From: a virus | Lineage: Duplodnaviria > Heunggongvirae > Uroviricota > Caudoviricetes | Strand: one strand, 5' to 3' | Length of the DNA: 64,000 bases | IMG/VR virus record: IMGVR_UViG_2667527582_000007 | Part shown: positions 1 to 64,000 of the stretch, piece by piece | Layout of the letters: every line of letters begins with the position of its first letter | Numbering within the stretch: the first letter of the stretch is position 1 | Notes under the pieces: generated by a model | The model's input: the letters and a program-made list of their open reading frames with translations, nothing else | Database searches by the model: none | What the model was told of the DNA's origin: nothing | Made by a program: the position numbers and the translations under genes

Positions 1-99
1 TTATTGGCCTTGTGCAAGTCTTTTAGTATGCAAAAAAGCACCGTTTTGTGTGCGATTGCAGCAAAAAGGGTGAAAAAACAACAAACAGAAAAAAAGATC

Positions 100-262
100 A
101 AAAAAATACTTGTGCAAAAAATTGGGATCCCTATAATGCGCCTCCGTTGAGACGACAACGTGAAACACTTCACAGGATGGTCGGAACAACGAAGAGAAAA
201 AAATCCTGAAATTCAGGGTTGACTCTGAAAGAGGAAAGCGTAATATACGCCACCTCGCGACA
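100..262 (+). promoter_or_regulatory. rRNA-operon-type tandem promoters P1/P2 with A-rich UP element
   Basis: P1: -35 ttgtgc (110-115), 17-nt spacer, -10 tataat (133-138), GC discriminator gcgcctcc. P2: -35 ttgact (219-224), -10 taatat (241-246). A-tracts upstream. Downstream rRNA genes are lost in the N gap at 263. Confidence 0.6.
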
Positions 263-617
263 NNNNNNNNNNCCTCCAATAAGTAGCGGTAAATGCCACC
301 ACCGGAGTTCCTACGCTCATGGGTGGTGACCCGAACGGGGGTAGGAATACCGGCCTTATTGGAAACCGGCCAGCCCGAAGGCTGCCCCGCCCGGACCACC
401 ATTATCTGAAAAGGGCTAAGGTATAAGCACCGCAGCCCGAAAAATGGGTGTGCCTGAGCAACGACGTAAAAAAAGACGCACGGCGCGTCTGGTGTCGCCA
501 ATAAGTAACTCGGGTTCCTACGCCCGGCAGCCGATTTTGCGGCTGCGGGAAAACTATACCTGGAAAAGATATCAGGACGCAAGCCAGAAAAAAGGAGATG
601 AGACTGCAAAGCCAGTT

Positions 618-878
618 TCACGCATGGCCTCCTTGCTCGCGGGCAGCAATTCGCGCCGCCATCCATGCACTGACCTCCGACTGTACCCAGGCCACATTTT
701 TTCCACCCAGTGATATCTGCTGCGGGAAGGCATCGCGGCTGATAAGGTCGTAGATGGTTGAACGGGATAGCCCGCAAAGGTGCATCACTTCAGGTAATCG
801 TATGAAGCGCTCCTGCTGAGCCGGAACCGGGAGCACCGGAGCAGCTGGTGCCGGGGTGGAAACGGAAATACTATTCAT
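618..878 (-). CDS. alpA: AlpA/Vis-family phage transcriptional regulator
   Basis: 86-aa ORF with motif RLPEVMHLCGLSRSTIYDLI typical of the AlpA family. Confidence 0.75.
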   Translation of the reverse strand: MNSISVSTPAPAAPVLPVPAQQERFIRLPEVMHLCGLSRSTIYDLISRDAFPQQISLGGKNVAWVQSEVSAWMAARIAAREQGGHA

Positions 879-1520
879 CTGGCTACCTCTCTAATATGTT
901 TACAACAGTCCGGGCAATTCCATCCGGATTCAGGTAGCTCCTTATTATGTTTATATAAGCGGCTCGCGCATGCTTTATTTATTTGGAGTGAAATGTTGAT
1001 TTCTCAAAAAATAAAACAGCTAAATACCGTATAAAACGGACAAAAACAAACCATTCCTTTATGAAATATAATAAGGAGCATCAAGAATAAAAAAATCTAT
1101 TACACCAGGCAGGATCACAGTTCAAACCTGAAACAGGCCATGCCATTCCGGGATTTACATCATAAGGACGAAGACATCGGAATAATAAAAGAGCTAAAAA
1201 CGACCAGGGCAAAACAGTTCATCATATGTATTAATTAAGTTACTGACTAAATAAATCAAATTATTTTTATCCTTCCGCATGTATCCGCATGTGTTTAATG
1301 AGCATCAGATAGATTCATTTTTATGAGTATTTCCCCGAAATGCAACAGGGTGACGGGAGGTTGAATGTTGAATTATTAAACAGAAATAAGACACCTTTAA
1401 TTCTATACGTCGAATAGTGCTGAATACTTGTGAAAAGTGGTGAGGGAAAAAAAGCCAGTAATAAACTGAAATAAACATCGCGGCTTATATGAGAAAAAAA
1501 TATAAGTGTAATTTTATTTC

Positions 1521-1538
1521 TGTGAACAGTCATGAACA
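1521..1538. promoter_or_regulatory. TGT-N12-ACA dyad (Ogr/Delta-type activator site signature) within tgaacagt direct repeats
   Basis: tgt gaacagtcatga aca; decamer tgaacagtag repeated at 1533-1542 and 1608-1617; lies in ~1 kb AT-rich noncoding DNA between alpA and the ogr-like gene. Confidence 0.3.
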
Positions 1539-1877
1539 GTAGATGACCACTACCACTCAAACACTACACCCCTCAACCCCATGTATTTACTATCTTTTTA
1601 CTAAGGTGAACAGTAGTGAATAGTTTGTATTAAAGGAAGGGTGAATATCAGACATGACGCCTTTCTCTGGCTAGCCAGAACAAGGTCATTGTTCTGTCAC
1701 TGGCACAATCCCCCTCGGTAGTGCCCTTGTATGAGTACCGGCACAATTGACACGACAACAAAACACTAATGGTGGATGCATTAATGCGTGCTAATGCATC
1801 AGCCAGTTTCACCCCGGCAAAACATAAAGTTTTCCTGGCTCGCCTCAACAGACTTAATGCAAAAGGAGGGTACTGAT

Positions 1878-2150
1878 ATGGCCCTGAAATGTCCTGAATG
1901 TGGCACGGTCGCTCATGCCAGAACCAGCGCCTATGAAGCCCCATCGGTTAAGCGCTCATGGTATCAGTGCCAGAATCTTGAATGTTCGTGCACATTTACT
2001 GCCCTTGAAAGTGTCGACACGATAATTATGAAACCCCATAAACCAACGGCGCCGGAGCCTAAATCGAGGAGCGATTCCCTCGAGCGTCAGCCACAGCCCC
2101 TGGGCCGCTACGGTTCAGCCTGTACTCTTAAAGACCGTCATGCACAATAA
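1878..2150 (+). CDS. Ogr/Delta-family zinc-finger late-gene activator
   Basis: MALKCPECGT...AHARTS...YQCQNLECSCTF matches the P2 Ogr / P4 Delta Cys4 pattern; RBS aaaggaggg upstream. Confidence 0.8.
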   Translation: MALKCPECGTVAHARTSAYEAPSVKRSWYQCQNLECSCTFTALESVDTIIMKPHKPTAPEPKSRSDSLERQPQPLGRYGSACTLKDRHAQ

Positions 2151-2169
2151 AATGAGGAGGAACAACGAT

Positions 2170-2362
2170 ATGGCAGAACAACAATTGACGGAAAAACAGA
2201 TTCAGGCTGCAACCGGACATGTAGTGACACTCCTCGCAAGGGCAAAGAAACCGCTTCAGGATGCGGATTGGCTCATGAATTTGCCTGCAAATGAAATAGC
2301 CCGCGAGACGGAAAAACTGACAAAAAGCCTTTCCTCCGACTGGCAGTCCCGAATTATCGACC
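2170..2362 (+). CDS. hypothetical satellite-phage protein, 3' truncated by gap
   Basis: ORF MAEQQLTEKQIQAA... with RBS gaggagg 8 nt upstream; no family recognised. Confidence 0.35.
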
Positions 2363-2372
2363 NNNNNNNNNN

Positions 2373-2650
2373 TGAACGGAGTCTTCATGCCAGCGGGTAT
2401 CGCTGTAATGGGTCAGCTGGCGATTCTTGTCTCCTGCATAGCTGAACGACGTCACCATCCCCAGTGTGTCCGTAAACTCATAACGGTATTTCACGTTAAT
2501 CCCGTTCAGATCATCACTGCCGGGAACGTTGGTCCGGGCATGAAGATACCCCGCGCTCAGCGTGGACTGATGTTCAGACGCCCATGCAGGCGCACAGGAT
2601 ACGGCCAGACAAATGGCTGCGGACAAAATGGCTGCACAAACTTTACGCAT
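2373..2650 (-). CDS. lom: Lom outer-membrane protein (Ail/OmpX family), C-terminus lost in gap
   Basis: MRKVCAAILSAAICLAVSCAPAWASEHQSTLSAGYLHA... matches lambda Lom signal peptide and N-terminus. Confidence 0.85.
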
Positions 2651-2673
2651 AATTACCTCTCGCTTTTCTGCAA

Positions 2674-2700
2674 TAAAAAAGGCGTCATTTCTGACGCCCG
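2674..2700 (-). terminator. rho-independent terminator between J and lom
   Basis: GC hairpin ggcgtcatttctgacgcc followed by T-run on the minus strand; same element at 43076-43106. Confidence 0.5.
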
Positions 2701-2716
2701 TTCTGGGTTATAAAAT

Positions 2717-3246
<530 letters not shown>

Positions 3247-3256
3247 NNNNNNNNNN

Positions 3257-3949
<693 letters not shown>

Positions 3950-3959
3950 NNNNNNNNNN

Positions 3960-4085
3960 CAACATTTTAGCGGCGGGGCACGCCGTTCTTGCCTGTGGAG
4001 AGATGGTGCAGTCAGGCCGCCCGTTGAAGCAGGAACCCACCGAAATGATTCAGGCGACAGCCTGAACGTAGCAGGGATCCACGTC
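3960..4085 (+). mobile_element. tnpB: IS200/IS605-family tnpB 3' end plus IS right end
   Basis: Near-identical to 47030-47154; encodes ...[34 protein letters not shown] then stop. Confidence 0.6.
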
Positions 4086-4095
4086 NNNNNNNNNN

Positions 4096-4204
4096 CGCCA
4101 TCACGTCGGCAAACATCGACCGTCTGCGTTTTACTTTCGGCGTGCAGGCACTGGTGGAAACCACCTCAAAGGGGGACAGGAATCCATCGGAAGTCCGCCT
4201 GCTG
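4096..4204 (+). CDS. J: J protein N-terminal-region fragment
   Basis: ITSANIDRLRFTFGVQALVETTSKGDRNPSEVRLL matches gpJ. Confidence 0.7.
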
Positions 4205-4214
4205 GNNNNNNNNN

Positions 4215-4569
4215 NCACCAGTCGCTGCGTGAGGGTTTTATCGGCCTGGCTGGGTGTCGCCTCGCCGGAAGGATGGTTATGCGCCAGTATTACTGCTGCG
4301 GCATTGAAGTGCAGAGCACGTTTGACCACTTCCCGGGGATGCACCTCAGTACGGTTAATCGTGCCGGTGAAGAGCGTTTCATGGGCAATCAACTGATTCT
4401 GGTTGTCCAGATACAACGCCCGGAACTCTTCCCGCTCAAGTGCGGCCATATGCAGTCTCAGCCATTCACGGACAGCGTGTGAGGAGGTGAAGGCCACCCC
4501 AGGTTCATGCAGGTGCCGGTCCAGCGCCCTGAGCGCCCGCTGAATGAGACGCCGGTCCTGTGGCGTCAT
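4215..4569 (-). CDS. RadC-like JAB-domain protein (prophage YeeS/YfjY/YkfG family), 3' truncated
   Basis: MTPQDRRLIQRALRALD...ILAHNHPSGEATPSQADKTLTQRL; HNHPSG JAB motif. Confidence 0.8.
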
Positions 4570-4599
4570 CTCGCCGGGTAAAAAGGAAANNNNNNNNNN

Positions 4600-4745
4600 A
4601 CATCAAATAAAACAAAAGGCTCAGTCGGAAGACTGGGCCTTTTGTTTTATCTGTTGTTTGTCGGTGAACACTCTCCCAACCAGGACAAATCCGCCGGGAG
4701 CGGATTTGAACGTTGCGAAGCAACGGCCCGGAGGGTGGCGGGCAG
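4600..4745 (+). terminator. rRNA operon T1-type terminator region
   Basis: caaataaaacaaaaggctcagtcggaagactgggccttttgttttatctgttgtttgtcggtgaac...tccgccgggagcggatttgaacgttgcgaagcaacggcccggagggtggcgggcag closely resembles the rrnB T1 terminator; hairpin about 4615-4650. Confidence 0.7.
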
Positions 4746-4755
4746 NNNNNNNNNN

Positions 4756-4883
4756 CGACACGCCGATCACCCGGACCATCACGTCGGCAAACATTGACCG
4801 ACTGCGTTTTACCTTCGGTGTGCAGGCACTGGTGGAAACCACCTCAAAGGGGGACAGGAATCCATCGGAAGTCCGCCTGCTGG
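4756..4883 (+). CDS. J: J protein fragment
   Basis: DTPITRTITSANIDRLRFTFGVQALVETTSKGDRNPSEVRLL. Confidence 0.7.
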
Positions 4884-4893
4884 NNNNNNNNNN

Positions 4894-5272
4894 GCAAAAA
4901 GTGAACTTTTGATGATCTTTCCCTGGCCGTTGACTCGATTGCCGTAGCTCGAACGCAAGCACTCTTATCATTCAATGCCATATTGTTCAAAATATTAAAA
5001 ACATTATCTTCGCATTTTTTGCAAATTTTTATTTGCCCGAGTATAAATGCTCCGATATCTCTACGGATATAATTTTTATCAGAGCAGAACTCAATTGCCA
5101 ATCTAACAGCGTCTTGCCCACCTCTTAACTGTAATACTCTGGCAGATGAAATCCTTTTCAAGGAATTGTGATCATCAAGTAAGCGAAATAATTCATCATC
5201 ATTTAGTTTCTTACATTGATTATATAAACCATACTCTTTACTTGCCTTTCTTTTCTGGTATGTATTTGACAT
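4894..5272 (-). CDS. yibA: HEAT-repeat protein YibA-like (Rhs-element associated), 3' truncated
   Basis: MSNTYQKRKASKEYGLYNQCKKLNDDELFRLLDDHNSLKRISSARVLQLRGGQDAVRLAIEFC... resembles E. coli YibA from memory; AT-rich. Confidence 0.55.
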
Positions 5273-5292
5273 TGCAGGAACCNNNNNNNNNN

Positions 5293-5400
5293 CTTATCGT
5301 TGGCGTCCTTCCACTCTTTCGAAAACTCATCCAGTTTGCTGGCGTTATCCTCCGTCAGGTCGACTTTTTCCAGCAGCTCCTTGCCGAGATGGGATTCGGT
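5293..5400 (-). CDS. J: J protein C-terminal-half fragment
   Basis: Minus-strand translation [36 protein letters not shown] matches gpJ repeat motif. Confidence 0.6.
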
Positions 5401-5410
5401 NNNNNNNNNN

Positions 5411-5516
<106 letters not shown>

Positions 5517-5593
5517 NNNNNNNNNNTCAGGTTGTACCAATGCTGCATGCAGTGAATGCGTAGCATGGTTTCCAGCGGATAAGNNNNNNNNNN

Positions 5594-5789
<196 letters not shown>

Positions 5790-5799
5790 NNNNNNNNNN

Positions 5800-5897
5800 T
5801 GAGCTGCTGCACCATATTCCTGAACAACTGAGTAAACGAGAGAGGTACACCGACAAATGGCAGCGACGCACACACTCCCTCTGGCGTCACCGGGCAT
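5800..5897 (+). CDS. tail protein K C-terminus overlapping tail protein I start
   Basis: ELLHHIPEQLSKRERYTDK in one frame, MAATHTLPLASPGM (gpI start) in the overlapping frame. Confidence 0.7.
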
Positions 5898-5907
5898 NNN
5901 NNNNNNN

Positions 5908-6086
5908 TGCTGCATTTCCTCTTCTTATTTTGCAGTCGTCTTCATTCATTACCACGTCCAGACGCCAGTGCAGCTTATTCTCCACGTGCCAGTGATTTCG
6001 GATCGCTGTGGCGAATTTCTCAGCGGTTAAATCAGCAGAACTGATATAATATCTGACCGTCATTTCTGGCTCTTTCTTTTGTTCTG
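5908..6086 (-). mobile_element. ISAs1-family (H-repeat) transposase, C-terminal fragment
   Basis: [52 protein letters not shown]. Confidence 0.7.
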
Positions 6087-6096
6087 NNNNNNNNNN

Positions 6097-6299
6097 GCGG
6101 GCAGGGCGATGTCGGTTTCACCGGGAAGGACCTTTGCACCGAGCAGCGGATTGACCGGATGGCCGGACGTCACCCCGCCGGGGCACACCGAACAGGCCAC
6201 GCCGGTGGGGGCACCGATGCGTACCCCGGCTGAACCCTGGACAATGCTACCGCCATACTGCGTCATGTCGCCCTGACGCGCCGCCGGTTTTCCGCTCAT
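6097..6299 (-). CDS. rhs: Rhs protein N-terminus (PAAR-like domain), truncated
   Basis: MSGKPAARQGDMTQYGGSIVQGSAGVRIGAPTGVACSVCPGGVTSGHPVNPLLGAKVLPGETD matches E. coli Rhs N-termini. Confidence 0.8.
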
Positions 6300-6344
6300 C
6301 TGCTCATCCTTGTTTTATCGGGTTATTTGTCTGCNNNNNNNNNN

Positions 6345-6790
6345 CGCCAGGTCGTGCCAGAAAGTCATGGCAAACTGCGCGAGCGTCATATAGCCGCCTT
6401 GTTGTAATGACAACATTTTGCGGCTATTCTTGAAGTGTCTGGTTTCAAGATTAGCCCCCGTTTTGTTGTCAGGTTTTACCTCTCAACGTGCGGGGGTTTT
6501 CTCTTTCCAGCAACCAATGCCACCAGGGATAAAGCCCCCGCAACATTGCGCCTCACCGGATAATTCCGGCTTGGTGTGGATACTACTTCTCAATTCATCT
6601 TCACTTCATCCCTGAAATGTTTGCAATAAAGAGTACATTCCGGCTTTTCAACAGCTGTTGCAGTCGTTTCATGAGTGCTCTGGATGATGCTTCCAGCTCG
6701 GGTTGCCAATATTTACTTGTGGAAGAGATAAAGACAAAAATGGCCGCAGGCTGTTACCCCTGCGGCCGGTTTCGGGCGCATATTGCCATC
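6345..6790. repeat. ldr: LDR (long direct repeat) unit, partial, with truncated ldr toxin gene at 6345-6389 (minus)
   Basis: Minus-strand YMTLAQFAMTFWHDLA is the Ldr toxin N-terminus; the rest matches the LDR copies at 9585-9965 and 32090-32848. Confidence 0.7.
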
Positions 6791-6800
6791 NNNNNNNNNN

Positions 6801-7036
6801 TTGGGCAGAATATTTAATTGCGGATTCGTTTGAGAGTTTACGGACTTTTGAAAAGTGATGGTGGTGGGGGAAGGATTACTCAGCGCTGCGCGCTTCGCCC
6901 TTCGGGTCGTTGCCTGCGGCAACGCTCTCTCGCTGGCGCTCGAGTCGAACCTTGGTCGAAGCTTCTCATCCTTCCCCGCATGGGCAGAATATTTAATTGC
7001 GGATTCGTTGGGAAGTTCAGGGACTTTTGAAAGTGA
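6801..7036 (-). repeat. tyrT-operon distal repeat region (partial tRNA-Tyr 3'-end copies)
   Basis: Repeated tggtggtgggggaaggatt blocks followed by diverging sequence, as in the tyrT 3' repeats. Confidence 0.45.
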
Positions 7037-7099
7037 TGGTGGTGGGGGAAGGATTCGAACCTTCGAAGTCGATGACGGCAGATTTACAGTCTGCTCCCT
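7037..7099 (-). tRNA. tyrT: tRNA-Tyr (GUA), 5' part lost in gap
   Basis: Reverse complement of tggtggtgggggaaggattcgaaccttcgaagtcgatgacggcagatttacagtctgctccct is the tRNA-Tyr 3' two-thirds including the anticodon. Confidence 0.85.
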
Positions 7100-7109
7100 N
7101 NNNNNNNNN

Positions 7110-7268
7110 AACCACGCGTGACCCCACGCGCATTTCACCGTACAGAACAGGCAGAACATTGCCCTGGGCAACCATGTTATCCAGTGAGGAGAAATAGGTG
7201 TTCTGTTTGCCGTTATCCGTTGTCTGTGTACGGGGAGTTCTGGCTTTCGGTGCCAGCATCTGCGCCAN
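7110..7268 (-). CDS. I: tail assembly protein I fragment
   Basis: MLAPKARTPRTQTTDNGKQNTYFSSLDNMVAQGNVLPVLYGEMRVGSRVV. Confidence 0.75.
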
Positions 7269-7278
7269 NNNNNNNNNT

Positions 7279-7432
7279 CCCGATTACAGACAAACCTGGA
7301 AAGTGAAACATAAATTGTCGGATATTCTACTGTTGACTATTTACGCTGTCGTTTCTGGTGCAGAAGGCTGGGAAGATATAGAGGATTTTGGGGAAACACA
7401 TCCCGATTTTTTGAAGCAATATGGTGATTTTG
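7279..7432 (+). mobile_element. ISAs1-family (H-repeat) transposase, N-terminal fragment
   Basis: [51 protein letters not shown]. Confidence 0.7.
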
Positions 7433-7442
7433 NNNNNNNNNN

Positions 7443-7894
7443 AACTGCGTGTTACGTTCGCCCTGGACTGTTGCGATCGTGAAGCCATAGACTGGGCCGC
7501 AAGCACGGGAGGTTACGATAAAGCGACAGTGCAGGATGTCATGTTAGGAGCGATAGAAAAACGCTTTGGCGATAAAGTACCGGAACAGTCCATCCAGTGG
7601 CTGACAGATAACGGTTCAGCGTATAGAGCGCATGAAACATGGCAGTTCGCCAGAGAGTTGAATCTGGAGCCCTGCACAACGGCAATCAGCAGTCCTCAGA
7701 GTAATGGAATGGCAGAAAGGTTCGTGAAAACGATGAAGGAAGACTACATCGCGTTCATGCCGAAACCGAATGTAAGAACGGCATTGCATAATCTTGCAGT
7801 GGCGATCGATCATTACAATGAAAACCATCCGCACAGTGCGTTGGGTTATCGCTCTCCGCGAGAATATCGACGTCAGCGGGTAACGTTAACTTAA
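7443..7894 (+). mobile_element. IS2-like (IS3 family) transposase OrfB, C-terminal fragment
   Basis: [14 protein letters not shown]...[11 protein letters not shown]...[17 protein letters not shown]...[18 protein letters not shown] matches IS2 InsD (rve/DDE domain). Confidence 0.7.
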
Positions 7895-7935
7895 GATACA
7901 CCCCCTGTCTGGAAATAAGGGGGCAAGAACAATGA

Positions 7936-8688
7936 TCAGATTCCCTGGTGAGTAAGAATTTTACTTTCTGAACTCCTCTGAGAGTATTGACTTGGAGAAA
8001 CACCAAAATAACGTCTAAATACATAAGTAAAGTATGAGACACTGGCATAACCACAGACCTTAGCTACTTTACTAATAGGATAACAACGAGTGCTGAGTAA
8101 ATATTCAGCCATTTGCATCCTTTCATCAAGTATGATCTTACTGAATGATACCCCCTCTTCTTTCAATTTCCTCTTTAGTAAACTTTCGCTGAGATATAAT
8201 CTTGATGATATATCCTTAAGACGCCATGGTGCAGATAAATCCGTATGAATAATCGTTTTAACTTTAGCCTCTGTGCTTTTCAAACATTCAAACAGAAATA
8301 CTCCAAATTGTTTTTCAGAAGAAAATGCAGAGAGACATGTAAAAGCAATAGACTCATCAAAAATTTCTATGTATTCAGCACAGTGATTAGCCCAACTAAT
8401 TAATCCTTTAATTAAACTGAAGTCAGCAAAGTTTATTTTTAAATAAGATGGATATTCCCTACAATCAGAAATATCCCTTAAGTTATTAGCTTTCAAATAG
8501 CGACTAATAAACTCAGCGCCAAAATCCGCCACTATCACTCTTTCAGGATATGTCAGGAAAAAATCTCTAGAGCTAGAGTCGACAAGTACAGATGAACCTC
8601 TCTCCAGAAACACACTCTCTTTTCCGAAATAAACATCAAAGGACTCCAAAATCAATATAACTGAACATGTAGTTGCCATATCATCCAC
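7936..8688 (-). CDS. AraC/XylS-family transcriptional regulator
   Basis: 250-aa ORF with C-terminal HTH region ...KVAKVCGYASVSYFTYVFRRYFGVSPSQY; AT-rich island-like context; exact orthologue not recognised. Confidence 0.7.
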   Translation of the reverse strand: MDDMATTCSVILILESFDVYFGKESVFLERGSSVLVDSSSRDFFLTYPERVIVADFGAEFISRYLKANNLRDISDCREYPSYLKINFADFSLIKGLISWANHCAEYIEIFDESIAFTCLSAFSSEKQFGVFLFECLKSTEAKVKTIIHTDLSAPWRLKDISSRLYLSESLLKRKLKEEGVSFSKIILDERMQMAEYLLSTRCYPISKVAKVCGYASVSYFTYVFRRYFGVSPSQYSQRSSESKILTHQGI

Positions 8689-9263
8689 CCAACTTAACTG
8701 AAACCAGGATGAAGTATATGCATATAAAGTTCACTTTGCCAAACGTCAGTATAAAAAACCACATAAAAAATAGGGTGTGATAAAAAATACCGTAACAATA
8801 AAGCAAAGGATTATAAATTCCGTTACAGTTACAAATGATACTCAAGAAACAATTCCTTAGGAAAAACTTATTTACAGCCAATAAGTAAGACACTTATATG
8901 ATATCAAGTTTTCATAAAACATAACTAGGCTAAATAGCTGCGCCTAATACCGCTACACTTTTGCCAGCCCATGTTTGCCTCCGGGTATTGACCCCTTCTC
9001 TACGCAACTTCAGTTCCCACCACCAACTTTGCGGCAGCTTTGTAGGATCAATGTCTAAAAGAATAATGGTGACCGATAAGAAAACGACTGAATAACTGCA
9101 AATTTTCGCTCAAAACCTTCCTGTCAGATCCATAGCGAATCAAGTGCTGAATGTCACAGTATCGAACAGAAAACAGTGACGATCTAACCCTTCAAGAATA
9201 TTCTACGATTGTTCTGTTTAGGAAAAGCAAGGCGGGAAGTCGGGAGATAAGTCATTGATAAAG

Positions 9264-9325
9264 TGGCGGAGAGAGGGGGATTTGACCCCCCCGGTAGAGT
9301 TGCCCCTACTCCGGTTTTCGAGACC
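9264..9325 (-). other. partial copy of tRNA-Ser(CGA) 3' portion (att-core-like remnant)
   Basis: tggcggagagagggggatttgacccccccggtagagttgcccctactccggttttcgagacc matches the serU 3' ~60 nt with 2 mismatches, then homology ends. Confidence 0.6.
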
Positions 9326-9514
9326 GATGATACAGAGTCGAAAAATCAAAGAGTTAAAAATTTCTCTTGGAATAAATGTCTTAAAATTGTACACGAAAAA
9401 TCAATGAATTACATAACATTAAAGAAGAATATTCCAAGCCTTCTTGAGGCTACCACCTGTTTTCAGGTGTCATTCAGACGTGATTTGCCCCAGATTGGGA
9501 AAGCACGCTTTTTT

Positions 9515-9574
9515 GGTGATGCTGCCAACTTACTGATTTAGTGTATGATGGTGTTTTTGAGGTGCTCCAGTGGC
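9515..9574 (+). mobile_element. IS1 left terminal inverted repeat and 5' end
   Basis: ggtgatgctgccaacttactgatttagtgtatgatggtgtttttgaggtgctccagtggc. Confidence 0.85.
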
Positions 9575-9584
9575 NNNNNNNNNN

Positions 9585-9965
9585 CGCCGGCTTGGTGTGG
9601 ATACTACGACTCAATTCATCTTCACTTCATCCCTGAAATGTTTGCAATGAAGAGTGCATTCCGGTTTTTCAACAGCTGTTACAGTCATTTCATGAGTGCT
9701 CTGGATGAGGCTTCCAGCTCGGGTTGCCAATATTTACTTGTGGAAGTGATAAAGACAAAAATGGCCGCAGGCTGTTACCCCTGCGGCCGGTTTCGGGCGC
9801 ATATTGCCATCACGGCAGCCTGACGCCCGTTTTCACCTTACTTCCGGTTACGCCACCAGCTGACAATCGCTGCGGTAATAATCCCCGCCAGGATCGGTGC
9901 TGCCAGGTCGTGCCAGAAAGTCATGGCAAACTGCGCGAGCGTCATATAGCCGCCTTGTTGTAATG
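9585..9965. repeat. LDR unit
   Basis: Same repeat as 6345-6790 and 32090-32848. Confidence 0.75.
9838..9945 (-). CDS. ldr: Ldr type I toxin (35 aa)
   Basis: MTLAQFAMTFWHDLAAPILAGIITAAIVSWWRNRK; stop at 9838-9840, start codon at 9943-9945. Confidence 0.85.
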   Translation of the reverse strand: MTLAQFAMTFWHDLAAPILAGIITAAIVSWWRNRK

Positions 9966-9975
9966 NNNNNNNNNN

Positions 9976-10384
9976 ATCAGGCGGTACAGCCATTCAGGCC
10001 GCTGCGGCGAAATTCCATTTTGCAACCGGAGGATTTACGGGAACCGGCGGCAAATATGAGCCAGCGGGGATTGTTCACCGTGGTGAATTTGTCTTCACGA
10101 AGGAGGCAACCAGCCGGATTGGCGTGGGGAATCTCTACCGGCTGATGCGCGGCTATGCCACCGGTGGTTATGTCGGTACACCGGGCAGTCTGGCTGACAG
10201 CCGGTCGCAGGTGTCCGGGACGTTTGAGCAGAATAACCATGTGGTGATTAACAACGACGGCACGAACGGGCAGATAGGTCCGGCTGCTCTGAAGGCGGTG
10301 TATGACATGGCCCGCAAGGGTGCCCGTGATGAAATTCAGACACAGATGCGTGATGGTGGCCTGTTCTCCGGAGGTGGACGATGA
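9976..10384 (+). CDS. H: tail tape-measure protein H, C-terminal fragment
   Basis: ...GNLYRLMRGYATGGYVGTPGS...MRDGGLFSGGGR matches the gpH C-terminus. Confidence 0.85.
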
Positions 10385-10424
10385 AAACCTTCCGCTGGAA
10401 AGTGAAACCCGGTATGGATGTGGC
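10381..10424 (+). CDS. M: minor tail protein M, N-terminus
   Basis: MKTFRWKVKPGMDV; start overlaps H stop as in lambda. Confidence 0.8.
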
Positions 10425-10434
10425 NNNNNNNNNN

Positions 10435-10750
10435 TTGGCCGTAAATAATAATCCTATGCGCTTCACTGATCGCAGTGGTGGTGTGTCCCGCCGTAGAGTT
10501 ATTCTGCATTTTCCTGAGCAGATAGCACCGGAAGAACGCGATCCGCAGCTAAAAGATAAAATTGCTCGAGAACTTGCTGTGATTGTTCGCCAACTCATGC
10601 AACGTTTCTGCGATCCGATGAGCGCCAGAACATTGCTTCAGTCGCAGCAGAATTCTGATGAGGCTCTCACCATCAAGCGTGATGCCGATCCAGCATTTGA
10701 TTTTTGTGGCTATCTTGAGGCATTACCCGACACCAACGGCATGTTTATGG
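10435..10750 (+). CDS. P4 alpha-like primase-helicase, C-terminal-region fragment (tentative)
   Basis: ...RFTDRSGGVSRRRVILHFPEQIAPEERDPQLKDKIARELAVIVRQLMQRF...; assignment by context with the other alpha fragments. Confidence 0.35.
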
Positions 10751-10760
10751 NNNNNNNNNN

Positions 10761-11278
10761 ATTCGTCGTGGCCTCGTCACCGTTAATCTGCGTGCCGGTG
10801 CCACCGTTGGTGATGGAACTGTCGCCTTCGTTATTGACGATGGCCTTGTCGCCGTCAATCTGGATACCGATGGACTCCGGATCGGTGACGGTCATGGTGC
10901 CCTTGTTATCCACCGTAGCGCTGTCGCCGGTGATATCAATACCGTGACCGCCGCCGCTGACATCCAGATCGCCGTCCTGAATCACCTTCCCGTTATTGCC
11001 AGCAATTTCCGTACCGGTGGAATCCTTGCCGTCAACGGTGGTTTTGCCGTTGTTGTTTGCCGTGGCGTCATCACCATTAATCTGGGTGCCGGTGCCGCCG
11101 TTGGTGATGGAACTGTCGTCTTCGTTGTTAACAACCGCCTTGTCACCGTCGATCTGGATACCCATGGACTCCGGATCGGTGACGGTCATGGTGCCCTTGT
11201 TATCCACCGTCGCACTGTCGCCGGTGATATCAATCCCGTGACCGCCGCCGCTGACATCCAGATCGCCGTCCTGAATCA
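10761..11278 (-). CDS. repetitive beta-solenoid adhesin-like passenger repeat, fragment
   Basis: Tandem ~96-aa units IQDGDLDVSGGGHGIDITGDSATVDNKGTMTVTDPES.GIQIDGDKAVVNNE.DSSITNGGTGTQINGDDATANNNGKTTVDGKDSTGTEI.GNNGKV; family not assigned. Confidence 0.4.
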
Positions 11279-11288
11279 NNNNNNNNNN

Positions 11289-11788
11289 GGCTGATTGTTC
11301 TGACGTTTTCGCCGCACCGGCACTGGTAGCTGCCACGCTTTTTGAGGACTCTGCAGCGGCAGCACTTTTTGAGGCTTCAGTGGCCTTTGTTGATGCCGTT
11401 CCTGCGCTGGAAGACGCTGACTGAGCCGACGAAGCGGCCTGTCCGGCTGACGTGCTGGCTGCACGTGCTGAGCCTGTAGCATCAGTCGCATGGGTTGCCG
11501 CCTCACGGGCTGATGTGCCGGCATCGCTGGCTGACTTCTTCGCGGCTGCCGTGTCCTGTGCCACTGCGGACGCGTTACGCGCCACCTCTTCCACCATCAG
11601 TTCAAAGCGGCGCAGTGCCTCCGGACGGGCATCATCCTCCGTCATGGCACCGAGAAAATCATTCAGCGTACCGGGTTGAGAATCTTCATACACGGTGATG
11701 GTCCCGGCATGTGACGGCGGGAATCCTTCCACCAACAGAATAACGCTGTACTGACCGTACTCAACGTCCATGCTGTAACGCCCGGCTT
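11289..11788 (-). CDS. stf: side tail fiber Stf, N-terminal-region fragment
   Basis: RYSMDVEYGQYSVILLVEGFPPSHAGTITVYEDSQPGTLNDFLGAMTEDDARPEALRRFELMVEEVARNASAVAQ then Ala/Ser-rich region, as in lambda Stf. Confidence 0.8.
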
Positions 11789-12358
11789 NNNNNNNNNNGA
11801 ATCCAGATTAAATATCTCATTGCTGATGCTTGATATTGAGCATCTTGCGCGCGGTAAGGGGCTGCGTTGAGATAAGAGCCAGTCATTACAAATACCAGGA
11901 TTTAGCCTCGTATTCGCGGGGCTTTTTATTGTCATTACAAAAGCCACTCCCTACAGAGTGGCTTTGATAATGGTTTATACCCTACACGGGATAACTTAAC
12001 TGATATCCCTTTTAACGGATAAAGGTATTCAAGCCTGACACATCATGCGCTGTATCGTCGCCGTATTCCCGTATTAACAGAGACCGTAGCCCGACGGGGA
12101 ACTCCTTCTGCGAGAGTGTGCGGGAATAATCAAAAACGATGCACACCGGGTTTTTACCGCGTTTATGGTTCGCGGGTTTGTCCCTCATGCTCGCCAGTCC
12201 TGTGCGGGGGTGGAAGAAACAGGACACTTACACAGATTCTTGTGGGCACGATGCTATGCCTTTCTGGATTATCCCGATGCCATTCATGCAAGGCGTTGTA
12301 TCAGACGTTCGTCAGAGCTGTCAGGCTGACGGGTCCTCCCGGTGGGGTGGCCTGCCAC

Positions 12359-12370
12359 GGGGCGGGAGCG
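12359..12370 (+). other. cosN-like site, variant sequence
   Basis: gggcgggagcgt followed by cgcgggttttcgctatttatgaaaattttccggtttaaggcg (cosB-like); differs from canonical GGGCGGCGACCT. Confidence 0.45.
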
Positions 12371-12548
12371 TCGCGGGTTTTCGCTATTTATGAAAATTTT
12401 CCGGTTTAAGGCGTTTCCGTTCTTCTTCGCCGTAACTTACTGTTTTTATTTAAAACACCCCCTGAAAAGAAAGGAAACGACAGGTGCTGAAAACAGGCCT
12501 TTTGGCCTCTGTCGTTTCCTTTCTCTGTTTTTGTCCGTGGAATGAACA

Positions 12549-12598
12549 ATGGAAGTCAACAAAAAGCAGCTGGCTGACATTTTCGGTGCGAGTATCCG
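12549..12598 (+). CDS. Nu1: terminase small subunit Nu1, N-terminus (truncated by gap)
   Basis: atggaagtcaacaaaaagcagctggctgacattttcggtgcgagtatccg = MEVNKKQLADIFGASI. Confidence 0.8.
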
Positions 12599-12608
12599 NN
12601 NNNNNNNN

Positions 12609-12792
12609 CGATGTTGGTATTCCCCTCACTGTCCAGCACCGGCGTACTGTTCAGCAGTACGCTTTTTAATCCATCCACCGGACCTTCAATCGGCCCTTCA
12701 CTGATGGCGTCTATCACGCTCAGCATCTGGGATGATTTCAGGTTGTCCTTCGCTTCGCGCGGGGTATGCCCCTTACTGCTGCCTTTACCCAT
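12609..12792 (-). CDS. J: J protein N-terminus (truncated by gap)
   Basis: MGKGSSKGHTPREAKDNLKSSQMLSVIDAISEGPIEGPVDGLKSVLLNSTPVLDSEGNTNI. Confidence 0.8.
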
Positions 12793-12852
12793 TCGTCACG
12801 CTCCATAAACGACAAAACCGCCCGCAGGCGGTTTCACATAAAATGTTTTGCA

Positions 12853-13385
12853 TCAGCGACCAATCACCACAACCTGACCACCGTCCCCTTCGTCTGCCGT
12901 GCTGATTTCCTGAGATACCACCCGCGACCCCACGCGCATTTCACCGTACAGAACGGGCAGAACATTGCCCTGGGCAACCATGTTATCCAGTGACGAGAAA
13001 TAGGTGTTCTGTTTGCCGTTATCTGTACTTGCTGCCGTGGGCGTCCTGGCTTTCGGTGCCAGCATCTGCGCCACTCCGCCCAGGATCATACTGGCCCCTG
13101 CCGCATACATGCCCGATACAGCCGCGGCACCCAGCCAGCCCACAGGGTTCCACCATGCCACCGCAATCAGCGCCGCCCCCAGCACCACCTGAAACACACC
13201 GCCACTTTTAGCTCCCGCCAGACGCGGCACGATGTGGATCACGGCACCATTTGCCAGCGGCTCATTAAGACGGGCAGACAATTCGGTTTCACCTGCATCA
13301 CGCCCGGCAATGCGTACCTGGTACCAGCCGTCGCTCAGTTTCTGACGAAACGCCGGGTTCTGCATGGCCAGCGCCCGGATGGCTT
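12853..13385 (-). CDS. I: tail assembly protein I, C-terminal part
   Basis: AIRALAMQNPAFRQKLSDGWYQVRIAGRD...EGDGGQVVVIGR; ~60-nt stem-loop spacer then J start, as in lambda. Confidence 0.85.
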
Positions 13386-13395
13386 NNNNNNNNNN

Positions 13396-13932
13396 TATAT
13401 TGAACGGGCGCGGCGGCAGGTTATCCACCACCACCGAGGCCAGATACTGCGAGGTGGTTTTGCCCTTAATGGTGATGTCTTTTTCCGTCACCCAGCCACC
13501 ATTACGCTGTATCTGAACCAGCAGGCGGACTTCCGACGGATTCCGGTCCCCCTTTGAGGTGGTTTCCACCAGTGCCTGTACACCGAAGGTAAAGCGCAGA
13601 CGGTCGATGTTTGCAGACGTAATGGCCCGGGTGATCGGCGTGTCATATTTCACTTCCGTACCCAGCACCGTCTCGGAGCCGGAGGATTCAAATCCCTCCG
13701 GCGGTGACTGCTCCTGCTCACCGGTCCGGAACACCACCGTGACGCCGGATATATTGGTATTCCCCTCACTGTCCAGCACCGGCGTACTGTTCAGCAGCAC
13801 GCTTTTTAATCCGTCCACCGGACCTTCAACCGGCCCTTCGCTGATGGCATCGATCACACTCAGCAGCTGCGTGGACTTCAGGTTGTCCTTCGCTTCGCGC
13901 GGGGTATGCCCCTTACTGCTGCCTTTACCCAT
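13396..13932 (-). CDS. J: J protein N-terminal fragment
   Basis: MGKGSSKGHTPREAKDNLKSTQLLSVIDAISEGPVEGPVDGLKSVLLNSTPVLDSEGNTNISGVTVVFRTGEQEQSPPEGFESSGSETVLGTEVKYDTPITRAITSANIDRLRF... Confidence 0.85.
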
Positions 13933-13950
13933 TCCTCACGNNNNNNNNNN

Positions 13951-14552
13951 TGTCAGCTCAATCCGAGACGGCGCTGCCGGTGCGGCAATCCGGAACGATA
14001 CCGATGCCGGATCGCCCTGCTGTCCCCACGCATTTACCGCCCGGACAGTCAGCCTGTAGTTCCCCAGCGCCAGCTGCGTGAAGCGGTATGTGGTTTCCGT
14101 CGTCCGGGCCGTGCTGACCAGCCGCTCACTGCCATCGTCCGCTGCCACGGTCAGGCGAAGCAGGAAGCTCACCCCCTTCACCACCTTCGGCGTGTCCCAG
14201 CGCGCCAGCACCTGATATTCCCCGCTGTCTGCGGTGACTTCGACAGTCAGGTGCTGCACCGCGGGCGGCGTGACGCCATTCACCGTGCCGCTCAAGTCGC
14301 CGTCAAAGTGCGCCCCGTTATCCACGATGGCTTCTTTTTCGGGTACATGCTGCACGGCGGTGATGGCATACGTGCCGTCGTCGTTCTCACGGATACTCAC
14401 GCAGCGGAACAGGCGCTGGCGCAACGTCGGCAACTTCAGCCCCCACACGCTGTACTCGGCAACGCCGTCAGGAACACGGCTCACTTTTACCTTCACGCCG
14501 TCGGTGACGGACTGGACCTCCACGCTGACCGGATTGCCACTTCCGTCAACCA
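13951..14552 (-). CDS. J: J protein central fragment
   Basis: [63 protein letters not shown]... Confidence 0.8.
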
Positions 14553-14562
14553 NNNNNNNNNN

Positions 14563-14939
14563 TCCCTCCAGCGTGTTTTATCTCTGCGAACATAATGCCT
14601 GCGTCATCCGCCAGCAGGAGCTGGACTTCACTGATGCCCGTTATATCTGCGAAAAGACCGGGATCTGGACCCGTGATGGCATTCTCTGGTTTTCGTCATC
14701 CGGTGAAGAGATTGAACCGCCTGACAGCGTGACCTTTCACATCTGGACGGCGTACAGCCCGTTCACCACCTGGGTGCAGATTGTCAAAGACTGGATGAAG
14801 ACGAAAGGGGATACGGGAAAACGTAAAACCTTCGTGAACACCACGCTCGGTGAGACGTGGGAAGCGAAAATCGGCGAACGTCCGGATGCTGAAGTGATGG
14901 CAGAGCGGAAAGAGCATTATTCAGCGCCCGTTCCTGACC
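14563..14939 (+). CDS. A: terminase large subunit A, internal fragment
   Basis: PSSVFYLCEHNACVIRQQELDFTDARYICEKTGIWTRDGILWFSSSGEEIEPPDSVTFHIWTAY...AEVMAERKEHYSAPVPD. Confidence 0.8.
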
Positions 14940-14949
14940 NNNNNNNNNN

Positions 14950-15944
14950 TCTGACCGGCAAACTTATCCGCAGCGAGGATGAGGGGCTGGTCACCCACTG
15001 GCACTATGACGAAGCAGACCGCCTCACGCACCGCACCGTGAATGGCGAAACCGCAGAGCGGTGGCGGTATGACGAACGCGGCTGGCTGACAGACACCAGC
15101 CATATCAGCGAAGGGCACCGGGTGGCGGTGTATTACGGATATGATGAGAAAGGCCGGCTGACCGGTGAGCGTCAGACGGTGCATCATCCGCAGACGAATG
15201 AACTGCTCTGGCAGCATGAGACCAGACATGCGTACAACGCACAGGGACTGGCGAACCGCTGTATACCGGACAGCCTGCCCGCCGTGGAATGGCTGACCTA
15301 CGGCAGCGGCTGGCTGGCAGGCATGAAGCTCGGCGACACACCGCTGGTGGATTTCACCCGCGACCGCCTGCACCGGGAAACGCTGCGCAGCTTCGGTCGT
15401 TATGAACTCACCACCGCTTACACCCCTGCCGGGCAGTTACAGCGTCAGCACCTGAACAGCCTGCAGTATGACCGCGATTACACCTGGAACGACAACGGCG
15501 AACTCATCCGCATCAGCAGCCCGCGCCAGACCCGGAGTTACAGCTACAGCACCACCGGCAGGCTGACCGGCGTTCACACCACCGCAGCGAATCTGGATAT
15601 CCGCATCCCGTATGCCACGGACCCGGCGGGCAACCGCCTGCCCGACCCGGAGCTGCACCCGGACAGCACCCTCAGCATGTGGCCGGATAACCGTATCGCC
15701 CGTGACGCGCACTATCTTTACCGGTATGACCGTCACGGCAGGCTGACGGAGAAAACCGACCTCATCCCGGAAGGGGTTATCCGCACGGATGATGAGCGCA
15801 CCCACCGGTACCATTACGACAGTCAGCACCGGCTGGTGCACTACACGCGGACACAATATGCAGAGCCGCTGGTCGAAAGCCGCTATCTTTACGACCCGCT
15901 GGGCCGCAGGGTGGCAAAACGGGTATGGCGACGTGAACGGGACC
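14950..15944 (+). CDS. rhs: Rhs core (YD-repeat) fragment
   Basis: [48 protein letters not shown]...[20 protein letters not shown]; YD repeats. Confidence 0.85.
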
Positions 15945-15954
15945 NNNNNNNNNN

Positions 15955-16184
15955 CGACCAGAGCGGAACGGTAAACGGTGTCACGCCGCCAGCGGTGCAG
16001 CACCTGACCGCAGAAGTCACCGCAGACAGCGGGGAATACCAGGTGCTGGCGCGCTGGGACACGCCGAAGGTGGTGAAGGGCGTGAGTTTCCTGCTTCGCC
16101 TGACCGTGGCAGCGGATGACGGCAGTGAGCGGCTGGTCAGCACGGCCCGGACGACGGAAACCACATACCGCTTCACGCAGCTGG
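15955..16184 (+). CDS. J: J protein fragment
   Basis: [76 protein letters not shown]. Confidence 0.75.
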
Positions 16185-16194
16185 NNNNNNNNNN

Positions 16195-16366
16195 ACCCGG
16201 AACTCTTCCCGCTCAAGCGCGGCCATATGCAGTCGCAGCCATTCACGTACGGCGTGGGTAGAGGTGAAGGCTACGCCGGGCTCATGCAGGTGGCGGTCCA
16301 GAGCCCTGAGCGCCCGCTGAATGAGACGCCGGTCCTGTGGCGTCATCTCGCCGGGTAAAAAGGAAA
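16195..16366 (-). CDS. RadC-like protein, N-terminal fragment
   Basis: MTPQDRRLIQRALRALDRHLHEPGVAFTSTHAVREWLRLHMAALEREEFR. Confidence 0.7.
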
Positions 16367-16376
16367 NNNNNNNNNN

Positions 16377-16548
16377 CCTGGGTAGCCGAAACTCCACTTC
16401 AGTTCTGGCATAAACTCAAAGTTCATCCCGTAGCTGGAGGCAACCAGCGTTGGCGGCAGGAACACGACGGATACCACCGAGAAAATTTTGATGATGCGGT
16501 TCTGCTCGATGTTGATAAAACCCATTGCCGCCTGCATCAGGAAGTTCA
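16377..16548 (-). CDS. corA: CorA-like C-terminal fragment (second, nucleotide-divergent copy)
   Basis: Encodes ...[52 protein letters not shown], identical in protein to 40961-41131 but ~7% different in nucleotides. Confidence 0.7.
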
Positions 16549-16591
16549 NNNNNNNNNNCAGTCATCTTACTTTTTTTGATATCGCCTCGTT

Positions 16592-16678
16592 TGGTGCGAG
16601 GGGGGGGACTTGAACCCCCACGTCCGTAAGAACACTAACACCTGAAGCTAGCGCGTCTACCAATTCCGCCACCTTCGC
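16592..16678 (-). tRNA. tRNA-Leu (CAG)
   Basis: Reverse complement GCGAAGGTGGCGGAATTGGTAGACGCGCTAGCTTCAGGTGTTAGTGT...GGGGGTTCAAGTCCCCCCCCTCGCACCA, 87 nt. Confidence 0.9.
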
Positions 16679-16707
16679 CCAGTGCGAGCAATATCAACGT
16701 GGTTTTT

Positions 16708-16768
16708 GGTGCGAGGGGGGGGACTTGAACCCCCACGTCCGTAAGGACACTAACACCTGAAGCTAGCG
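16708..16768 (-). tRNA. tRNA-Leu (CAG), second tandem copy, truncated by gap
   Basis: Same sequence as 16592-16678 up to the gap. Confidence 0.8.
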
Positions 16769-16778
16769 CNNNNNNNNN

Positions 16779-17183
16779 NTGCAGATTTTTGTGACGCTGC
16801 AGCATTCGTTTCTGACGTTTTCGCCGCACCGGCACTGGTAGCCGCCGCGCTTTTTGAGGACTCTGCAGCGGCAGCACTTTTTGATGCTTCAGTAGCCTTT
16901 GTTGATGCCGTTCCTGCGCTGGAAGACGCTGACTGAGCCGACGTCGCGGCCTGCCCGGCTGATGTGCTGGCTGCACGTGCTGAGCCTGCAGCATCAGTCG
17001 CATGGGTTGCCGCCTCACGGGCTGATGTGCCGGCATCACTGGCTGACTTCTTCGCGGCTGCCGTGTTCTGTGCCACTGCGGACGCGTTACGCGCCACCTC
17101 TTCCACCATCAGTTCAAAACGGCGCAGTGCCTCCGGACGGGCATCATCCTCCGTCATGGCACCGAGAAAATCATTCAGCGTAC
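16779..17183 (-). CDS. stf: side tail fiber Stf, N-terminal-region fragment
   Basis: TLNDFLGAMTEDDARPEALRRFELMVEEVARNASAVAQNTAAAKKSASDAG... Confidence 0.75.
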
Positions 17184-17193
17184 NNNNNNNNNN

Positions 17194-17261
17194 ACCCCCG
17201 GTAGAGTTGCCCCTACTCCGGTTTTCGAGACCGGTCCGTTCAGCCGCTCCGGCATCTCTCC
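17194..17261 (-). tRNA. serU: tRNA-Ser (CGA), 3' end lost in gap
   Basis: Reverse complement ...GGAGAGATGCCGGAGCGGCTGAACGGACCGGTCTCGAAAACCGGAGTAGGGGCAACTCTACCGGGGGT. Confidence 0.85.
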
Positions 17262-17354
17262 GTTCAGATGGTTGCCATGATGCCAGGAAATTTGGCATTT
17301 TAACAGTCCCTGTCCGTGCAATTTTGTTCAAGTGACGAGTTTGCGAGCAAAACG

Positions 17355-18152
17355 ATGATTAAGTGGCCCTGGAAAGTACAAGAATCAGCACATCAAACTG
17401 CCCTTCCCTGGCAGGAAGCACTATCGATCCCCCTTTTAACGTGTCTGACGGAACAGGAACAAAGCAAATTAGTCACTCTTGCCGAACGTTTTTTACAGCA
17501 AAAGCGGCTTGTTCCTTTACAGGGCTTTGAACTGGATTCATTAAGAAGCTGCCGGATAGCACTTCTATTTTGCCTACCCGTTCTGGAGTTAGGACTGGAA
17601 TGGCTGGATGGTTTTCATGAAGTCTTAATTTATCCTGCGCCATTTGTGGTCGATGATGAATGGGAAGACGATATCGGTCTGGTGCATAACCAACGTATTG
17701 TTCAGTCAGGTCAGAGCTGGCAGCAAGGGCCTATCGTTTTGAACTGGTTGGATATACAAGATTCTTTTGATGCTTCTGGTTTTAACCTGATTATTCATGA
17801 AGTCGCTCATAAGCTGGACACCCGTAACGGCGATCGCGCCAGCGGAGTTCCCTTTATTCCGTTGCGTGAGGTTGCTGGCTGGGAACACGATCTTCATGCT
17901 GCAATGAACAACATTCAGGAAGAAATCGAATTGGTTGGCGAGAATGCGGCGAGCATTGATGCTTATGCAGCCAGCGATCCTGCTGAATGTTTTGCCGTAC
18001 TTTCTGAATATTTCTTTAGCGCCCCAGAACTTTTTGCTCCTCGTTTCCCTTCATTGTGGCAACGTTTCTGCCAATTTTATCAACAAGATCCTTTGCAGAG
18101 ACTGCATCACGCTAATGATACAGACTCGTTTTCGGCGACGAATGTTCATTAA
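17355..18152 (+). CDS. mtfA: MtfA (Mlc titration factor A)
   Basis: [61 protein letters not shown]...; full length. Confidence 0.9.
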
Positions 18153-18252
18153 TTAACAACTTTGCAGATTAATTAACCAATTGAAATGACTTATGAAATT
18201 TAGTGTTGACAGACAAGGTACCGCTAAGTAATATTCGCCCCGTTCACACGAT

Positions 18253-18328
18253 TCCTCTGTAGTTCAGTCGGTAGAACGGCGGACTGTTAATCCGTATGTC
18301 ACTGGTTCGAGTCCAGTCAGAGGAGCCA
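18253..18328 (+). tRNA. tRNA-Asn (GUU)
   Basis: TCCTCTGTAGTTCAGTCGGTAGAACGGCGGACTGTTAATCCGTATGTCACTGGTTCGAGTCCAGTCAGAGGAGCCA. Confidence 0.95.
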
Positions 18329-18334
18329 AATTCC

Positions 18335-18362
18335 TGAAAAGCCCGCTTTTATAGCGGGATTT
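18335..18362 (+). terminator. rho-independent terminator after tRNA-Asn
   Basis: aaaagcccgcttttatagcgggatttttgc. Confidence 0.5.
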
Positions 18363-18365
18363 TTG

Positions 18366-19316
18366 CTATATCTGATAATCAATTTCCTCTTCACTGCTTT
18401 CCATCACCTGCCGCTTGATATCCTCAACTGACAGTCCTGCATTACAAAGTTCCAGAAAGCGCCAGACATAGTTACGCTGAAGTTGTCCTCGCTTCAGTCC
18501 CAACCAGACAGTATTAGCATCAAAAAGATGCCGCGTATCCAGGCGGATTAAATTCTCTTCCTCTTGTTCGCCACTGGATTGCTCGGCAACTAATCCGATC
18601 CCAAGCCCAAGAGCAACATAGGTTTTAATGACATCAGAATCCTGCGCACTTAATACAATATCTGCCAGCAAACCTTTGCGGGCAAATGCGTCATCAATAC
18701 GTGAGCGCCCCGTAATCCCCTGTCGGTAAGTGATTAACGGCCACTTCGCTATTGATTCCAGCGTCAATGGTGAAATTTGCGTCAAGGGATGATCGTGTGG
18801 AACAAGCAAACTATGGTGCCAACGAAACCACGGGAAGGCGACGAGCTGCGGGTCATTACTCAAACGCTCGCTGGCGATACCAATATCAGCTTCGCCATTT
18901 TGCAACAATGTCGCAATTTCCTGTGGCGTCCCCTGGATTAGCTCGAGCCGAACCTCCGGGAAAAGTTCGCGAAAAGCTTTAATGACCTCTGGCAAGCTAT
19001 AACGTGCCTGAGTATGCGTCGTTGCAATAGTGAGAACGCCAGACGTATCGTTGGTAAACAGGTCTGCAAGCCGACGAACATTACTGGCTTCATTCAGAAT
19101 ACGTTCTGCAATGACCAGTAATGCTTTGCCCGGTTCAGTCATGCCCAGCAGTCGCTTACCTCGTCGAACAAATATTTCGATGCCAAGTTCATCCTCCAGT
19201 TCCCGAATATGACGGCTGACGCCTGACTGTGAGGTAAAAAGCATATTCGCAACCTCTGTCAGGTTGTAATCCTGACGTGCAGCCTCGCGGATTATCTTTA
19301 GTTGTTGGAAATTCAC
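18366..19316 (-). CDS. cbl: LysR-type regulator Cbl
   Basis: MNFQQLKIIREAARQDYNLTEVANMLFTSQSGVSRHIRELEDELGIEIFVRRGKRLLGMTEPG... 316 aa. Confidence 0.9.
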   Translation of the reverse strand: MNFQQLKIIREAARQDYNLTEVANMLFTSQSGVSRHIRELEDELGIEIFVRRGKRLLGMTEPGKALLVIAERILNEASNVRRLADLFTNDTSGVLTIATTHTQARYSLPEVIKAFRELFPEVRLELIQGTPQEIATLLQNGEADIGIASERLSNDPQLVAFPWFRWHHSLLVPHDHPLTQISPLTLESIAKWPLITYRQGITGRSRIDDAFARKGLLADIVLSAQDSDVIKTYVALGLGIGLVAEQSSGEQEEENLIRLDTRHLFDANTVWLGLKRGQLQRNYVWRFLELCNAGLSVEDIKRQVMESSEEEIDYQI

Positions 19317-19417
19317 GGTAAACTCCGGGCAGTTCAGATTTCCCGTTATTGTTAAAGTCTAATGCCCGGCATAACAAATAATAAAAACCCGCATCTTATT
19401 CCATCCCGATATAACAC

Positions 19418-20335
19418 TTAGCTCACCAATTGCCACTGCCTTTTTTCCATCACTGGAGAACTAATCACTGACATTAACAACTCTTTCACTGCCTGTGCCT
19501 GTGGCGATAAGTTCGCTCTGGCGGGTAAATTTAATGACAAAGAGAGACTCATGGAAGGAGTGGTAATGCGTGACATCCACCCATTTACTGCGCCACATAA
19601 CGAACGCGCGGCCGATTCGGGTAATACTGCAACGCCCATGCCGCTGGCAATCGCTGCGGTAAGCGTGGCAATAGACTCAATTTCACCAATAACTTTTGCC
19701 GTGAGTCGCCGTAGGGAAAAAGCCTCATCAACACGAAGTCTAATAGCACTGTAATCACTGGGGAGAAAGAGGTTCATTTGCGCAATAGCATTCACATTAA
19801 CGCTTTGCCCCGGGCAATCTTGAGTTCCTACCAGAAAAAGATCTTCTTTCAGCAAAGCCTGACTGGATACACCAGCCACAGGGGAATGCTCATAAATCAC
19901 CGCCATATCGAGTTGGTGATTTATCAATTTTTCGTTAAGCACTGCACCACTATTTTCATGAAGATAGATAACGATCTCCGGAAATTCAGCGCGAACCGCC
20001 TGTAATAAGGGCATGGTGATGGATGACGCAGCGGTTCCTGGTGCAAAGCCAATCGAGACTTGCCCCGATAATGCCTGACCAACGTTATGCACCGCCAGTT
20101 GGGCCTGTTCACACTGACGTAAAATGGCCCGCGCATGGGTATAGAGAATTTTTCCGGCGTCTGTTGGTGTAACGCCCCGCTTTGTACGGATCAAAAGTTG
20201 TTGATTTAACTCACCTTCCAGTGTGGCAACCTGCTGGCTGAGCGCTGGTTGTGCGATATGCAATACTTCAGCAGCCTGGGTCAGGCTACCAATATCTACA
20301 ATTTTTACGAAGTATTTCAGGCGTCTGAAGTTCAT
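19418..20335 (-). CDS. nac: LysR-type nitrogen assimilation control protein Nac
   Basis: MNFRRLKYFVKIVDIGSLTQAAEVLHIAQPALSQQVATLEGELNQQLLIRTKRGVTPTDAGKILY... 305 aa. Confidence 0.9.
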   Translation of the reverse strand: MNFRRLKYFVKIVDIGSLTQAAEVLHIAQPALSQQVATLEGELNQQLLIRTKRGVTPTDAGKILYTHARAILRQCEQAQLAVHNVGQALSGQVSIGFAPGTAASSITMPLLQAVRAEFPEIVIYLHENSGAVLNEKLINHQLDMAVIYEHSPVAGVSSQALLKEDLFLVGTQDCPGQSVNVNAIAQMNLFLPSDYSAIRLRVDEAFSLRRLTAKVIGEIESIATLTAAIASGMGVAVLPESAARSLCGAVNGWMSRITTPSMSLSLSLNLPARANLSPQAQAVKELLMSVISSPVMEKRQWQLVS

Positions 20336-20661
20336 GTTGCCTCCGGTTTTTAAGAATCGGCCCAAGTGCCGCCATTACTTACAACCAGATTGCAAGATGC
20401 TTGCCAGTTTTATTTTGGTGTTGATGTACAAGCTAACCAACTGTCAAATAAGAGATTATGATAGATTCGTCATTTGCTCCTTTAATCAGCTGTCGCGTTC
20501 CCCTGCCCTATAAAAGGAGGGTATGCACCACGATGGTTCATTACCCAATAAGATTGAAAGCTCACCACTTTGTTGAAATTGACAGCAAACAAACAAAAAA
20601 ATGCATTTCACCCTTTGACATCACCATGCACTGCCATTAATATGCGCCCCGTTCACACGAT

Positions 20662-20708
20662 TCCTCTGTAGTTCAGTCGGTAGAACGGCGGACTGTTAAT
20701 CCGTATGT
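20662..20708 (+). tRNA. tRNA-Asn (GUU), truncated by gap
   Basis: tcctctgtagttcagtcggtagaacggcggactgttaatccgtatgt. Confidence 0.85.
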
Positions 20709-20718
20709 NNNNNNNNNN

Positions 20719-30356: not shown

Positions 30357-32032
30357 CTCAATTTACGCAAAATACCGCCATGCCTTCTTCCCTCTGGCAA
30401 TACTGGCGCGGCCTTTCCGGCTGGAACTTCTATTTTCTGGTTAAGTTCGGCCTGTTGTGGGCGGGATATCTTAACTTCCATCCGCTCCTCAATTTGGTGT
30501 TTGCCGCGTTTCTGCTGATGCCCCTTCCGCGCTACAGCCTGCATCGCTTGCGCCACTGGATTGCCCTGCCGATCGGCTTTGCTTTGTTCTGGCATGACAC
30601 CTGGTTGCCTGGCCCGGAAAGCATAATGAGCCAGGGTTCGCAGGTGGCGGGGTTCAGTACCGATTATTTAATCGACCTTGTCACACGCTTTATTAACTGG
30701 CAGATGATTGGGGCCATTTTTGTTTTATTAGTGGCCTGGTTATTCCTGTCACAATGGATTCGCATTACCGTTTTTGTGGTTGCCATACTGCTATGGCTGA
30801 ACGTACTTACCCTGGCGGGACCAAGTTTCTCCTTGTGGCCAGCCGGACAACCGACGACCACTGTAACAACGACGGGTGGTAACGCAGCGGCAACCGTTGC
30901 GGCGACGGGTGGCGCACCGGTAGTGGGTGATATGCCCGCACAAACTGCACCGCCAACAACGGCGAACCTTAACGCCTGGCTGAATAATTTCTATAACGCG
31001 GAGGCGAAACGTAAATCGACCTTCCCGTCTTCGCTGCCCGCTGATGCTCAGCCATTTGAACTACTGGTGATTAACATCTGTTCGCTTTCCTGGTCGGATA
31101 TAGAAGCCGCCGGGTTGATGTCGCATCCACTGTGGTCGCATTTCGATATTGAGTTCAAGAACTTTAACTCCGCCACCTCCTACAGTGGCCCGGCGGCGAT
31201 CCGTTTACTGCGCGCCAGCTGCGGGCAGACTTCGCACACTAATCTGTATCAACCGGCAAATAACGACTGCTATCTGTTTGATAACCTTTCGAAACTGGGC
31301 TTTACCCAGCACCTGATGATGGGACATAACGGCCAGTTCGGCGGTTTTTTGAAAGAAGTTCGCGAAAATGGCGGCATGCAGAGCGAATTGATGGATCAAA
31401 CAAATCTGCCGGTTATTTTGCTGGGCTTTGATGGTTCGCCGGTTTATGACGATACCGCTGTGCTTAACCGCTGGCTGGACGTTACCGAAAAAGATAAAAA
31501 CAGCCGTAGTGCCACGTTCTACAACACGCTTCCACTGCATGACGGCAACCATTATCCGGGGGTCAGCAAAACAGCGGATTACAAAGCGCGGGCGCAGAAA
31601 TTCTTTGATGAACTGGACGCCTTCTTTACTGAACTTGAGAAATCGGGTCGTAAAGTGATGGTGGTCGTGGTGCCGGAACACGGCGGCGCGCTGAAGGGCG
31701 ACAGAATGCAGGTATCTGGCCTACGTGATATCCCTAGCCCGTCTATCACCGACGTCCCCGTTGGGGTGAAATTCTTCGGCATGAAGGCACCGCATCAGGG
31801 GGCACCGATTGTCATCGAACAACCGAGCAGCTTCCTGGCTATCTCCGATCTGGTGGTTCGCGTTCTCGATGGCAAGATTTTCACCGAAGACAATGTTGAC
31901 TGGAAAAAACTCACCAGTGGGTTGCCACAAACAGCACCGGTCTCCGAGAACTCAAATGCAGTAGTTATTCAATACCAGGATAAACCGTACGTTCGCCTGA
32001 ACGGCGGCGACTGGGTGCCTTACCCGCAGTAA
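30353..32032 (+). CDS. bcsG: cellulose biosynthesis protein BcsG (559 aa)
   Basis: [76 protein letters not shown]... Confidence 0.85.
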
Positions 32033-32037
32033 GAACG

Positions 32038-32072
32038 AAAAAGGCCGCAGAGTTTCCCCCCTGCGGCCTGGT
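32038..32072 (+). terminator. rho-independent terminator after bcsG
   Basis: aaaaaggccgcagagtttccccctgcggcctgg hairpin. Confidence 0.5.
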
Positions 32073-32089
32073 CCGGGCGCAAATTGCCA

Positions 32090-32580
32090 TTACGGCAGCC
32101 TGACGCCCGCATGGCACGTTACTTCCGCTTGTTCAGCCAGTTCACGATCATACTGGCAAGAATACCAGCAATGACCGGAGCCGCTAAATCATGCCAGAAG
32201 GCCATGCCCAGTTCTGCGAGCGTCATATAGCCGCCTGTATTGTAATGACAACGTTTCGCGGCTATTCTTGTATTGTTTGGATGCAAGAATGGCCCCCGTG
32301 GTGTTGTCAGGTGCATACCTGCAACGTGCGGGGGTTTTCTCTCTCCAGCAACCAATGCCACCAGGGATTAAGCCCCCGCAACATTGCGCCTCACCGGAAT
32401 CCTTCCGGCTTGACGCTGATTCTACGACTGTTTTTCTGTTCCGGAATCCGTCTCATCTTCACTCTGTGCTGCGCATTCCGCAGAATATTATCCGCTTGCA
32501 ACCGTTGCATTTTTCTTACGAAAAAGGCCGCAGAGTTTCACCCCTGCGGCCTGGTCCGGGCGCAAATTGCCATTACGGCA
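32090..32580. repeat. LDR unit, copy 1
   Basis: ~480-nt unit repeated in tandem; contains ldr and the upstream antisense (rdl) region. Confidence 0.75.
32119..32226 (-). CDS. ldrD: Ldr type I toxin (35 aa), copy 1
   Basis: MTLAELGMAFWHDLAAPVIAGILASMIVNWLNKRK; position after bcsG matches the known ldrD locus. Confidence 0.85.
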   Translation of the reverse strand: MTLAELGMAFWHDLAAPVIAGILASMIVNWLNKRK

Positions 32581-32848
32581 GCCTGACGCCCGCATGACAC
32601 GTTACTTCCGCTTATTCAGCCAGTTCACGATCATACTGGCAAGAATGCCAGCAATGACCGGAGCCGCTAAATCATGCCAGAAGGCCATGCCCAGTTCTGC
32701 GAGCGTCATATAGCCGCCTGTGTTGTAATGCCAACGTTTCGCGGCTATTCTTGAGTTGTTTGGGTTCAAGATTAGCCCCCGTGATGTTGTCAGGTGCATA
32801 CCTGCAACGTGCGGGGGTTTTCTCTCTCCAGCAACCAATGCCACCAGG
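32581..32848. repeat. LDR unit, copy 2 (truncated by gap)
   Basis: Second tandem copy with small sequence differences from copy 1. Confidence 0.75.
32602..32709 (-). CDS. ldr: Ldr type I toxin (35 aa), copy 2
   Basis: Identical 35-aa product; stop at 32602-32604, start codon at 32707-32709. Confidence 0.85.
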   Translation of the reverse strand: MTLAELGMAFWHDLAAPVIAGILASMIVNWLNKRK

Positions 32849-32858
32849 NNNNNNNNNN

Positions 32859-33159
32859 CGCCGGTTTTAAGGGATTAATTACTTCAAAAGTAAAATCTCG
32901 CCCGCAATGTTGTGACGATGACGCGATGATCATTTGCGGGTGCATGGCCCGTCTGAAAAAGAACAACAGCGATTTGCACGATTTATTAGTAGATTATTAT
33001 GTAGTCGGTATGACATTCATGTCACTGGCAGGTAAGCATTGCTGCTCTGATGGTTATATCGGGAAAAGGTTACAGAAGGCTGAGGGCATAATTGAAGGGA
33101 TGTTAATGGCATTAGATATCCGGTTAGAGATGGATATCGTTGTTAATAACTCTAATTAA
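32859..33159 (+). CDS. Cys-rich phage protein C-terminal fragment (possible Q antiterminator)
   Basis: ...[66 protein letters not shown]...; convergent with the porin gene; tentative, by context. Confidence 0.3.
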
Positions 33160-33347
33160 TACGCCAATTATTTACTAAAAGTTATTAAAAATGGGGCGTT
33201 GAGACGCCCCCAAAAATAAAGGGTAATATATAACAGAAGGTTTATATAGTTAGAAGCAAGGTTGTGCTCCTAAAGGAAGTGGCTTGAGGGAGCCACTTAT
33301 ATGTTGGGGAGGCAAAGCCTCCCGCAACATATCTTTTAGTAATCAAA

Positions 33348-34013
33348 TTAGAACTGGTAAACCATACCTACAGCAACGATATCATCGGTAGCAACGCCAG
33401 ATGCTTTCGTGAAATCGCTCTTATCAATCAGGTTGATTTTGTAATCAACAAAAGTGGACATATTTTTGTTGAAGTAATAGGTTGCACCTACATCAATATA
33501 TTCAACCAAGTCCTGATCACCCCACGCACCCAAGTCTTTTCCTTTAGATTGCAGGTAAGCAACGGACGGACGCAGACCGAAGTCGAACTGATATTGTGCA
33601 ACTACTTCGAAGTTTTGTGCTTTGTTGGCAATATGGTTATTACCAAAAACAGTCATGTTCTGGGTTTCAGAATAGGTGGTAGCCAGATAGATGTTGTTCG
33701 CATCATATTTCAGACCAGCTGCCCATACTTCAGCATTTTGACCAGATGCATTCAGGCTGTTGTTACCGTAGATAACCTGATTATTAGTGCGGTCAGATTT
33801 AGCATAGGTTGCACCTACACCGAATCCTTCATACTCATAAGTAGTGGAGAAACCGAAACCATCACCATTAGCTTCAGTTACGTCAGTGCGGTCATTTTTA
33901 CCCTGATACTGAGCAGCAAAGTTCAGACCATCAACCAGACCAAAGAAGTCATTGTTACGATAAGTTGCAACACCTGTGGTGCGACCAGTCATGAATACAT
34001 CTGTTTGGGTCCA
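33348..34013 (-). CDS. general porin (OmpC/NmpC/PhoE family), C-terminal part
   Basis: ...[81 protein letters not shown]; N-terminal part lies in the 269-N gap. Confidence 0.8.
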
Positions 34014-35140
34014 NNNNNNNNNNNNNNNNNNNNNNNNNNNNNNNNNNNNNNNNNNNNNNNNNNNNNNNNNNNNNNNNNNNNNNNNNNNNNNNNNNNNNNN
34101 NNNNNNNNNNNNNNNNNNNNNNNNNNNNNNNNNNNNNNNNNNNNNNNNNNNNNNNNNNNNNNNNNNNNNNNNNNNNNNNNNNNNNNNNNNNNNNNNNNNN
34201 NNNNNNNNNNNNNNNNNNNNNNNNNNNNNNNNNNNNNNNNNNNNNNNNNNNNNNNNNNNNNNNNNNNNNNNNNNNNNNNNNNCTTTTTTCTCAGCTATCG
34301 TCCTCTTATTTTGCCGTTACATTTCTTTTTGCACTCTAATGATTAATTTACAATAATAATATCGGTAATTATTGAGTAATAATAAATTGATTATTGCAAA
34401 TGTAATTTAATTCCATCTTCGCGTTATATTCCAATCTTTAATCTCCGCATGGAACAAGTTGCATGCGTGACTATATTAAGACAACTTATAACCACCAAAA
34501 CATTTGCTTTGCAAGCAAAAACAGTGACCATTGACTCTAAGAAAATTCCGATCTATTGTTAGGATCATCAAAGTTACTTAACAGTATTCCGAAATGAAAA
34601 TACAAAGCAAGCTAATTGTCTTATTAAACATTATCATTGCATTTATATTATTTGAGCTTTTAGCTCAAAAATTTGGTTTGAGTACATTATTTTAAAGCAA
34701 GATAAACAATATCGGGCACTCTAGTTTTTATAATTAACAATTAAACGTCCATAAAATGTTATTTACTTTTCTTCGCTATTGTCATATCTTAATATTGTGG
34801 CTTACGCCACTCTACTTTCATCACATTTTGTACGTTTATGTACTCGCCATGAAGCTCTTTCATGGCGATTTTTTATTCTTAATCCAAGAACATACTCCCT
34901 ACCTATAGCAAAATCACTTTTTTAACAAAAGAATAACGTATTTAGGTAATCATTACGAATTTACCCTATAGGTGCTACTGGCCATTCAATATCCGGTGCT
35001 ACTGATGTATCAACACTGTTCAGCAACACCCGATATGTCTTCCATGCCGTCAGTAACGATGTCTCTTCCTCCGTTGCGATCTCCAGCTCAGCAACAGTCT
35101 GAACGTACCAGGAACAGCCTCCTTCAGGGCTTGAAGGATA

Positions 35141-35466
35141 TCAATGTTCGCTTCCTGTTAACTGCCGGACAAGTGCAACCAGTTCGCTTACCTGATTTTC
35201 CAGAGTGCTGATCCGGGTGCCTGCTGTTGCCAGATTTTGACGTAGCGTTGTGTTTTCCTCTTCCAGCGCGGTAACGCGATCATCTGTTTCACGGGCGACC
35301 TGAACAAGTAACCCCGTCACGGCGGCGTAGTCAACATTCAGATAACGTGTTTCTTCACGTAATTCATTGCCGTCAACCGTTGGTCCCTGCAACTCTTCAC
35401 CGTAATGAGTAAACGATCCCACAGCTTCTGGTATCGCCTCCATTACTTCCTGTGCAATAACGCCAG
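35141..35466 (-). CDS. tail fiber/tailspike C-terminal intramolecular chaperone-like domain (Peptidase_S74-like)
   Basis: GVIAQEVMEAIPEAVGSFTHYGEEL...ALEEENTTLRQNLATAGTRISTLENQVSELVALVRQLTGSEH; GxIAQEV motif plus coiled coil. Confidence 0.45.
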
Positions 35467-35476
35467 NNNNNNNNNN

Positions 35477-35820
35477 GTGCCTGGCACACGCGTTTGATGG
35501 AAGACGGCGTTCAGGCAATGCGCGATTATCTTGCCGGACTGGATATCGCTTCGCCAGAGCATCAGGTTCTGATGAACGTAACAGCAAAAAGCGAGGTCGC
35601 TCCGTCAATTATCAAAGAAAATCTCTCATTACACTTAACTCATACGGTGAAATGGACTGAATCTCTCGATACATTTCTGAATATGCCAACCCCGGTAGCT
35701 TTCCTTGAAATAAGTAATAAGCCCTATTTGGGGAATATGTTAAATGATTTTGCTGGCGTGGATCAGCAACGAGTTATGCATTGTCGTAAAGCATTTAGTG
35801 ATGCAAAGGTATTCAAATGA
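35477..35820 (+). pseudogene. ymdE: acyltransferase-domain fragment (YmdE-like), 5' truncated
   Basis: ...QAMRDYLAGLDIASPEHQVLMNVTAKSEVAPSIIKENLSLHLTHTVKWTESLDTFLNMPTPVAFLEISNKPYLGNMLNDFAGVD... Confidence 0.5.
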
Positions 35821-36803
35821 TTCCTGATTATTTAACTTTTATTCGCTTTCAGGATAAACGAAATCTGATATACATTTATGCTATTGGACTTATTCTGATA
35901 GGCTTTTATTGGAAGAATGCAGGGTTTACTTTTCCATCAGAGGATATTGGTGTAGTTAGTGGGATTCTGGCTCTGGTGCTGTATAATTTTATTTTTGATC
36001 TCAAGGCGTACTGGGCTTATAAATGCGTCACGAAGAATATCGATTTTTCGTGGTTTAAGAAAAAGCAGAACCACAAAATAGAATTATTTCTTACACAACC
36101 TCTGGTGGCAGGATTTCTGTCGTTAATCATGTTGAGTGCAATGAGTTGGGGGCTATACCAGCTTCTACCCTCGTTATATGCGCTGTTCCTGATTTCGTTA
36201 CTTGGGCCGTTGGTCATCTTTCTGCTGTTTCGGATGATCCGCACCAGTTATGTCAAGCAGGTCGCTATTTCAGTAGCGAAAAAAGTAAAATATAAAAGTC
36301 TGACTCGCTATGTGCTGCTTTCGGTGTGCATCTCAACGGTTGTTAACCTGCTTACTATCAGCCCGTTGCGTAACAGTGATTCTTTTGTGACAGAGGGGCA
36401 GTGGTTAACGTTTAAATCGATAATTGCATTGCTCATTCTTTGTGGCGTAGTGTTGGCGATTAATCTGTTTTTTCTGCGCTTCTCCAAGCGGTACGCTTTT
36501 CTGGGCAGGCTTTTTTTGCAGGAAATCGATCTGTTTTTCTCCAGTGAAAATGCGTTGTCGACCTTTTTTGCCAAGCCGCTTTGGCTTCGGTTATTCATAT
36601 TGCTGGTTATTGAAGTGATGTGGATTACGCTAGTGTCGGTATTGGCAACGCTTGTGGAATGGCGGATTTGGTTTGAAGCCTATTTTTTACTCTGCTATGT
36701 ACCGTGCTTAATTTACTATTTTTTCTATTGTCGATTCCTCTGGCATAACGATTTTATGATGGCATGTGACATGTATTTCCGTTGGGGGCATTTTAATAAG
36801 TGA
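35817..36803 (+). CDS. ycdU: inner-membrane protein YcdU-like (328 aa, multi-TM)
   Basis: [39 protein letters not shown]...; hydrophobic; AT-rich; followed by a tRNA-Ser(GGA) gene as at the K-12 ycdU-serX locus. Confidence 0.55.
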
Positions 36804-36925
36804 GGAAGTGATAGGAAGTGACCAGATAATACATATATGTTCTGTACTCTCTTGCGCATTTTGATTGTTGACTGAGTAACCAGACAGTTGATGTGCACGA
36901 TTTCCCCTCGCCCTAACAGACGTGG

Positions 36926-37014
36926 GCGGGGGTACCCGGTGTGTGCAATATACGAAAAAAAAGCCCGTACTTTCGTACGAGCTCTTCTTTAAATATGGCG
37001 GTGAGGGGGGGATT
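36926..37014. repeat. direct repeat copy A: bidirectional terminator plus 19-nt tRNA-Ser 3'-end copy
   Basis: ccggtgtgtgcaatatacgaaaaaaaagcccgtactttcgtacgagctcttctttaaatatggcggtgagggggggatt, then diverges (gactcgc...). Confidence 0.6.
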
Positions 37015-37104
37015 GACTCGCTTCGCTCGCCCTGCGGGCAGCCCGCTCACTGCGTTCACGGTCTGTCCAACTGGCTGTCGCCAGTTGTCGACCCCCGGTC
37101 GGGG

Positions 37105-37177
37105 CTTCTCATCCCCCCCGGTGTGTGCAATATACGAAAAAAAAGCCCGTACTTTCGTACGGGCTTTTTTTTAAATA
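37105..37177. repeat. direct repeat copy B: tRNA-Ser terminator region
   Basis: ccggtgtgtgcaatatacgaaaaaaaagcccgtactttcgtacgggcttttttttaaata; hairpin gcccgtactttcgtacgggc flanked by A- and T-runs. Confidence 0.6.
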
Positions 37178-37233
37178 TGGCGGTGAGGGGGGGATTCGAA
37201 CCCCCGATACGTTGCCGTATACACACTTTCCAG
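37178..37233 (-). tRNA. serX: tRNA-Ser (GGA), 5' part lost in gap
   Basis: Reverse complement CTGGAAAGTGTGTATACGGCAACGTATCGGGGGTTCGAATCCCCCCCTCACCGCCA. Confidence 0.85.
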
Positions 37234-37243
37234 NNNNNNNNNN

Positions 37244-37505
37244 TGTCGGCAACCTGTACCGCCTGATGCGGGGCTATGCGGAAGGTGGTTATGTGGGCGG
37301 TGCCGGAAGTCCGGCGCAGATGCGGCGGGCTGAAGGCATTAATTTTAATCAGAACAATCACGTGGTGATTCAGAACGACGGTACGAATGGTCTGCCAGGT
37401 CCACAGATGATGAAGGCGGTGTATGACATGGCCCGCAAGGGTGCCCGTGATGAAATCCAGGCACAGATGCGCGATGGTGGTCTGTTCTCCGGAGGTGGAC
37501 GATGA
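37244..37505 (+). CDS. H: tape-measure protein H, C-terminal fragment (second variant)
   Basis: VGNLYRLMRGYAEGGYVGGAGSPAQMRRAEGINFNQNNHVVIQNDGTNGLPGPQMMKAVYDMARKGARDEIQAQMRDGGLFSGGGR. Confidence 0.8.
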
Positions 37506-37655
37506 AAACCTTCCGCTGGAAAGTGAAACCCGGTATGGATGTGGCTTCGGTCCCTTCTGTAAGAAAGGTGCGCTTTGGTGATGGCTATTCTCAGCGAGCG
37601 CCTGCCGGGCTGAATGCCAACCTGAAAACGTACAGCGTGACGCTTTCTGTCCCCC
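37502..37655 (+). CDS. M: minor tail protein M, N-terminal part
   Basis: MKTFRWKVKPGMDVASVPSVRKVRFGDGYSQRAPAGLNANLKTYSVTLSVP. Confidence 0.8.
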
Positions 37656-37665
37656 NNNNNNNNNN

Positions 37666-37841
37666 ACGCCGCCAGCTTGCGTACAAGCAGCTCTGGCGTG
37701 GTGGTCAGGTGCTTGCTGTTCCGCCAGCGTACACAAGCCAGCGTTGCGTGTGCTGTGGTCATACAGCGAAAGAAAATCGCCTGTCACAAAGTAAATTCAG
37801 ATGCCAGGTATGTGGATATACAGCGAACGCCGATGTAAATG
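37666..37841 (+). mobile_element. tnpB: IS200/IS605-family tnpB fragment (zinc-finger/RuvC-III region)
   Basis: [58 protein letters not shown]. Confidence 0.7.
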
Positions 37842-38275
37842 NNNNNNNNNNTACCATTTGACCGGAATGTGAATATTTATGGTGGGCTATTGGCAAAAAA
37901 ATATCTGGAAAGTAGATCGCAGAAAATAAAAAAACCTGCTGGTGAGGCAGGTTCTTTTATTTACTACTTTGATGTTAAGTTACTGATAGTGCAACATGGC
38001 ATCTCAACGAACGAATTATAACCACCTCTGGACAGTGTTGCAATTAAGATAATGAGATTTATAATCCTGACTGTTGGGAAGTTGCGCCGGATCGAACCCA
38101 TTTCAAGTCCTGGCTACCGGACGGGTGGTGCCGCAGGTAGTGCTCTGATCCGGAGTGCAACATGGCGACTCAACAAACGTAAACCAGTATCGACAGGCAG
38201 TGTAAGGTGCTGGTGTTGCGCTCCTTAATAAGGAGAGCGGATGGACACGCTGACACAAAAGTTAANNNNNNNNNN

Positions 38276-38803
38276 ACCGCCGGACTGCGTGATGTTGTTC
38301 GCCACACTGCGGCCCATATCCACTTCAACCGGCTCGAAGGCTTCACCGGTCATGGTGTATTTGCCCTTAAGCACGGCAGAAACTGCCTGCATCTCTTCGA
38401 CCTGAGCAATGGCCAGCTCTTCGTCTCGCATGTTCTGCAGGATGATGCGACGGCGGCGGTAAGCCGGGTCCGCCAGATTCTGTGGATCTTCATCCGGCAG
38501 GCGACGCAGGGTCATCTGCGGATTCACCTCATGCTTGGGCTTGACATATCCCGGTGTAAATTCAGAGGTGGATCCGCCACGGGAACGGATAACCTCACCG
38601 GAAACAATCGGCGAAACGTACAGCGCCATGTTTACCAGTCCCGGAATTTGTGAGAGATAGACTTTCTCCGTAGTGAAGGGATAGCTCTCACGGAAAAAGA
38701 GACGCAGAAACAGCGGATCAAACTTAAATTTCTGCTCATTTGCCGCCAGCAGCTGGGCGGTTGTGTACATCGACATAAAAAAATCCCGTAAAAAAAGCCG
38801 CAC
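38276..38803 (-). CDS. E: major capsid protein E, N-terminal part
   Basis: MSMYTTAQLLAANEQKFKFDPLFLRLFFRESYPFTTEKVYLSQIPGLVNMALYVSPIVSGEVIRSRGGSTSEFTPGYVKPKHEV... Confidence 0.85.
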
Positions 38804-38831
38804 AGGCGGCCTTTAGTGATGAAGGGTAAAG

Positions 38832-39164
38832 TTAAACGATGCTGATTGCCGTTCCGGCAAACGCGGTCCGTTTTTTCGTCTCGTCGCTGGCAGCCTCCGG
38901 CCAGAGCACATCCTCATAACGGAACGTGCCGGACTTGTAGAACGTCAGCGTGGTGCTGGTCTGGTCAGCAGCAACCGCAAGAATGCCAACGGCAGCACCG
39001 TCGGTGGTGCCATCCCACGCAACCAGCTTACGGGTGGAGGTGTCCAGCATCAGCGGGGTCATTGCAGGCGCTTTCGCACTCAATCCGCCGGGCGCGGTTG
39101 CGGTATGAGCCGGGTCACTATTGCCCAGCGGCTGGTAATGGGTAAAGGTTTCTTTGCTCGTCAT
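38832..39164 (-). CDS. D: head decoration protein D (110 aa)
   Basis: [110 protein letters not shown]. Confidence 0.85.
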
Positions 39165-39194
39165 AAACATCCCTTACACTGGTGNNNNNNNNNN

Positions 39195-39966
39195 TTAAGG
39201 TCTAGACATTTTGTAGCACCAGTTGAACCACCGTATGTAAACCTTATTGTTAATCGACCTTGCTCATTTGGAAAAGTCTGAACATACATATCAGCGGCAA
39301 GGCGCACAGTGTTGTCATTTGCTAACAGCCTCGTATGGAGCATTCCGCCAGTAGTGTATGCGCCAGTAGAATCACTATATCTATCAAGAAATAGACTGTT
39401 AAGTTGAGGGCTGTTATCCCTGCCTAATCCAAGATTAGTTCTTGCACCATCAATAGTTGCCGCACCAGTACCACCATGAGAAACATCAAGTGGTATCCAT
39501 TTTTTTTGTGTGTCGCTGTAACAACCCCATGATGAGGCGGTTAAACCAAGTCGCATGGATTTATCATGATTATATAACCATGTTTCGCTATTCCATTGGT
39601 CAAGACGGTCAACTTCATCCTTTCTTGCGTGACGTGTCCATTGCGGGCCTGTGGCGCTCGACCAGCGATAGGTATACAGGGATCTTGAATTCCAACCCTG
39701 GAATATACCCGCATATGTAGGAGAACCATCGCAACCGCTAATAAAGCCTGTTAAGTACGACTCACCTGAAGCAATGGACGGAAAACCAGTGGCTGCTTCA
39801 CGAATACGCATAAATCCGATATACCCTGATGGGTTGCCGGAAATATCAGGACAATCACGCGGAGCTGAGCCAAGACCGATATTACCCCCAACAATTACTT
39901 GCGCCTGGTTGCGATAATTAAGTGCGTCCGCCGCAGATTTCGCCGCGTTTGTTTCACTGGATTTAG
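39195..39966 (-). CDS. prophage side tail fiber protein fragment
   Basis: ...NYRNQAQVIVGGNIGLGSAPRDCPDISGNPSGYIGFMRIREAATGFPSIASGESYLTGFISGCDGSPTYAGIFQGW...RLAADMYVQTFPNEQGRLTIRFTYGGSTGATKCLDL. Confidence 0.6.
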
Positions 39967-39976
39967 NNNNNNNNNN

Positions 39977-40257
39977 CCCCTTCTGTAAGAAAGGTGCGCT
40001 TTGGTGATGGCTATTCCCAGCGAGCGCCTGCCGGGCTGAATGCCAACCTGAAAACGTACAGCGTGACGCTTTCTGTCCCCCGTGAGGAGGCCACGGTACT
40101 GGAGTCGTTTCTGGAAGAGCACGGGGGCTGGAAAGCCTTTCTGTGGACGCCGCCTTATGAGTGGCGGCAGATAAAGGTGACCTGCGCAAAATGGTCGTCG
40201 CGGGTCAGTATGCTGCGTGTTGAGTTCAGCGCAGAGTTTGAACAGGTGGTGAACTGA
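39977..40257 (+). CDS. M: minor tail protein M, C-terminal part
   Basis: ...RFGDGYSQRAPAGLNANLKTYSVTLSVPREEATVLESFLEEHGGWKAFLWTPPYEWRQIKVTCAKWSSRVSMLRVEFSAEFEQVVN. Confidence 0.85.
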
Positions 40258-40950
40258 TGCAGGATATCCGGCAGGAAACACTGAATGAATGCACCCGTGC
40301 GGAGCAGTCGGCCAGCGTGGTGCTCTGGGAAATCGACCTGACAGAGGTCGGTGGAGAACGTTATTTTTTCTGTAATGAGCAGAACGAAAAAGGTGAGCCG
40401 GTCACCTGGCAGGGGCGACAGTATCAGCCGTATCCCATTCAGGGGAGTGGTTTTGAACTGAATGGCAAAGGCACCAGTACGCGCCCCACGCTGACGGTTT
40501 CTAACCTGTACGGTATGGTCACCGGGATGGCGGAAGATCTGCAGAGTCTGGTCGGCGGAACGGTGGTCCGGCGTAAGGTTTACGCCCGTTTTCTGGATGC
40601 GGTGAACTTCGTCAACGGAAACAGTGACGCCGATCCGGAGCAGGAGGTGATCAGCCGCTGGCGCATCGAGCAGTGCAGCGAACTGAGCGCGGTGAGTGCC
40701 TCTTTTGTACTGTCCACGCCGACGGAAACGGACGGCGCTGTTTTTCCGGGACGTATCATGCTGGCCAACACCTGCACCTGGACCTATCGCGGCGATGAGT
40801 GCGGTTATCACGGTCCGGCGGTCGCGGATGAATATGACCAGCCAACGTCCGATATCACGAAGGATAAATGCAGCAAATGCCTGAGTGGCTGTAAGTTTCG
40901 CAATAACGTCGGCAACTTTGGCGGCTTCCTTTCCATTAACAAACTTTCGC
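40257..40950 (+). CDS. L: minor tail protein L, C-terminus lost in gap
   Basis: MQDIRQETLNECTRAEQSASVVLWEIDLTEVGGERYFFCNEQNEKGEPVTWQGRQYQPYPIQGSGFELNGKGTSTRPTLTVSNLYGMVTGMAEDLQSLVGG... Confidence 0.85.
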
Positions 40951-40960
40951 NNNNNNNNNN

Positions 40961-41841
40961 GCAGGGTAGCCGAAGCTCCACTTCAGTTCTGGCATAAACT
41001 CAAAGTTCATGCCATAGCTGGAAGCAACGAGCGTCGGCGGCAGGAATACCACGGATACCACCGAGAAGATTTTGATGATGCGGTTCTGCTCGATGTTGAT
41101 AAAACCCATTGCCGCCTGCATCAGGAAGTTCACCTTCTGGAACAGGGATTCGTTATGCGGCAGCAGGGATTCGATATCTCGCAGGATTTCACGCGCCTGC
41201 TCCAGTTGCCCACCCGGTAAACGCGCTTTACGCACCAGGAAGTTGAGCGCGCGCTGGGTATCCATCAGACACAGGCGAACTTTCCAGCCGATATCTTCCA
41301 GTTCCGCCAGAGTGGAGAGCGCCTCGTCGTACTCATCGCCCTGATGCCCTTCCATAATCACCCGGCTCAACTGCTCCAGGTCGCTATAGATATTTTCAAT
41401 TTCATCTGCCAACTGTTCGATTTTGGTTTCGAACAGATCCAGCAGCAACTCGTAGGCGTTACCGTCTACCATCGACTGGCTACGGGCACGCATACGATAC
41501 AGACGAAAAGCGGGCAGTTCACGCTCACGCAGAGTAAACAGACGACCATCACGGATGGTAAATGCCACAGTGGAGTTACCGGCGTGATCTTCCGCATCTT
41601 CAAAGAAGAAGAAGGAGTGAATATGCAGGCCGTCGTCGTCTTCAAAGAAACGTGCCGATGCTTCGATGTCTTCCAGTTCCGGGCGGGTTGCCAGGCTCTG
41701 ACCAAGTTCAGATTGTACGCGCAGTCGCTCGTCGTCGTCCGGTTCGACAAGATCAATCCATACTGCATTTACAAGGGGTTGTGACTCTTCGACTTCCAGC
41801 CGGGTCAGTCGGTTATTTTCCAGTTGAAATGCGCTCAGCAT
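40961..41841 (-). CDS. corA: magnesium/cobalt transporter CorA, extreme C-terminus lost in gap
   Basis: [122 protein letters not shown]...[18 protein letters not shown]. Confidence 0.9.
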
Positions 41842-42240
41842 GACCGGGACTCCCAATGCTTAAAATATCGGACAGTTCGGTGGGCACACAGAAACAAATT
41901 GGGTTTCAGACCATTAAACAGCCTGACTCAGCGCGACGGGAAAAATTGAGGTCGCTGACAACCGCTAAGGCTATCAGCAAAAAGGGATAGCCTTAGGAGT
42001 TGATCCTGGATGACAGGATAGTGAGCCAGTATCTACTGGGTGTGTCCAAGGCGAATGTCCTCTTAGAGTGATCGTGCGCGCATGTTACGCCAGCAAAATT
42101 TTGCCGTCAACACGCAACAGAACACCACAGAACAATAGTTGAACTTCGCGCTTTTTGGTACTCGTCAAGGTCGCTAACAGGATAAAAAAATCCCACATCC
42201 AGGACCTATAATGGCGCATCAGCTACTCATTGGTAAAGGA

Positions 42241-42498
42241 ATGATCACCTTGAATCTCAAACGGATTTTTCTCGCCCTCACCTTACTTCCCTTGTTTGCT
42301 GTTGCCGCTGATGATTGCGCACTCTCAGATCCGACGCTGACCGTACAGGCGTATACCGTTAATCCTCAAACAGAGCGGGTGAAAATGTACTGGCAAAAAG
42401 CCAATGGCGAAGCGTGGGGAACGTTACATGCTCTGCTGGCGGATATTAATAGTCAGGGTCAGGTGCAGATGGCGATGAACGGCGGCATCTATGATGAA
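42241..42498 (+). pseudogene. secreted hypothetical protein (YigE-like, tentative) N-terminal part, interrupted by IS1
   Basis: MITLNLKRIFLALTLLPLFAVAADDCALSDPTLTVQAYTVNPQTERVKMYWQKANGEAWGTLHALLADINSQGQVQMAMNGGIYDE; divergent from corA; ORF runs into the IS1 end. Confidence 0.35.
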
Positions 42499-42560
42499 GG
42501 TGATGCTGCCAACTTACTGATTTAGTGTATGATGGTGTTTTTGAGGTGCTCCAGTGGCTT
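42499..42560 (+). mobile_element. IS1 left terminal inverted repeat and 5' end
   Basis: ggtgatgctgccaacttactgatttagtgtatgatggtgtttttgaggtgctccagtggctt. Confidence 0.85.
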
Positions 42561-42570
42561 NNNNNNNNNN

Positions 42571-43059
42571 GCCGGGACGCTCAACAATGTCACGATTAAC
42601 GAGAACTGTCGGGTTCTGGGAAAACTGTCCGCGAACCAGATTGAAGGCGATCTCGTTAAAACAGTGGGCAAAGCTTTCCCCCGGGACTCCCGTGCACCGG
42701 AGCGGTGGCCATCAGGGACCATTACCGTCAGGGTTTATGACGATCAGCCGTTTGACCGGCAGATTGTTATTCCCGCGGTGGCGTTTCGTGGCGCTAAACA
42801 TGAGCGGGAGAATAACGATATTTATTCGTCATGCCGCCTGATAGTGAAGAAAAACGGTGCTGAAATTTATAACCGTACCGCGCTGGATAATACGCTGGTT
42901 TATACAGGTGTTATTGATATGCCTGCTGGTCGCGGTCACATGACGCTGGAGTTTTCGGTATCAGCGTGGCTGGTAAATGACTGGTATCCCACAGCCAGTA
43001 TCAGCGATTTGCTGGTTGTGGTGATGAAGAAATCCACAGCAGGTATCACGATTAGCTGA
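42571..43059 (+). CDS. J: J protein C-terminal fragment (second variant)
   Basis: [78 protein letters not shown]...[20 protein letters not shown]. Confidence 0.85.
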
Positions 43060-43075
43060 ATTTTCATAACCCATA

Positions 43076-43106
43076 TGCGGGCGCCATTTCTGGCGCCTTT
43101 TTTATT
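43076..43106 (+). terminator. rho-independent terminator between J and lom
   Basis: gcgggcgccatttctggcgcc followed by tttttta. Confidence 0.5.
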
Positions 43107-43127
43107 GCAGAAAAGCGAGAGGTAATT

Positions 43128-43704
43128 ATGCGTAAACTTTATGCCGCCATTTTGTCCGCAGCCATCTGTCTGGCCGTATCCGGTGCGCCTGCATGGGCGT
43201 CTGAACATCAGTCCACGCTGAGCGCGGGCTATCTTCATGCCTCGACGAACGTTCCCGGCAGCGATGATCTGAACGGGATTAACGTGAAATACCGTTATGA
43301 GTTTACGGACACACTAGGGCTGGTGACGTCATTCAGCTATGCAGGAGACAAGAATCGCCAGCTGACCCGTTACAGCGATACCCGCTGGCATGAAGATTCC
43401 TTACGTAACCGCTGGTTCAGCGTGATGGCGGGGCCGTCTGTACGCGTGAATGAATGGTTCAGCGCGTATGCGATGGCGGGTGTGGCTTACAGCCGTGTGT
43501 CGACTTTCTCCGGGGATTATCTCCGCGTAACTGACAACAAGGGGAAAACGCACGATGTGCTGACCGGAAGTGATGACGGTCGCCACAGCAACACGTCTCT
43601 GGCGTGGGGAGCTGGCGTGCAGTTTAACCCGACCGAATCGGTGGCCATTGATATTGCTTATGAAGGCTCCGGCAGTGGCGACTGGCGCACTGACGGTTTC
43701 ATCG
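43128..43704 (+). CDS. lom: Lom outer-membrane protein, near full length (C-terminus lost in gap)
   Basis: MRKLYAAILSAAICLAVSGAPAWASEHQSTLSAGYLHASTNVPGSDDLNGINVKYRYEFTDTLGLVTSFSYAGDKNRQLTRYSDTRWHEDSLRNRWFSVMAGPSVRVNEWFSAYAMAGVAYSRV... Confidence 0.9.
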
Positions 43705-43714
43705 NNNNNNNNNN

Positions 43715-44097
43715 TGGCATGCTGGCCACCGGCTTTCCGTAGACGGATGCCCCTTTAATGGGGATCACCCGGAACAGCCCATGTTTTTTCGAGCGTTCAT
43801 ACACAATGGTCGGGTCAATCCCGCCAGTATCCCAGCAGATACGGGATACCGACATTTCTGCACCATTCCGGCGGGTATAGGTTTTATTGATGGCCTCATC
43901 CACACGCAGCAGCGTCTGTTCATCGTCGTGGCGGCCCATAATAATCTGCCGATCTATCAGCCAGCTTTCCTCACCCGGCCCCCATCCCCATACGCGCATT
44001 TCGTAGCGATCCAGCTGGGAGTCGATACCGGCGGTCAGGTAAGCCACACGGTCAGGAACGGGCGCTGAATAATGCTCTTTCCGCTCTGCCATCACTT
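43715..44097 (-). CDS. A: terminase large subunit A, internal fragment
   Basis: VMAERKEHYSAPVPDRVAYLTAGIDSQLDRYEMRVWGWGPGEESWLIDRQIIMGRHDDEQTLLRVDEAINKTYTRRNGAEMSVSRICWDTGGIDPTIVYERSKKHGLFRVIPIKGASVYGKPVASMP. Confidence 0.85.
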
Positions 44098-44115
44098 NNN
44101 NNNNNNNTCTTTTTT

Positions 44116-44200
44116 GCGGGAGTGGCGAAATTGGTAGACGCACCAGATTTAGGTTCTGGCGCCGCAAGGTGTGCGAGTTCAAGTCTCGCCTCCCGCACCA
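44116..44200 (+). tRNA. leuW: tRNA-Leu (UAG)
   Basis: GCGGGAGTGGCGAAATTGGTAGACGCACCAGATTTAGGTTCTGGCGCCGCAAGGTGTGCGAGTTCAAGTCTCGCCTCCCGCACCA. Confidence 0.95.
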
Positions 44201-44223
44201 TTCACCAGAAAGCGTTGTACGGA

Positions 44224-44298
44224 TGGGGTATCGCCAAGCGGTAAGGCACCGGTTTTTGATACCGGCATTCCCTGGTTCGAATCCAGGTACCCCAGCCA
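44224..44298 (+). tRNA. glnU: tRNA-Gln (UUG)
   Basis: TGGGGTATCGCCAAGCGGTAAGGCACCGGTTTTTGATACCGGCATTCCCTGGTTCGAATCCAGGTACCCCAGCCA. Confidence 0.95.
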
Positions 44299-44332
44299 TC
44301 TTCTTCGAGTAAGCGGTTCACCGCCCGGTTAT

Positions 44333-44396
44333 TGGGGTATCGCCAAGCGGTAAGGCACCGGTTTTTGATACCGGCATTCCCTGGTTCGAATCCAGG
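44333..44396 (+). tRNA. glnW: tRNA-Gln (UUG), second copy, truncated by gap
   Basis: Identical to the previous tRNA-Gln up to the gap. Confidence 0.85.
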
Positions 44397-44406
44397 NNNN
44401 NNNNNN

Positions 44407-45129
44407 ATATCAGTTAATTATTGCAGCGGACCGCGATCTGAATGGTTCAGGCCAGAACAGGGCGGAAGCTGCTGCAAAAGCGTGTCAATGTGACATTGTC
44501 CTGCCACCGGTTTTTGGTGACTGGAATGATGCGCTTGCCCATTACGGAGAGGAATCCACCCTGAAGGCAATTCTTGAGGCTTTGAAGCCACATAACGCCA
44601 GTCCTTTCGACACGATGAGTGAAGCAGAATTCACAGCGATGAGTGTCAGCGAAAAAGCTCAGAGGGTTCGGGAGCATTACAGGGATGCGCTGGCGGTTGA
44701 TCCGAACGGGCAGCTTTTATCCCGCTATGAGTCTGGGGCGTGGAAAGTGATTTCTCAGTCTGATTTTGCCCGAGATGTCGCAGCCCTTTTCCAGCGCCTC
44801 GGTGCACCGTTTTCCTCAGGAAAAATTGCCTCACTGGTGGAAACATTAAAGTTAATTGTTCCGCAGCAGCAAAATCCGGCACGTCATCTGATCGGTTTTC
44901 GTAATGGCGTCCTCGATACGCGAACAGGGCTGTTTAGTCCACACTTTAAAGAGAACTGGCTACGTACCCTGTGTGAAGTCGATTTCACGCCACCGGTAAA
45001 TGGGGAAACGCTTGAAACTCATGCCCCGGCATTCTGGCGATGGCTGGACAGGGCCGCCGGGCACGAGCCAGCAAAACGCGACATTATTCTCGCAGCGCTG
45101 TTTATGGTGCTGGCGAACCGCTATGACTG
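44407..45129 (+). CDS. P4 alpha-like primase-helicase, central fragment
   Basis: ...IIAADRDLNGSGQNRAEAAAKACQCDIVLPPVFGDWNDALAHYGEESTLKAILEALKPHNASPFDTMSEAEFTAMSVSEKAQRVREHYRDALAVDPNGQLL...; continuous with the toprim-containing fragments at 49267-50008 and 60303-61040. Confidence 0.55.
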
Positions 45130-45139
45130 NNNNNNNNNN

Positions 45140-46035
45140 GTGGAAACTGGTTTATTCATAAAAGCGATTATGATGATGCCGGAAGCACCAGCACCGCAAT
45201 TTCATATAATTTTGCAAACGACAGACTTGATGTGCAAAATCTTAAAGCGTCTGGCTTTATTGCAACCGGATCAGGTATATCAACGATAACAGGTCAGGAC
45301 TGGAACGCCCAACACACCGATAATATACAAAAATTTAAACCGATCTCAGGCGGTGCAAACGGCCCCGCTGGTTCTATGAACCTCGGCGGCATACATGTTC
45401 AATTTAGTAAAAATTACGCTGTACAGTTCGGAGGTCGAAATTCCGGTTTTTGGGGAAGAACAATTGAGGCAGGGACGATTCAGGAATGGAAGAAATTACT
45501 AACAGTAGACGATCTCAATTCATCTACCGATCTTGCTGTCAGGTCATTAACCACATCTAACCCGGTAAAATCTGGCGGAGGGCGAATTGATGTCCTTGGA
45601 AGCACGTCAGACTATAGCAAAATGGATTGCTTTGTACGTGGGTTTGATAGCACCGGTAATTCTCTCGCGTGGGCGTTGGGTTCATCAGTCGGCGTAAGTA
45701 AGATGCTGTCGCTAAAAAATTTCTTTAGCGGAGCTGAGATACTGTTAAATGGTAATGACGGCGCGGTTCAACTCAAAACAGGTGCTGTTAACGGGGCTAA
45801 AGCGCAGACGCTCACTATCAACAAGGATGAGGTTAACTCAACCGTTGATTTAACCCTTACAAAGCAATCAGGGACTGGTAATCGTTTTGTTTTACAGAAC
45901 TCAGGTAATGCAGAACTACCGTTTTCTGTCAGGGTGTGGGGTTCCAGTACTCGACAAAACGTTTTTGAGGTTGGAACGTCTGCTGCGTATCTGTTTTATG
46001 CGCAAAAACGTCAGCAGGCCAGTTGTTTGATGTAA
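45140..46035 (+). CDS. prophage side tail fiber protein, C-terminal fragment
   Basis: ...DYDDAGSTSTAISYNFANDRLDVQNLKASGFIATGSGISTITGQDWNAQHTDNIQKFKPISGGANGPAGSMNLGGIHVQF...; related to the 28290 and 39195 fragments. Confidence 0.6.
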
Positions 46036-46131
46036 ATGGCGCTATTAATTGCACAATGCTGAATCAGTCATCAGACCGCGACCTTAAAGACGATATTCTC
46101 GTTATCAGCGACGCGACGAAANNNNNNNNNN

Positions 46132-46285
46132 GTACTGGTTTTTACAGTTGCTCGATAAAGTCACGCCCTCACAGTGGGCGGCAATAGGTGTGCTGGGTAG
46201 TCTGGTGTTTGGCCTGCTGACGTATCTGACAAATCTTTATTTCAAGATTAAAGAAGACAAGCGTAAGGCTGCACGGGGAGAGTAA
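46132..46285 (+). CDS. S21-type (pinholin-like) holin, C-terminal part
   Basis: ...[50 protein letters not shown] resembles phage 21 S; followed at ~46290 by the start of the next ORF (MTQNYELIVKGIRNFE). Confidence 0.7.
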
Positions 46286-46347
46286 TTCAATGACTCAAAA
46301 CTATGAACTGATTGTGAAAGGGATCCGCAATTTTGAGNNNNNNNNNN

Positions 46348-46543
46348 TGCCAGGTCGTCCCAGAAAATCATGGCAAACTGCGCGAGCGTCATATAGCCGC
46401 CTTGTTGTAATGACAACATTTTGCGGCTATTCTTGAATTGTTCTGGTTCAAGATTAGCCCCCGTTCTGTTGTCAGGTTGTACCTCTCAACGTGCGGGGGT
46501 TTTCTCTTTCCAGCAACCAATGCCACCAGGGATAAAGCCCCCG
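46348..46543. repeat. ldr: LDR unit fragment with truncated ldr at 46348-46392 (minus)
   Basis: Minus-strand YMTLAQFAMIFWDDLA plus conserved upstream LDR sequence. Confidence 0.7.
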
Positions 46544-46553
46544 NNNNNNNNNN

Positions 46554-47134
46554 CGCTGGCGAGACTTCAGCGACAGTTAAGCCGCAAGGTCAAATTCAGC
46601 AACAACTGGCAGAAGCAGAAACGCAAAATACAGCGACTGCATTCCTGTATCGCAAATATCCGCAGGGACTACCTTCACAAAGTCACAACGGCCGTCAGCA
46701 AAAACCACGCAATGATAGTCATTGAGGATTTGAAGGTCAGCAACATGTCAAAGTCAGCAGCGGGTACGGTCAGCCAGCCGGGGCGCAATGTCCGGGCAAA
46801 ATCAGGTTTAAACCGTTCGATACTGGATCAGGGCTGGTATGAAATGCGCCGCCAGCTTGCGTACAAGCAGCTCTGGCGTGGCGGTCAGGTGCTTGCTGTT
46901 CCGCCAGCGTATACAAGCCAGCGTTGCGCGTACTGTGGTCATACAGCGAAAGAGAACCGCCTGTCACAAAGTAAATTCAGATGCCAGGTATGTGGATATA
47001 CAGCGAACGCCGATGTAAATGGCGCTCGTAACATTTTAGCGGCGGGGCACGCCGTTCTTGCCTGTGGAGAGATGGTGCAGTCAGGCCGCTCGTTGAAGCA
47101 GGAACCCACCGAAATGATTCAGGCGACAGCCTGA
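46554..47134 (+). mobile_element. tnpB: IS200/IS605-family transposase-associated TnpB, C-terminal half
   Basis: ...KNHAMIVIEDLKVSNMSKSAAG...[80 protein letters not shown]...; RuvC-II/III and Zn-finger motifs. Confidence 0.8.
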
Positions 47135-47154
47135 ACGTAGCAGGGATCCACGTC
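47135..47154 (+). mobile_element. IS right-end sequence after tnpB (truncated by gap)
   Basis: acgtagcagggatccacgtc follows the tnpB stop; same as 4066-4085. Confidence 0.5.
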
Positions 47155-47313
47155 NNNNNNNNNNCCAGATAATAGTGTTGCAAATAAAACAGATTTTTTA
47201 AACATATAAAATACCATCAATGAAGTGATTAAGAAGTTATAGAGTAACAGAGAATTAATAAGATTCTTTTCTCTGAGACGCCAGAATATTTGTTCTGGCG
47301 TCTGATTTTGAGT

Positions 47314-48639
47314 TTATTTGACTAATGAAAATAGATCATTGAGTGATTCGCTCATCGACGGATGAGTAAATATCTGATCGCGTAATATGCTATAAGGCAG
47401 CCCGGCATCCATCACCATTTTCACTATATTGATCATCTCGTGGGAGTCAACACACAGCAGTGATGCCCCTAATATACGTTGGGTTTTATTATCAACAATC
47501 GCTTTTAATACCCCACGGGTATCGTTCATCACTCTGGCGCGCGGAATTGCAGCTACAGGCAATGTCACCACCTGAATATCAGCACCACTCTCTCTGGCTT
47601 GTTCTTCTGTCATACCAACCCTGGACAGGGGCGGTGTCATAAATACGGAATAAGGCACATTTTTCCGATCATCAGTACTACGTTTGCCTTCACCCAGTAA
47701 CTCATCACGTACAATGCGGTAATCATCCAGTGATATGTAAGTAAATTGCAGCCCGCCGGTAACATCTCCCATCGCCCAAATATTGTCTGCGGTGGTATGT
47801 AATCGCTTGTCAACGACAATTGCCCCGCGCTCGTTTACTGCGATACCGGCATTTTCTGGATGTAACGAAGCGGTAGCCGGTTGACGACCGGAAGCTATTA
47901 ACAGTGCATCCACCGCCAGTTGGGCGTGCTCGCTATGCACTTGCACTTGATTTTCATGGTGACTGATTCGCTCCACATGGGCATTGAGGATAATATCGAC
48001 GCCCTGATCGCGTAAAATCGTCGCGATATTATCAGCAATATCCCGATCTTCCCGAGGCAAAAACAGCGAAGCTGACTCTAAAATGGTTACTTTGCTGCCA
48101 AAATTAGCGAACATAGAGGCGAACTCAACGCCAATATATCCGCCGCCCAAAATACCTAAATGCCCAGGCAATTCTTTTAGATTAAGTAATCCGGTGCTGT
48201 CATATACACCAGGTGTGGTGGTAATTCCAGGAATTGGCGGAACCACGGCTTGTGCACCGGTATTAATAAAAATTTTCTCGCCATGAATCTCCAGATTTCC
48301 CTCAGGCCGATGAACACGCAGGCTATGATTATTGATAAACTCCGCCTGGCCGTCGATCACGTCGATATTGGGCATATCCGCAAGATTATGAAAATTCTTA
48401 TTACGTAAAAAATTAACCACTTCATTTTTACGCTGTATGGCACGGACAAAATCTGTGTGCTGCTGTGCGTCATGAACCAATGTTTTGGTTGGGATACAGC
48501 CGATATTAATACAGGTCCCGCCATACATTGCATTTGATTGTTCGATGAGAGCCACACGCCAACCTGCTTTTGCCAGCGTGACGGCTAATGTTTTTCCAGC
48601 CTTGCCAAAACCAATAATAACTGCCTGATATTTATTCAT
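47314..48639 (-). CDS. rclA: reactive-chlorine-stress oxidoreductase RclA (YkgC), pyridine nucleotide-disulfide oxidoreductase
   Basis: MNKYQAVIIGFGKAGKTLAVTLAKAGWRVALIEQSNAMYGGTCINIGCIPTKTLVHDAQQ...; 441 aa. Confidence 0.85.
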   Translation of the reverse strand: MNKYQAVIIGFGKAGKTLAVTLAKAGWRVALIEQSNAMYGGTCINIGCIPTKTLVHDAQQHTDFVRAIQRKNEVVNFLRNKNFHNLADMPNIDVIDGQAEFINNHSLRVHRPEGNLEIHGEKIFINTGAQAVVPPIPGITTTPGVYDSTGLLNLKELPGHLGILGGGYIGVEFASMFANFGSKVTILESASLFLPREDRDIADNIATILRDQGVDIILNAHVERISHHENQVQVHSEHAQLAVDALLIASGRQPATASLHPENAGIAVNERGAIVVDKRLHTTADNIWAMGDVTGGLQFTYISLDDYRIVRDELLGEGKRSTDDRKNVPYSVFMTPPLSRVGMTEEQARESGADIQVVTLPVAAIPRARVMNDTRGVLKAIVDNKTQRILGASLLCVDSHEMINIVKMVMDAGLPYSILRDQIFTHPSMSESLNDLFSLVK

Positions 48640-48693
48640 GATGATTTCCTGTCGAAACGCGTTCATTTGACATTATGACTATAGGACGCAAAA

Positions 48694-48763
48694 GGTGACG
48701 CTGCCAACTTACTGATTTAGTGTATGATGGTGTTTTTGAGGTGCTCCAGTGGCTTCTGTTTCT
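48694..48763 (+). mobile_element. IS1 left terminal inverted repeat and 5' end, 54 nt upstream of rclA start
   Basis: ggtgacgctgccaacttactgatttagtgtatgatggtgtttttgaggtgctccagtggcttctgtttct. Confidence 0.8.
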
Positions 48764-48773
48764 NNNNNNNNNN

Positions 48774-49252
48774 CTTGTCACCGGAATGGCTGTTCTTCAG
48801 GATTGCTACGAAAAACCTGCCAATGCTCAATGTGAGCAACTGGTTTCCCTGATTTATCTGATGACAGAGCAGCTTGATGGCGTGGTACAGCGTTGCCAGG
48901 ATGACCTGATGAACATGGAGGTGGTGCAATGAAATCACGCACTCTTTCCCTTTCACTTCGGGTAGCGTTGTATCGCCGCGCGGTAGCCTGCGCATGGCTG
49001 AGTGCCTGCCATCAGCAAAACCGCCACCTGCAGCTGACTCTGGATGAAATTGAAACCGCTATTGCCCGTGAGCTTGAAGGATTTTATCTGCGACAGCACG
49101 GGCAAACAAAAGGCATGGAAATCGCCTGCGCCCTGCTTTCAGACCTGATGGAATCCGGCCCTCTAATGTCCTGTCCCGCACTCTCCCAGCTCGGAATAGC
49201 CGTAATGGATGAGTTATGCGTCCGTCACATCAAAAAGCCGGTTTTACACTGA
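48774..49252 (+). CDS. two small hypothetical ORFs upstream of the alpha primase (satellite-phage context)
   Basis: ...[52 protein letters not shown] and [58 protein letters not shown]...; families not recognised. Confidence 0.3.
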
Positions 49253-49266
49253 GGGAGAACTGCATC

Positions 49267-50008
49267 ATGTCAGGAATGAAAGTCAGTCAGGCCGTGAAGG
49301 CTGCCCGCGGTCACTGGGCTCAGATTCTGCCAGCGCTGGGCGTGAATATATTGAAAAATCGCCATCAGCCTTGTCCGGTCTGTGGCGGTAAAGATCGTTT
49401 TCGCTTCGACGATCAGGAAGGACGCGGAACATGGTTCTGCAATCAGTGCGGAGCCGGGGATGGTTTAGCGCTTGTCACCAGGGCACTGAATGTGGATATC
49501 AGTGAAGCAGCTGACAGGATACATGGACTGACACATGGTCTCTCTATAGCTAATTCCGAAGTCAAGACGTTAACCGCCGATGCCGATAGCGGGAAAGATG
49601 CAGCGGCAGCACTTGCCGCGCGACTGCTGCAAGCCTCGCGTGAATCTGCCGGAAACACTTATCTTACACATAAAGGTTTCCCGGAGCATATTTGCCATGA
49701 GCTGACTTCAGATCATAAAACCGGTGGGGTGATGTTCCGCCCCGGTGATTTGATCGTCCCGCTCTATAACACTGACGGGGTGCTGGTGAATATTCAGCTT
49801 ATCAGTGGCAATGGTAGCAAGTGTTTTCTTAAAGGGGGTCAGGTTAAGGAGGCCTATCATCTGATAGAAGGGAGCGGGAGTTCAGTAAGAAGGATGTGGA
49901 TTGCGGAAGGCTACGCCACGGCGCTTACCATTCATCATCTGACAGGAGAAGCCGTCATGGTGGCATTTTCGGCGGTCAACTTTCTTTCTCTGGCCAGCGT
50001 TGCCCATA
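49267..50008 (+). CDS. P4 alpha-like primase, N-terminal part (zinc-binding and toprim regions)
   Basis: MSGMKVSQAVKAARGHWAQILPALGVNILKNRHQPCPVCGGKDRFRFDDQEGRGTWFCNQCGAGDGLALVTRALNV...MWIAEGYATALTIHHLTGEAVMVAFSAVNF. Confidence 0.6.
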
Positions 50009-50018
50009 NNNNNNNNNN

Positions 50019-50674
50019 ATCATTTGCTAACAGTCTCGTATGGAGCATCCCGCCAGTAGTGTATGCGCCAGTAGAATCACTAGTCCTATCGAGAAATAGA
50101 CTATTAAGCTGAGGGCTGTTATCCCTGCCTAATCCAAGATTAGTTCTGGCACCATCAATAGTTGCCGCGCCAGTGCCACCATGAGAAACATCAAGCGGTA
50201 TCCATTTTTTTTGTGTATCGCTGTAACAACCCCATGATGAGGCGGTTAAACCCAGGCGCATGGATTTATCATGGTTATATAACCATGTTTCGCTATTCAA
50301 TTGGTCAAGACGGTCCACTTCATTTTTGCGAGCGTGGCGTGTCCATTGCGGGCCTATTGTCGGACTCCAGCGATAGGTATAAAGCGAGCGAGTAGTCCAT
50401 CCCTGAAATACACCTGTATACGCTGGTGTTCCATCTACCTGACTAATAAAACCAGTAAGATTACCTTCGCCTGATGCAATAGACGGAAAACCTGTTGCGG
50501 AAGCAAAAATGCGCATAAAGCCAATATAACCGGATGGATCACCGGAAATATCAGGACAATTGCGCGGTGATGATCCCAAACCGATGTTAGCACCAACAAT
50601 ACCCTGAGCATGGTTGCGATAATTAAGTGCGTCCGCCGCAGATTTCGCCGCGTTTGTTTCACTGGATTTAGCAT
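50019..50674 (-). CDS. prophage side tail fiber protein fragment
   Basis: ...GSSPRNCPDISGDPSGYIGFMRIFASATGFPSIASGEGNLTGFISQVDGTPAYTGVFQGWTTRSLYTYRW...; variant of 39195-39966. Confidence 0.6.
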
Positions 50675-50750
50675 NNNNNNNNNNGCGGGGAGCGGGCTTT
50701 CGTAATCTTGCCTTGGATCAAATACTCCTTACATAATTAAGGAGAACAAA

Positions 50751-50877
50751 ATGGAACTTAAAAAATTGATGGAACATATTTCTGTTATCCCCGATTACAG
50801 ACAAGCCTGGAATGTGGAACATAAATTATCGGATATTCTACTGTTGACTATTTGTGCCGTTATTTCTGGTGCAGAAG
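50751..50877 (+). mobile_element. ISAs1-family (H-repeat) transposase, N-terminus
   Basis: [42 protein letters not shown]; RBS aaggag upstream. Confidence 0.75.
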
Positions 50878-50887
50878 NNNNNNNNNN

Positions 50888-51329
<442 letters not shown>

Positions 51330-51339
51330 NNNNNNNNNN

Positions 51340-51920
<581 letters not shown>

Positions 51921-51943
51921 NNNNNNNNNNGAAGAAACAATCT

Positions 51944-52020
51944 GGCTACGTAGCTCAGTTGGTTAGAGCACATCACTCATAATGATGGGGTCACAGGTTC
52001 GAATCCCGTCGTAGCCACCA
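51944..52020 (+). tRNA. metT: tRNA-Met (CAU, elongator)
   Basis: GGCTACGTAGCTCAGTTGGTTAGAGCACATCACTCATAATGATGGGGTCACAGGTTCGAATCCCGTCGTAGCCACCA. Confidence 0.95.
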
Positions 52021-52067
52021 AATTCTGAATGTGTCGAATATGTTCGGCAAATTCAAAACCAATTTGT

Positions 52068-52128
52068 TGGGGTATCGCCAAGCGGTAAGGCACCGGATTC
52101 TGATTCCGGCATTCCGAGGTTCGAATCC
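52068..52128 (+). tRNA. glnV: tRNA-Gln (CUG), truncated by gap
   Basis: TGGGGTATCGCCAAGCGGTAAGGCACCGGATTCTGATTCCGGCATTCCGAGGTTCGAATCCT. Confidence 0.85.
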
Positions 52129-52139
52129 TNNNNNNNNNN

Positions 52140-52357
52140 AACTTTTCCGTTATTACCGTTGATTTCCGTACCGGTGGAATCCTTGCCGTCAACGGTGGTT
52201 TTGCCGTTGTTGTTTGCCGTGGCGTCATCACCGTTAATCTGCGTGCCGGTGCCACCGTTGGTGATGGCGCTCTCGCCTTCGTTGTTAACAACCGCCTGGT
52301 CGCCGTCAACCTGGATACCGATGGACTCCGGATCGGTGACGGTCATGGTGCCCTTGT
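52140..52357 (-). CDS. repetitive beta-solenoid adhesin-like passenger repeat, fragment
   Basis: KGTMTVTDPESIGIQVDGDQAVVNNEGESAITNGGTGTQINGDDATANNNGKTTVDGKDSTGTEINGNNGKV. Confidence 0.4.
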
Positions 52358-52609
52358 NNNNNNNNNNCACATAGGCGTTTGCCTTACGCGCGGTCGTGTC
52401 AGCCAGTAGCGGCAGCAGCTCTTCTTTTTCAGTAATCAGCCCGGCCAGTTCTGTGGCTGTTTCCTGTTGTTCCAGATACTCAGCCCGAAGAGCTTTCATC
52501 TCCGGTGTTACGATGCCGCCGCTCTGGTTAAGCAATTCCCTGAACTGCGCCCGATTGTCTTTGCTGGCCTGCTCAGTTTCGGTCTGATGCTGGCGCAGAN
52601 NNNNNNNNN

Positions 52610-53052
52610 GCTCAGTTGTTCAGGAATATGGTGCAGCAGCTCGCTGTCACCACAGTAAATGGCGGCATGATTCGGCACCGATGAACCAAAACAGCACAGC
52701 AGCACATCGCCCGGTTGTGCTGATGACAACGGCACCTGATACAGCCCTGTGGCCTCCAGATTATCCAGATAGAGATTCTGACCGTGACGCCACCAGTCAT
52801 CCCCGCGATGAAAATTCGGCATCTCAATCCCCGCCAGATGATAAGCATCCCGGAACAGCGTGTAACAGTCCGTCACCCCGTGCTCAAAGCGCCGCCCGGT
52901 GAGATGCGGCACACAGCGGAACTTATGAATCGCCCCCCGGCAGACCAGCAACCACGGCAAATCACTCTGCACCTGCAGCCGCCGGTCAGCCTCACTCAGC
53001 CAGGGCAGACCACCGGGGTGGCTGTGGACCAGCGCCACAATCTCACCCTGCA
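52610..53052 (-). CDS. K: tail protein K (JAB/MPN and NlpC/P60-like), fragment
   Basis: QGEIVALVHSHPGGLPWLSEADRRLQVQSDLPWLLVCRGAIHKFRCVPHLTGRRFEHGVTDCYTLFRDAYHLAGIEMPNFHRGDDWW...AAIYCGDSELLHHIPEQLS. Confidence 0.85.
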
Positions 53053-53062
53053 NNNNNNNNNN

Positions 53063-53783
<721 letters not shown>

Positions 53784-53926
53784 NNNNNNNNNNCGCTAAG
53801 GTGGAAGCGGTAGTAAAACGTGAAGGATAACGTTGCATCAGCAACGGCCCGAAGGGCGAGACGAAGTCGAGTCATCCTGCACGACCCACCACTAACATAG
53901 TTAGTTGTAGTATCCAGCGTAGTATT

Positions 53927-54002
53927 GGGTGATTAGCTCAGCTGGGAGAGCACCTCCCTTACAAGGAGGGGGTCGGCGGTTCGATCCCGTCATCACCCAC
54001 CA
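53927..54002 (+). tRNA. tRNA-Val (UAC)
   Basis: GGGTGATTAGCTCAGCTGGGAGAGCACCTCCCTTACAAGGAGGGGGTCGGCGGTTCGATCCCGTCATCACCCACCA. Confidence 0.95.
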
Positions 54003-54006
54003 CTTC

Positions 54007-64000: not shown

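Follow-up and report, generated by a model that had tools for sequence, protein, structure and literature searches.

We identified the 2.1-kb contig at positions 273-2362 of the DNA under analysis (the window, a stretch of 64 kb) as, very probably, the regulatory and replication core of a P4-like satellite integrated in an E. coli genome. A previous sequence-only reading had proposed a P4-like satellite fragment here, and this identity is borne out by gene, RNA and origin homology to P4, with all the features it listed found in their places. However, its functional interpretation of the DNA between alpA and delta, namely, a Delta/Ogr dyad in otherwise featureless sequence, proved to be wrong, since this spacer consists of a predicted replication origin and a likely late promoter, Psid. 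The window comprises 97 short contigs linked through spacers of 10 N, and the studied region is exactly one of them; the contigs on either side of it in the window are not its physical neighbors. As alpA and the ogr/delta gene lie on one uninterrupted contig that is collinear with complete elements, both belong to the same element. The features of the contig are summarized in Table 1, and their order is the same as that in satellite P4 (NC_001609), i.e., immunity RNA, vis/alpA, an origin with TGTTCACC-type repeats, a double TGT-N12-ACA Psid and a late operon. At the level of sequence, our comparisons establish the homology and the position of each part, the deletion described below and the recurrence of this deletion, while the functional reading of the whole contig is homology-based, in that the binding of alpha and Delta and the transcription start site are predicted from P4.

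Table 1. Features of the P4-like contig and its probable continuation (window coordinates)
Feature	Position	Strand	Basis or remark
5' part of the PGAP 'Icd-like protein' ORF (Pfam Phage_ASH)	274..621	-	PF10554, E 2e-28
C4/CI-type antisense immunity RNA	319..406	-	RF01695, 83.4 bits vs gathering 45, E 2e-16, full-length
Early/immunity transcript leader: isrK-like element with terminator hairpin (469-546) and c4-a1b1 target element (507-559)	469..559	-	Rfam
alpA, P4 vis orthologue (excisionase / late-promoter regulator)	618..878	-	PF05930, E 4e-20
Conserved alpA-upstream block	905..1002		Runs of invariant columns, 9-way alignment
10-bp tandem repeat TCCGCATGT(A/G), two copies	1274..1293	+	TRF and repeat search
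Origin array A, three degenerate 10-bp units, consensus GAATAGTGGT	1412..1443	+	TRF, period 10, 3.2 copies
Origin array B: GTGAACAGT, ATGAACAGT and a degenerate third unit	1521..1551	+	Aligns with P4 type-1 repeats 9310-9338
Origin array C: GGTGAACAGT, AGTGAATAGT	1605..1624	+	Aligns with P4 repeats 9396-9413
Lone repeat GGTGAATA, complement of TATTCACC	1640..1647	+	Same sequence as the P4 crr variants (4366, 4546)
Perfect palindrome CTGGCTAGCCAG, closely preceding Psid	1667..1678		Inverted-repeat search
Psid dyad 1 (TGT-N12-ACA), predicted Delta/Ogr site	1690..1707	+	Aligns with P4 dyad 9493-9510
Psid dyad 2 (TGT-N12-ACA)	1728..1745	+	Aligns with P4 dyad 9531-9548
Deletion scar, 35-codon ORF (new ATG and last 34 psu codons)	1769..1876	+	Junction ~1768/1769
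delta, single-domain Ogr-size zinc-finger late activator	1878..2150	+	PF04606, E 2e-16
sid2, Sid-family paralogue, first 64 codons, cut by contig end	2170..2362	+	270 aa at full length
Probable continuation of the element: hypothetical gene, DUF5375, alpha N-terminus	48774..50008	+	

Deletion of sid and psu from the late operon

The Ogr/Delta activator proposed by the sequence-only reading is a protein of 90 aa with the motif C-X2-C-X22-C-X4-C, which is that of the Ogr/Delta family (PMC3931495). It shares 93% identity with the Delta protein of EC261 and 43% with the first half of P4 Delta, and consists of a single Ogr-like domain, whereas P4 Delta is a tandem of 166 aa. The contig has ~92% nucleotide identity and the same gene order as elements of the EC261 type (E. 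coli/Enterobacter), which are arranged as alpha-DUF5375-hyp-Ash-AlpA, ori, sid-psu-delta-sid2, cargo and int. However, in these relatives sid (250 aa) and psu (184 aa) are retained downstream of Psid and ahead of delta, while the window does not have them. Homology to the region upstream of sid stops at ~1767, where homology to the 3' end of psu begins, and compared with the closest E. coli relatives ~1.2 kb is missing, with sid lost entirely and psu lost except for its last 34 codons. The deletion starts ~15 nt inside the sid leader and stops where 34 psu codons remain. The psu remnant has 88% amino acid identity to residues 151-184 of EC261 Psu and keeps within it the ribosome-binding site of delta, AAGGAGG; it is the sole Psu match in the window. 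With sid and psu removed, Psid would now drive delta directly, followed by sid2 and a cos site, the last as seen in relatives. The late operon is accordingly delta-sid2 in the window, versus sid-delta-psu in P4.

The canonical sid is deleted, and the ORF at 2170-2362, which had been left unassigned, turned out to be the start of a Sid-family paralogue, sid2. Its N-terminal fragment is 94-97% identical to full-length proteins in EC261 and in the IMG/VR relative L004. We based its identity on PHROGs, profile-profile comparison and fold search. It matches PHROG 6165 at 2e-21, and the sid2 family matches the Sid profile in hhalign with a probability of 99.2% (E 2.6e-19), versus 26% for Psu. Among PDB structures, the closest fold is that of P4 Sid (7jw1_E), though the match is weak (E 0.01) and the model is of no more than moderate confidence (pLDDT 65.7). 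No match at E <= 0.001 was returned for sid2 by the Pfam, NCBIfam and PADLOC profiles, and a PDB sequence search gave only noise.

The same junction is found in four other assemblies, namely, L004 (96.5%), Enterobacter sp. L005 (98.0%), and the metagenome contigs L025 (98.0%) and L026 (90.0%). Two other hits, L006 (a Methanosphaera MAG) and L024, are chance 22-mer junction matches that were ruled out by absent homology. This recurrence bears on whether the contig is debris of a decaying, non-functional satellite, with the loss of sid and psu being erosion, a reading that we consider unlikely. In its favor, all of sid and most of psu are lost with a psu stub left behind, the junction occurs in none of the 5,426 complete E. 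coli genomes, the window holds no int, cos or cargo, and the assembly is highly fragmented. On the other hand, the identical junction is present in the above four independent assemblies at 2-10% divergence, and the full-length sid2 and delta genes are under purifying selection between these deletion carriers, with dN/dS values of 0.19 for sid2 and 0.15-0.20 for delta. Moreover, the L004 element is complete from int to alpha and includes a cos-like site (L005 also has such a site, and L026 carries int), and the carriers possess three distinct cargo sets (SIR2-HerA, Gabija or restriction-like). The erosion reading also has against it that P4 mutants in sid and psu are still packaged, and that satellites in Pantoea and Pseudescherichia have a delta-sid2 layout natively.

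The latter are the Type B-like elements of Pantoea ananatis and Pseudescherichia vulneris, which are arranged as alpA, ori, Psid-delta-sid2-cargo-int and contain a single Sid/Psu-family gene, with sid and psu natively absent. The psu stub seen in the window is missing in Pantoea, where delta directly follows the Psid leader, and sid2 shares only ~62% identity with the Pantoea-type protein. Judged from these sequences, the delta-sid2 layout in the window is secondary, resulting from deletion in a three-paralogue element, and that in Pantoea is native. Psu-less P4-like satellites correspond to Type B of Moura de Sousa and Rocha, for which it has been proposed that they may depend on a Sid variant alone (PMC8628076). 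Instead of a decaying remnant, we infer a lineage that is still mobilizable, in which sid2 would serve as a capsid-size factor, or multimers would be packaged in full-size heads. More tentatively, and with a chance that we place well below even, the carriers may represent a P4-like sub-lineage that has discarded sid-psu and retained the module Psid-delta-sid2, in which one divergent Sid paralogue is the only capsid-directed protein. In E. coli/Enterobacter, this sub-lineage would have originated by a single 1.2-kb deletion from a three-paralogue hybrid and would since have spread and swapped its defense cargo, the layout being native in the Pantoea type.

Origin repeats and the late promoter in the AT-rich spacer

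The spacer (879-1877) has a GC content of 33-36% over 873-1672, versus 51-57% in the flanking genes. It had been described as devoid of convincing ORFs, in agreement with which no CDS is annotated among the matches listed in E. coli genomes; coverage of the stretch reaches 80% or more in 184 genomes. There were zero matches to Rfam families in 879-1877, and promoter and terminator scans yielded sites no more numerous than in shuffles. In the P4 record (NC_001609), the vis-sid interval contains an annotated rep_origin (9086-9809) whose type-1 repeats are located at 9310-9413, and positions 1522-1624 of the window align with P4 9311-9415 at 70.5% identity over 105 nt (E 1e-12). The three copies of tgaacagt (TGAACAGT) previously noticed were confirmed at 1523-1530, 1533-1540 and 1607-1614, and on the other strand they align with the annotated P4 type-1 origin repeats (TGTTCACC). 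Five GTGAAYAGT-like units lie on the same strand within 195 bp (P ~2e-7). In total, type-1 repeat sites are seen at 1605-1612 (exact), 1640-1647, 1522-1530, 1532-1540 and 1616-1624, plus the array at 1412-1443. The core of array A, GTGAATAGTGGTGAGG, is kept in the alignment of divergent relatives; the reverse complement of array B, ACTGTTCAC, equals the type-1 repeat of P4 together with the flanking bases; and 1605-1612 in array C is the exact complement of P4 TGTTCACC. Arrays B and C together form a 29-nt direct repeat with a spacing of 84 bp, and the lone repeat at 1640-1647 is not kept in EC261. The tandem repeat at 1274-1293 is possibly the counterpart of the P4 10-bp 'ori type 2' repeats, though its sequence differs.

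Based on the homology to P4, the position and the clustering of repeats, we predict that the spacer is a P4-type replication origin. Its three arrays of 9-10-bp (G)GTGAAYAGT units, the complement of P4 type-1 ACTGTTCACC, with AT-rich flanks would be bound by the alpha primase-helicase of the element, leading to replication start. In P4, a second cis site, crr, is located beyond alpha (4291-4590), and the corresponding place is outside the contig. None of the papers in the collection searched mentions TGTTCACC in the context of P4. The spacer is ~890 bp in the window, versus 552 bp in P4; in the alignment, P4 shows one large gap, which leaves the window with ~340 additional bp that are in large part A-rich.

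At the right edge of the spacer, we found a double dyad (1690-1745) that is homologous to P4 Psid and had gone unnoticed. TGT-N12-ACA is the consensus of Ogr/Delta-type activators (PMC3931495). Both dyads are perfect in all nine relatives of the 9-way alignment, with variable interiors, and the spacing from the first to the second is 38 bp, exactly as in P4. A Delta/Ogr-responsive promoter, Psid, is therefore likely at this location on comparative grounds, and Delta, or an Ogr-type activator of the helper, would bind its two sites. Julien and Calendar in 1995 reportedly placed the centers of the P4 Psid sites at -55 and -18; with the upstream site centered at ~-55 as in P4, transcription would start at ~1753. 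The palindrome at 1667-1678 has 11 of its 12 positions invariant in the nine relatives, the twelfth being variable, and at the equivalent place P4 has CCTGGCTTGCCGG.

The two Psid dyads are located 170 bp rightward of the TGT-N12-ACA at 1521-1538 that the sequence-only reading had singled out. This dyad does exist, but its assigned role as an Ogr/Delta site is not supported, for it is formed by two adjacent origin repeats. It is highly improbable that it constitutes an Ogr/Delta-dependent promoter element, even though it is a perfect TGT-N12-ACA, is kept in eight of the nine relatives, and overlaps with TTCACA-N16-TATATT (1526 to 1499), a leftward promoter of sigma-70-like type. Both of its halves align with P4 type-1 repeats, and its interior is conserved as much as its half-sites, unlike those of the Psid dyads. 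In the E. coli relative LAU-OXA, the first T is lost and the dyad with it, while no counterpart was seen in the Pantoea spacer over its aligned 3' part. The P4 repeat cluster contains zero TGT-N12-ACA dyads, the only perfect ones in the P4 vis-sid spacer being PLL (9133) and the two of Psid (9493 and 9531). In addition, no downstream gene is within reach. The window contains seven such dyads, versus 14.9 expected from shuffles, thus a single dyad is unremarkable, and one per 64 kb is below the chance expectation; three of the seven fall in 225 bp (Poisson P ~2e-5). Nevertheless, since the dyad is kept in eight of nine close relatives, additional Delta binding may occur there.

alpA and the immunity RNA region

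As previously read, the gene at the left border of the spacer encodes an AlpA-family regulator, a protein of 86 aa with 64% identity to P4 ORF88/Vis (E 3e-41) and 98.8% to its EC261 homolog. The conserved block upstream of alpA is presumed to be the leftward promoter region. A search upstream of alpA, including this block, for a Delta dyad equivalent to PLL revealed neither a perfect dyad nor a conserved near-dyad, whereas P4 has the perfect dyad at 9133. Two stretches, ~945-1008 and ~1319-1380, resemble the P4 PLL region, and neither is assignable.

Leftward transcription would pass through alpA, then the early leader, and then the C4/CI-type antisense RNA. The family of the latter, RF01695, belongs to Rfam clan CL00128, and its match in P4 is at 8420-8507 on the minus strand, inside the old 'cI' ORF. 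In P4, the C4/CI-type RNA maintains immunity through premature termination of the early transcript. The leader matches RF01394 (75.8 bits) and RF03163 (49.7 bits), both above gathering, contains a terminator-like stem with a T-run at 490-474, and has a folding z-score of -4.2. The isrK-like match lies 72 nt past the vis stop codon in P4, with equal spacing in the window, and the order of the Rfam immunity elements is common to both. The PF10554 match of the 'Icd-like' ORF covers residues 22-116, precisely the interval occupied by the RNA elements. An excess of third-codon-position substitutions is absent in ORF nt 61-305 and present from nt 306 to the end. The part of this ORF on the contig thus probably consists of RNA genes and is not translated, as these sequence patterns suggest. 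The left ~350 bp with this region had been missed previously, as had the sid/psu deletion and the Sid-like nature of the last ORF.

The element and its meaning for P4-like satellites

The core used by SatelliteFinder for P4-like membership comprises int, psu, delta, sid, alpA, ash/epsilon and alpha. Matched components here are delta, alpA and the ash/immunity region, plus alpha via other contigs with inferred linkage. As had been reported, alpha-primase fragments are located elsewhere in the window (10435-10767, 44408-45127, 49216-50007 and 60305-61039); at least two alpha genes are present in the genome. The contigs 48774-50008, 44407-45129 and 10435-10750 tile collinearly on L025 at 98.8-99.4% identity, adjoining our contig; from this tiling, they probably continue the same element. 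Neither an integrase nor a cos site was found in the 64-kb window; matches to int, SIR2-HerA and DRT3 were also absent from it. The contig has no cargo gene, as noted before, and the cargo of this copy was not recovered. Although the very short contigs and at least two P4-like copies in the genome both favor mis-joins, it is next to inconceivable that the sid-psu gap is a chimeric join of a poor short-read assembly, as IMG/VR, GenBank and ENA assemblies of other samples contain the identical 22-nt junction and are collinear over all 2,090 bp.

The element is an ordinary kind of satellite in a modestly unusual variant, and the advance is modest because P4-like variants lacking core genes have already been catalogued. 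Nonetheless, a ~900-bp 'empty' AT-rich stretch, for which the matches listed in E. coli genomes show no annotation of any feature, can now be labelled as a P4-type origin and Psid, and the TGT-N12-ACA match inside the origin stretch should not be taken as a Delta site. The annotation of the 'Icd-like/Ash' CDS is likewise affected, as its first third appears to be immunity RNA genes. The recurring delta-sid2 lineage without sid and psu provides a small testable case of whether one Sid-family protein is enough for capsid hijacking, or whether such satellites persist and spread without size redirection. Should sid2 by itself resize capsids, or be adapted to another helper capsid, the Psid-delta-sid2 layout would be a natural minimal hijacking module.

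The contig and its satellite genes

The 64,000 nucleotides (positions 1-64000) consist of 97 short contigs (57-3,751 bp) separated by 10-N spacers, together with one 269-N run at 34014-34282, and features on different contigs are therefore not physically adjacent. The segment 273-2362 coincides exactly with one of these contigs. Since the neighbouring contigs hold prophage fragments and a RadC-like JAB protein that are unrelated to the satellite, position within the window is uninformative on linkage. The larger housekeeping contigs (bcsEFG, cbl-nac) are 99.5-99.9% identical to E. coli, indicating that E. coli is the host.

The P4-like satellite recognised in the sequence-only reading is borne out as a real satellite core, the parts of which can now be named. 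Both the AlpA ORF (618-878, minus strand) and the Ogr/Delta ORF (1878-2150, plus strand) strongly match their Pfam families, and Delta carries the Ogr zinc motif C5-X2-C8-X22-C31-X4-C36 (PMC3931495). The spacer between them has a GC content of 33-36%, versus 51-57% in the genes, and is longer than that of satellite phage P4 (NC_001609) by roughly 340 bp, much of the extra being A-rich. No CDS is annotated under the E. coli genome matches listed for it, with 184 genomes covering at least 80% of its length.

The two main Rfam families matched at the left end also follow vis in P4, in matching order, and the C4 match there lies within the historical 'cI' ORF; this end is therefore a P4-type RNA immunity region. 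These RNAs, the isrK-like leader and the C4/CI RNA, are precisely what is covered by the CDS that PGAP calls 'host cell division inhibitor Icd-like protein' and by the Pfam match to Phage_ASH. Over its initial ~305 nt the Icd-like ORF has no excess of third-codon-position substitutions, the remaining part does, and the N-terminal third of the annotated family may consist of translated RNA genes.

Features of the contig, its neighbours and related elements
Feature	Position or source	Strand	Remark
C4 antisense RNA, full-length	319-406	-	Rfam, above gathering score
isrK-like element with terminator hairpin	469-546	-	Rfam, above gathering score
c4-a1b1 target element	507-559	-	Rfam, above gathering score
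Icd-like ORF	274-621	-	homologous CDS in L001 8800-9348
Additional repeat array	1412-1443		10-bp period
Origin repeat unit	1522		GTGAACAGT
Origin repeat unit	1532		ATGAACAGT
Origin repeat unit	1605		GGTGAACAGT; other strand exactly TGTTCACC
Origin repeat unit	1616		GTGAATAGT
Origin repeat unit	1640		GGTGAATA; same as P4 crr variant TATTCACC
Palindrome CTGGCTAGCCAG	1667-1678		11/12 positions invariant; just upstream of dyad pair
Lambdoid prophage fragments (Ail/Lom, tail tip protein J C-terminal domain); RadC-like JAB protein	2375-2650, 2720-3244, 4216-4569	-	contigs adjoining 273-2362
EC261-type three-gene loci	L001 10510-12919; L011, L018, L019		
Junction carrier L004	IMG/VR contig		96.5% identity
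Junction carrier L005	Enterobacter sp. UNJFSC 003		98.0% identity
Junction carrier L025	ENA metagenome contig		98.0% identity
Junction carrier L026	ENA metagenome contig		90.0% identity

Putative replication origin and predicted Delta-type promoter

The three copies of TGAACAGT and the TGT-N12-ACA dyad at 1521-1538 are present as first described. A single such dyad is unsurprising in the window (7 seen versus 14.9 expected); three of the seven are clustered in a 225-bp stretch of this contig (P about 2e-5), and a 195-bp stretch holds five GTGAAYAGT-like units on one strand (P about 2e-7). In the P4 GenBank record, the replication origin (9086-9809) lies between ORF88/vis and sid and includes six 'ori type 1' repeats at 9310-9413, which with their flanks read ACTGTTCACC (complement GGTGAACAGT). 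In alignment, window 1522-1624 pairs with precisely this repeat cluster (P4 9311-9415; 70.5% over 105 nt, E 1e-12), and the two regions were also compared in a multiple alignment. By this homology, we identify the spacer repeats as a putative P4-type replication origin.

The dyad TGTGAACAGTCATGAACA at 1521-1538 had been put forward as a candidate Delta-dependent promoter; the alignment with the P4 cluster makes it two adjacent origin repeats, and this mechanistic lead is most likely wrong. Three observations speak against a Delta site at this position. The P4 cluster contains no dyad. ATG replaces TGT in the E. coli relative LAU-OXA, and by reading no dyad is visible in the Pantoea spacer over its aligned 3' portion. 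Furthermore, the interior of the 'dyad' is conserved as strongly as its ends, a signature of selection on the repeat rather than on TGT/ACA half-sites. The first origin repeat is overlapped by a sigma-70-like leftward promoter (1499-1526, minus strand; TTCACA-N16-TATATT, 10/12 matches), which might serve origin transcription or act as a distal leftward promoter; by our reading of the nine-way spacer alignment, it is kept in the E. coli relative EC261 and weaker in remoter relatives.

The predicted Delta-type promoter instead lies 170 bp downstream of this origin dyad. The P4 vis-sid spacer has one perfect dyad upstream of vis (9133-9150, in the region of the leftward late promoter PLL) and two upstream of sid (9493 and 9531), with two more elsewhere in the genome versus 2.35 expected by chance. 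Window dyads 1690-1707 and 1728-1745 align with the pair upstream of sid and share its 38-bp spacing; across the nine-way alignment, which reaches relatives of ~69% identity, TGT and ACA are invariant in both and the 12-nt interiors variable. We thus place the predicted late promoter Psid at 1690-1745 rather than at 1521-1538. Julien and Calendar (1995) reportedly found the Psid sites protected by Delta to be centred at -55 and -18, and by analogy transcription would start near 1753. No perfect TGT-N12-ACA occurs upstream of alpA (879-1400 searched), whereas P4 has its PLL dyad there. The P4 PLL region is resembled by each of two blocks with internal repeats, one at about 935-1008 and the other at about 1319-1380.

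Loss of sid-psu and the delta-sid2 pair

The closest complete E. coli elements (EC261 and seven others, about 92% identity) have the order alpha-DUF5375-hyp-Ash-AlpA / ~900 bp / sid-psu-delta-270-aa ORF-cargo-int. The window matches them to about 1767, roughly 10 bp short of the sid start codon, and homology picks up again 34 codons from the psu end, the deletion having left a 35-codon ORF (1769-1876) and the AAGGAGG ribosome-binding site of delta. Given the predicted start, Psid is intact and would now drive delta directly. None of 5,426 complete E. coli genomes spans the junction; its exact 22 nt recur in four other assemblies, with 273-2362 collinear over its whole length, and two further 22-mer matches were rejected as chance. 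Of these carriers, L004 is complete (int, SIR2-HerA, cos-like site, sid2, delta, ori, alpA, immunity region, DUF5375, alpha, AbiH); L005 and L025 carry Gabija, and L026 a restriction-like helicase together with an integrase of 62% identity. Comparisons between the deletion carriers give a dN/dS of about 0.19 in sid2 and 0.15-0.20 in delta. We therefore take the deletion to be a shared, propagated state and neither a lesion confined to one copy nor a misassembly. The cargo diversity is by itself no sign of great age, since quick cargo exchange on identical cores is documented in P4-like elements (PMC13586616).

The ORF at 2170-2362, previously left unassigned, contains the first 64 codons for a protein of 270 aa that belongs to the Sid family by profile comparison (99.2% probability, E 2.6e-19, 213 columns; only 26% probability against Psu), and we name its gene sid2. 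It shares 94-97% identity with its full-length counterparts in EC261 and L004; the family (45 clusters; Enterobacter, Citrobacter, Klebsiella, Pantoea, Cronobacter, Pseudescherichia) matches PHROG 6165 at 2e-21, and the protein is 28% identical over 200 residues to the same element's own Sid. Its AlphaFold model (pLDDT 65.7) is a long helical hairpin whose best PDB match, P4 Sid in procapsid structure 7jw1 (E 0.01, TM about 0.5), is weak but consistent with the Sid identity. EC261-type satellites of E. coli, Enterobacter and Citrobacter thus encode three members of the Sid/Psu family, namely sid, psu and the post-delta sid2. Between L004 and EC261, dS is 0.05 in sid2 versus 0.35 in delta, which points to recombination with a breakpoint separating the pair.

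On L025, the stretch immediately beyond 273-2362 is tiled in collinear order by contigs 48774-50008, 44407-45129 and 10435-10750 (98.8-99.4% identity), from which we infer that they continue the same element; its int, cos and cargo were not found within the 64-kb window. Contig 52368-52599 is another sid2 piece, and 60303-61040 covers part of the same alpha sequence as the tiled contigs but is only 96-97% identical to them. At least two alpha primase genes, and with them two or more P4-like satellites, must therefore be present in this genome.

In satellites of Pantoea ananatis and Pseudescherichia vulneris, delta-sid2 alone follows the origin, with delta directly after the Psid leader in the Pantoea satellite; through its deletion, the window lineage has therefore converged on a layout native elsewhere. 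The differently organised locus L014 (JGI 3300014897 contig, 2282-6813) encodes, on one strand, DUF5375, an 890-aa primase (DUF927 type), a 116-aa Ogr/Delta and sid2; delta and sid2 therefore move together as a module among satellites of differing backbone. The window lineage fits the 'psu-less Type B' class, in which a Sid variant has been suggested as possibly acting alone (PMC8628076). The element is of an ordinary kind, the recurrent delta-sid2 variant lacking sid-psu being its mildly unusual aspect.

What the first reader, a model, noticed from the sequence alone, without database searches (positions are those of the whole stretch)
9264..9325. Degenerate partial copy of the tRNA-Ser(CGA) 3' region next to an AT-rich island (AraC regulator, IS2 fragment, IS1 end)
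A 62-nt stretch matches the 3' portion of serU (2 mismatches) and then loses homology at the anticodon loop. This is the signature of an attL/attR core left by a tRNA-targeting integrase. The true serU at 17194-17261 is itself cut by a contig break on its 3' side. The flanking 2 kb is AT-rich and carries an AraC-family regulator (7936-8688) and an IS2 OrfB fragment. I could not tell which side is island and which is chromosome.
Basis: partly seen in the sequence, partly recalled or inferred. Interest (0 to 1): 0.4.

Follow-up and report, generated by a model that had tools for sequence, protein, structure and literature searches.

The report
Fossil serU phage attachment scar
The tRNA-Ser fragment is a real but ordinary scar: the old right-hand junction of a phage that once sat in the serU tRNA gene, carried with 278 bp of host DNA as passenger cargo inside a lambda-like prophage next to the acid-resistance regulator gene patE.

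Summary
So the left side is chromosome-derived and the right side (9327-9514) is a phage arm. Together they form a complete attR-type junction of a serU-integrating lambdoid phage.

It is not the edge of an island at this genome's serU. In closed genomes the same about 2 kb block lies elsewhere. The block is IS3-family fragment, patE-type AraC gene, 55-bp IS630 end, serU flank, partial serU. In IAI1 it sits in the b region of a lambda-like prophage at att-lambda. In O157:H7 it sits at the distal end of the prophage at thrW. Three isolated phages (ev099, mEp332, PhiR70_1) carry it; in ev099 it lies 2.3 kb from the lambda attP core. The patE|flank junction occurs in 537 of 5,426 complete E. coli genomes.

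Best reading: a lambda-bio-like imprecise excision captured the junction and it then spread by phage mosaicism. Ordinary; low interest.

The parts
7445..7894 (+). C-terminal fragment (149 codons) of an IS3-family transposase OrfB. It forms the left end of the contig and of the shared module.
   Evidence: Pfam rve and rve_3. Annotated as a partial 'integrase core domain-containing protein' in IAI1, O157 and CDF6. The 'IS2-like' label is only my recollection; it is clearly not identical to IS2.
7936..8688 (-). AraC-family regulator, orthologue of PatE (z0321, OI-8/CP-933H of O157:H7). RefSeq starts it at the ATG corresponding to window 8679 (247 aa).
   Evidence: HTH_AraC and HTH_18. 246/248 positions identical (247 codons plus the stop) to the only AraC gene in the O157:H7 thrW prophage, and 248/248 to IAI1. 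PatE = z0321 on OI-8 according to PMC10877973.
8713..8742 (-). Sigma-70-like promoter candidate upstream of patE (TTGGCA-18-TATACT). It lies in AT-rich DNA, not in the serU flank.
   Evidence: Consensus scan only. One site was found against 2.4 expected in shuffles, so this is weak.
8931..8985 (.). Terminal 55 bp of an IS630-family element. The outer end (TA) is at 8931. The element is truncated internally at 8985, where it abuts the serU flank. This is the illegitimate junction.
   Evidence: 51/55 identical to the end of an intact IS630-family element on plasmid pJNE23-001_1, overlapping the 3' end of its transposase gene. The breakpoint with K-12 is at 8985/8986.
8986..9263 (.). 278 bp of host chromosome: the yodB-serU intergenic DNA immediately 3' of serU (the B' arm).
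   Evidence: 96.8% identical to K-12 2043190-2043467. The same DNA flanks serU in about 5,400 of 5,426 complete E. coli genomes.
9264..9326 (-). 3' 62 nt of tRNA-Ser(CGA) serU, from the CCA end through the anticodon loop to 4 nt of the 5' anticodon stem. This is the displaced chromosomal copy. It is not a tRNA gene.
   Evidence: Alignments. ARAGORN and Rfam call no tRNA here. It carries the chromosomal-type variable arm, as attR of E13 does.
9309..9326 (-). Inferred crossover region (anticodon stem-loop, CTCCGGTTTTCGAGACCG). It is intact in this copy.
   Evidence: In E13 the phage-type variable-arm bases (G-C) are in attL and the host-type bases (A-U) are in attR. Exchange therefore occurred between the variable arm and the end of identity.
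9327..9514 (.). Phage P arm ('arm Y'), the b-region end of a serU-integrating lambdoid phage. It holds ATATTCCAAG-type repeats at 9366-9375(-) and 9429-9438(+), and 18-nt direct repeats at 9339-9356 and 9394-9411.
   Evidence: Contiguous with tfa/stf/lom/J in IAI1, S51, E13, ev099 and mEp332. The same decamer occurs twice exactly, plus a third degenerate copy (TAATTCCAAG), in tandem beside int at attL of E13. All 4 decamer hits (<=1 mismatch) in that 50-kb locus lie within about 115 bp of an att core. Their role as arm-type Int sites is inferred.
9515..9574 (+). Left end of an IS1 inserted in the phage arm. This is strain-specific and causes the contig break.
   Evidence: Not present at this position in IAI1 or the phages. 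It matches an IS1 copy annotated in H1. The CTTTTTT target duplication is shared with contig 34283.
34283..35466 (.). Continuation of the same prophage beyond the IS1 (tail-fibre-assembly remnant and tail-fibre gene end).
   Evidence: 98.8% identical to IAI1 L001 17065-18248. It starts with the duplicated CTTTTTT.
17194..17261 (-). This genome's own serU (5' 68 nt, K-12 type) followed by mtfA and asnT. It is not the partner of the relic.
   Evidence: 99.5% identical to K-12 over 1,163 nt. It has the host-type variable arm. Closed relatives keep both loci, about 1.2 Mb apart.

Best explanation
Window 8986-9514 is a fossil attR (P arm - core - B' arm) of a lambdoid phage that integrates into the anticodon region of serU.

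Integration of such phages supplies a phage-borne copy of the tRNA 3' 62 nt. The original 3' segment is displaced to the far (tail-fibre/b-region) end of the prophage, still joined to its chromosomal flank.

At some point a prophage left serU imprecisely, in the manner of a lambda-bio transducing phage. It took the attR junction and 278 bp of host flank with it. The illegitimate joint is at 8985/8986, inside a truncated IS630-family element upstream of patE.

The resulting block (IS3' - patE - IS630' - flank - partial serU - P arm) now lies in the non-essential b region of lambda-like phages that use other int/att modules (lambda att, thrW). It spreads with them.

In this genome it is a passenger in such a prophage, further broken by an IS1. 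The tRNA piece itself has no tRNA function and is drifting.

Shown: the anatomy, its positions in closed genomes and in phage genomes, and the in-situ serU prophages. Inferred: the imprecise-excision step, the order of events, and the arm-type sites.
For: - Host flank contiguous with the tRNA 3' end, and a sharp loss of homology at the anticodon stem.
- In-situ prophages with int-xis beside or close to an intact serU and the same junction at the other end: lambdoid in E13, e14/SfV-like myovirus in MB15.
- In E13 the phage-type variable arm is in attL and the host-type in attR. This places the exchange in the anticodon stem-loop.
- IAI1 has a complete lambda-like prophage between ybhC and ybhB. 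Its lambda core is at L001 14482-14496 and the relic is 2.4 kb inside it, between the core and tfa.
- O157:H7 carries the same 1,869-bp block between arm X and the partial thrW that ends Sp1/CP-933H.
- Isolated phages ev099, mEp332 and PhiR70_1 carry it: searches show 7443-9514 at 99.2-99.4% identity in mEp332 and ev099, and one search shows 8600-9514 at 99.3% in PhiR70_1. In ev099 the order is int - lambda attP core - IS fragments - patE - relic - tfa.
- The junction at 8986 is identical in 537 of 5,426 genomes, which points to a single origin.
- No genome has patE-flank joined to an intact serU (0 of 5,426).
- The relics carry different private mutations: A->C in IAI1 and the window, C->G in mEp332. 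This indicates no selection on the tRNA.
- In this strain the contig continues into tail-fibre DNA across an IS1.
Against: - The contig is only 2.1 kb, bounded by repeats. Its position at att-lambda in this particular genome is inferred from relatives and was not seen directly. No ybhB or bio contig is in the window.
- The same left part is joined to two different phage arms (Y here and in IAI1; X in O157, CDF6 and ETEC H10407) at exactly the same nucleotide. A single capture does not explain this on its own. It needs a later exchange, either homologous through the 340-bp flank+tRNA or Int-mediated at the core.
- Simple imprecise excision predicts that the DNA beyond the joint is int-proximal phage DNA. 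What is there instead is IS debris and patE, so more than one step is required.
- An origin by deletion within a chromosome that once had patE near serU cannot be excluded.
Confidence: 0.82

Rival explanations
1. It is a live boundary (attL/attR) of an island or prophage currently integrated at serU in this genome. The truncated serU at 17194 would be the other repeat.
For: The junction has exactly the structure of an in-situ attR. The window's serU is cut at its 3' side, so what follows it is unknown.
Against: - In situ, the flank continues into yodB/zinT. Here it stops after 278 bp at an IS630 stub and patE, a junction that in every closed genome inspected (IAI1, SCPM-O-B-12142, MS15047, O157:H7 F8797, CDF6) lies at att-lambda or thrW, and that also occurs in phage genomes.
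- The window's serU has the host-type variable arm.
- No integrase homologue is present in the window.
- The two contigs are not neighbours; the window is a bag of 97 contigs.
Confidence: 0.04
2. The junction was moved by a large chromosomal rearrangement (inversion or translocation through recombination between a prophage at serU and one at att-lambda), not by packaging in a phage.
For: Such events exist. Strain S51 has a hybrid prophage with the serU attR/yodB at one end and int-potC at the other.
Against: - An inversion would bring yodB/zinT along. Here only 278 bp of flank is present and ybhB-bio is the neighbour.
- The same block sits in linear genomes of isolated phages.
- It occurs at two different att sites.
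Confidence: 0.05
3. patE and the IS debris once lay next to serU in a chromosome. Different serU phages (arms X and Y) then integrated there, and each captured the same left flank independently.
For: Two different P arms are joined at the same nucleotide to an identical left part. The left ends of the shared block differ by at least 15 bp between IAI1 and O157. Both phage types do integrate at serU in situ.
Against: None of 5,426 complete genomes has patE-flank next to an intact serU. I did not test whether any genome has patE-flank-partial serU-prophage-serU in situ.
Confidence: 0.08
4. Chance resemblance, or part of an unrelated gene or repeat.
For: None.
Against: 341 nt at 96.8% identity to the serU locus, E = 1.5e-164. 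The boundary coincides with the att boundary of in-situ prophages.
Confidence: 0.01

Closest known systems
attR junctions of lambdoid prophages integrated in tRNA genes at the anticodon-loop sublocation (my recollection: Williams 2002 classification). serU is a documented lambdoid prophage site in STEC (PMC7067040).
   Same: A direct repeat of the tRNA 3' segment running from the anticodon stem to CCA. Host flank lies on one side and a phage arm with repeated decamers on the other. It is identical to the in-situ attR of E13, S51 and MB15.
   Different: It no longer lies at serU or at the edge of its element. It is internal to a prophage that uses another att site, and it has no partner attL or cognate int nearby.
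Lambda-bio / lambda-gal specialised transducing phages (imprecise excision)
   Same: Host DNA contiguous with one att junction is carried in a packaged phage genome, next to an illegitimate joint. It occupies the position of the former attP, at the end of the b region.
   Different: It is a natural, fixed and widespread fossil, with only 278 bp of non-coding host DNA. The phage has since acquired a new int/att module, so it is not defective. The excision event itself is inferred, not observed.
Prophage-borne AraC-like regulators PatE / PsrA / PsrB of EHEC
   Same: The adjacent gene is 246/248 identical to the AraC gene of O157:H7 OI-8 (patE). It sits in the moron region beyond the tail-fibre genes.
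   Different: Here it is in a lambda-like prophage of a non-O157 background. Regulation and targets were not tested. The tRNA relic is not known to be part of its control region.
Re-use of a resident prophage's attR as attB (Sp10 integrating at the attR of Rac; PMC2669165)
   Same: An attR-type site retaining an intact core can serve as a target for a phage with the same specificity. This could explain arms X and Y on the same left part.
   Different: There is no direct evidence here. Homologous exchange through the 340-bp shared DNA explains the data equally well.

Membership tests
tRNA-gene att repeat of a tyrosine-integrase prophage (attR) | Sequence identity to the 3' part of the target tRNA, ending sharply inside the gene | tested here: met
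   9264-9326 equals serU 3' 62 nt with one substitution and one insertion. Homology ends after the anticodon loop.
tRNA-gene att repeat of a tyrosine-integrase prophage (attR) | Host flank on the 3' side of the repeat and element DNA on the other side | tested here: met
   8986-9263 is the K-12 serU flank. 9327-9514 is the phage arm contiguous with tfa/stf.
tRNA-gene att repeat of a tyrosine-integrase prophage (attR) | A partner repeat within an intact tRNA, with the cognate integrase nearby, bounding one element in the same genome | tested here: not met
   This is met for the in-situ relatives E13 and MB15. For this copy, no int is in the window, and closed relatives place it inside prophages at att-lambda or thrW. 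It is a relic, not a current boundary.
tRNA-gene att repeat of a tyrosine-integrase prophage (attR) | Arm-type integrase-binding repeats in the phage arm | tested here: inconclusive
   ATATTCCAAG-type decamers occur at 9366-9375 and 9429-9438, and also beside int at attL in E13. They cluster near the cores, but the counts are not above chance for whole loci and no binding data exist.
Functional tRNA-Ser gene | Complete cloverleaf (acceptor stem, D arm, anticodon arm, T arm) | tested here: not met
   ARAGORN finds no tRNA at 9264-9326 and Rfam gives no tRNA hit. The 5' 28 nt are absent.
Host DNA captured by imprecise prophage excision (lambda-bio type) | Host DNA contiguous with an att junction, carried in a packaged phage genome | tested here: met
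   The block is present in the genomes of isolated phages: 7443-9514 in ev099 and mEp332, and at least 8600-9514 in PhiR70_1.
Host DNA captured by imprecise prophage excision (lambda-bio type) | A novel illegitimate joint between host DNA and phage DNA | tested here: met
   The flank is joined at 8985/8986 to the interior of an IS630-family end fragment. The breakpoint is identical in 537 genomes.
Host DNA captured by imprecise prophage excision (lambda-bio type) | The excision event itself, with loss of the int-proximal phage genes | not testable with these tools
   This is a historical event. Present carriers have a different int/att module (lambda or thrW type).
PatE/PsrA/PsrB prophage AraC-like regulators (neighbouring gene) | C-terminal AraC-type HTH and near identity to z0321 | tested here: met
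   HTH_AraC 1.3e-16 and HTH_18 8.7e-16. 246/248 identical to the OI-8 AraC gene. That this gene is z0321 rests on its position in OI-8.
   The two copies are on unrelated contigs, and the closed relatives inspected keep the relic at att-lambda or thrW, away from serU.

The most novel reading that the evidence does not exclude
The relic is not inert. Because it keeps an intact core and a full P arm, it may act as a portable serU-type attachment site carried by lambda-like phages. Incoming serU-specific phages, or a resident serU prophage's Int/Xis, would recombine with it. That would swap arms (X for Y), build prophage-in-prophage arrays, and move patE between phage backbones and chromosomal sites.
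Probability: 0.1. Interest if true: 0.45.

Novelty: new member of a known kind. Interest (0 to 1): 0.17.

Why it matters
Mostly as a caution for annotation. A partial tRNA next to AT-rich DNA does not always mark the edge of an island at that tRNA. Here it is a scar that travels inside phages. It is a clean natural example of host DNA plus an att junction fixed in viable lambdoid phage genomes. It also shows that the acid-resistance/T3SS regulator gene patE is linked to that scar in about 10% of complete E. coli genomes, on at least two phage backbones and at two att sites. It makes no long-standing question newly testable.

Tried and rejected
- Searched for patE-flank joined to an intact serU-mtfA with a chimeric query. 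None of 5,426 genomes had it, so a simple 'patE is native next to an empty serU' origin is unsupported.
- Looked in the window for serU-type int/xis, lambda-type int/xis, ybhB and yodB. None was found, so the location in this strain could not be shown directly.
- Took S51 as an in-situ example. It turned out to be a hybrid prophage ending at potC, i.e. an inversion, so I replaced it with E13 and MB15.
- The Rfam scan of 9150-9450 gave only sub-threshold hits and no tRNA.
- The terminator scan of the flank found none, so the idea that the serU terminator insulates patE has no support.
- Literature searches for serU att relics were swamped by 'serum' and orthopaedics. The PatE primary paper is not held. 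I found no paper describing this relic.
- The thrW-site relative SW07091 has only a 20-nt serU-anticodon-like stub before arm X. I could not explain it and left it.

Full report
**1. What the window is**

The 64-kb window is not one stretch of genome. It is 97 small contigs joined by runs of 10 N (one run of 269 N). Many of them are fragments of lambdoid prophages, tRNA genes and IS ends. The finding lies on a 2,132-bp contig, 7443-9574. The 'true serU' lies on another contig, 17194-20708. Their nearness in the window carries no positional information.

**2. The observation**

Window 9264-9326 (minus strand) matches the 3' 62 nt of serU, tRNA-Ser(CGA). It runs from the CCA end through the T arm, variable arm and anticodon loop to four bases of the 5' strand of the anticodon stem.
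- It has one A->C change and one extra C in the T-loop C-run.
- IAI1 shares the substitution but not the extra C. O157:H7, S51, E13 and phage ev099 have neither. mEp332 has a different private change in the anticodon stem. The copies are therefore drifting independently.
- ARAGORN and Rfam call no tRNA here.

**3.

Homology to the K-12 serU locus does not stop at the tRNA 3' end. It continues for 278 bp (8986-9263) into the yodB-serU intergenic DNA. The whole block is 96.8% identical over 341 nt, E = 1.5e-164.

That DNA flanks serU in about 5,400 of 5,426 complete E. coli genomes. So the left side of the tRNA piece is chromosome-derived. The right side, 9327-9514, is phage DNA that runs on into tail-fibre-assembly, tail-fibre, lom and J genes in every closed relative inspected that carries this arm. 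The unit 8986-9514 has the anatomy of an attR junction: B' arm, core and P arm.

**4. The in-situ counterpart**

In strain E13 a 41-kb lambdoid prophage lies in this order: asnT - mtfA - serU - int - xis ... J - lom - stf - arm Y - partial serU - flank - zinT.
- Its intact serU carries G-C in the variable arm where K-12 has A-U.
- Its partial copy keeps the K-12 bases.
- The phage therefore supplied the 3' part of the working tRNA, and the exchange took place between the variable arm and the end of identity. That is the anticodon stem-loop, window 9309-9326, which is intact in the window's copy.

The decamer ATATTCCAAG occurs twice exactly, plus a third degenerate copy (TAATTCCAAG), in tandem next to int at attL of E13. 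It occurs twice in arm Y, at window 9366-9375 and 9429-9438. All four hits (at most one mismatch) in the 50-kb E13 locus lie within about 115 bp of an att core. These are probably arm-type Int sites, but that is inference.

A second, unrelated backbone also sits in situ at serU in strain MB15. It is an e14/SfV-like myovirus with pinE and a GIY-YIG gene, here called 'arm X'. Its int-xis lies near serU, separated from it by three small genes, and the same junction is next to yodB. serU is a documented lambdoid prophage site in STEC O145:H28 (PMC7067040).

**5. Where this copy actually lives**

The contig is 99.9% identical to IAI1 over 7443-9514.
- In IAI1 it lies inside a complete lambda-like prophage between ybhC and ybhB-bioA. 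That prophage has a lambda-length int and xis, exo-bet-gam, and lambda-like head and tail genes.
- The lambda core (ACTTTTTTATACTAA, one mismatch) lies just past ybhB. The partial serU is 2.4 kb further in, between the core and tfa. This is the non-essential b region.
- SCPM-O-B-12142 and MS15047 have the same arrangement.

In O157:H7 a 1,869-bp block (window 7458-9326) lies at the far end of the defective prophage integrated at thrW (Sp1/CP-933H, OI-8).
- It sits about 275 bp from the partial thrW repeat that precedes the P4-like element.
- Arm X starts at exactly the nucleotide where arm Y starts here.
- CDF6 shows the same arrangement next to a more complete myovirus prophage. ETEC H10407 matches from the patE|flank junction through arm X in the search output, but I did not inspect its wider context.

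Three isolated phages also carry it. mEp332 and ev099 match 7443-9514 at 99.2-99.4%, and PhiR70_1 matches 8600-9514 at 99.3%. In ev099 the order is exo ... xis - int - lambda attP core - IS fragments - AraC - IS630 stub - flank - partial serU - arm Y - tfa - stf - lom - J. The host-derived flank and the old junction are therefore packaged phage DNA.

**6. The rest of the block**

- The AraC protein is 246/248 identical to the only AraC gene in the O157:H7 thrW prophage. PatE is z0321 on OI-8, an activator of acid-resistance genes and repressor of LEE genes (PMC10877973).
- Positions 8931-8985 are the terminal 55 bp of an IS630-family element. Its outer TA end is at 8931 and it is cut off internally at 8985, where the serU flank begins.
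- That joint is therefore neither an IS insertion junction nor an att junction. It is an illegitimate joint.
- The same breakpoint is found in 537 of 5,426 complete genomes, which argues for one origin.

**7. This strain**

- The contig ends in an IS1 left end at 9515.
- Contig 34283-35466 begins with the same CTTTTTT and continues the IAI1 sequence into the tail-fibre region. An IS1 insertion with its target duplication thus links the two contigs.
- I found no ybhB, yodB, lambda-type int or serU-type int in the window. The att-lambda location in this strain is therefore inferred from relatives.
- The strain's own serU contig is K-12 type.

**8. Mechanism**

The best-supported account has three steps.
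- (a) A serU-specific lambdoid phage integrated and created the attR junction. This is shown by the in-situ examples.
- (b) An imprecise, lambda-bio-like excision, or an equivalent illegitimate event, joined the flank 278 bp from the tRNA to DNA carrying an IS630 copy and patE. This is inferred from the joint and from the block occupying the place of the former attP.
- (c) Exchange of int/att modules among lambdoid phages gave carriers that integrate at att-lambda or thrW. This is shown by the present contexts.

The fact that arms X and Y share the same left part needs a further exchange. It could be homologous recombination through the 340 bp shared with in-situ attR sites, or Int-mediated recombination at the relic core. 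Re-use of an attR as attB has a precedent in Sp10 and Rac (PMC2669165). I cannot tell these apart. A chimeric query found no genome with patE-flank next to an intact serU. This weakens, but does not exclude, an origin in a chromosome where patE lay beside serU.

**9. Function**

I see no evidence of any function.
- The fragment cannot fold as a tRNA.
- It accumulates private mutations.
- The only promoter-like site for patE lies in the AT-rich DNA more than 240 bp away.
- No terminator-like site is found in the flank.

Its likely consequences are passive. It provides 340 bp of homology to the serU locus, and an intact core with a P arm that a serU-type Int could in principle use.

**10. Verdict**

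It is a known kind of feature. I found no paper that describes this particular travelling relic. Interest is low.

Noticed in passing
window 36940-37016 and 37121-37233: A direct repeat of about 77 nt made of a terminator-like flank plus the 3' 19 nt of a tRNA-Ser(GGA)-type gene (serW/serX-like). The second copy continues to the anticodon and is cut by the contig break at 37234. ARAGORN reports no tRNA there. It looks like another short tRNA att duplication.
   Followed up: partly
window 9506-9574 and 34283-34290: An IS1 insertion in the phage arm. The same CTTTTTT lies on both sides and the IAI1 sequence resumes at 34283, so the two contigs are neighbours across an IS1.
   Followed up: yes
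window 8931-8985: A 55-bp terminal stub of an IS630-family element (51/55 identical to an intact copy on plasmid pJNE23-001_1). It forms the illegitimate joint with the serU flank.
   Followed up: yes
whole window: The window is 97 small contigs (57 to about 3,700 bp) joined by N10. Many are diverged copies of the same lambdoid tail and head genes (80-99% identical to IAI1 or E13 prophages). This suggests a short-read draft of a strain with several lambdoid prophages.
   Followed up: partly
L003/L007 (E. coli S51, NZ_CP015995.1 2.807-2.850 Mb): A hybrid prophage with yodB and the serU attR at the tail end and int-xis next to potC at the other end. This implies a chromosomal inversion between prophages at serU and potB/C.
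   Followed up: partly
L014 about 5995-6020 (E. coli SW07091, thrW locus): An SfV/e14-like prophage without the patE block still has a 20-nt serU-anticodon-like stub (CGGTTTTTGAGACCGGTCCG) before arm X, preceded by a lipase gene. Its origin is unexplained.
   Followed up: no
L008 6759-6848 (E. coli E13 serU): The intact serU of a lysogen carries a compensatory G-C pair in the variable arm where K-12 has A-U, contributed by the phage attP. serU alleles could therefore serve as a marker of past or present occupancy.
   Followed up: partly
phage records H166-H169 (Citrobacter phage Chris1; Klebsiella phages KpF5, P7641, ST101-KPC2phi6.3): About 80 nt at 92% identity to the serU 3' segment only (window 9244-9328). 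These are probably genuine attP cores of tRNA-Ser-targeting phages of other enterobacteria.
   Followed up: no

Follow-up and report, generated by a model that had tools for sequence, protein, structure and literature searches.

The window analysed here, a stretch of 64,000 nucleotides in all, consists of about 97 small contigs (57-3751 nt) with 10-N spacers between them, plus one 269-N run at 34014-34282. It is a patchwork and not a continuous stretch of genome, and it is typical of the repeat-derived leftovers of an Escherichia coli short-read assembly. Open reading frames that cross the spacers are not trustworthy. Besides the features collected in Table 1, four rdlD antitoxin RNAs (ldr/rdlD copies), RtT and prophage tail genes were found in the window.

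Three of the contigs, with lengths of 518, 359 and 218 nt, encode copies of one repeat. The first-pass annotation had placed this repeat at contig ends, but each of the three fragments turned out to be an entire contig that lies wholly within the repeat and has N spacers on both sides. All three could be read without a stop codon in the very frame that encodes the peptide quoted in that annotation. The quoted peptide has 98 residues and combines residues of several copies; 95 of the 98 residues were matched in the 518-nt contig, 95 of 98 in the 359-nt contig and 68 of 72 in the 218-nt contig. The description of near-identical repeats in minus, plus and minus orientation was correct. The same holds for the composition, since Gly, Asp, Thr and Asn make up 56.7% of the 363 residues encoded by the three contigs. 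An antisense frame was also without stops in each of these contigs and showed no sign of a gene. Most likely, these antisense frames are open because the codon composition of the repeat is biased.

The repeat has a period of exactly 98 aa (294 nt), instead of the roughly 96 aa proposed earlier. At an offset of 294 nt, the 518-nt contig matched itself at 204 of 224 bases and 69 of 74 residues, a periodicity that is far beyond chance, and the three contigs aligned in register. The unit itself arose by an ancient doubling of a 49-aa half-unit: at offset 49 it matched itself at 36 of 98 residues. TRF reported no array at the three sites when run over the window, because two full units do not fit in any single contig. 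When the contigs of the window were searched singly, only these three belonged to the gene identified below as ydbA/upaH, and neither its unique N- and C-terminal parts nor its flanking genes were found among them. An apparent extension of the repeat into the contigs 51931-52129 and 52368-52599 had come from tblastn alignments crossing N spacers, and it disappeared in the contig-by-contig search.

Table 1. Features of the window and of the intact homologue from strain PCP06021 (protein of 2412 aa).
Feature	Sequence	Position	Strand	Remarks
UpaH/YdbA repeat contig	window	10761..11278	-	518 nt, 1.76 units of 294 nt/98 aa; frame from 11276, 172 codons, no stop
UpaH/YdbA repeat contig	window	27582..27940	+	359 nt: last 5 codons of a unit, full 98-aa unit, first 16 codons of the next unit; frame +2, 119 codons, no stop
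UpaH/YdbA repeat contig	window	52140..52357	-	218 nt, unit residues 27-98; 72 codons, no stop
naRNA4/REP-BIME arrays	window	5436-5786; 56986-57064		
tRNA arrays	window	about 53927-54529; 44116-44396		
Prophage C4/isrK RNAs	window	319-559		
Tape-measure C-terminal fragment	window	contig 9976-10424		
Signal-peptide-like segment	PCP06021 protein	N-terminus		MQRKTLLSACIALALSGQGWA; by-eye reading
Acidic, proline-rich stretch	PCP06021 protein	after N-terminus		
PF25784 BigA_N	PCP06021 protein	residues 140-220		Pfam, 110.6 bits
Seven 98-aa units	PCP06021 protein	residues 252-937		89-100% identical to window unit
Degenerate units and weakly related repeats	PCP06021 protein	after the seven units		degenerate units about 40% identical
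PF25783 BigA_beta	PCP06021 protein	residues 1981-2064		Pfam, 89.5 bits
PF03797 autotransporter beta-domain	PCP06021 protein	C-terminus		70.9 bits vs cutoff 26

The repeat, which had at first been left unassigned, belongs to ydbA/upaH. Of the 5426 complete E. coli genomes searched by megablast with the 518-nt contig, 2400 gave matches, at 12680 places in all (median 4 and maximum 16 per genome), and the matched genes were annotated as 'autotransporter domain-containing protein' or 'BigA/YdbA N-terminal beta-barrel domain-containing protein'. In the closed genomes of strains 81EVA and PCP06021, the repeat gene lies between paaY/ynbG and pdxI, with housekeeping genes on its flanks and no prophage genes nearby. 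The same position in K-12 MG1655 is occupied by ydbA (b4492), an annotated pseudogene split by IS2D and IS30C. CFT073 (NC_004431.1) is without the paa operon at the locus, and its autotransporter gene stands directly upstream of pdxI; in strains without paa, ydbL forms the flank instead of paaY/ynbG. Compared with the gene at this locus in closed E. coli genomes, the 518-nt contig showed 95-97% nucleotide identity, and the two shorter contigs reached 99-100%.

Published upaH primers were designed on GenBank FJ719778.1 with a stated product of 680 nt (PMC11658850). These primers mapped in the CFT073 gene with 0 mismatches, 665 nt apart. No match was found for them in 81EVA or PCP06021 when 2 mismatches were allowed, which agrees with the reported variation of the passenger domain (PMC8281228). 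The fragments were assigned to ydbA/upaH because the K-12 locus is ydbA and the CFT073 gene contains the sites of the upaH primers; the equation of upaH with ydbA is based on primer mapping together with synteny.

Intact alleles of the gene are 2246-2412 aa long as annotated, and the domain layout of the longest, from PCP06021, is given in Table 1. The proteins of both 81EVA and PCP06021 begin with a putative Sec signal peptide, read by eye as MQRKTLLSACIALALSGQGWA / ADIT. The PF03797 barrel was missed by Pfam on the whole 2412-aa protein and surfaced only in a separate scan of the C-terminal 420 aa. The first-pass suggestion of an autotransporter or adhesin passenger was borne out by the intact homologues, which end in this beta-domain; the C-terminal barrel that defines type Va autotransporters is present in the PCP06021 protein and lies outside the window sequence. 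In 81EVA (NZ_CP138397.1, extracted-locus positions 10368-10571), the RefSeq CDS starts 68 codons downstream of the PCP06021 start. The codons upstream of the RefSeq start, including the signal peptide, are intact and identical to those of PCP06021, and the annotated 81EVA protein is without a signal peptide because its start was called 68 codons late.

All 7 and 8 megablast places in the two closed genomes lay inside one gene at steps of 294 nt. This indicates that the repeat forms one tandem array of variable copy number and no dispersed family. The array comprises 6 units in 81EVA and 7 in PCP06021, covers roughly 2 kb with 87-100% amino acid identity to the window unit, and is accompanied by degenerate units. 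K-12 has about 3 units, and the RefSeq sequence of CFT073 holds a collapsed copy with about two good units at 82-84% amino acid identity. The first-pass annotation had supposed a long internal array that the assembler could not resolve, and the 6-7 near-identical units of the closed genomes agree with this. The repeat contigs of the window itself have perfectly matching stretches in common, up to 71 nt long. With units 87-100% identical over about 2 kb and exact stretches of this length, a short-read assembler cannot thread the array and emits isolated repeat contigs, which here were gathered with the other small leftovers in the window. No exact suffix-prefix overlaps were found among the three contigs, and the assembly graph is therefore not reconstructable from them. 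The CFT073 genome was misassembled in the upaH region during closure (PMC3419190). In its RefSeq record (NC_004431.1, extracted-locus 24322-30361), upaH is divided between a 305-aa 'hypothetical protein' and a CDS for a 1664-aa autotransporter; the split CDSs and the two remaining good units are in agreement with the published misassembly.

Units of the window could be paired with particular units of the 81EVA and PCP06021 arrays, with 0-1 nt of difference in each pair. The full unit of the 359-nt contig is 1 nt off unit 2 of both strains. The 218-nt contig is 1 nt off unit 5 of PCP06021, and its protein is 100% identical to residues 670-741. In the 518-nt contig, a unit identical to unit 4 of both arrays comes first and is followed by a partial one identical to unit 3, the opposite order to that in the two closed arrays. 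This 4-to-3 junction reflects either the recent duplication of a block of two units (588 nt) in this strain, which we regard as possible but rather doubtful, or a chimeric walk of the assembler through the graph.

We conclude that the three contigs are almost certainly collapsed or partial copies of the 98-aa tandem array near the passenger N-terminus of the classical, monomeric (type Va) autotransporter UpaH (ydbA, upstream of pdxI/ydbC). Judging from the other genomes, the array of this strain would lie at the same locus, and the gene may be intact; its copy number, too, is projected from those genomes. It is very unlikely that the fragments come instead from a second, paralogous repeat autotransporter outside the ydbA/upaH locus, such as a plasmid- or island-borne UpaH/BigA-like gene. 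Eight of the 12680 places in complete genomes are plasmid-borne, the Salmonella homologue bigA sits at another locus, and the junction of unit 4 to unit 3 is absent from the two closed arrays; against this, the other 12672 places are chromosomal, and in the genomes examined all places fall within the single ydbA/upaH gene. Moreover, BigA-type repeats are merely 38-44% identical to the window repeat, whereas the difference of 0-1 nt per unit from ydbA/upaH units indicates allelic and not paralogous divergence.

A phage origin, with the repeat as part of a tail fibre or tailspike of one of the prophages whose fragments fill the window, is effectively refuted and has next to no probability. The neighbouring contig 11289-11788 does encode an N-terminal fragment of a lambda-like side tail fibre (phrog_3279, E 3.4e-72), one 353-aa ORF (10710-11771, minus strand) unites it with the repeat, and phage tailspikes occur among the non-significant fold matches. 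However, this ORF crosses a 10-N spacer that separates unrelated contigs, and it is therefore a concatenation artefact and no gene. The first-pass annotation had stated that a clear match to a known tail fibre domain would speak against its reading. The repeat fragment has no PHROG family, and a tblastn search of 50,697 phage records yielded only 4 weak matches, none above 45% identity. Two of them lie in chromosomal contigs of Salmonella, in a gene annotated as an autotransporter (the one inspected is bigA), and two in 2.8-kb pieces that carry no annotation. In the closed genomes, every copy lies in the single chromosomal gene by pdxI, between housekeeping flanks and away from prophage genes. 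The reading of the repeat as part of an autotransporter thus stands.

The gene corresponds to upaH of uropathogenic CFT073 (FJ719778; Allsopp et al. 2010, 2012) and to ydbA of K-12, by near-identity of sequence and by the locus upstream of pdxI/ydbC in other genomes. Fragment 1 of K-12 ydbA carries the same 98-aa unit at 94% nucleotide identity to the window, although the K-12 gene differs in being a pseudogene with few units. UpaH of CFT073 also carries this unit and likewise defeated assembly, but the allele is different: the window units are about 85% identical in nucleotides to the CFT073 RefSeq copy, far from the near-identity to 81EVA and PCP06021.

Salmonella enterica BigA (STM3478; NCBIfam NF033178) has BigA_N, BigA_beta and the autotransporter barrel in common with the E. 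coli protein. The NCBIfam BigA model recognised the window fragment (E 4.9e-31) as well as the intact protein of E. coli. The curated cutoff of NF033178 is 3400 bits, and it was not reached by the intact E. coli protein at 1356 bits; the locus also differs, being cysG-bigA-yhfL-trpS in Salmonella. For these two reasons, the E. coli protein is regarded as a relative of BigA and not as BigA.

The self-associating autotransporters AIDA-I, Ag43 and TibA resemble UpaH in their type Va architecture and their long, repetitive, probably beta-helical passenger. The repeat of AIDA-type passengers is about 19 aa long, unlike the UpaH unit of 98 aa (2 x 49 aa, about four rungs of 24.5 aa). Pfam listed BigA_N, BigA_beta, Autotransporter and a sub-threshold DUF6360 for the full protein and the fragment, and its AIDA, pertactin and PATR repeat models had no match in either. 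The first-pass annotation could not match the repeat to Ag43, AIDA or YfaL, and rightly so, the repeat being that of UpaH/YdbA. UpaH has been placed among the 'AIDA-I type' autotransporters (PMC12525524, PMC8281228); since no AIDA, pertactin or PATR model matches the passenger, this name denotes a broad class of the literature. These small contigs should be labelled upaH/ydbA repeat fragments in annotation, and the length and intactness of ydbA/upaH should not be judged from this short-read assembly.

The true upaH gene of CFT073 is reportedly 8.535 kb long. It is said to lie within a 6.5-kb unannotated region of the published CFT073 genome and, reportedly, to be repressed by H-NS. UpaH has been reported to act in biofilm formation and to give a competitive advantage in colonising the mouse bladder, and its passenger sequence to vary markedly among lineages (PMC12525524, PMC9289746, PMC8281228). 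Binding of ECM proteins is denied in one source (PMC12525524), which also reports that UpaH does not promote aggregation, and affirmed in another (PMC9289746). By analogy with this literature, the gene behind the window may contribute to biofilm formation and bladder colonisation. UpaH/YdbA, its repeat-driven variability and its assembly problems are already published, so the fragments add nothing new on the gene itself and have little biological consequence.

On the model of the type Va family and its reviews, a Sec signal peptide would bring the precursor of roughly 2300-2800 aa into the periplasm, where the C-terminal 12-strand beta-barrel would enter the outer membrane. The passenger would leave through or alongside the barrel and fold at the cell surface as a long beta-solenoid. 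Each 98-aa unit may contribute about four rungs, each of three strands and roughly 24.5 aa, and added units would lengthen the stalk and display a repetitive Gly/Asp/Thr/Asn surface. As the copy number is unequal among strains, the length of the passenger varies. If the 588-nt block duplication is true, the strain of the window would be a live case of recombinational expansion of the UpaH array, a VNTR-like change of passenger length.

A sequence search and a profile search of the PDB with the repeat gave no match. The AF2 single-sequence model of the 172-aa fragment was all-beta, with three short strands per 24.5 residues or so, at low confidence (pLDDT 62, pTM 0.51). In the Foldseek comparison of this model with the PDB, the best E was 0.5 and none was significant; the list consisted mostly of right-handed beta-helix proteins, including autotransporter passengers, and a beta-helix fold of the passenger is consistent with these predictions.

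Follow-up and report, generated by a model that had tools for sequence, protein, structure and literature searches.

A gap-free join of mtfA to cbl and nac across a tRNA-Asn gene is very probably an assembly chimera at repeated asn loci of Escherichia coli

The join of mtfA to cbl and nac through one tRNA-Asn gene, found in a gap-free contig of a fragmented draft assembly, is in our view very probably a chimeric path through a de Bruijn graph and not a structure of the chromosome. The order in the real genome is most likely the canonical one, i.e. mtfA, asnT, yeeJ to yeeN, asnW, yeeO, asnU, cbl, nac, asnV, ldtA, and, judging from its sibling assemblies, the isolate would still carry the genes from yeeJ to yeeO. 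The stretch analysed here (the window, 64,000 nucleotides) is made up of 97 contigs with spacers of 10 N between them, and it is identical (100%, N runs included) to JRSG01000018.1 of assembly GCA_001413685.1. The order and orientation of the contigs are arbitrary, as seen by mapping them onto an Stx2k phage genome. A first impression that the contigs are collinear was rejected, since the search tool joins nearby pieces and the mapping to the Stx2k phage is random. The contig in question (positions 17194-20708) is flanked by fragments of phage portal and tail genes at the place where ldtA should come after nac and asnV.

The contig is 3,515 bp long and contains no N. It carries a partial serU, mtfA, tRNA-Asn, cbl, nac and a partial tRNA-Asn, in this order; the contiguity reported in the first-pass annotation, with the K-12 block missing between mtfA and cbl, is thus confirmed. 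Its features are the following:

17194-17261, minus strand: the 5' 68 nt of the 90-nt tRNA-Ser gene serU, identical to K-12 serU (L001 3645-3712) and cut by the contig start.
17355-18152, plus strand: mtfA (Mlc/DgsA anti-repressor), intact, 265 aa, protein identical to K-12 MtfA.
18206-18234, plus strand: asnT-type sigma-70 promoter (TTGACA, 17 nt, TAATAT), found by promoter scan in a flank that is identical to the K-12 asnT upstream region.
18248-18333, plus strand: 86-nt stretch common to asnT and asnU, inside which the flanks switch (mismatch walk on the asnT and asnU registers; the four asn loci of K-12 aligned).
18253-18328, plus strand: complete tRNA-Asn(GTT), a hybrid with asnT upstream and asnU downstream context (ARAGORN; Rfam tRNA, 72.6 bits; alignment).
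18342-18358, plus strand: asnU-type intrinsic terminator hairpin (terminator scan), identical to the K-12 asnU downstream region.
18366-19316, minus strand: cbl (LysR-type regulator), intact, 316 aa, protein identical to K-12 Cbl.
19418-20335, minus strand: nac (nitrogen assimilation control), intact, 305 aa, rare D180N allele, one substitution relative to K-12.
20645-20708, plus strand: asnV leader (17 nt) and the first 47 nt of a tRNA-Asn, with an asnV-type upstream flank; Rfam reports a 3'-truncated tRNA at 20662-20708.

When aligned to K-12 (L001), the contig falls into two registers. Positions 17194-18333 match the asnT region at 100% identity, and positions 18248-20708 match the asnU region with one mismatch, which is the substitution leading to Nac D180N and the only SNP of the contig (the DNA is 99.97% K-12-like). 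As the two registers overlap at 18248-18333, the switch from the asnT flank to the asnU flank lies inside this identical stretch. The order in K-12 is serU, mtfA, asnT, yeeJ, yeeL', shiA, amn, yeeN, asnW, yeeO, asnU, cbl, nac, asnV, ldtA. The content of the block, given in the first-pass annotation as yeeJ to yeeO with asnW, was correct; the starts of asnT and asnU are 15,302 bp apart in L001, against the roughly 18 kb stated there. The block was not found in the 64-kb window, and this is uninformative since the window is only a small part of the assembly.

A repeat copy with the upstream flank of asnT and the downstream flank of asnU is predicted both by a chimeric assembly and by a real deletion. 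In the latter case, RecA-dependent recombination between the direct repeats asnT and asnU would have removed 15.3 kb with yeeJ, yeeL', shiA, amn, yeeN, asnW and yeeO, leaving one functional hybrid tRNA-Asn gene that takes its promoter from asnT and its terminator from asnU. The hybrid is built exactly as such an event would have it: the crossover falls inside the identical stretch, promoter and terminator are retained, the contig is gap-free, and asn copies are known to recombine in nature. To our knowledge, none of the genes that would be lost is essential. We nevertheless regard the deletion as very unlikely. The junction is absent from finished genomes: in none of the 5,426 complete E. coli genomes does any place cover 80% or more of the 3,515-bp contig, or of a 381-bp query centred on the junction. 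Ten places with the exact MtfA protein were read; what comes after asnT is yeeJ or an integrase island in all ten and cbl in none. A scan of metagenome contigs gave no match to the hybrid junction, and the positive control (any asnT-upstream context) likewise gave no match, so that this negative carries no weight.

Further evidence comes from sibling assemblies. Only 19 contigs on record encode the exact Nac D180N protein, and the nine places listed all belong to the NCBI assembly series GCA_0014129xx-0014138xx. The cbl-nac DNA of these siblings is 100% identical to that of the window. Their asn junctions differ from one another, all of them without N, and are arranged as follows:

asnT upstream and asnU downstream, cbl-nac joined to mtfA: L098 and L102.
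asnV upstream and asnT downstream, continuing into yeeJ: L099 and L105.
asnV upstream and asnW downstream, continuing into yeeN-amn-shiA: L100, L101 and L102.
Canonical asnW, asnU and asnV, where cobUST-ldtA lies to one side and yeeO-yeeN-amn to the other: L103, a 20-kb contig.
Canonical at asnU and asnV, with a break in asnW: L104.
cbl-nac unjoined, on a 2,475-bp contig: L106 and 10 similar places (about eleven).

Besides the canonical pairing of the asn flanks, at least three non-canonical pairings thus occur, which exclude one another. The asnT/asnU junction is not reproducible among the siblings, two of which (L103 and L104) have canonical junctions, and it is missing from all 5,426 finished genomes. 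Moreover, siblings that share the rare nac allele carry the genes supposed to be deleted, and in L102 the same hybrid tRNA occurs together with shiA-amn-yeeN on a single contig. These points, along with the lysine tRNA operon of the window, which is mis-threaded as well, argue against a deletion. The first-pass annotation had offered a recombinational deletion and a collapse of identical tRNAs by the assembler as two possibilities. The evidence favours the collapse, while the deletion does not agree with the finished genomes, with the incompatible joins of the siblings or with the block genes found in them. Wherever a sibling has ShiA, Amn, YeeN or YeeO, the protein does not differ from that of K-12. 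A rare allele in the missing block was sought as a marker with which to trace the block in the source assembly, and these four proteins, being the same as in K-12, provide none.

Some of the sibling joins could also be viewed as products of a real reshuffling of asn-flanked modules, in which a yeeJ-to-yeeO circle was excised and re-entered at asnV. This would give the order mtfA, asn, cbl, nac, asn, yeeJ and onward, which is native in Citrobacter and related genera; indeed, many species of Enterobacteriaceae natively have cbl and nac directly after mtfA, and the asnT-upstream/asnU-downstream joins of L098 and L102 fit one permutation with the asnV-upstream/asnT-downstream joins of L099 and L105. 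However, this permutation is at odds with the asnV-upstream/asnW-downstream joins in L100, L101 and L102 and with the canonical L103 and L104, so the siblings contradict each other despite their identical sequence. Two recombination events would be needed, and the resulting junction is again found in 0 of the 5,426 complete E. coli genomes. We consider such a reshuffling extremely unlikely. In Citrobacter, Leclercia and Lelliottia the local order (mtfA, asn, cbl, nac, asn, shiA, amn and onward) is the same as in the contig, but there it is native and the proteins are only about 80-85% identical, whereas the contig DNA is 99.97% K-12-like and E. coli does not have that order. Taking both events together, we leave only a slim chance that the isolate, and perhaps also the L102 sibling, is a true asnT/asnU recombinant, whether by a 15.3-kb deletion or by reshuffling into the Citrobacter order.

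The chimeric path favoured here can be outlined from the repeat lengths and the contig ends. At asnV, valZ, leu, glnW and glnV/X, and in some 20 further contigs of the window, the right contig end lies exactly 64 nt past the start of an exact repeat. In the contig under study, the end at position 20708 falls exactly 64 nt into an exact repeat of 18236-18299. These ends suggest a de Bruijn assembler with k=65. The exact sequence common to asnT, asnW, asnU and asnV is 85-97 nt long, and the 86-nt stretch at 18248-18333 also exceeds this k-mer. Since the shared sequence is longer than k, the four copies would collapse into one node of the graph with four entries and four exits. A path could then come in from the mtfA (asnT) side, leave on the cbl (asnU) side, run on through cbl and nac, and halt on re-entering the same node from the asnV side. 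Stopping at a visited node, at a visited edge or at merging branches was in each case compared with the contigs, and none of the three accounts both for the tRNA-Gln and tRNA-Asn contigs, where the repeat is passed once before the stop, and for the tRNA-Lys contig with its three passes. As a counterpoint, the join at mtfA is seamless while the assembler halts at asnV, valZ, leu and gln, and support from reads or read pairs is conceivable.

The tRNA-Lys contig (53794-54528) serves as an internal control. It runs through three identical tRNA-Lys copies with an order of spacers that is unlike that of K-12 and of strain 2011C-3911, and it has no match in one collinear piece among the complete genomes. 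It is useful to compare these features with those of repeat-induced chimeric contigs in short-read de Bruijn assemblies. There, as here, the breakpoint falls within an exact repeat that exceeds k in length, the sequence on either side is otherwise identical to the reference, the junction is absent from finished genomes, siblings disagree and other tRNA arrays are mis-threaded. We see no substantive difference between the two, with the remark that the assembler and its traversal rule are in our case deduced from the contig ends (k=65, spacers of 10 N).

The asn cluster of E. coli (asnT, asnW, asnU, asnV) is a hot spot of islands and rearrangements, with the HPI at asnT and pks at asnW (PMC8209727). 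For the four genes, insertions and an inversion of the 4.3-kb asnW-asnU-asnV segment, the latter in pks-positive B2 strains, have been described, and no asnT-asnU deletion (PMC8209727). The earlier statement that the asn tRNA genes are sites of island integration and recombination is correct. The asnW-asnU-asnV inversion and an inverted yeeO in strain CRECJHTL34 are instances of natural recombination between asn copies, which can be held up against an explanation by assembly. A real event in our isolate would use the same locus and the same repeated tRNA genes. The known events are, however, insertions mediated by integrases or inversions that recur in finished genomes, while no finished genome has the asnT/asnU fusion and the siblings do not agree on it.

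The role of these genes as integration sites also raises the site-specific excision of an integrated island, as known for HPI, pks and ICEs, with restoration of a bare tRNA gene. One public genome (L012) does have an integrase directly after asnT. This explanation is already contradicted by the anatomy of the contig, and we rate its probability as next to negligible. The K-12 block is core-like (amn, shiA, yeeN, yeeO) and varies in place and direction at this locus from one related genus to another, no integrase or island remnant is present in the contig, and the flanks come from different tRNA copies that share the whole tRNA and its leader rather than a short att repeat at the 3' end.

Returning to the chimeric join, we would like to point out that a gap-free contig across a repeated tRNA gene in a fragmented short-read draft is no evidence of adjacency, and that calls of deletions or of island presence and absence at tRNA hot spots can be false when made from such drafts. 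If the deletion were true after all, the strain would have lost one tRNA-Asn copy and some non-essential genes, a modest and strain-specific event. The deletion would also be the first E. coli case of a deletion between asn tRNA copies, unsurprising in its mechanism but relevant to students of tRNA hot-spot rearrangement. Either a deletion or a reshuffling would represent a natural rearrangement through a tRNA repeat of about 90 nt that is absent from finished E. coli genomes.

A few minor observations concern the other end of the contig. The partial serU at 17194-17261 is cut off at the contig start and was for this reason called neither by ARAGORN nor by Rfam. A diverged duplicate of the serU 3' end is located at about 9262-9326 of the window, and the contig begins with the first base at which the two copies differ. 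The duplicate lies on the contig at 7443-9574 and accounts for the break at serU. The idea that this second contig marks an island at serU was rejected, as in complete genomes the contig maps elsewhere, beside an AraC regulator and an integrase remnant.

The contig at 17194-20708 is 3,515 bp long and contains no N, hence the gap-free serU-mtfA-tRNA-Asn-cbl-nac-tRNA-Asn run reported by the first-pass annotation stands.

Features of contig 17194-20708
From 17194, minus strand: 5' 68 nt of serU, truncated by the contig start
17355-18152, plus strand: mtfA, protein identical to K-12 MtfA
18253-18328: complete tRNA-Asn(GTT)
18366-19316, minus strand: cbl, protein identical to K-12 Cbl
19418-20335, minus strand: nac, protein identical to K-12 Nac except for D180N
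20662-20708: first 47 nt of a second tRNA-Asn, truncated by the contig end

Codon 180 of nac (window 19798) is the sole difference from K-12 across the 3.5 kb. The contig starts within serU because a diverged duplicate of about the last 60 nt of this gene, with its yodB-side flank, is present at 9262-9326 in contig 7443-9574. Beyond it lie unrelated low-GC DNA, an AraC-type regulator, an integrase remnant and, at the end, IS1; the duplicate looks like an att-type scar.

In the annotated K-12 locus (L001) the order is serU, mtfA, asnT, yeeJ, yeeL pseudogene, shiA, amn, yeeN, asnW, yeeO, asnU, cbl, nac, asnV, ldtA, and 15,302 bp separate the start of asnT from that of asnU. The block named at first between the asn genes is thus essentially correct, but its length is about 15 kb, not 18 kb. 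Alignment of the window with all four K-12 asn loci identifies the complete tRNA-Asn as a hybrid, with an asnT-type flank upstream, including a TTGACA/TAATAT promoter, and an asnU-type flank downstream, including a terminator hairpin. In the asnT register 17194-18333 is 100% identical to K-12 and in the asnU register 18248-20708 has one mismatch, therefore the flanks switch within 18248-18333, an 86-nt stretch where the asnT and asnU copies are identical. A real asnT x asnU deletion would be viable and would yield exactly this hybrid, and recombination between asn copies is known: the asnW-asnU-asnV segment is inverted in pks-positive B2 strains (PMC8209727), and in the finished chromosome of strain CRECJHTL34 (NZ_CM192843.1, 18201-20100) yeeO is inverted with respect to K-12, between oppositely oriented asnW and asnU, apparently a genuine inversion between copies of the asn tRNA. 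Even so, we regard such a deletion as very improbable, and the mtfA-tRNA-Asn-cbl junction as almost certainly an assembly artefact.

A real deletion is at odds, firstly, with its zero frequency among finished E. coli genomes. When the whole contig was compared by Megablast with 5,426 complete genomes, none had a single place where at least 80% of the query was covered, and both contig halves were matched in all of them; a shorter query of 381 bp with the tRNA at its centre was likewise found in 0 of the 5,426. Around the exact MtfA protein in public assemblies, cbl followed asnT in none of the 10 places examined, the position being taken by yeeJ or an integrase island in every case; in three of these loci (L003, L009 and L011) a lambdoid prophage adjoins serU. 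Metagenome pattern scans for the junction were empty, as was their positive control, hence they carry no weight.

Secondly, some sibling assemblies have canonical junctions. Nac D180N is a rare protein: only 19 contigs on record encode it, and the nine places listed all belong to one NCBI assembly series (GCA_0014129xx to GCA_0014138xx; WGS prefixes JRRI to JRSN), for which D180N is a handy lineage marker; we found no publication on the project. Window 13418-24000 recurs at 100% identity, even in its N runs, in JRSG01000018.1 (GCA_001413685.1), which is therefore the source record. The cbl-nac module is 100% identical to that of the window in all siblings. Each tRNA-Asn of these loci was typed by its flanks, and every type of join proved seamless.

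tRNA-Asn flanks in the loci carrying Nac D180N
L098 (source record) and L102: asnT-upstream with asnU-downstream, the hybrid in question
L099 and L105: asnV-upstream with asnT-downstream, into yeeJ
L100, L101 and L102: asnV-upstream with asnW-downstream, into yeeN-amn-shiA
L103 (20-kb contig): canonical asnW, asnU and asnV; cobUST-ldtA flanks one side, and yeeO followed by yeeN-amn the other
L104: canonical asnU and asnV, flanked likewise by cobUST-ldtA and by yeeO; an N run interrupts asnW
L106 and 10 similar places: cbl-nac by itself on a contig of 2,475 bp, with asn at its bounds

Several mutually incompatible layouts despite an identical locus sequence are what random pairing at a collapsed repeat would give; biology would not give them. 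The ShiA, Amn, YeeN and YeeO proteins of the siblings are identical to those of K-12, therefore the lineage possesses the block "missing" from the contig, and yeeJ to yeeO is presumably present in the window isolate as well. In L102 the asnT/asnU hybrid and shiA-amn-yeeN lie together on one N-free stretch, an arrangement incompatible with a simple deletion in that assembly.

The window is not continuous sequence but is made up of 97 short contigs, 57 to 3,751 bp in length; the gaps between them are runs of 10 N in 95 cases and a run of 269 N in one. At five tRNA loci (asnV, valZ, a leu tRNA, glnW and glnV/X) the right contig end lies exactly 64 nt inside an exact repeat; self-comparison revealed some 20 more ends whose last 64 nt recur within another contig, and left ends mostly begin directly past a repeat. 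Such a pattern is characteristic of a de Bruijn graph, by our reckoning with k=65. The exact asn repeat is 85-97 nt, depending on the pair of copies compared; being longer than k, all asn copies would collapse into one node, whose entries and exits may then be paired at random, generating hybrid junctions. Nothing can be read from contig order within the window: the phage-related contigs align with a reference Stx2k phage at scattered positions and in both orientations, and the contig in question has lambdoid tail and portal fragments as neighbours, where ldtA is expected after nac-asnV.

An internal control is provided by the other tRNA operons. Contigs ending at a tRNA repeat (leu, and two of the metT operon) follow K-12 collinearly, with 99.5-100% identity. 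The lysT-operon contig 53794-54528, however, runs through three identical 76-nt tRNA-Lys copies, and its spacers (lysZ-lysQ, lysY-lysZ, then the one before valZ) come in the opposite order to those of K-12 and strain 2011C-3911. Even the best-ranked complete genomes align with this contig solely as four separate pieces, and no one-piece collinear match was found among the complete genomes matched, therefore the assembly threads identical tRNA genes in arrangements unlike known genomes. A tRNA-Lys here directly abuts the second half of the lysW-valZ spacer, the first half intervening in K-12, 2011C-3911 and the complete genomes listed; the Val-Lys connector is a 4-nt CTTC, matching neither of the two in 2011C-3911 (CC and CTC). 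The contig probably reflects graph mis-threading together with natural gain and loss of RtT-like spacer elements.

The absence from 5,426 finished genomes, the canonical siblings, the contradictory hybrids from this one pipeline and the wrongly threaded lysine operon jointly make it far more likely that the adjacency is not a real genomic feature. Of the two explanations initially offered, the running together of identical tRNAs by the assembler is borne out, and a recombinational deletion between asn copies is not. The same four observations speak against a real permutation of asn-flanked modules, which we consider slightly less probable still than the deletion, even though the order mtfA, asn, cbl, nac is native to Citrobacter, Leclercia, Lelliottia and other genera, where it equals that of the contig. 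It follows that the order of the asn-flanked modules has changed in the course of evolution. Excision of an island has a negligible probability.

Among species representatives (L019-L093), many Enterobacteriaceae (e.g. L042, L023, L070, L029 and L046) have cbl and nac directly after mtfA, the gap leaving room for a single tRNA, and shiA, amn, yeeO and ldtA sit further downstream. E. coli has a permuted order of modules. A third layout occurs in E. ruysiae and E. whittamii, where the mtfA segment is inverted with respect to the remainder.

Two 196-nt contigs (5594-5789 and 56902-57097), in which no tRNA was called, each contain a repeat with a 101-nt period, the second copy of which is cut by the contig end after exactly 64 nt; like the tRNA-Asn and tRNA-Gln contigs, they pass the first copy and stop in the second. 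Contigs 25291-27498 and 38276-39184 overlap end to end by 147 nt in reverse complement, differing only in the middle 19 nt between identical 64-nt arms: an unpopped variant bubble, one branch absorbed by each long flank, which further illustrates the assembler's handling of branches. Most window contigs are pieces of head, tail and lysis genes from lambdoid prophages; comparison of the window with the Stx2k phage revealed nothing matching stx genes. Several diverged variants of these prophage regions, at 88-99% identity, occur together, which suggests that the strain carries several related prophages.

What the first reader, a model, noticed from the sequence alone, without database searches (positions are those of the whole stretch)
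32033..32848. Two tandem LDR units (ldr type I toxin genes) directly after bcsG
Two complete 35-aa ldr ORFs (32119-32226 and 32602-32709, minus strand) sit ~483 nt apart in one gap-free contig downstream of bcsG. The encoded toxins are identical, while the flanking LDR sequence differs at several positions, so this is not a trivial assembly duplicate. From memory, K-12 has one LDR-D at this locus and three tandem copies at a different locus. Further LDR fragments occur at 6345, 9585 and 46348. The rdl antisense RNA genes should lie in the 5' UTR regions (about 32227-32500 and 32710-32848) but I could not place their ends by eye.
Basis: partly seen in the sequence, partly recalled or inferred. 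Interest (0 to 1): 0.45.

Follow-up and report, generated by a model that had tools for sequence, protein, structure and literature searches.

The report
Tandem Ldr/Rdl toxin-antitoxin repeats after bcsG
Downstream of the E. coli cellulose gene bcsG sit at least two tandem copies of the well-known Ldr/Rdl toxin-antitoxin repeat, an arrangement found in about 60% of complete E. coli genomes and therefore ordinary.

Summary
Two 35-aa ldr ORFs (32119-32226 and 32602-32709, minus strand) lie 483 nt apart, directly after bcsG. They encode the same peptide, and the two repeat copies differ at 13 of 331 aligned bases. Rfam places full-length rdl antitoxin RNAs on the plus strand at 32275-32340 and 32758-32823, 48 nt upstream of each ldr start codon, as in K-12.

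The contig ends at 32848, so unit 2 is truncated: 331 of about 483 nt, with the predicted toxin promoter missing. The array size is therefore only "at least 2".

The arrangement is not unusual. In a sample of 60 complete E. coli genomes, the bcsG-yhjV gap held 1 unit in 22, 2 in 5, 3 in 22 and 4 or more in 10. An LDR unit also sits beside bcsG in Salmonella, Citrobacter, Kluyvera and other Escherichia species.

Unit 2 is identical to the last unit of four close relatives, so a two-unit array is likely but unproven.

One modest extra: the differences cluster in the single-stranded 5' tail of Rdl, which could be a specificity determinant.

Verdict: already known, low interest.

The parts
30353..32032 (+). 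bcsG (cellulose phosphoethanolamine transferase), the upstream neighbour. The LDR array starts 2 nt after its stop codon.
   Evidence: 559-aa ORF. The stretch 29098-32034 is 100% identical to K-12 bcsE'-bcsF-bcsG.
32035..32517 (.). LDR-D-type unit 1, complete, 483 nt.
   Evidence: Direct repeat of period 483. Alignment with 17 units from 9 genomes. 2 differences from copy 3 of strain B771.
32042..32069 (-). G+C-rich hairpin followed by a T run. Predicted intrinsic terminator of the ldr-1 mRNA. It lies 10 nt after the bcsG stop codon, so it may also end bcsG transcription.
   Evidence: Terminator scan.
32119..32226 (-). ldr-1, 35-aa toxin MTLAELGMAFWHDLAAPVIAGILASMIVNWLNKRK.
   Evidence: Pfam PF13940 at 93.2 bits. 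34/35 identical to LdrD 5LBJ.
32240..32268 (+). Candidate rdl-1 promoter: TTGTAA, 17-nt spacer, TATTCT, ending 7 nt before the Rdl 5' end. Read by eye, inferred.
   Evidence: Sequence. It falls below the threshold of the consensus scan, which found no promoter.
32275..32340 (+). rdl-1 antisense antitoxin RNA, 66 nt.
   Evidence: Rfam RF01813, 81.7 bits, full length. It folds as a 5' tail, a long hairpin and a U tract at -30.1 kcal/mol, z -3.2.
32419..32424 (-). Candidate -10 box (TAGAAT) of the ldr-1 promoter. Predicted start near 32413, giving a 5' UTR of about 187 nt and an mRNA of about 380 nt. Inferred.
   Evidence: Sequence, with the same hexamer conserved in K-12. No consensus promoter was called.
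32518..32848 (.). LDR-D-type unit 2, truncated by the contig end (331 of about 483 nt). The predicted ldr-2 promoter would lie beyond 32848.
   Evidence: Identical over 331/331 nt to the last unit of strains 1332KP, S1-INA-02-B, H1827/12 and B771.
32525..32552 (-). Predicted intrinsic terminator of the ldr-2 mRNA.
   Evidence: Terminator scan.
32602..32709 (-). ldr-2, same 35-aa toxin as ldr-1, with 2 synonymous differences.
32723..32751 (+). Candidate rdl-2 promoter: TTGTAA, 17-nt spacer, TATTCT. Inferred.
   Evidence: Sequence, in register with unit 1.
32758..32823 (+). rdl-2 antisense antitoxin RNA, 66 nt. It differs from rdl-1 at nt 7, 9, 15, 17 and 27.
   Evidence: Rfam RF01813, 90.4 bits. 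Fold at -31.7 kcal/mol, z -5.0. Differences listed.
32849..32858 (.). 10-N spacer marking the end of the contig. The sequence after it is unrelated.
6345..6790 (.). Separate mini-contig holding part of an LDR-A/B/C-type unit: the 5' part of an ldr ORF, rdl at 6437-6502, and the start of the next unit.
   Evidence: Rfam rdlD at 91.8 bits. 84% identical to unit 1.
9585..9965 (.). Separate mini-contig holding an LDR-A/B/C-type spacer and a complete ldr ORF (9838-9945, minus strand; MTLAQFAMTFWHDLAAPILAGIITAAIVSWWRNRK).
   Evidence: Pfam at 89.9 bits.
46348..46543 (.). Separate mini-contig holding an LDR-A/B/C-type fragment with rdl at 46440-46505.
   Evidence: Rfam at 86.3 bits.

Best explanation
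The region holds an array of at least two, and probably exactly two, tandem LDR-D-type Ldr/Rdl type I toxin-antitoxin modules in the conserved bcsG-yhjV intergenic gap of an E. coli strain.

Each module has two transcripts:
- Minus strand: an mRNA of about 380 nt with a 5' UTR of about 187 nt, a 35-aa membrane-peptide toxin (Ldr) and an intrinsic terminator.
- Plus strand: a 66-nt antisense RNA (Rdl), fully complementary to the toxin 5' UTR, 48 nt upstream of the start codon.

How it works, taken from work on K-12 ldrD/rdlD and not shown here: Rdl pairs with the 5' UTR and blocks toxin translation without covering the ribosome-binding site. The duplex is cut by RNase III. If Ldr is made in excess it arrests growth and condenses the nucleoid.

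The number of units at this locus changes between strains, most simply by unequal homologous recombination between the roughly 480-nt repeats. K-12 carries one unit; this strain carries two or more.
For: Shown here:
- Toxin family and near-identity to LdrD.
- Full-length Rfam rdlD hits on the opposite strand with the K-12 spacing.
- Rdl fold of a 5' tail, a hairpin and a U tract.
- Terminator hairpins after each ORF.
- Period of 483 nt with 13 differences between the copies.
- Colinear matches to complete genomes with 2, 3 and 4 annotated Ldr genes between bcsG and yhjV.
- Copy-number sample of 60 genomes: 22 with 1 unit, 5 with 2, 22 with 3, 10 with 4 or more.
- An LDR unit beside bcsG in other Escherichia species, Salmonella, Citrobacter, Kluyvera and Pseudocitrobacter.
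- Unit 2 is identical to the last unit in four close relatives whose bcsEFG flank is at least 99.93% identical. Strain B771 has the same two unit types adjacent as its last two units.

From the literature:
- LdrD is toxic, and RdlD represses it while overlapping the 5' UTR but not the ribosome-binding site (PMC4147584; PMC8309996).
- An RNase III-cleaved ldrD/rdlD duplex has been detected (PMC7373196).
- Tandem duplication and lineage-specific copy changes of ldr-rdl are described (PMC2887945).
Against: - Nothing about expression or toxicity is shown for these particular copies.
- The consensus promoter scan found no promoter, so my promoter assignments are by eye.
- The toxin promoter of unit 2 is not in the assembled sequence.
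- No complete genome has this exact pair directly after a K-12-identical bcsG; the best match is 99.0%. Because the contig ends inside the repeat, the array size is not established from this assembly. Direct adjacency of these two units rests on short-read assembly through about 238 nt that could be shared with other units.
Confidence: 0.9

Rival explanations
1. The array in this strain has three or more units. The contig shows only the first two, or the assembler skipped an internal unit through shared sequence.
For: Among sampled genomes with at least 2 units, 32 of 37 have 3 or more. Close relatives ATCC 8739 and B771 have 3 and 4 units. The contig ends inside the repeat. In B771 the unit most like unit 1 is the third unit, not the first.
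Against: Unit 2 is identical to the last unit of four close relatives. Three of them have exactly two units. No extra D-type LDR fragment is present in this window, although the window covers only 64 kb of the assembly.
Confidence: 0.3
2. The second copy is an assembly artefact: a chimeric join of the single LDR-D with a read pile from another LDR locus, or an erroneous duplication.
For: The assembly is highly fragmented, with 95 10-N spacers (plus one 269-N gap) in 64 kb. LDR is a multi-copy repeat. The exact unit pair is not found in any complete genome.
Against: Unit 2 is of the D type. The other-locus units of the same strain are only 75-88% identical. The 13 differences and the unit 1 to spacer to unit 2 junction match the real tandem layout of many complete genomes base for base, with 1349/1349 colinear at 99.0%. 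Unit 2 equals a real last unit in four genomes.
Confidence: 0.05
3. One or both units are decaying remnants and no longer work as toxin-antitoxin modules.
For: Chromosomal type I loci sometimes degenerate (PMC2887945). No promoter reaches the consensus threshold.
Against: Both ORFs are intact, and the only ORF differences are synonymous. The peptide equals RefSeq WP_001295224.1, which is annotated at this locus in many of the sampled complete genomes. Both Rdl RNAs score above the Rfam gathering threshold and keep the fold. The candidate -10 boxes are conserved with K-12.
Confidence: 0.05

Closest known systems
E. coli K-12 LDR-D (ldrD/rdlD, b4453/b4454) between bcsG and yhjV
   Same: Same upstream gene, with the flank 100% identical over 2937 nt. 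Same strand layout and the same 48-nt gap between rdl and the ldr start codon. The toxin is 34/35 identical. Rdl nt 28-66 are identical.
   Different: K-12 has one unit and this strain has at least two. The toxin has L3 instead of F3. The Rdl 5' tails differ: K-12 has GTCTAGAGTCAAGATTAG, against GTTTGGATGCAAGAATGG and GTTTGGGTTCAAGATTAG here. Unit 1 is 94.8% identical and unit 2 is 96.7% identical to K-12 LDR-D.
Multi-unit LDR-D arrays of other complete E. coli genomes (1332KP, H1827/12 and S1-INA-02-B with 2 units; ATCC 8739 and UTI89 with 3; B771 with 4)
   Same: Same locus, period, orientation and toxin (WP_001295224.1). Unit 2 is identical to their last unit, and unit 1 is 2 nt from B771 copy 3.
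   Different: The exact order (this unit 1 directly after bcsG, followed by this unit 2) was not found in any of 5,426 complete genomes; the best overall match is 99.0%.
K-12 LDR-A/B/C array (ldrABC/rdlABC)
   Same: Same family and the same tandem organisation. Fragments of this type from the same strain lie at 6345, 9585 and 46348.
   Different: A different chromosomal locus and a different toxin subgroup (the LdrB group of PMC2887945). Only 75-88% nucleotide identity to unit 1.
Ibs/Sib and Zor/Orz tandem type I toxin-antitoxin families
   Same: Tandem, near-identical modules in one intergenic region. In Sib, the target-recognition domains lie in the most variable stretches and confer cognate-only repression (PMC2943612). 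Here the variable stretch is the Rdl 5' tail.
   Different: Unrelated toxins and RNAs. Cognate discrimination has not been tested for Rdl.

Membership tests
Ldr/Rdl type I toxin-antitoxin (LDR repeat) | 35-aa hydrophobic toxin of the Ldr family (Pfam PF13940) | tested here: met
   Full-length match at 93.2 bits against a cut-off of 27. 34/35 identical to LdrD 5LBJ.
Ldr/Rdl type I toxin-antitoxin (LDR repeat) | Cis-encoded antisense Rdl RNA (Rfam RF01813) opposite the toxin 5' UTR and not overlapping the start codon | tested here: met
   Full-length hits at 81.7 and 90.4 bits against a gathering score of 50, on the opposite strand, 48 nt upstream of each ATG, as in K-12.
Ldr/Rdl type I toxin-antitoxin (LDR repeat) | Rdl structure: unpaired 5' tail, long hairpin, U-rich 3' end | tested here: met
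   Minimum-free-energy folds of -30.1 and -31.7 kcal/mol, z -3.2 and -5.0, with the same shape as K-12 RdlD.
Ldr/Rdl type I toxin-antitoxin (LDR repeat) | Long direct repeat unit of about 0.5 kb | tested here: met
   Period of 483 nt and 96% identity over the 331 nt available.
Ldr/Rdl type I toxin-antitoxin (LDR repeat) | Peptide is toxic when overproduced, and Rdl represses its translation | not testable with these tools
   Known for K-12 LdrD/RdlD from the literature. Inferred here from 34/35 identity.
Ldr/Rdl type I toxin-antitoxin (LDR repeat) | Own promoters for the toxin mRNA and for Rdl | tested here: inconclusive
   The consensus scan found none. By eye, TTGTAA-17-TATTCT lies before Rdl, and a conserved TAGAAT with a weak -35 lies before ldr. 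The region where the ldr-2 promoter is predicted lies beyond the contig end.
LDR-D locus (as opposed to LDR-A/B/C) | Located between bcsG and yhjV | tested here: inconclusive
   The bcsG side is met. yhjV is not in the window because the contig ends in unit 2.
LDR-D locus (as opposed to LDR-A/B/C) | LdrD-group toxin sequence (C-terminus ...ASMIVNWLNKRK) rather than the LdrB group (...TAAIVSWWRNRK) | tested here: met
   Translations. The grouping follows PMC2887945.

The most novel reading that the evidence does not exclude
The first 17-27 nt of Rdl, its single-stranded 5' tail, may be a modular and hypervariable specificity determinant. It would keep tandem Ldr/Rdl modules largely insulated from one another, as the variable recognition domains of Sib RNAs do.

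Evidence in favour:
- Among 17 D-type units, nucleotide diversity is 0.156 in Rdl nt 1-27, against 0.009 in nt 28-66 and 0.023 in the ORF.
- 29 Escherichia units carry 16 different tails built from three small variable blocks. Some tails are shared between E. coli and E. ruysiae.
- In the window, 5 of the 13 differences fall in these 27 nt (Fisher p = 0.002).
- Predicted pairing of the 16-nt tail drops from about -23 kcal/mol with the cognate target to -12 to -15 kcal/mol with the non-cognate one.

Evidence against:
- Strain B771 has two adjacent units with identical tails.
- The remaining 39 nt of Rdl stay fully complementary across units.
- The excess over third codon positions of the ORF (used as a stand-in for synonymous change) is not significant for this pair (p = 0.13).
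- Relaxed constraint on a cis-antisense region would give a similar picture.
Probability: 0.3. Interest if true: 0.35.

Novelty: already known. Interest (0 to 1): 0.12.

Why it matters
It matters little beyond correct annotation. The region should be labelled as two Ldr-family toxin genes with their RdlD-type antitoxin RNAs, plus a note that the contig ends inside the array.

It is also a useful reminder that K-12 is not representative of this locus. About 60% of complete E. coli genomes carry 2 to at least 4 LDR-D units here, so the difference from K-12 is normal strain variation. Short-read assemblies will routinely break at this spot.

The clustering of variation in the Rdl 5' tail gives a cheap, testable hypothesis about how tandem type I modules avoid cross-talk. 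The idea has precedents in Ibs/Sib and Zor/Orz.

Tried and rejected
1. Leader ORF. An in-frame upstream ATG (32314-32316 in unit 1, 32797-32799 in unit 2) inside the Rdl target reads openly into ldr in most E. coli D-type units. I considered it as the proposed 'ldrX' leader ORF. It is not conserved: it is ATA in E. ruysiae, there is a stop codon in O111:H2 copy 2, and it is absent or closed in Salmonella, Citrobacter and Kluyvera. It therefore gives no support for that coupling model. The +1 frame that overlaps the ldr start codon has no canonical start codon.

2. Promoter scan. The consensus scan found nothing in 31900-32848.

3. NCBIfam. No hit for either 35-aa peptide.

4. Search for the yhjV side of the locus, or for extra D-type LDR fragments, in the window. 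None found.

5. My first reading that unit 1 is identical to O111:H2 copy 1 was wrong. There are 4 differences in the terminator loop.

6. The idea that tails are always distinct within a genome was rejected by B771 copies 1 and 2.

7. The Rosetta2(DE3) record, the best match to unit 1 plus its flank, has LDR-D followed by ibs/yegL. This is a rearranged context that did not help.

8. The primary papers Kawano 2002 (DNA Res) and Kawano 2012 (RNA Biol) are not held in the library. Whether the variable Rdl tail was already noted there could not be checked.

Full report
**What is in the sequence.** The interval 32033-32848 follows the stop codon of a 559-aa ORF (30353-32032) that is bcsG. A direct repeat with a start-to-start spacing of 483 nt begins at 32035. 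An ungapped comparison of 32035-32365 with 32518-32848 gives 13 differences in 331 nt.

On the minus strand, each copy has a 35-aa ORF (32119-32226 and 32602-32709). Both encode MTLAELGMAFWHDLAAPVIAGILASMIVNWLNKRK. The two nucleotide differences inside the ORF are synonymous.

The window is not a piece of chromosome. It is about 95 short contigs joined by 10-N spacers, with one additional 269-N gap. The contig carrying the finding runs from 29098 to 32848, and a spacer occupies 32849-32858. The sequence after the spacer encodes the C-terminal part of a phage Q antiterminator and a porin, so it is unrelated.

Unit 2 is therefore truncated to 331 of about 483 nt. It keeps the terminator, the toxin ORF and the whole rdl gene. 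It lacks the stretch where the toxin promoter is predicted.

They are 75-88% identical to unit 1 and carry a different toxin (MTLAQFAMTFWHDLAAPILAGIITAAIVSWWRNRK at 9838-9945). Repeat-induced contig breaks explain all of these pieces.

**Identity.**
- Toxin: the peptide matches Pfam Ldr_toxin over its full length at 93.2 bits. It is 34/35 identical to K-12 LdrD, whose NMR structure is 5LBJ; the only change is F3L.
- Antitoxin: Rfam's rdlD model (RF01813, gathering score 50) gives full-length plus-strand hits at 32275-32340 (81.7 bits) and 32758-32823 (90.4 bits). It also hits 6437-6502 and 46440-46505 in the A/B/C-type fragments.
- Spacing: each rdl starts 48 nt upstream of its ldr start codon, exactly as in the K-12 annotation.
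- Fold: both RNAs fold into an unpaired 5' tail, a long hairpin and a U tract (-30.1 and -31.7 kcal/mol, z -3.2 and -5.0), like K-12 RdlD.
- Terminators: terminator-like hairpins follow each ORF on the minus strand (32069-32042 and 32552-32525). The Rdl hairpins also score as plus-strand terminators.

**Promoters (inferred).** The consensus scan found no promoter. By eye, TTGTAA-17-TATTCT ends 7 nt before each Rdl 5' end (32240-32268 and 32723-32751).

A TAGAAT hexamer conserved with K-12 lies at 32424-32419 on the minus strand. It predicts a toxin mRNA of about 380 nt with a 5' UTR of about 187 nt. The equivalent site for unit 2 would lie near 32907-32902, beyond the contig end.

**How common is the arrangement.** The 1349-nt query 31500-32848 matched many complete genomes colinearly in one piece, with two Ldr genes annotated after bcsG. 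In an evenly spaced sample of 60 records, 37 had at least two Ldr genes under the match and 22 had one; K-12, O157:H7 and ETEC H10407 are single-copy.

I then used the three-unit UTI89 locus as the query, so that the span of the match reports copy number. A second sample of 60 gave these counts:

| Units between bcsG and yhjV | Genomes |
|---|---|
| 1 | 22 |
| 2 | 5 |
| 3 | 22 |
| 4 or more | 10 |
| Off-locus hit | 1 |

Individual loci confirm 1 unit (K-12, O157:H7, MS8324), 2 units (1332KP, O111:H2, E166, S1-INA-02-B, H1827/12), 3 units (UTI89, CFSAN061768, ATCC 8739) and 4 units (B771). These samples are systematic rather than random, and the collection is biased towards clinical lineages, so the fractions are approximate.

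Outside E. coli, I scanned species-representative genomes with a conserved Rdl 19-mer. It found LDR units next to bcsG in several taxa:
- E. ruysiae: 3 units.
- E. whittamii: 1 unit.
- Escherichia sp. E1V33: 2 units.
- Salmonella enterica subsp. arizonae and diarizonae: 1 unit.
- Several Citrobacter species: 1 unit.
- Kluyvera: 1-3 units.
- Pseudocitrobacter: 1 unit.

The locus is thus old and syntenic, and its copy number has changed repeatedly. This agrees with Fozo et al. 2010, who described ldr-rdl as duplicated within one intergenic region and evolving by lineage-specific duplication and loss (PMC2887945).

**How many units does this strain have.** This cannot be read from the contig. Two observations favour exactly two:
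- The bcsE'-bcsF-bcsG flank (2937 nt) is 100% identical to K-12, ATCC 8739 and H1827/12. It is at least 99.93% identical to B771, 1332KP and S1-INA-02-B.
- Unit 2 is identical (331/331) to the last, yhjV-proximal unit of 1332KP, S1-INA-02-B, H1827/12 and B771. In B771 the unit just before that last one differs from unit 1 by only 2 of 483 nt.

The contig also stops 3-4 nt before a site where internal and last units of these relatives differ (alignment column 336). A graph assembler would be expected to stop at such a branch.

Against a firm conclusion:
- Most multi-unit genomes have three or more units.
- No complete genome has this exact pair directly after bcsG; the best match is 99.0%.
- About 238 nt between the last unit-1-specific site and the first unit-2-specific site could be shared with other units.

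I put exactly two units at roughly 0.65, three or more at 0.3, and an artefactual second copy at 0.05. The artefact reading is weak for three reasons. Unit 2 is of the D type, whereas the strain's other LDR units are only 75-88% identical. The junction and all 13 differences match real tandem arrays base for base.

**Mechanism.** What is established comes from K-12 ldrD/rdlD:
- Overproduced LdrD stops growth and condenses the nucleoid within minutes.
- The exact mechanism is still described as unknown. A hok/mok-like leader ORF ('ldrX') has been proposed but not confirmed (PMC4147584; PMC8309996; PMC8167048).
- An RNase III-cleaved ldrD/rdlD duplex has been detected in vivo (PMC7373196).

All of this is inferred for the two units here, from near-identity. 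I tested one candidate for the leader ORF, an in-frame ATG inside the Rdl target (32314-32316). It is not conserved even within Escherichia, so it adds no support.

**A pattern worth recording.** The differences between the two units are not spread evenly. Seven of the 13 lie in 32271-32301, which is Rdl positions -4 to +27 (Fisher p = 4e-5). Five lie in Rdl nt 1-27 (p = 0.002).

Across 17 D-type units from 9 genomes, nucleotide diversity by region is as follows:

| Region | Nucleotide diversity |
|---|---|
| Rdl nt 1-27 | 0.156 |
| Spacer between the ORF and rdl | 0.047 |
| 3' UTR | 0.038 |
| Toxin ORF | 0.023 |
| Rdl nt 28-66 | 0.009 |

Among 29 Escherichia units there are 16 different tails. 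They are assembled from three small variable blocks (nt 3-6, 7-9 and 15-17), and some tails are shared between E. coli and E. ruysiae.

Predicted pairing of the 16-nt tail falls from about -23 kcal/mol with its own target to -12 to -15 kcal/mol with the other unit's target. This resembles the Sib RNAs, whose recognition domains lie in their most variable stretches and give cognate-only repression (PMC2943612).

The pattern is only suggestive, for four reasons:
- A cis-antisense region is always complementary to its own target, so relaxed constraint gives the same picture.
- The excess over third codon positions of the ORF (used as a stand-in for synonymous change) is not significant for this pair (p = 0.13).
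- The other 39 nt of Rdl remain fully complementary between units.
- B771 has two adjacent units with identical tails.

**Verdict.** The finding is a correctly identified member of a well-known family, in an arrangement already annotated in a large share of RefSeq complete genomes. It should be annotated and scored low. The only corrections are that the array is cut by a contig end, so its size is unproven, and that the single copy in K-12 is one common state rather than the norm.

Noticed in passing
window 1-64000: The window is a concatenation of about 95 short contigs (roughly 60-3,700 nt) joined by 10-N spacers, plus one 269-N gap at 34014-34282. Much of the content is repeat-derived: tRNA genes, REP-type naRNA4 elements, RtT, LDR and prophage pieces. 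Adjacency across any N run has no genomic meaning.
   Followed up: partly
window 37928-38001 (-): Full-length Rfam hit to the OrzO-P antitoxin RNA (91.7 bits) of the zor/orz type I toxin-antitoxin system. That locus is reported absent from K-12 MG1655 (PMC2887945), so the strain is not K-12 even though its bcsEFG stretch is identical to K-12.
   Followed up: no
window 29098-32034 versus 32035 onward: The bcsE'-bcsF-bcsG flank is 100% identical to K-12 over 2937 nt. Identity drops to 94.8% exactly at the first base of the LDR. This sharp boundary suggests the LDR array recombines or converts independently of its flank.
   Followed up: partly
L001 (K-12) versus L002 (1332KP), alignment: K-12's single LDR-D looks like the front of 1332KP unit 1 (including the F3 toxin) joined to the back of 1332KP unit 2, with the switch around alignment columns 251-335. 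This is what an unequal crossover that deleted one unit would leave.
   Followed up: no
window 319-559 (-): Rfam hits to C4 antisense RNA (83.4 bits), isrK (75.8 bits) and the c4 a1/b1 target (49.7 bits). These are the immunity-region RNAs of P1/P7-like or related prophages.
   Followed up: no
window 32859-33992: The contig after the spacer encodes the C-terminal 90 residues of a phage antitermination protein Q (Pfam 120 bits). On the minus strand it also carries the C-terminal 214 aa of a Gram-negative porin (Pfam Porin_1, 307 bits), which runs into the 269-N gap. This looks like a lambdoid prophage Q plus porin cassette.
   Followed up: partly
window 5436-5786 and 56986-57064: Four naRNA4 (CssrE) hits. 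The three at 5436-5513, 5608-5685 and 5709-5786 score on both strands (that at 56986-57064 on the minus strand only) and sit in separate tiny contigs, as expected for palindromic REP/BIME repeats.
   Followed up: no
L084 (Rosetta2-DE3, NZ_CP083274.1) 4522-5594: In this deposited 'complete' genome, LDR-D after bcsG is followed by ibs/ibsA and yegL instead of yhjV. This is either a large rearrangement with a breakpoint at the LDR or a misassembly through it.
   Followed up: no
L062 (Bacillus sp. EB106-08-02-XG196, 503-nt contig, coverage 0.66), L014 and L023 (cyanobacterial and Anaerolineaceae MAGs): The Rdl 19-mer also hit non-enterobacterial records. L062 is a 503-nt low-coverage contig carrying a near-K-12 ldrD (MPFAELG...), which is almost certainly E. 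coli contamination. The two MAG hits were not examined.
   Followed up: no

Follow-up and report, generated by a model that had tools for sequence, protein, structure and literature searches.

Contigs of an IS609-type element and a covarying RNA scaffold at the 3′ end of its insQ (tnpB) gene

Three short stretches of tnpB sequence in a 64,000-nt DNA record (positions 1-64000, hereafter the window) are pieces of insQ, the tnpB gene of an Escherichia coli element of the IS200/IS605 family which we take to be IS609. They are very probably short contigs of a fragmented E. coli-type draft assembly, in which at least two slightly different IS609-type copies were left unresolved by the assembler. In related genomes, the complete element is a 1,748-bp unit that inserts next to TTAY, ends in TCAA, and harbors a 147-nt RNA scaffold, supported by covariation, that extends from the end of the tnpB coding sequence through the right end. 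The element is already known, being annotated in almost all E. coli genomes, and its mechanism is understood by homology. As a discovery it carries little weight, IS609/insQ being widely annotated and TnpB guide RNAs well characterized; the useful outcome is a clean description of the unit, its TTAY target (and putative target-adjacent motif, TAM), its TCAA terminus and its scaffold.

Identity of the element and structure of the window

InsQ, formerly ydcM, is known from the insP/insQ pair of IS609, an IS200/IS605-family element with IS605-type organization, and is annotated in RefSeq as ‘RNA-guided endonuclease InsQ/TnpB family protein’. Of 5426 complete E. coli genomes, 4906 (about 90%) contain insQ sequence that megablast aligns with the longest of the three stretches (piece 1), the best matches reaching 99.7% identity and the median genome having two matching places. 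The likeness to E. coli IS609 extends over DNA sequence (99.7-100% for pieces 1 and 2), right end, chromosomal site and plasmid-borne variants; nothing of substance differs, except that the window holds only 3′ pieces, the third of which is a 96% variant. In the reference locus (L001), which lies between ydcL and ydcO, insQ occupies positions 2373-3581 and a tnpA pseudogene occupies 1859-2365 on the other strand. The occupied ydcL-ydcO junction is present in 3264 of the 5426 genomes (about 60%). E. coli UTI89 provides a natural empty ydcL-ydcO site (L088 390-410), and the insertion is thus polymorphic within the species.

A prior reading of the window from sequence alone (the sequence-only reading) had placed tnpB sequence in three stretches, and its coordinates proved exact and its identification of the element right, at similarity levels well above chance (Table 1). 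It had also reported that the N-terminal half of the protein and the tnpA partner are missing, which BLASTN and TBLASTN searches of the window confirm at the DNA and protein level: the tnpB N-terminal half, tnpA, the left end and a second tnpB family are all absent from it.

Table 1. Coordinates of IS609-type features in the window
Feature	Position	Strand	Description
Piece 1	46554..47154	+	One contig; 3′ 601 nt of the IS609-type element; corresponds to L001 3001-3601 (99.7% identity)
insQ/tnpB coding part, piece 1	46556..47134	+	Residues 211-402 and TGA stop
Truncated guide-RNA (omega RNA) scaffold, piece 1	47031..47154	+	First 124 of 147 nt; predicted from covariation, covariance model R1 and folds
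RAGATH-18-like core, piece 1	47061..47104	+	CCUGUGGAG...CGUUGAAGCAGGAA; within coding sequence; Rfam RF03064 below gathering score
Right-end part, piece 1	47135..47154	+	The 20 nt after the stop codon, out of 43 nt up to the IS right end
Complete helix, piece 1	47039-47044/47050-47055	+	
Complete helix, piece 1	47061-47065/47098-47102	+	
Complete helix, piece 1	47069-47071/47089-47091	+	
Complete helix, piece 1	47074-47076/47085-47087	+	
Complete helix, piece 1	47114-47124/47129-47138	+	
Closing helix, piece 1	47031-47036	+	5′ arm only
Terminal hairpin, piece 1	47147-47152	+	5′ arm only
Piece 2	3960..4085	+	Contig; corresponds to L001 3477-3601 (100%; BLAST of the reference locus against the window)
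insQ coding part, piece 2	3961-4065	+	Residues 369-402, including stop
Right-end part, piece 2	4066-4085	+	20 nt
Scaffold, piece 2	from 3962	+	
Piece 3	37666..37841	+	Contig internal to tnpB, residues about 308-365; corresponds to L001 3294-3468 (96%)

The window is composed of 97 short pieces (57-3,751 nt) joined by N spacers, 95 of which are exactly 10 N long and one of which is 269 N long (34014-34282). It is a concatenation of small, mostly repeat-bounded, unplaced draft-assembly contigs, the boundaries of the pieces being contig ends, and adjacency or truncation anywhere within it is therefore a feature of the assembly rather than of biology. Synteny of the insQ piece with its neighbors could be ruled out: the next piece carries rclA/IS1, not ydcO, and neither ydcL nor ydcO is found in the window. 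That next piece (47165-48763) is an rclA/IS1 junction with 99.8% identity to E. coli records, which suggests repeats at the ends of many of the window's pieces.

Pieces 1 and 3 differ at 7 of 176 nt and pieces 1 and 2 at 2 of 126 nt, the latter two mismatches being position 4021 (C, versus T at 47090 in piece 1) and the first base of piece 2. The pieces overlap with real differences. There is no overlap between pieces 2 and 3, however, and the contigs therefore establish two or more distinct copies, not necessarily three; the earlier count of three fragments or copies is an assembly artefact, produced by overlapping contigs bounded by N. Piece 3 is closest to plasmid-borne variants, on IncI2 plasmids and phage-plasmids (98.3% identity, versus 96% to the chromosomal reference). 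The T at 47090, in place of C at 4021, exchanges Pro for Ser at InsQ residue 391 and, in a covarying scaffold helix, allows an A-U pair where C leaves an A.C mismatch. The first bases of pieces 2 (3960) and 3 (37666) differ from both piece 1 and the reference while the bases that follow agree, and this odd first base is probably an artefact of the contig end.

Could the three stretches instead be real, decayed tnpB remnants scattered in the genome? Such remnants exist, as related genomes contain truncated tnpB 3′ ends encoding only the last 40-100 residues (e.g. L068, L073, L078) and the window itself holds a solo right-end relic (see below). Against this, each of the three stretches is one whole piece flanked by N10 on both sides, like all 97 pieces of the window, with no non-IS sequence attached; pieces 1 and 2 break off at one and the same base, in the middle of a hairpin and before the true end of the element; and the reading frame is open throughout. 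Decay is hence very unlikely, biological truncation of the stretches being ruled out by the N10 spacers at their boundaries, and we retain the interpretation that they are contigs of unresolved IS609-type copies.

Element ends, target site and transposase

Target and junction tests were carried out on related loci, both junctions being absent from the window. Right ends were compared among seven independent insertions (one chromosomal, six on different plasmids) and about 50 loci from other genera. In all compared insertions, the common sequence ends at ...GGAGGATGTCAA, 43 nt past the stop codon and with TCAA as its terminus, and the 20 nt that follow TCAA differ at every insertion site compared. 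The length of the element, 1,748 bp, was established from 57 independent insertions and the empty site.

The empty site in UTI89 reads ...GCGCTTTTTAT/TATCGGTTTC..., i.e. TTAT/TATCGG (the slash marks the point of insertion), and the occupied site reads ...TTAT[CCGGTGCGCC...GGATGTCAA]TATCGG..., with the element in brackets. As the empty site brackets the insertion exactly, IS609 inserted precisely 3′ of TTAT, without target duplication. TTAY precedes the element at 32 of 34 distinct left junctions (TTAT at 23, TTAC at 4, and the same motif shifted by one base at 5), and positions further upstream vary. The left end forms the hairpin CCCCATCCTTCAGGGCGGGG and the right end the hairpin TCCACG...CGTGGA, with compensatory variants among related loci. 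The related loci thus display the traits of the IS200/IS605 family: a specific tetranucleotide target, no target-site duplication, no terminal inverted repeats, and subterminal hairpins. The TTAY target and TCAA right terminus of IS609 also fit those of IS608, which are TTAC and TCAA.

In the window, the 20-mer acgtagcagggatccacgtc directly follows the TGA stop codon in pieces 1 and 2. It lies inside the true IS right end, as the sequence-only reading had proposed for its roughly 20 nt in two fragments, although it amounts to less than half of the 43 nt, and the end itself lies further on. Both pieces stop at the same base within the terminal hairpin, after the TCCACG arm and before the CGTGGA arm, 23 nt short of the true end; the missing nucleotides, cttcagggcgtggaggatgtcaa, include the TCAA cleavage site. 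No right-end sequence and no part of the RNA scaffold is found in piece 3, which stops 10 nt upstream of the scaffold.

In full copies, a gene for the Y1 HUH transposase TnpA lies divergent from tnpB (insQ); in one full related copy (L003), TnpA scores 143.8 bits against Pfam Y1_Tnp and 146.9 bits against NCBIfam transpos_IS200. Full copies and a putative target-adjacent motif, which had been proposed as a means of checking the sequence-only reading, were located in these related genomes, in the form of the 1,748-bp unit and TTAY. Insertions at many plasmid sites demonstrate that the IS609-type family has been mobile. The description of the element as possibly active was nevertheless overstated: the chromosomal copy is found at one fixed locus, with a tnpA pseudogene in the one reference examined, so excision, and hence homing, may no longer occur there.

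On IncY and IncI2 plasmids (L002, L004, L005, L006), tnpB-only derivatives from which tnpA is cleanly missing occupy different TTAT sites; their left end, of ~65 nt, lies about 25 nt upstream of tnpB. The window also contains, at 35091-35144 on the plus strand, a 55-nt relic that resembles the IS609 right end, with a stop-codon region, a hairpin, and then GGATATCAA. Its hairpin arms are compensatorily changed (AGCC/GGCT), its score against the full scaffold model is a non-significant 4.7 bits, and it is flanked by a 5′-truncated tail-fibre-assembly pseudogene on one side and the stop of a prophage tail-fibre gene on the other. The relic is probably a solo right end that remained after a deletion.

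The RNA scaffold and its relatives

The sequence-only reading had expected the 3′ end of tnpB and the IS right end to encode a guide RNA. Covariation, a covariance model and folding bear this out, in that a structured scaffold of 147 nt, with eight helices and 39 pairs (L001 3478-3624), overlaps both, ~104 nt being coding and 43 nt belonging to the right end. The helices were curated and then evaluated in alignment A1, which comprises 49 distinct right ends and shows visible covariation within the coding region as well. In this alignment, 96.0% of cells are paired (38.6-51.6% when the partners are slid by 1-3 columns), 18 pairs are changed on both sides (3-6 when slid), and 109 cells are changed on both sides (4-22 when slid); in each case none of 500 shuffles reaches the observed value, a control that does not amount to a probability, as the structure was partly derived from the related sequences tested. 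Even so, the scaffold structure is convincing despite the kinship of the sequences, given how far the slid partners fall behind and how many independent pair types occur.

RNAalifold, applied to A1, predicts 39 pairs, 14 of them compensatory. It misses the hairpin spanning the stop codon, which was added by hand and then tested with the slide and shuffle controls. Folded by itself, the E. coli scaffold gives a minimum free energy (MFE) structure in which the closing helix (ACAUUU/GGAUGU), the CCUGU/GCAGG stem and three hairpins (GCGGC, stop-codon-spanning and terminal) reappear; z is -2.69, and all 200 shuffled sequences fold less well. A structured right-end RNA is accordingly present.

When the window was scanned with covariance model R1, piece 1 scored 135 bits and piece 2 126 bits, with the 3′ arms failing across the N spacer; no further scaffold in the window was significant, the next best score being 9.4 bits. 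The scaffold in the window has no guide and only the first (5′) arm of the closing helix and of the terminal hairpin, and its fold can form neither the closing nor the terminal helix. As the scaffold is 3′-truncated, no guide can be read in the window. At the chromosomal site, the sequence that would act as guide, TATCGGTTTCTGTCAG..., agrees in full with the empty site flanked by TTAT.

The pairing might in principle reflect only coding constraint and a DNA hairpin used by TnpA, with no functional guide RNA produced from IS609-type elements. About 104 nt of the scaffold are indeed coding, with much of the variation at synonymous sites; every Rfam match falls below its gathering score; and the terminal hairpin and TCAA are reportedly the recognition and cleavage elements of TnpA in IS608-type elements. 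The terminal hairpin is also the TnpA-bound DNA hairpin, and its covariation cannot separate RNA from DNA function. Yet four helices lie wholly in the coding region and a fifth spans the stop codon, and these undergo coordinated two-sided changes (e.g. GAG/CUC, GGG/CCC, GGA/UCC; AUG/CGU, GCG/CGC, GUG/CAC) of which coding constraint predicts none, a signal that is lost once partners are shifted by 1-3 columns. Furthermore, the scaffold region aligns to curated RNA families from tnpB 3′ ends, the close homologs from ISDra2 and ISFba1 have been solved in complex with such RNAs, and RNA-seq of E. coli K-12 has revealed sense-overlapping transcripts at tnpB 3′ ends (PMC4615843). A purely coding and DNA-level origin of the pairing thus has little chance of being correct, and we favor a guide-RNA scaffold. 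A consensus scan for sigma-70-like promoters on the sense strand within tnpB found none, which fits processing from mRNA but is no evidence for it.

Three Rfam families resemble the scaffold. Against RAGATH-18 (RF03064; gathering score 44.9), the window scores 29.5 bits (E = 0.0017), L001 25.4 bits and L063 30.9 bits; HgcC (RF00062; gathering score 50) yields 22-32 bits in seven loci; and sot0042 (RF02656; gathering score 88) yields 19.3 bits. Membership in any of these families was rejected, all scores being below the gathering thresholds, and the resemblance is taken as support for homology of the scaffolds. Within the RAGATH-18-like core, pairs 161/205 and 162/204 covary.

RAGATH-18 is the guide-RNA core of ISFba1 TnpB and has been described as IS607-specific and independent of coding sequence (Ren et al. 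2024, PMC11061315). The IS609-type RNA resembles the RAGATH-18-derived reRNA of ISFba1 (PDB 8IAZ) in its core, CCUGUGGAG...CGUUGAAGCAGGAA, and two nested stems, which fit the RAGATH-18 consensus, and the two proteins are homologous over their full length. The distal part, in contrast, measures 17 nt in IS609 instead of 44 nt; the IS609 core lies inside the coding sequence, of which the reRNA is described as independent; and IS609 is partnered with a Y1-type transposase, whereas RAGATH-18 has been reported only with IS607 (PMC11061315). The archaeal HgcC and sotRNAs, which are RNAs from the 3′ ends of IS1341-type tnpB genes (Gomes-Filho et al. 2015, PMC4615843), share with IS609 a sense overlap with the tnpB 3′ end and a nearly identical terminal hairpin, which has a loop of the UUCA/UUUA type and precedes GGAGGAnGUCA, but differ in the 5′ part of the scaffold.

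The presence of a RAGATH-18-like core inside the IS609-type tnpB coding sequence, together with a 3′ hairpin and terminus that match archaeal HgcC and sotRNAs, leads to a reading in which all of these belong together. We would give even chances that RAGATH-18, HgcC, the sotRNAs and IS605-type omega RNAs are parts of one ancient scaffold, and that the ‘IS607-only’ link is an artefact of intergenic searching. At one and the same tnpB-3′-end RNA (L001 3508-3634, and also in L011, L021, L038, L041, L050 and L063), all three Rfam families match below threshold, suggesting that what Rfam lists as unrelated entries is a single TnpB guide-RNA scaffold.

The InsQ protein and its predicted mechanism

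The reading frame of piece 1 is open throughout, and its product retains the RuvC-II Glu267 (IEDL), the RuvC-III Asp363 (NADVN) and the zinc-finger cysteines (Cys334/337/353/356). The Glu and Asp align to chain positions 278 and 361 in solved TnpB structures. The RuvC-I motif, GLDAGV, which lies outside the window, is found in the full reference InsQ at the GxDxG position of those structures. The product of piece 3 includes the RuvC-III Asp and a zinc finger in which an AY>VC change alters the first motif from CAYC to CVCC, and piece 2 encodes only the last 34 InsQ residues, all after RuvC-III. The claim that all fragments encode RuvC-II/III and the zinc finger thus holds for piece 1, fails in part for piece 3, which is limited to the zinc finger and RuvC-III Asp, and fails for piece 2, which has neither.

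Assignment to the C-terminal half of an IS200/IS605-family TnpB, in contrast, is upheld by matches to Pfam OrfB_IS605 and Cas12f1-like_TNB, both passed by the product of piece 1, to NCBIfam guided_TnpB, and to ISDra2 TnpB. The full reference InsQ (402 aa) scores 382.2 bits against guided_TnpB (cut-off 100), exceeds the cut-offs of Pfam HTH_OrfB_IS605, OrfB_IS605 and Cas12f1-like_TNB, and is homologous over its full length to the TnpB proteins of ISDra2 (8BF8/8EXA/8H1J; E = 1e-54) and ISFba1 (8IAZ; E = 2e-43). The full-length insQ copies in other genomes are intact, at 402 aa, and free of the frameshifts and stop codons that would have spoken against the sequence-only reading. Judged by these motifs and homologies, InsQ is a RuvC/zinc-finger TnpB nuclease, whose activity and TAM recognition are expected by analogy with its characterized relatives.

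Domestication of InsQ into a nuclease-dead, TldR-like RNA-guided transcription factor would be compatible with a chromosomal copy fixed at ydcL-ydcO in about 60% of E. coli and with the tnpA pseudogene in the reference examined, and such a fate is documented for TnpB (PMC10705468). It is rejected, as the least probable alternative of all, on account of the catalytic residues and transposon ends: in the window, neither the RuvC-II Glu nor the RuvC-III Asp nor the zinc finger has been lost, the reference has GLDAGV at the RuvC-I position, and intact ends, TTAY insertions at many sites and plasmids, and full copies with an intact Y1 TnpA mark a mobile element.

For InsQ as a TnpB nuclease, the homologs suggest the following mechanism. 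The scaffold, formed by the last ~104 nt of the tnpB coding sequence and the 43-nt right end, would extend 3′ into the flanking DNA, which would supply the guide, and InsQ may trim its own transcript into this guide RNA; transcription and processing would be expected in the source strain as well. The InsQ-RNA complex would then cut TTAY-flanked, guide-matched DNA, i.e. the empty site left by excision, and recombination after cleavage of the vacated site could restore the element. TnpB makes omega RNA by processing its own mRNA (PMC10278001), and one report assigns a homing-endonuclease role to IS605-family TnpB (PMC10690162). The literature searched yielded neither cleavage experiments that define a TAM for IS609 TnpB nor a dedicated study of ydcM/InsQ/IS609 function; the sole functional mention is a trans-cleavage screen in which IS609 TnpB was purified among nine candidates, another ortholog was the most active, and the result for IS609 is not described (PMC12781874).

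The ISDra2 TnpB-omega RNA complex shares with IS609 the catalytic Glu and Asp, the zinc finger, a scaffold that runs from the end of tnpB into the right end, and a guide drawn from flanking DNA. With ISDra2 and IS608, IS609 also has in common a target tetranucleotide 5′ of the left end, which would double as TAM. The TAM of ISDra2 is TTGAT; in IS609, unlike ISDra2, the putative TAM is TTAY and tnpA is divergent from tnpB.
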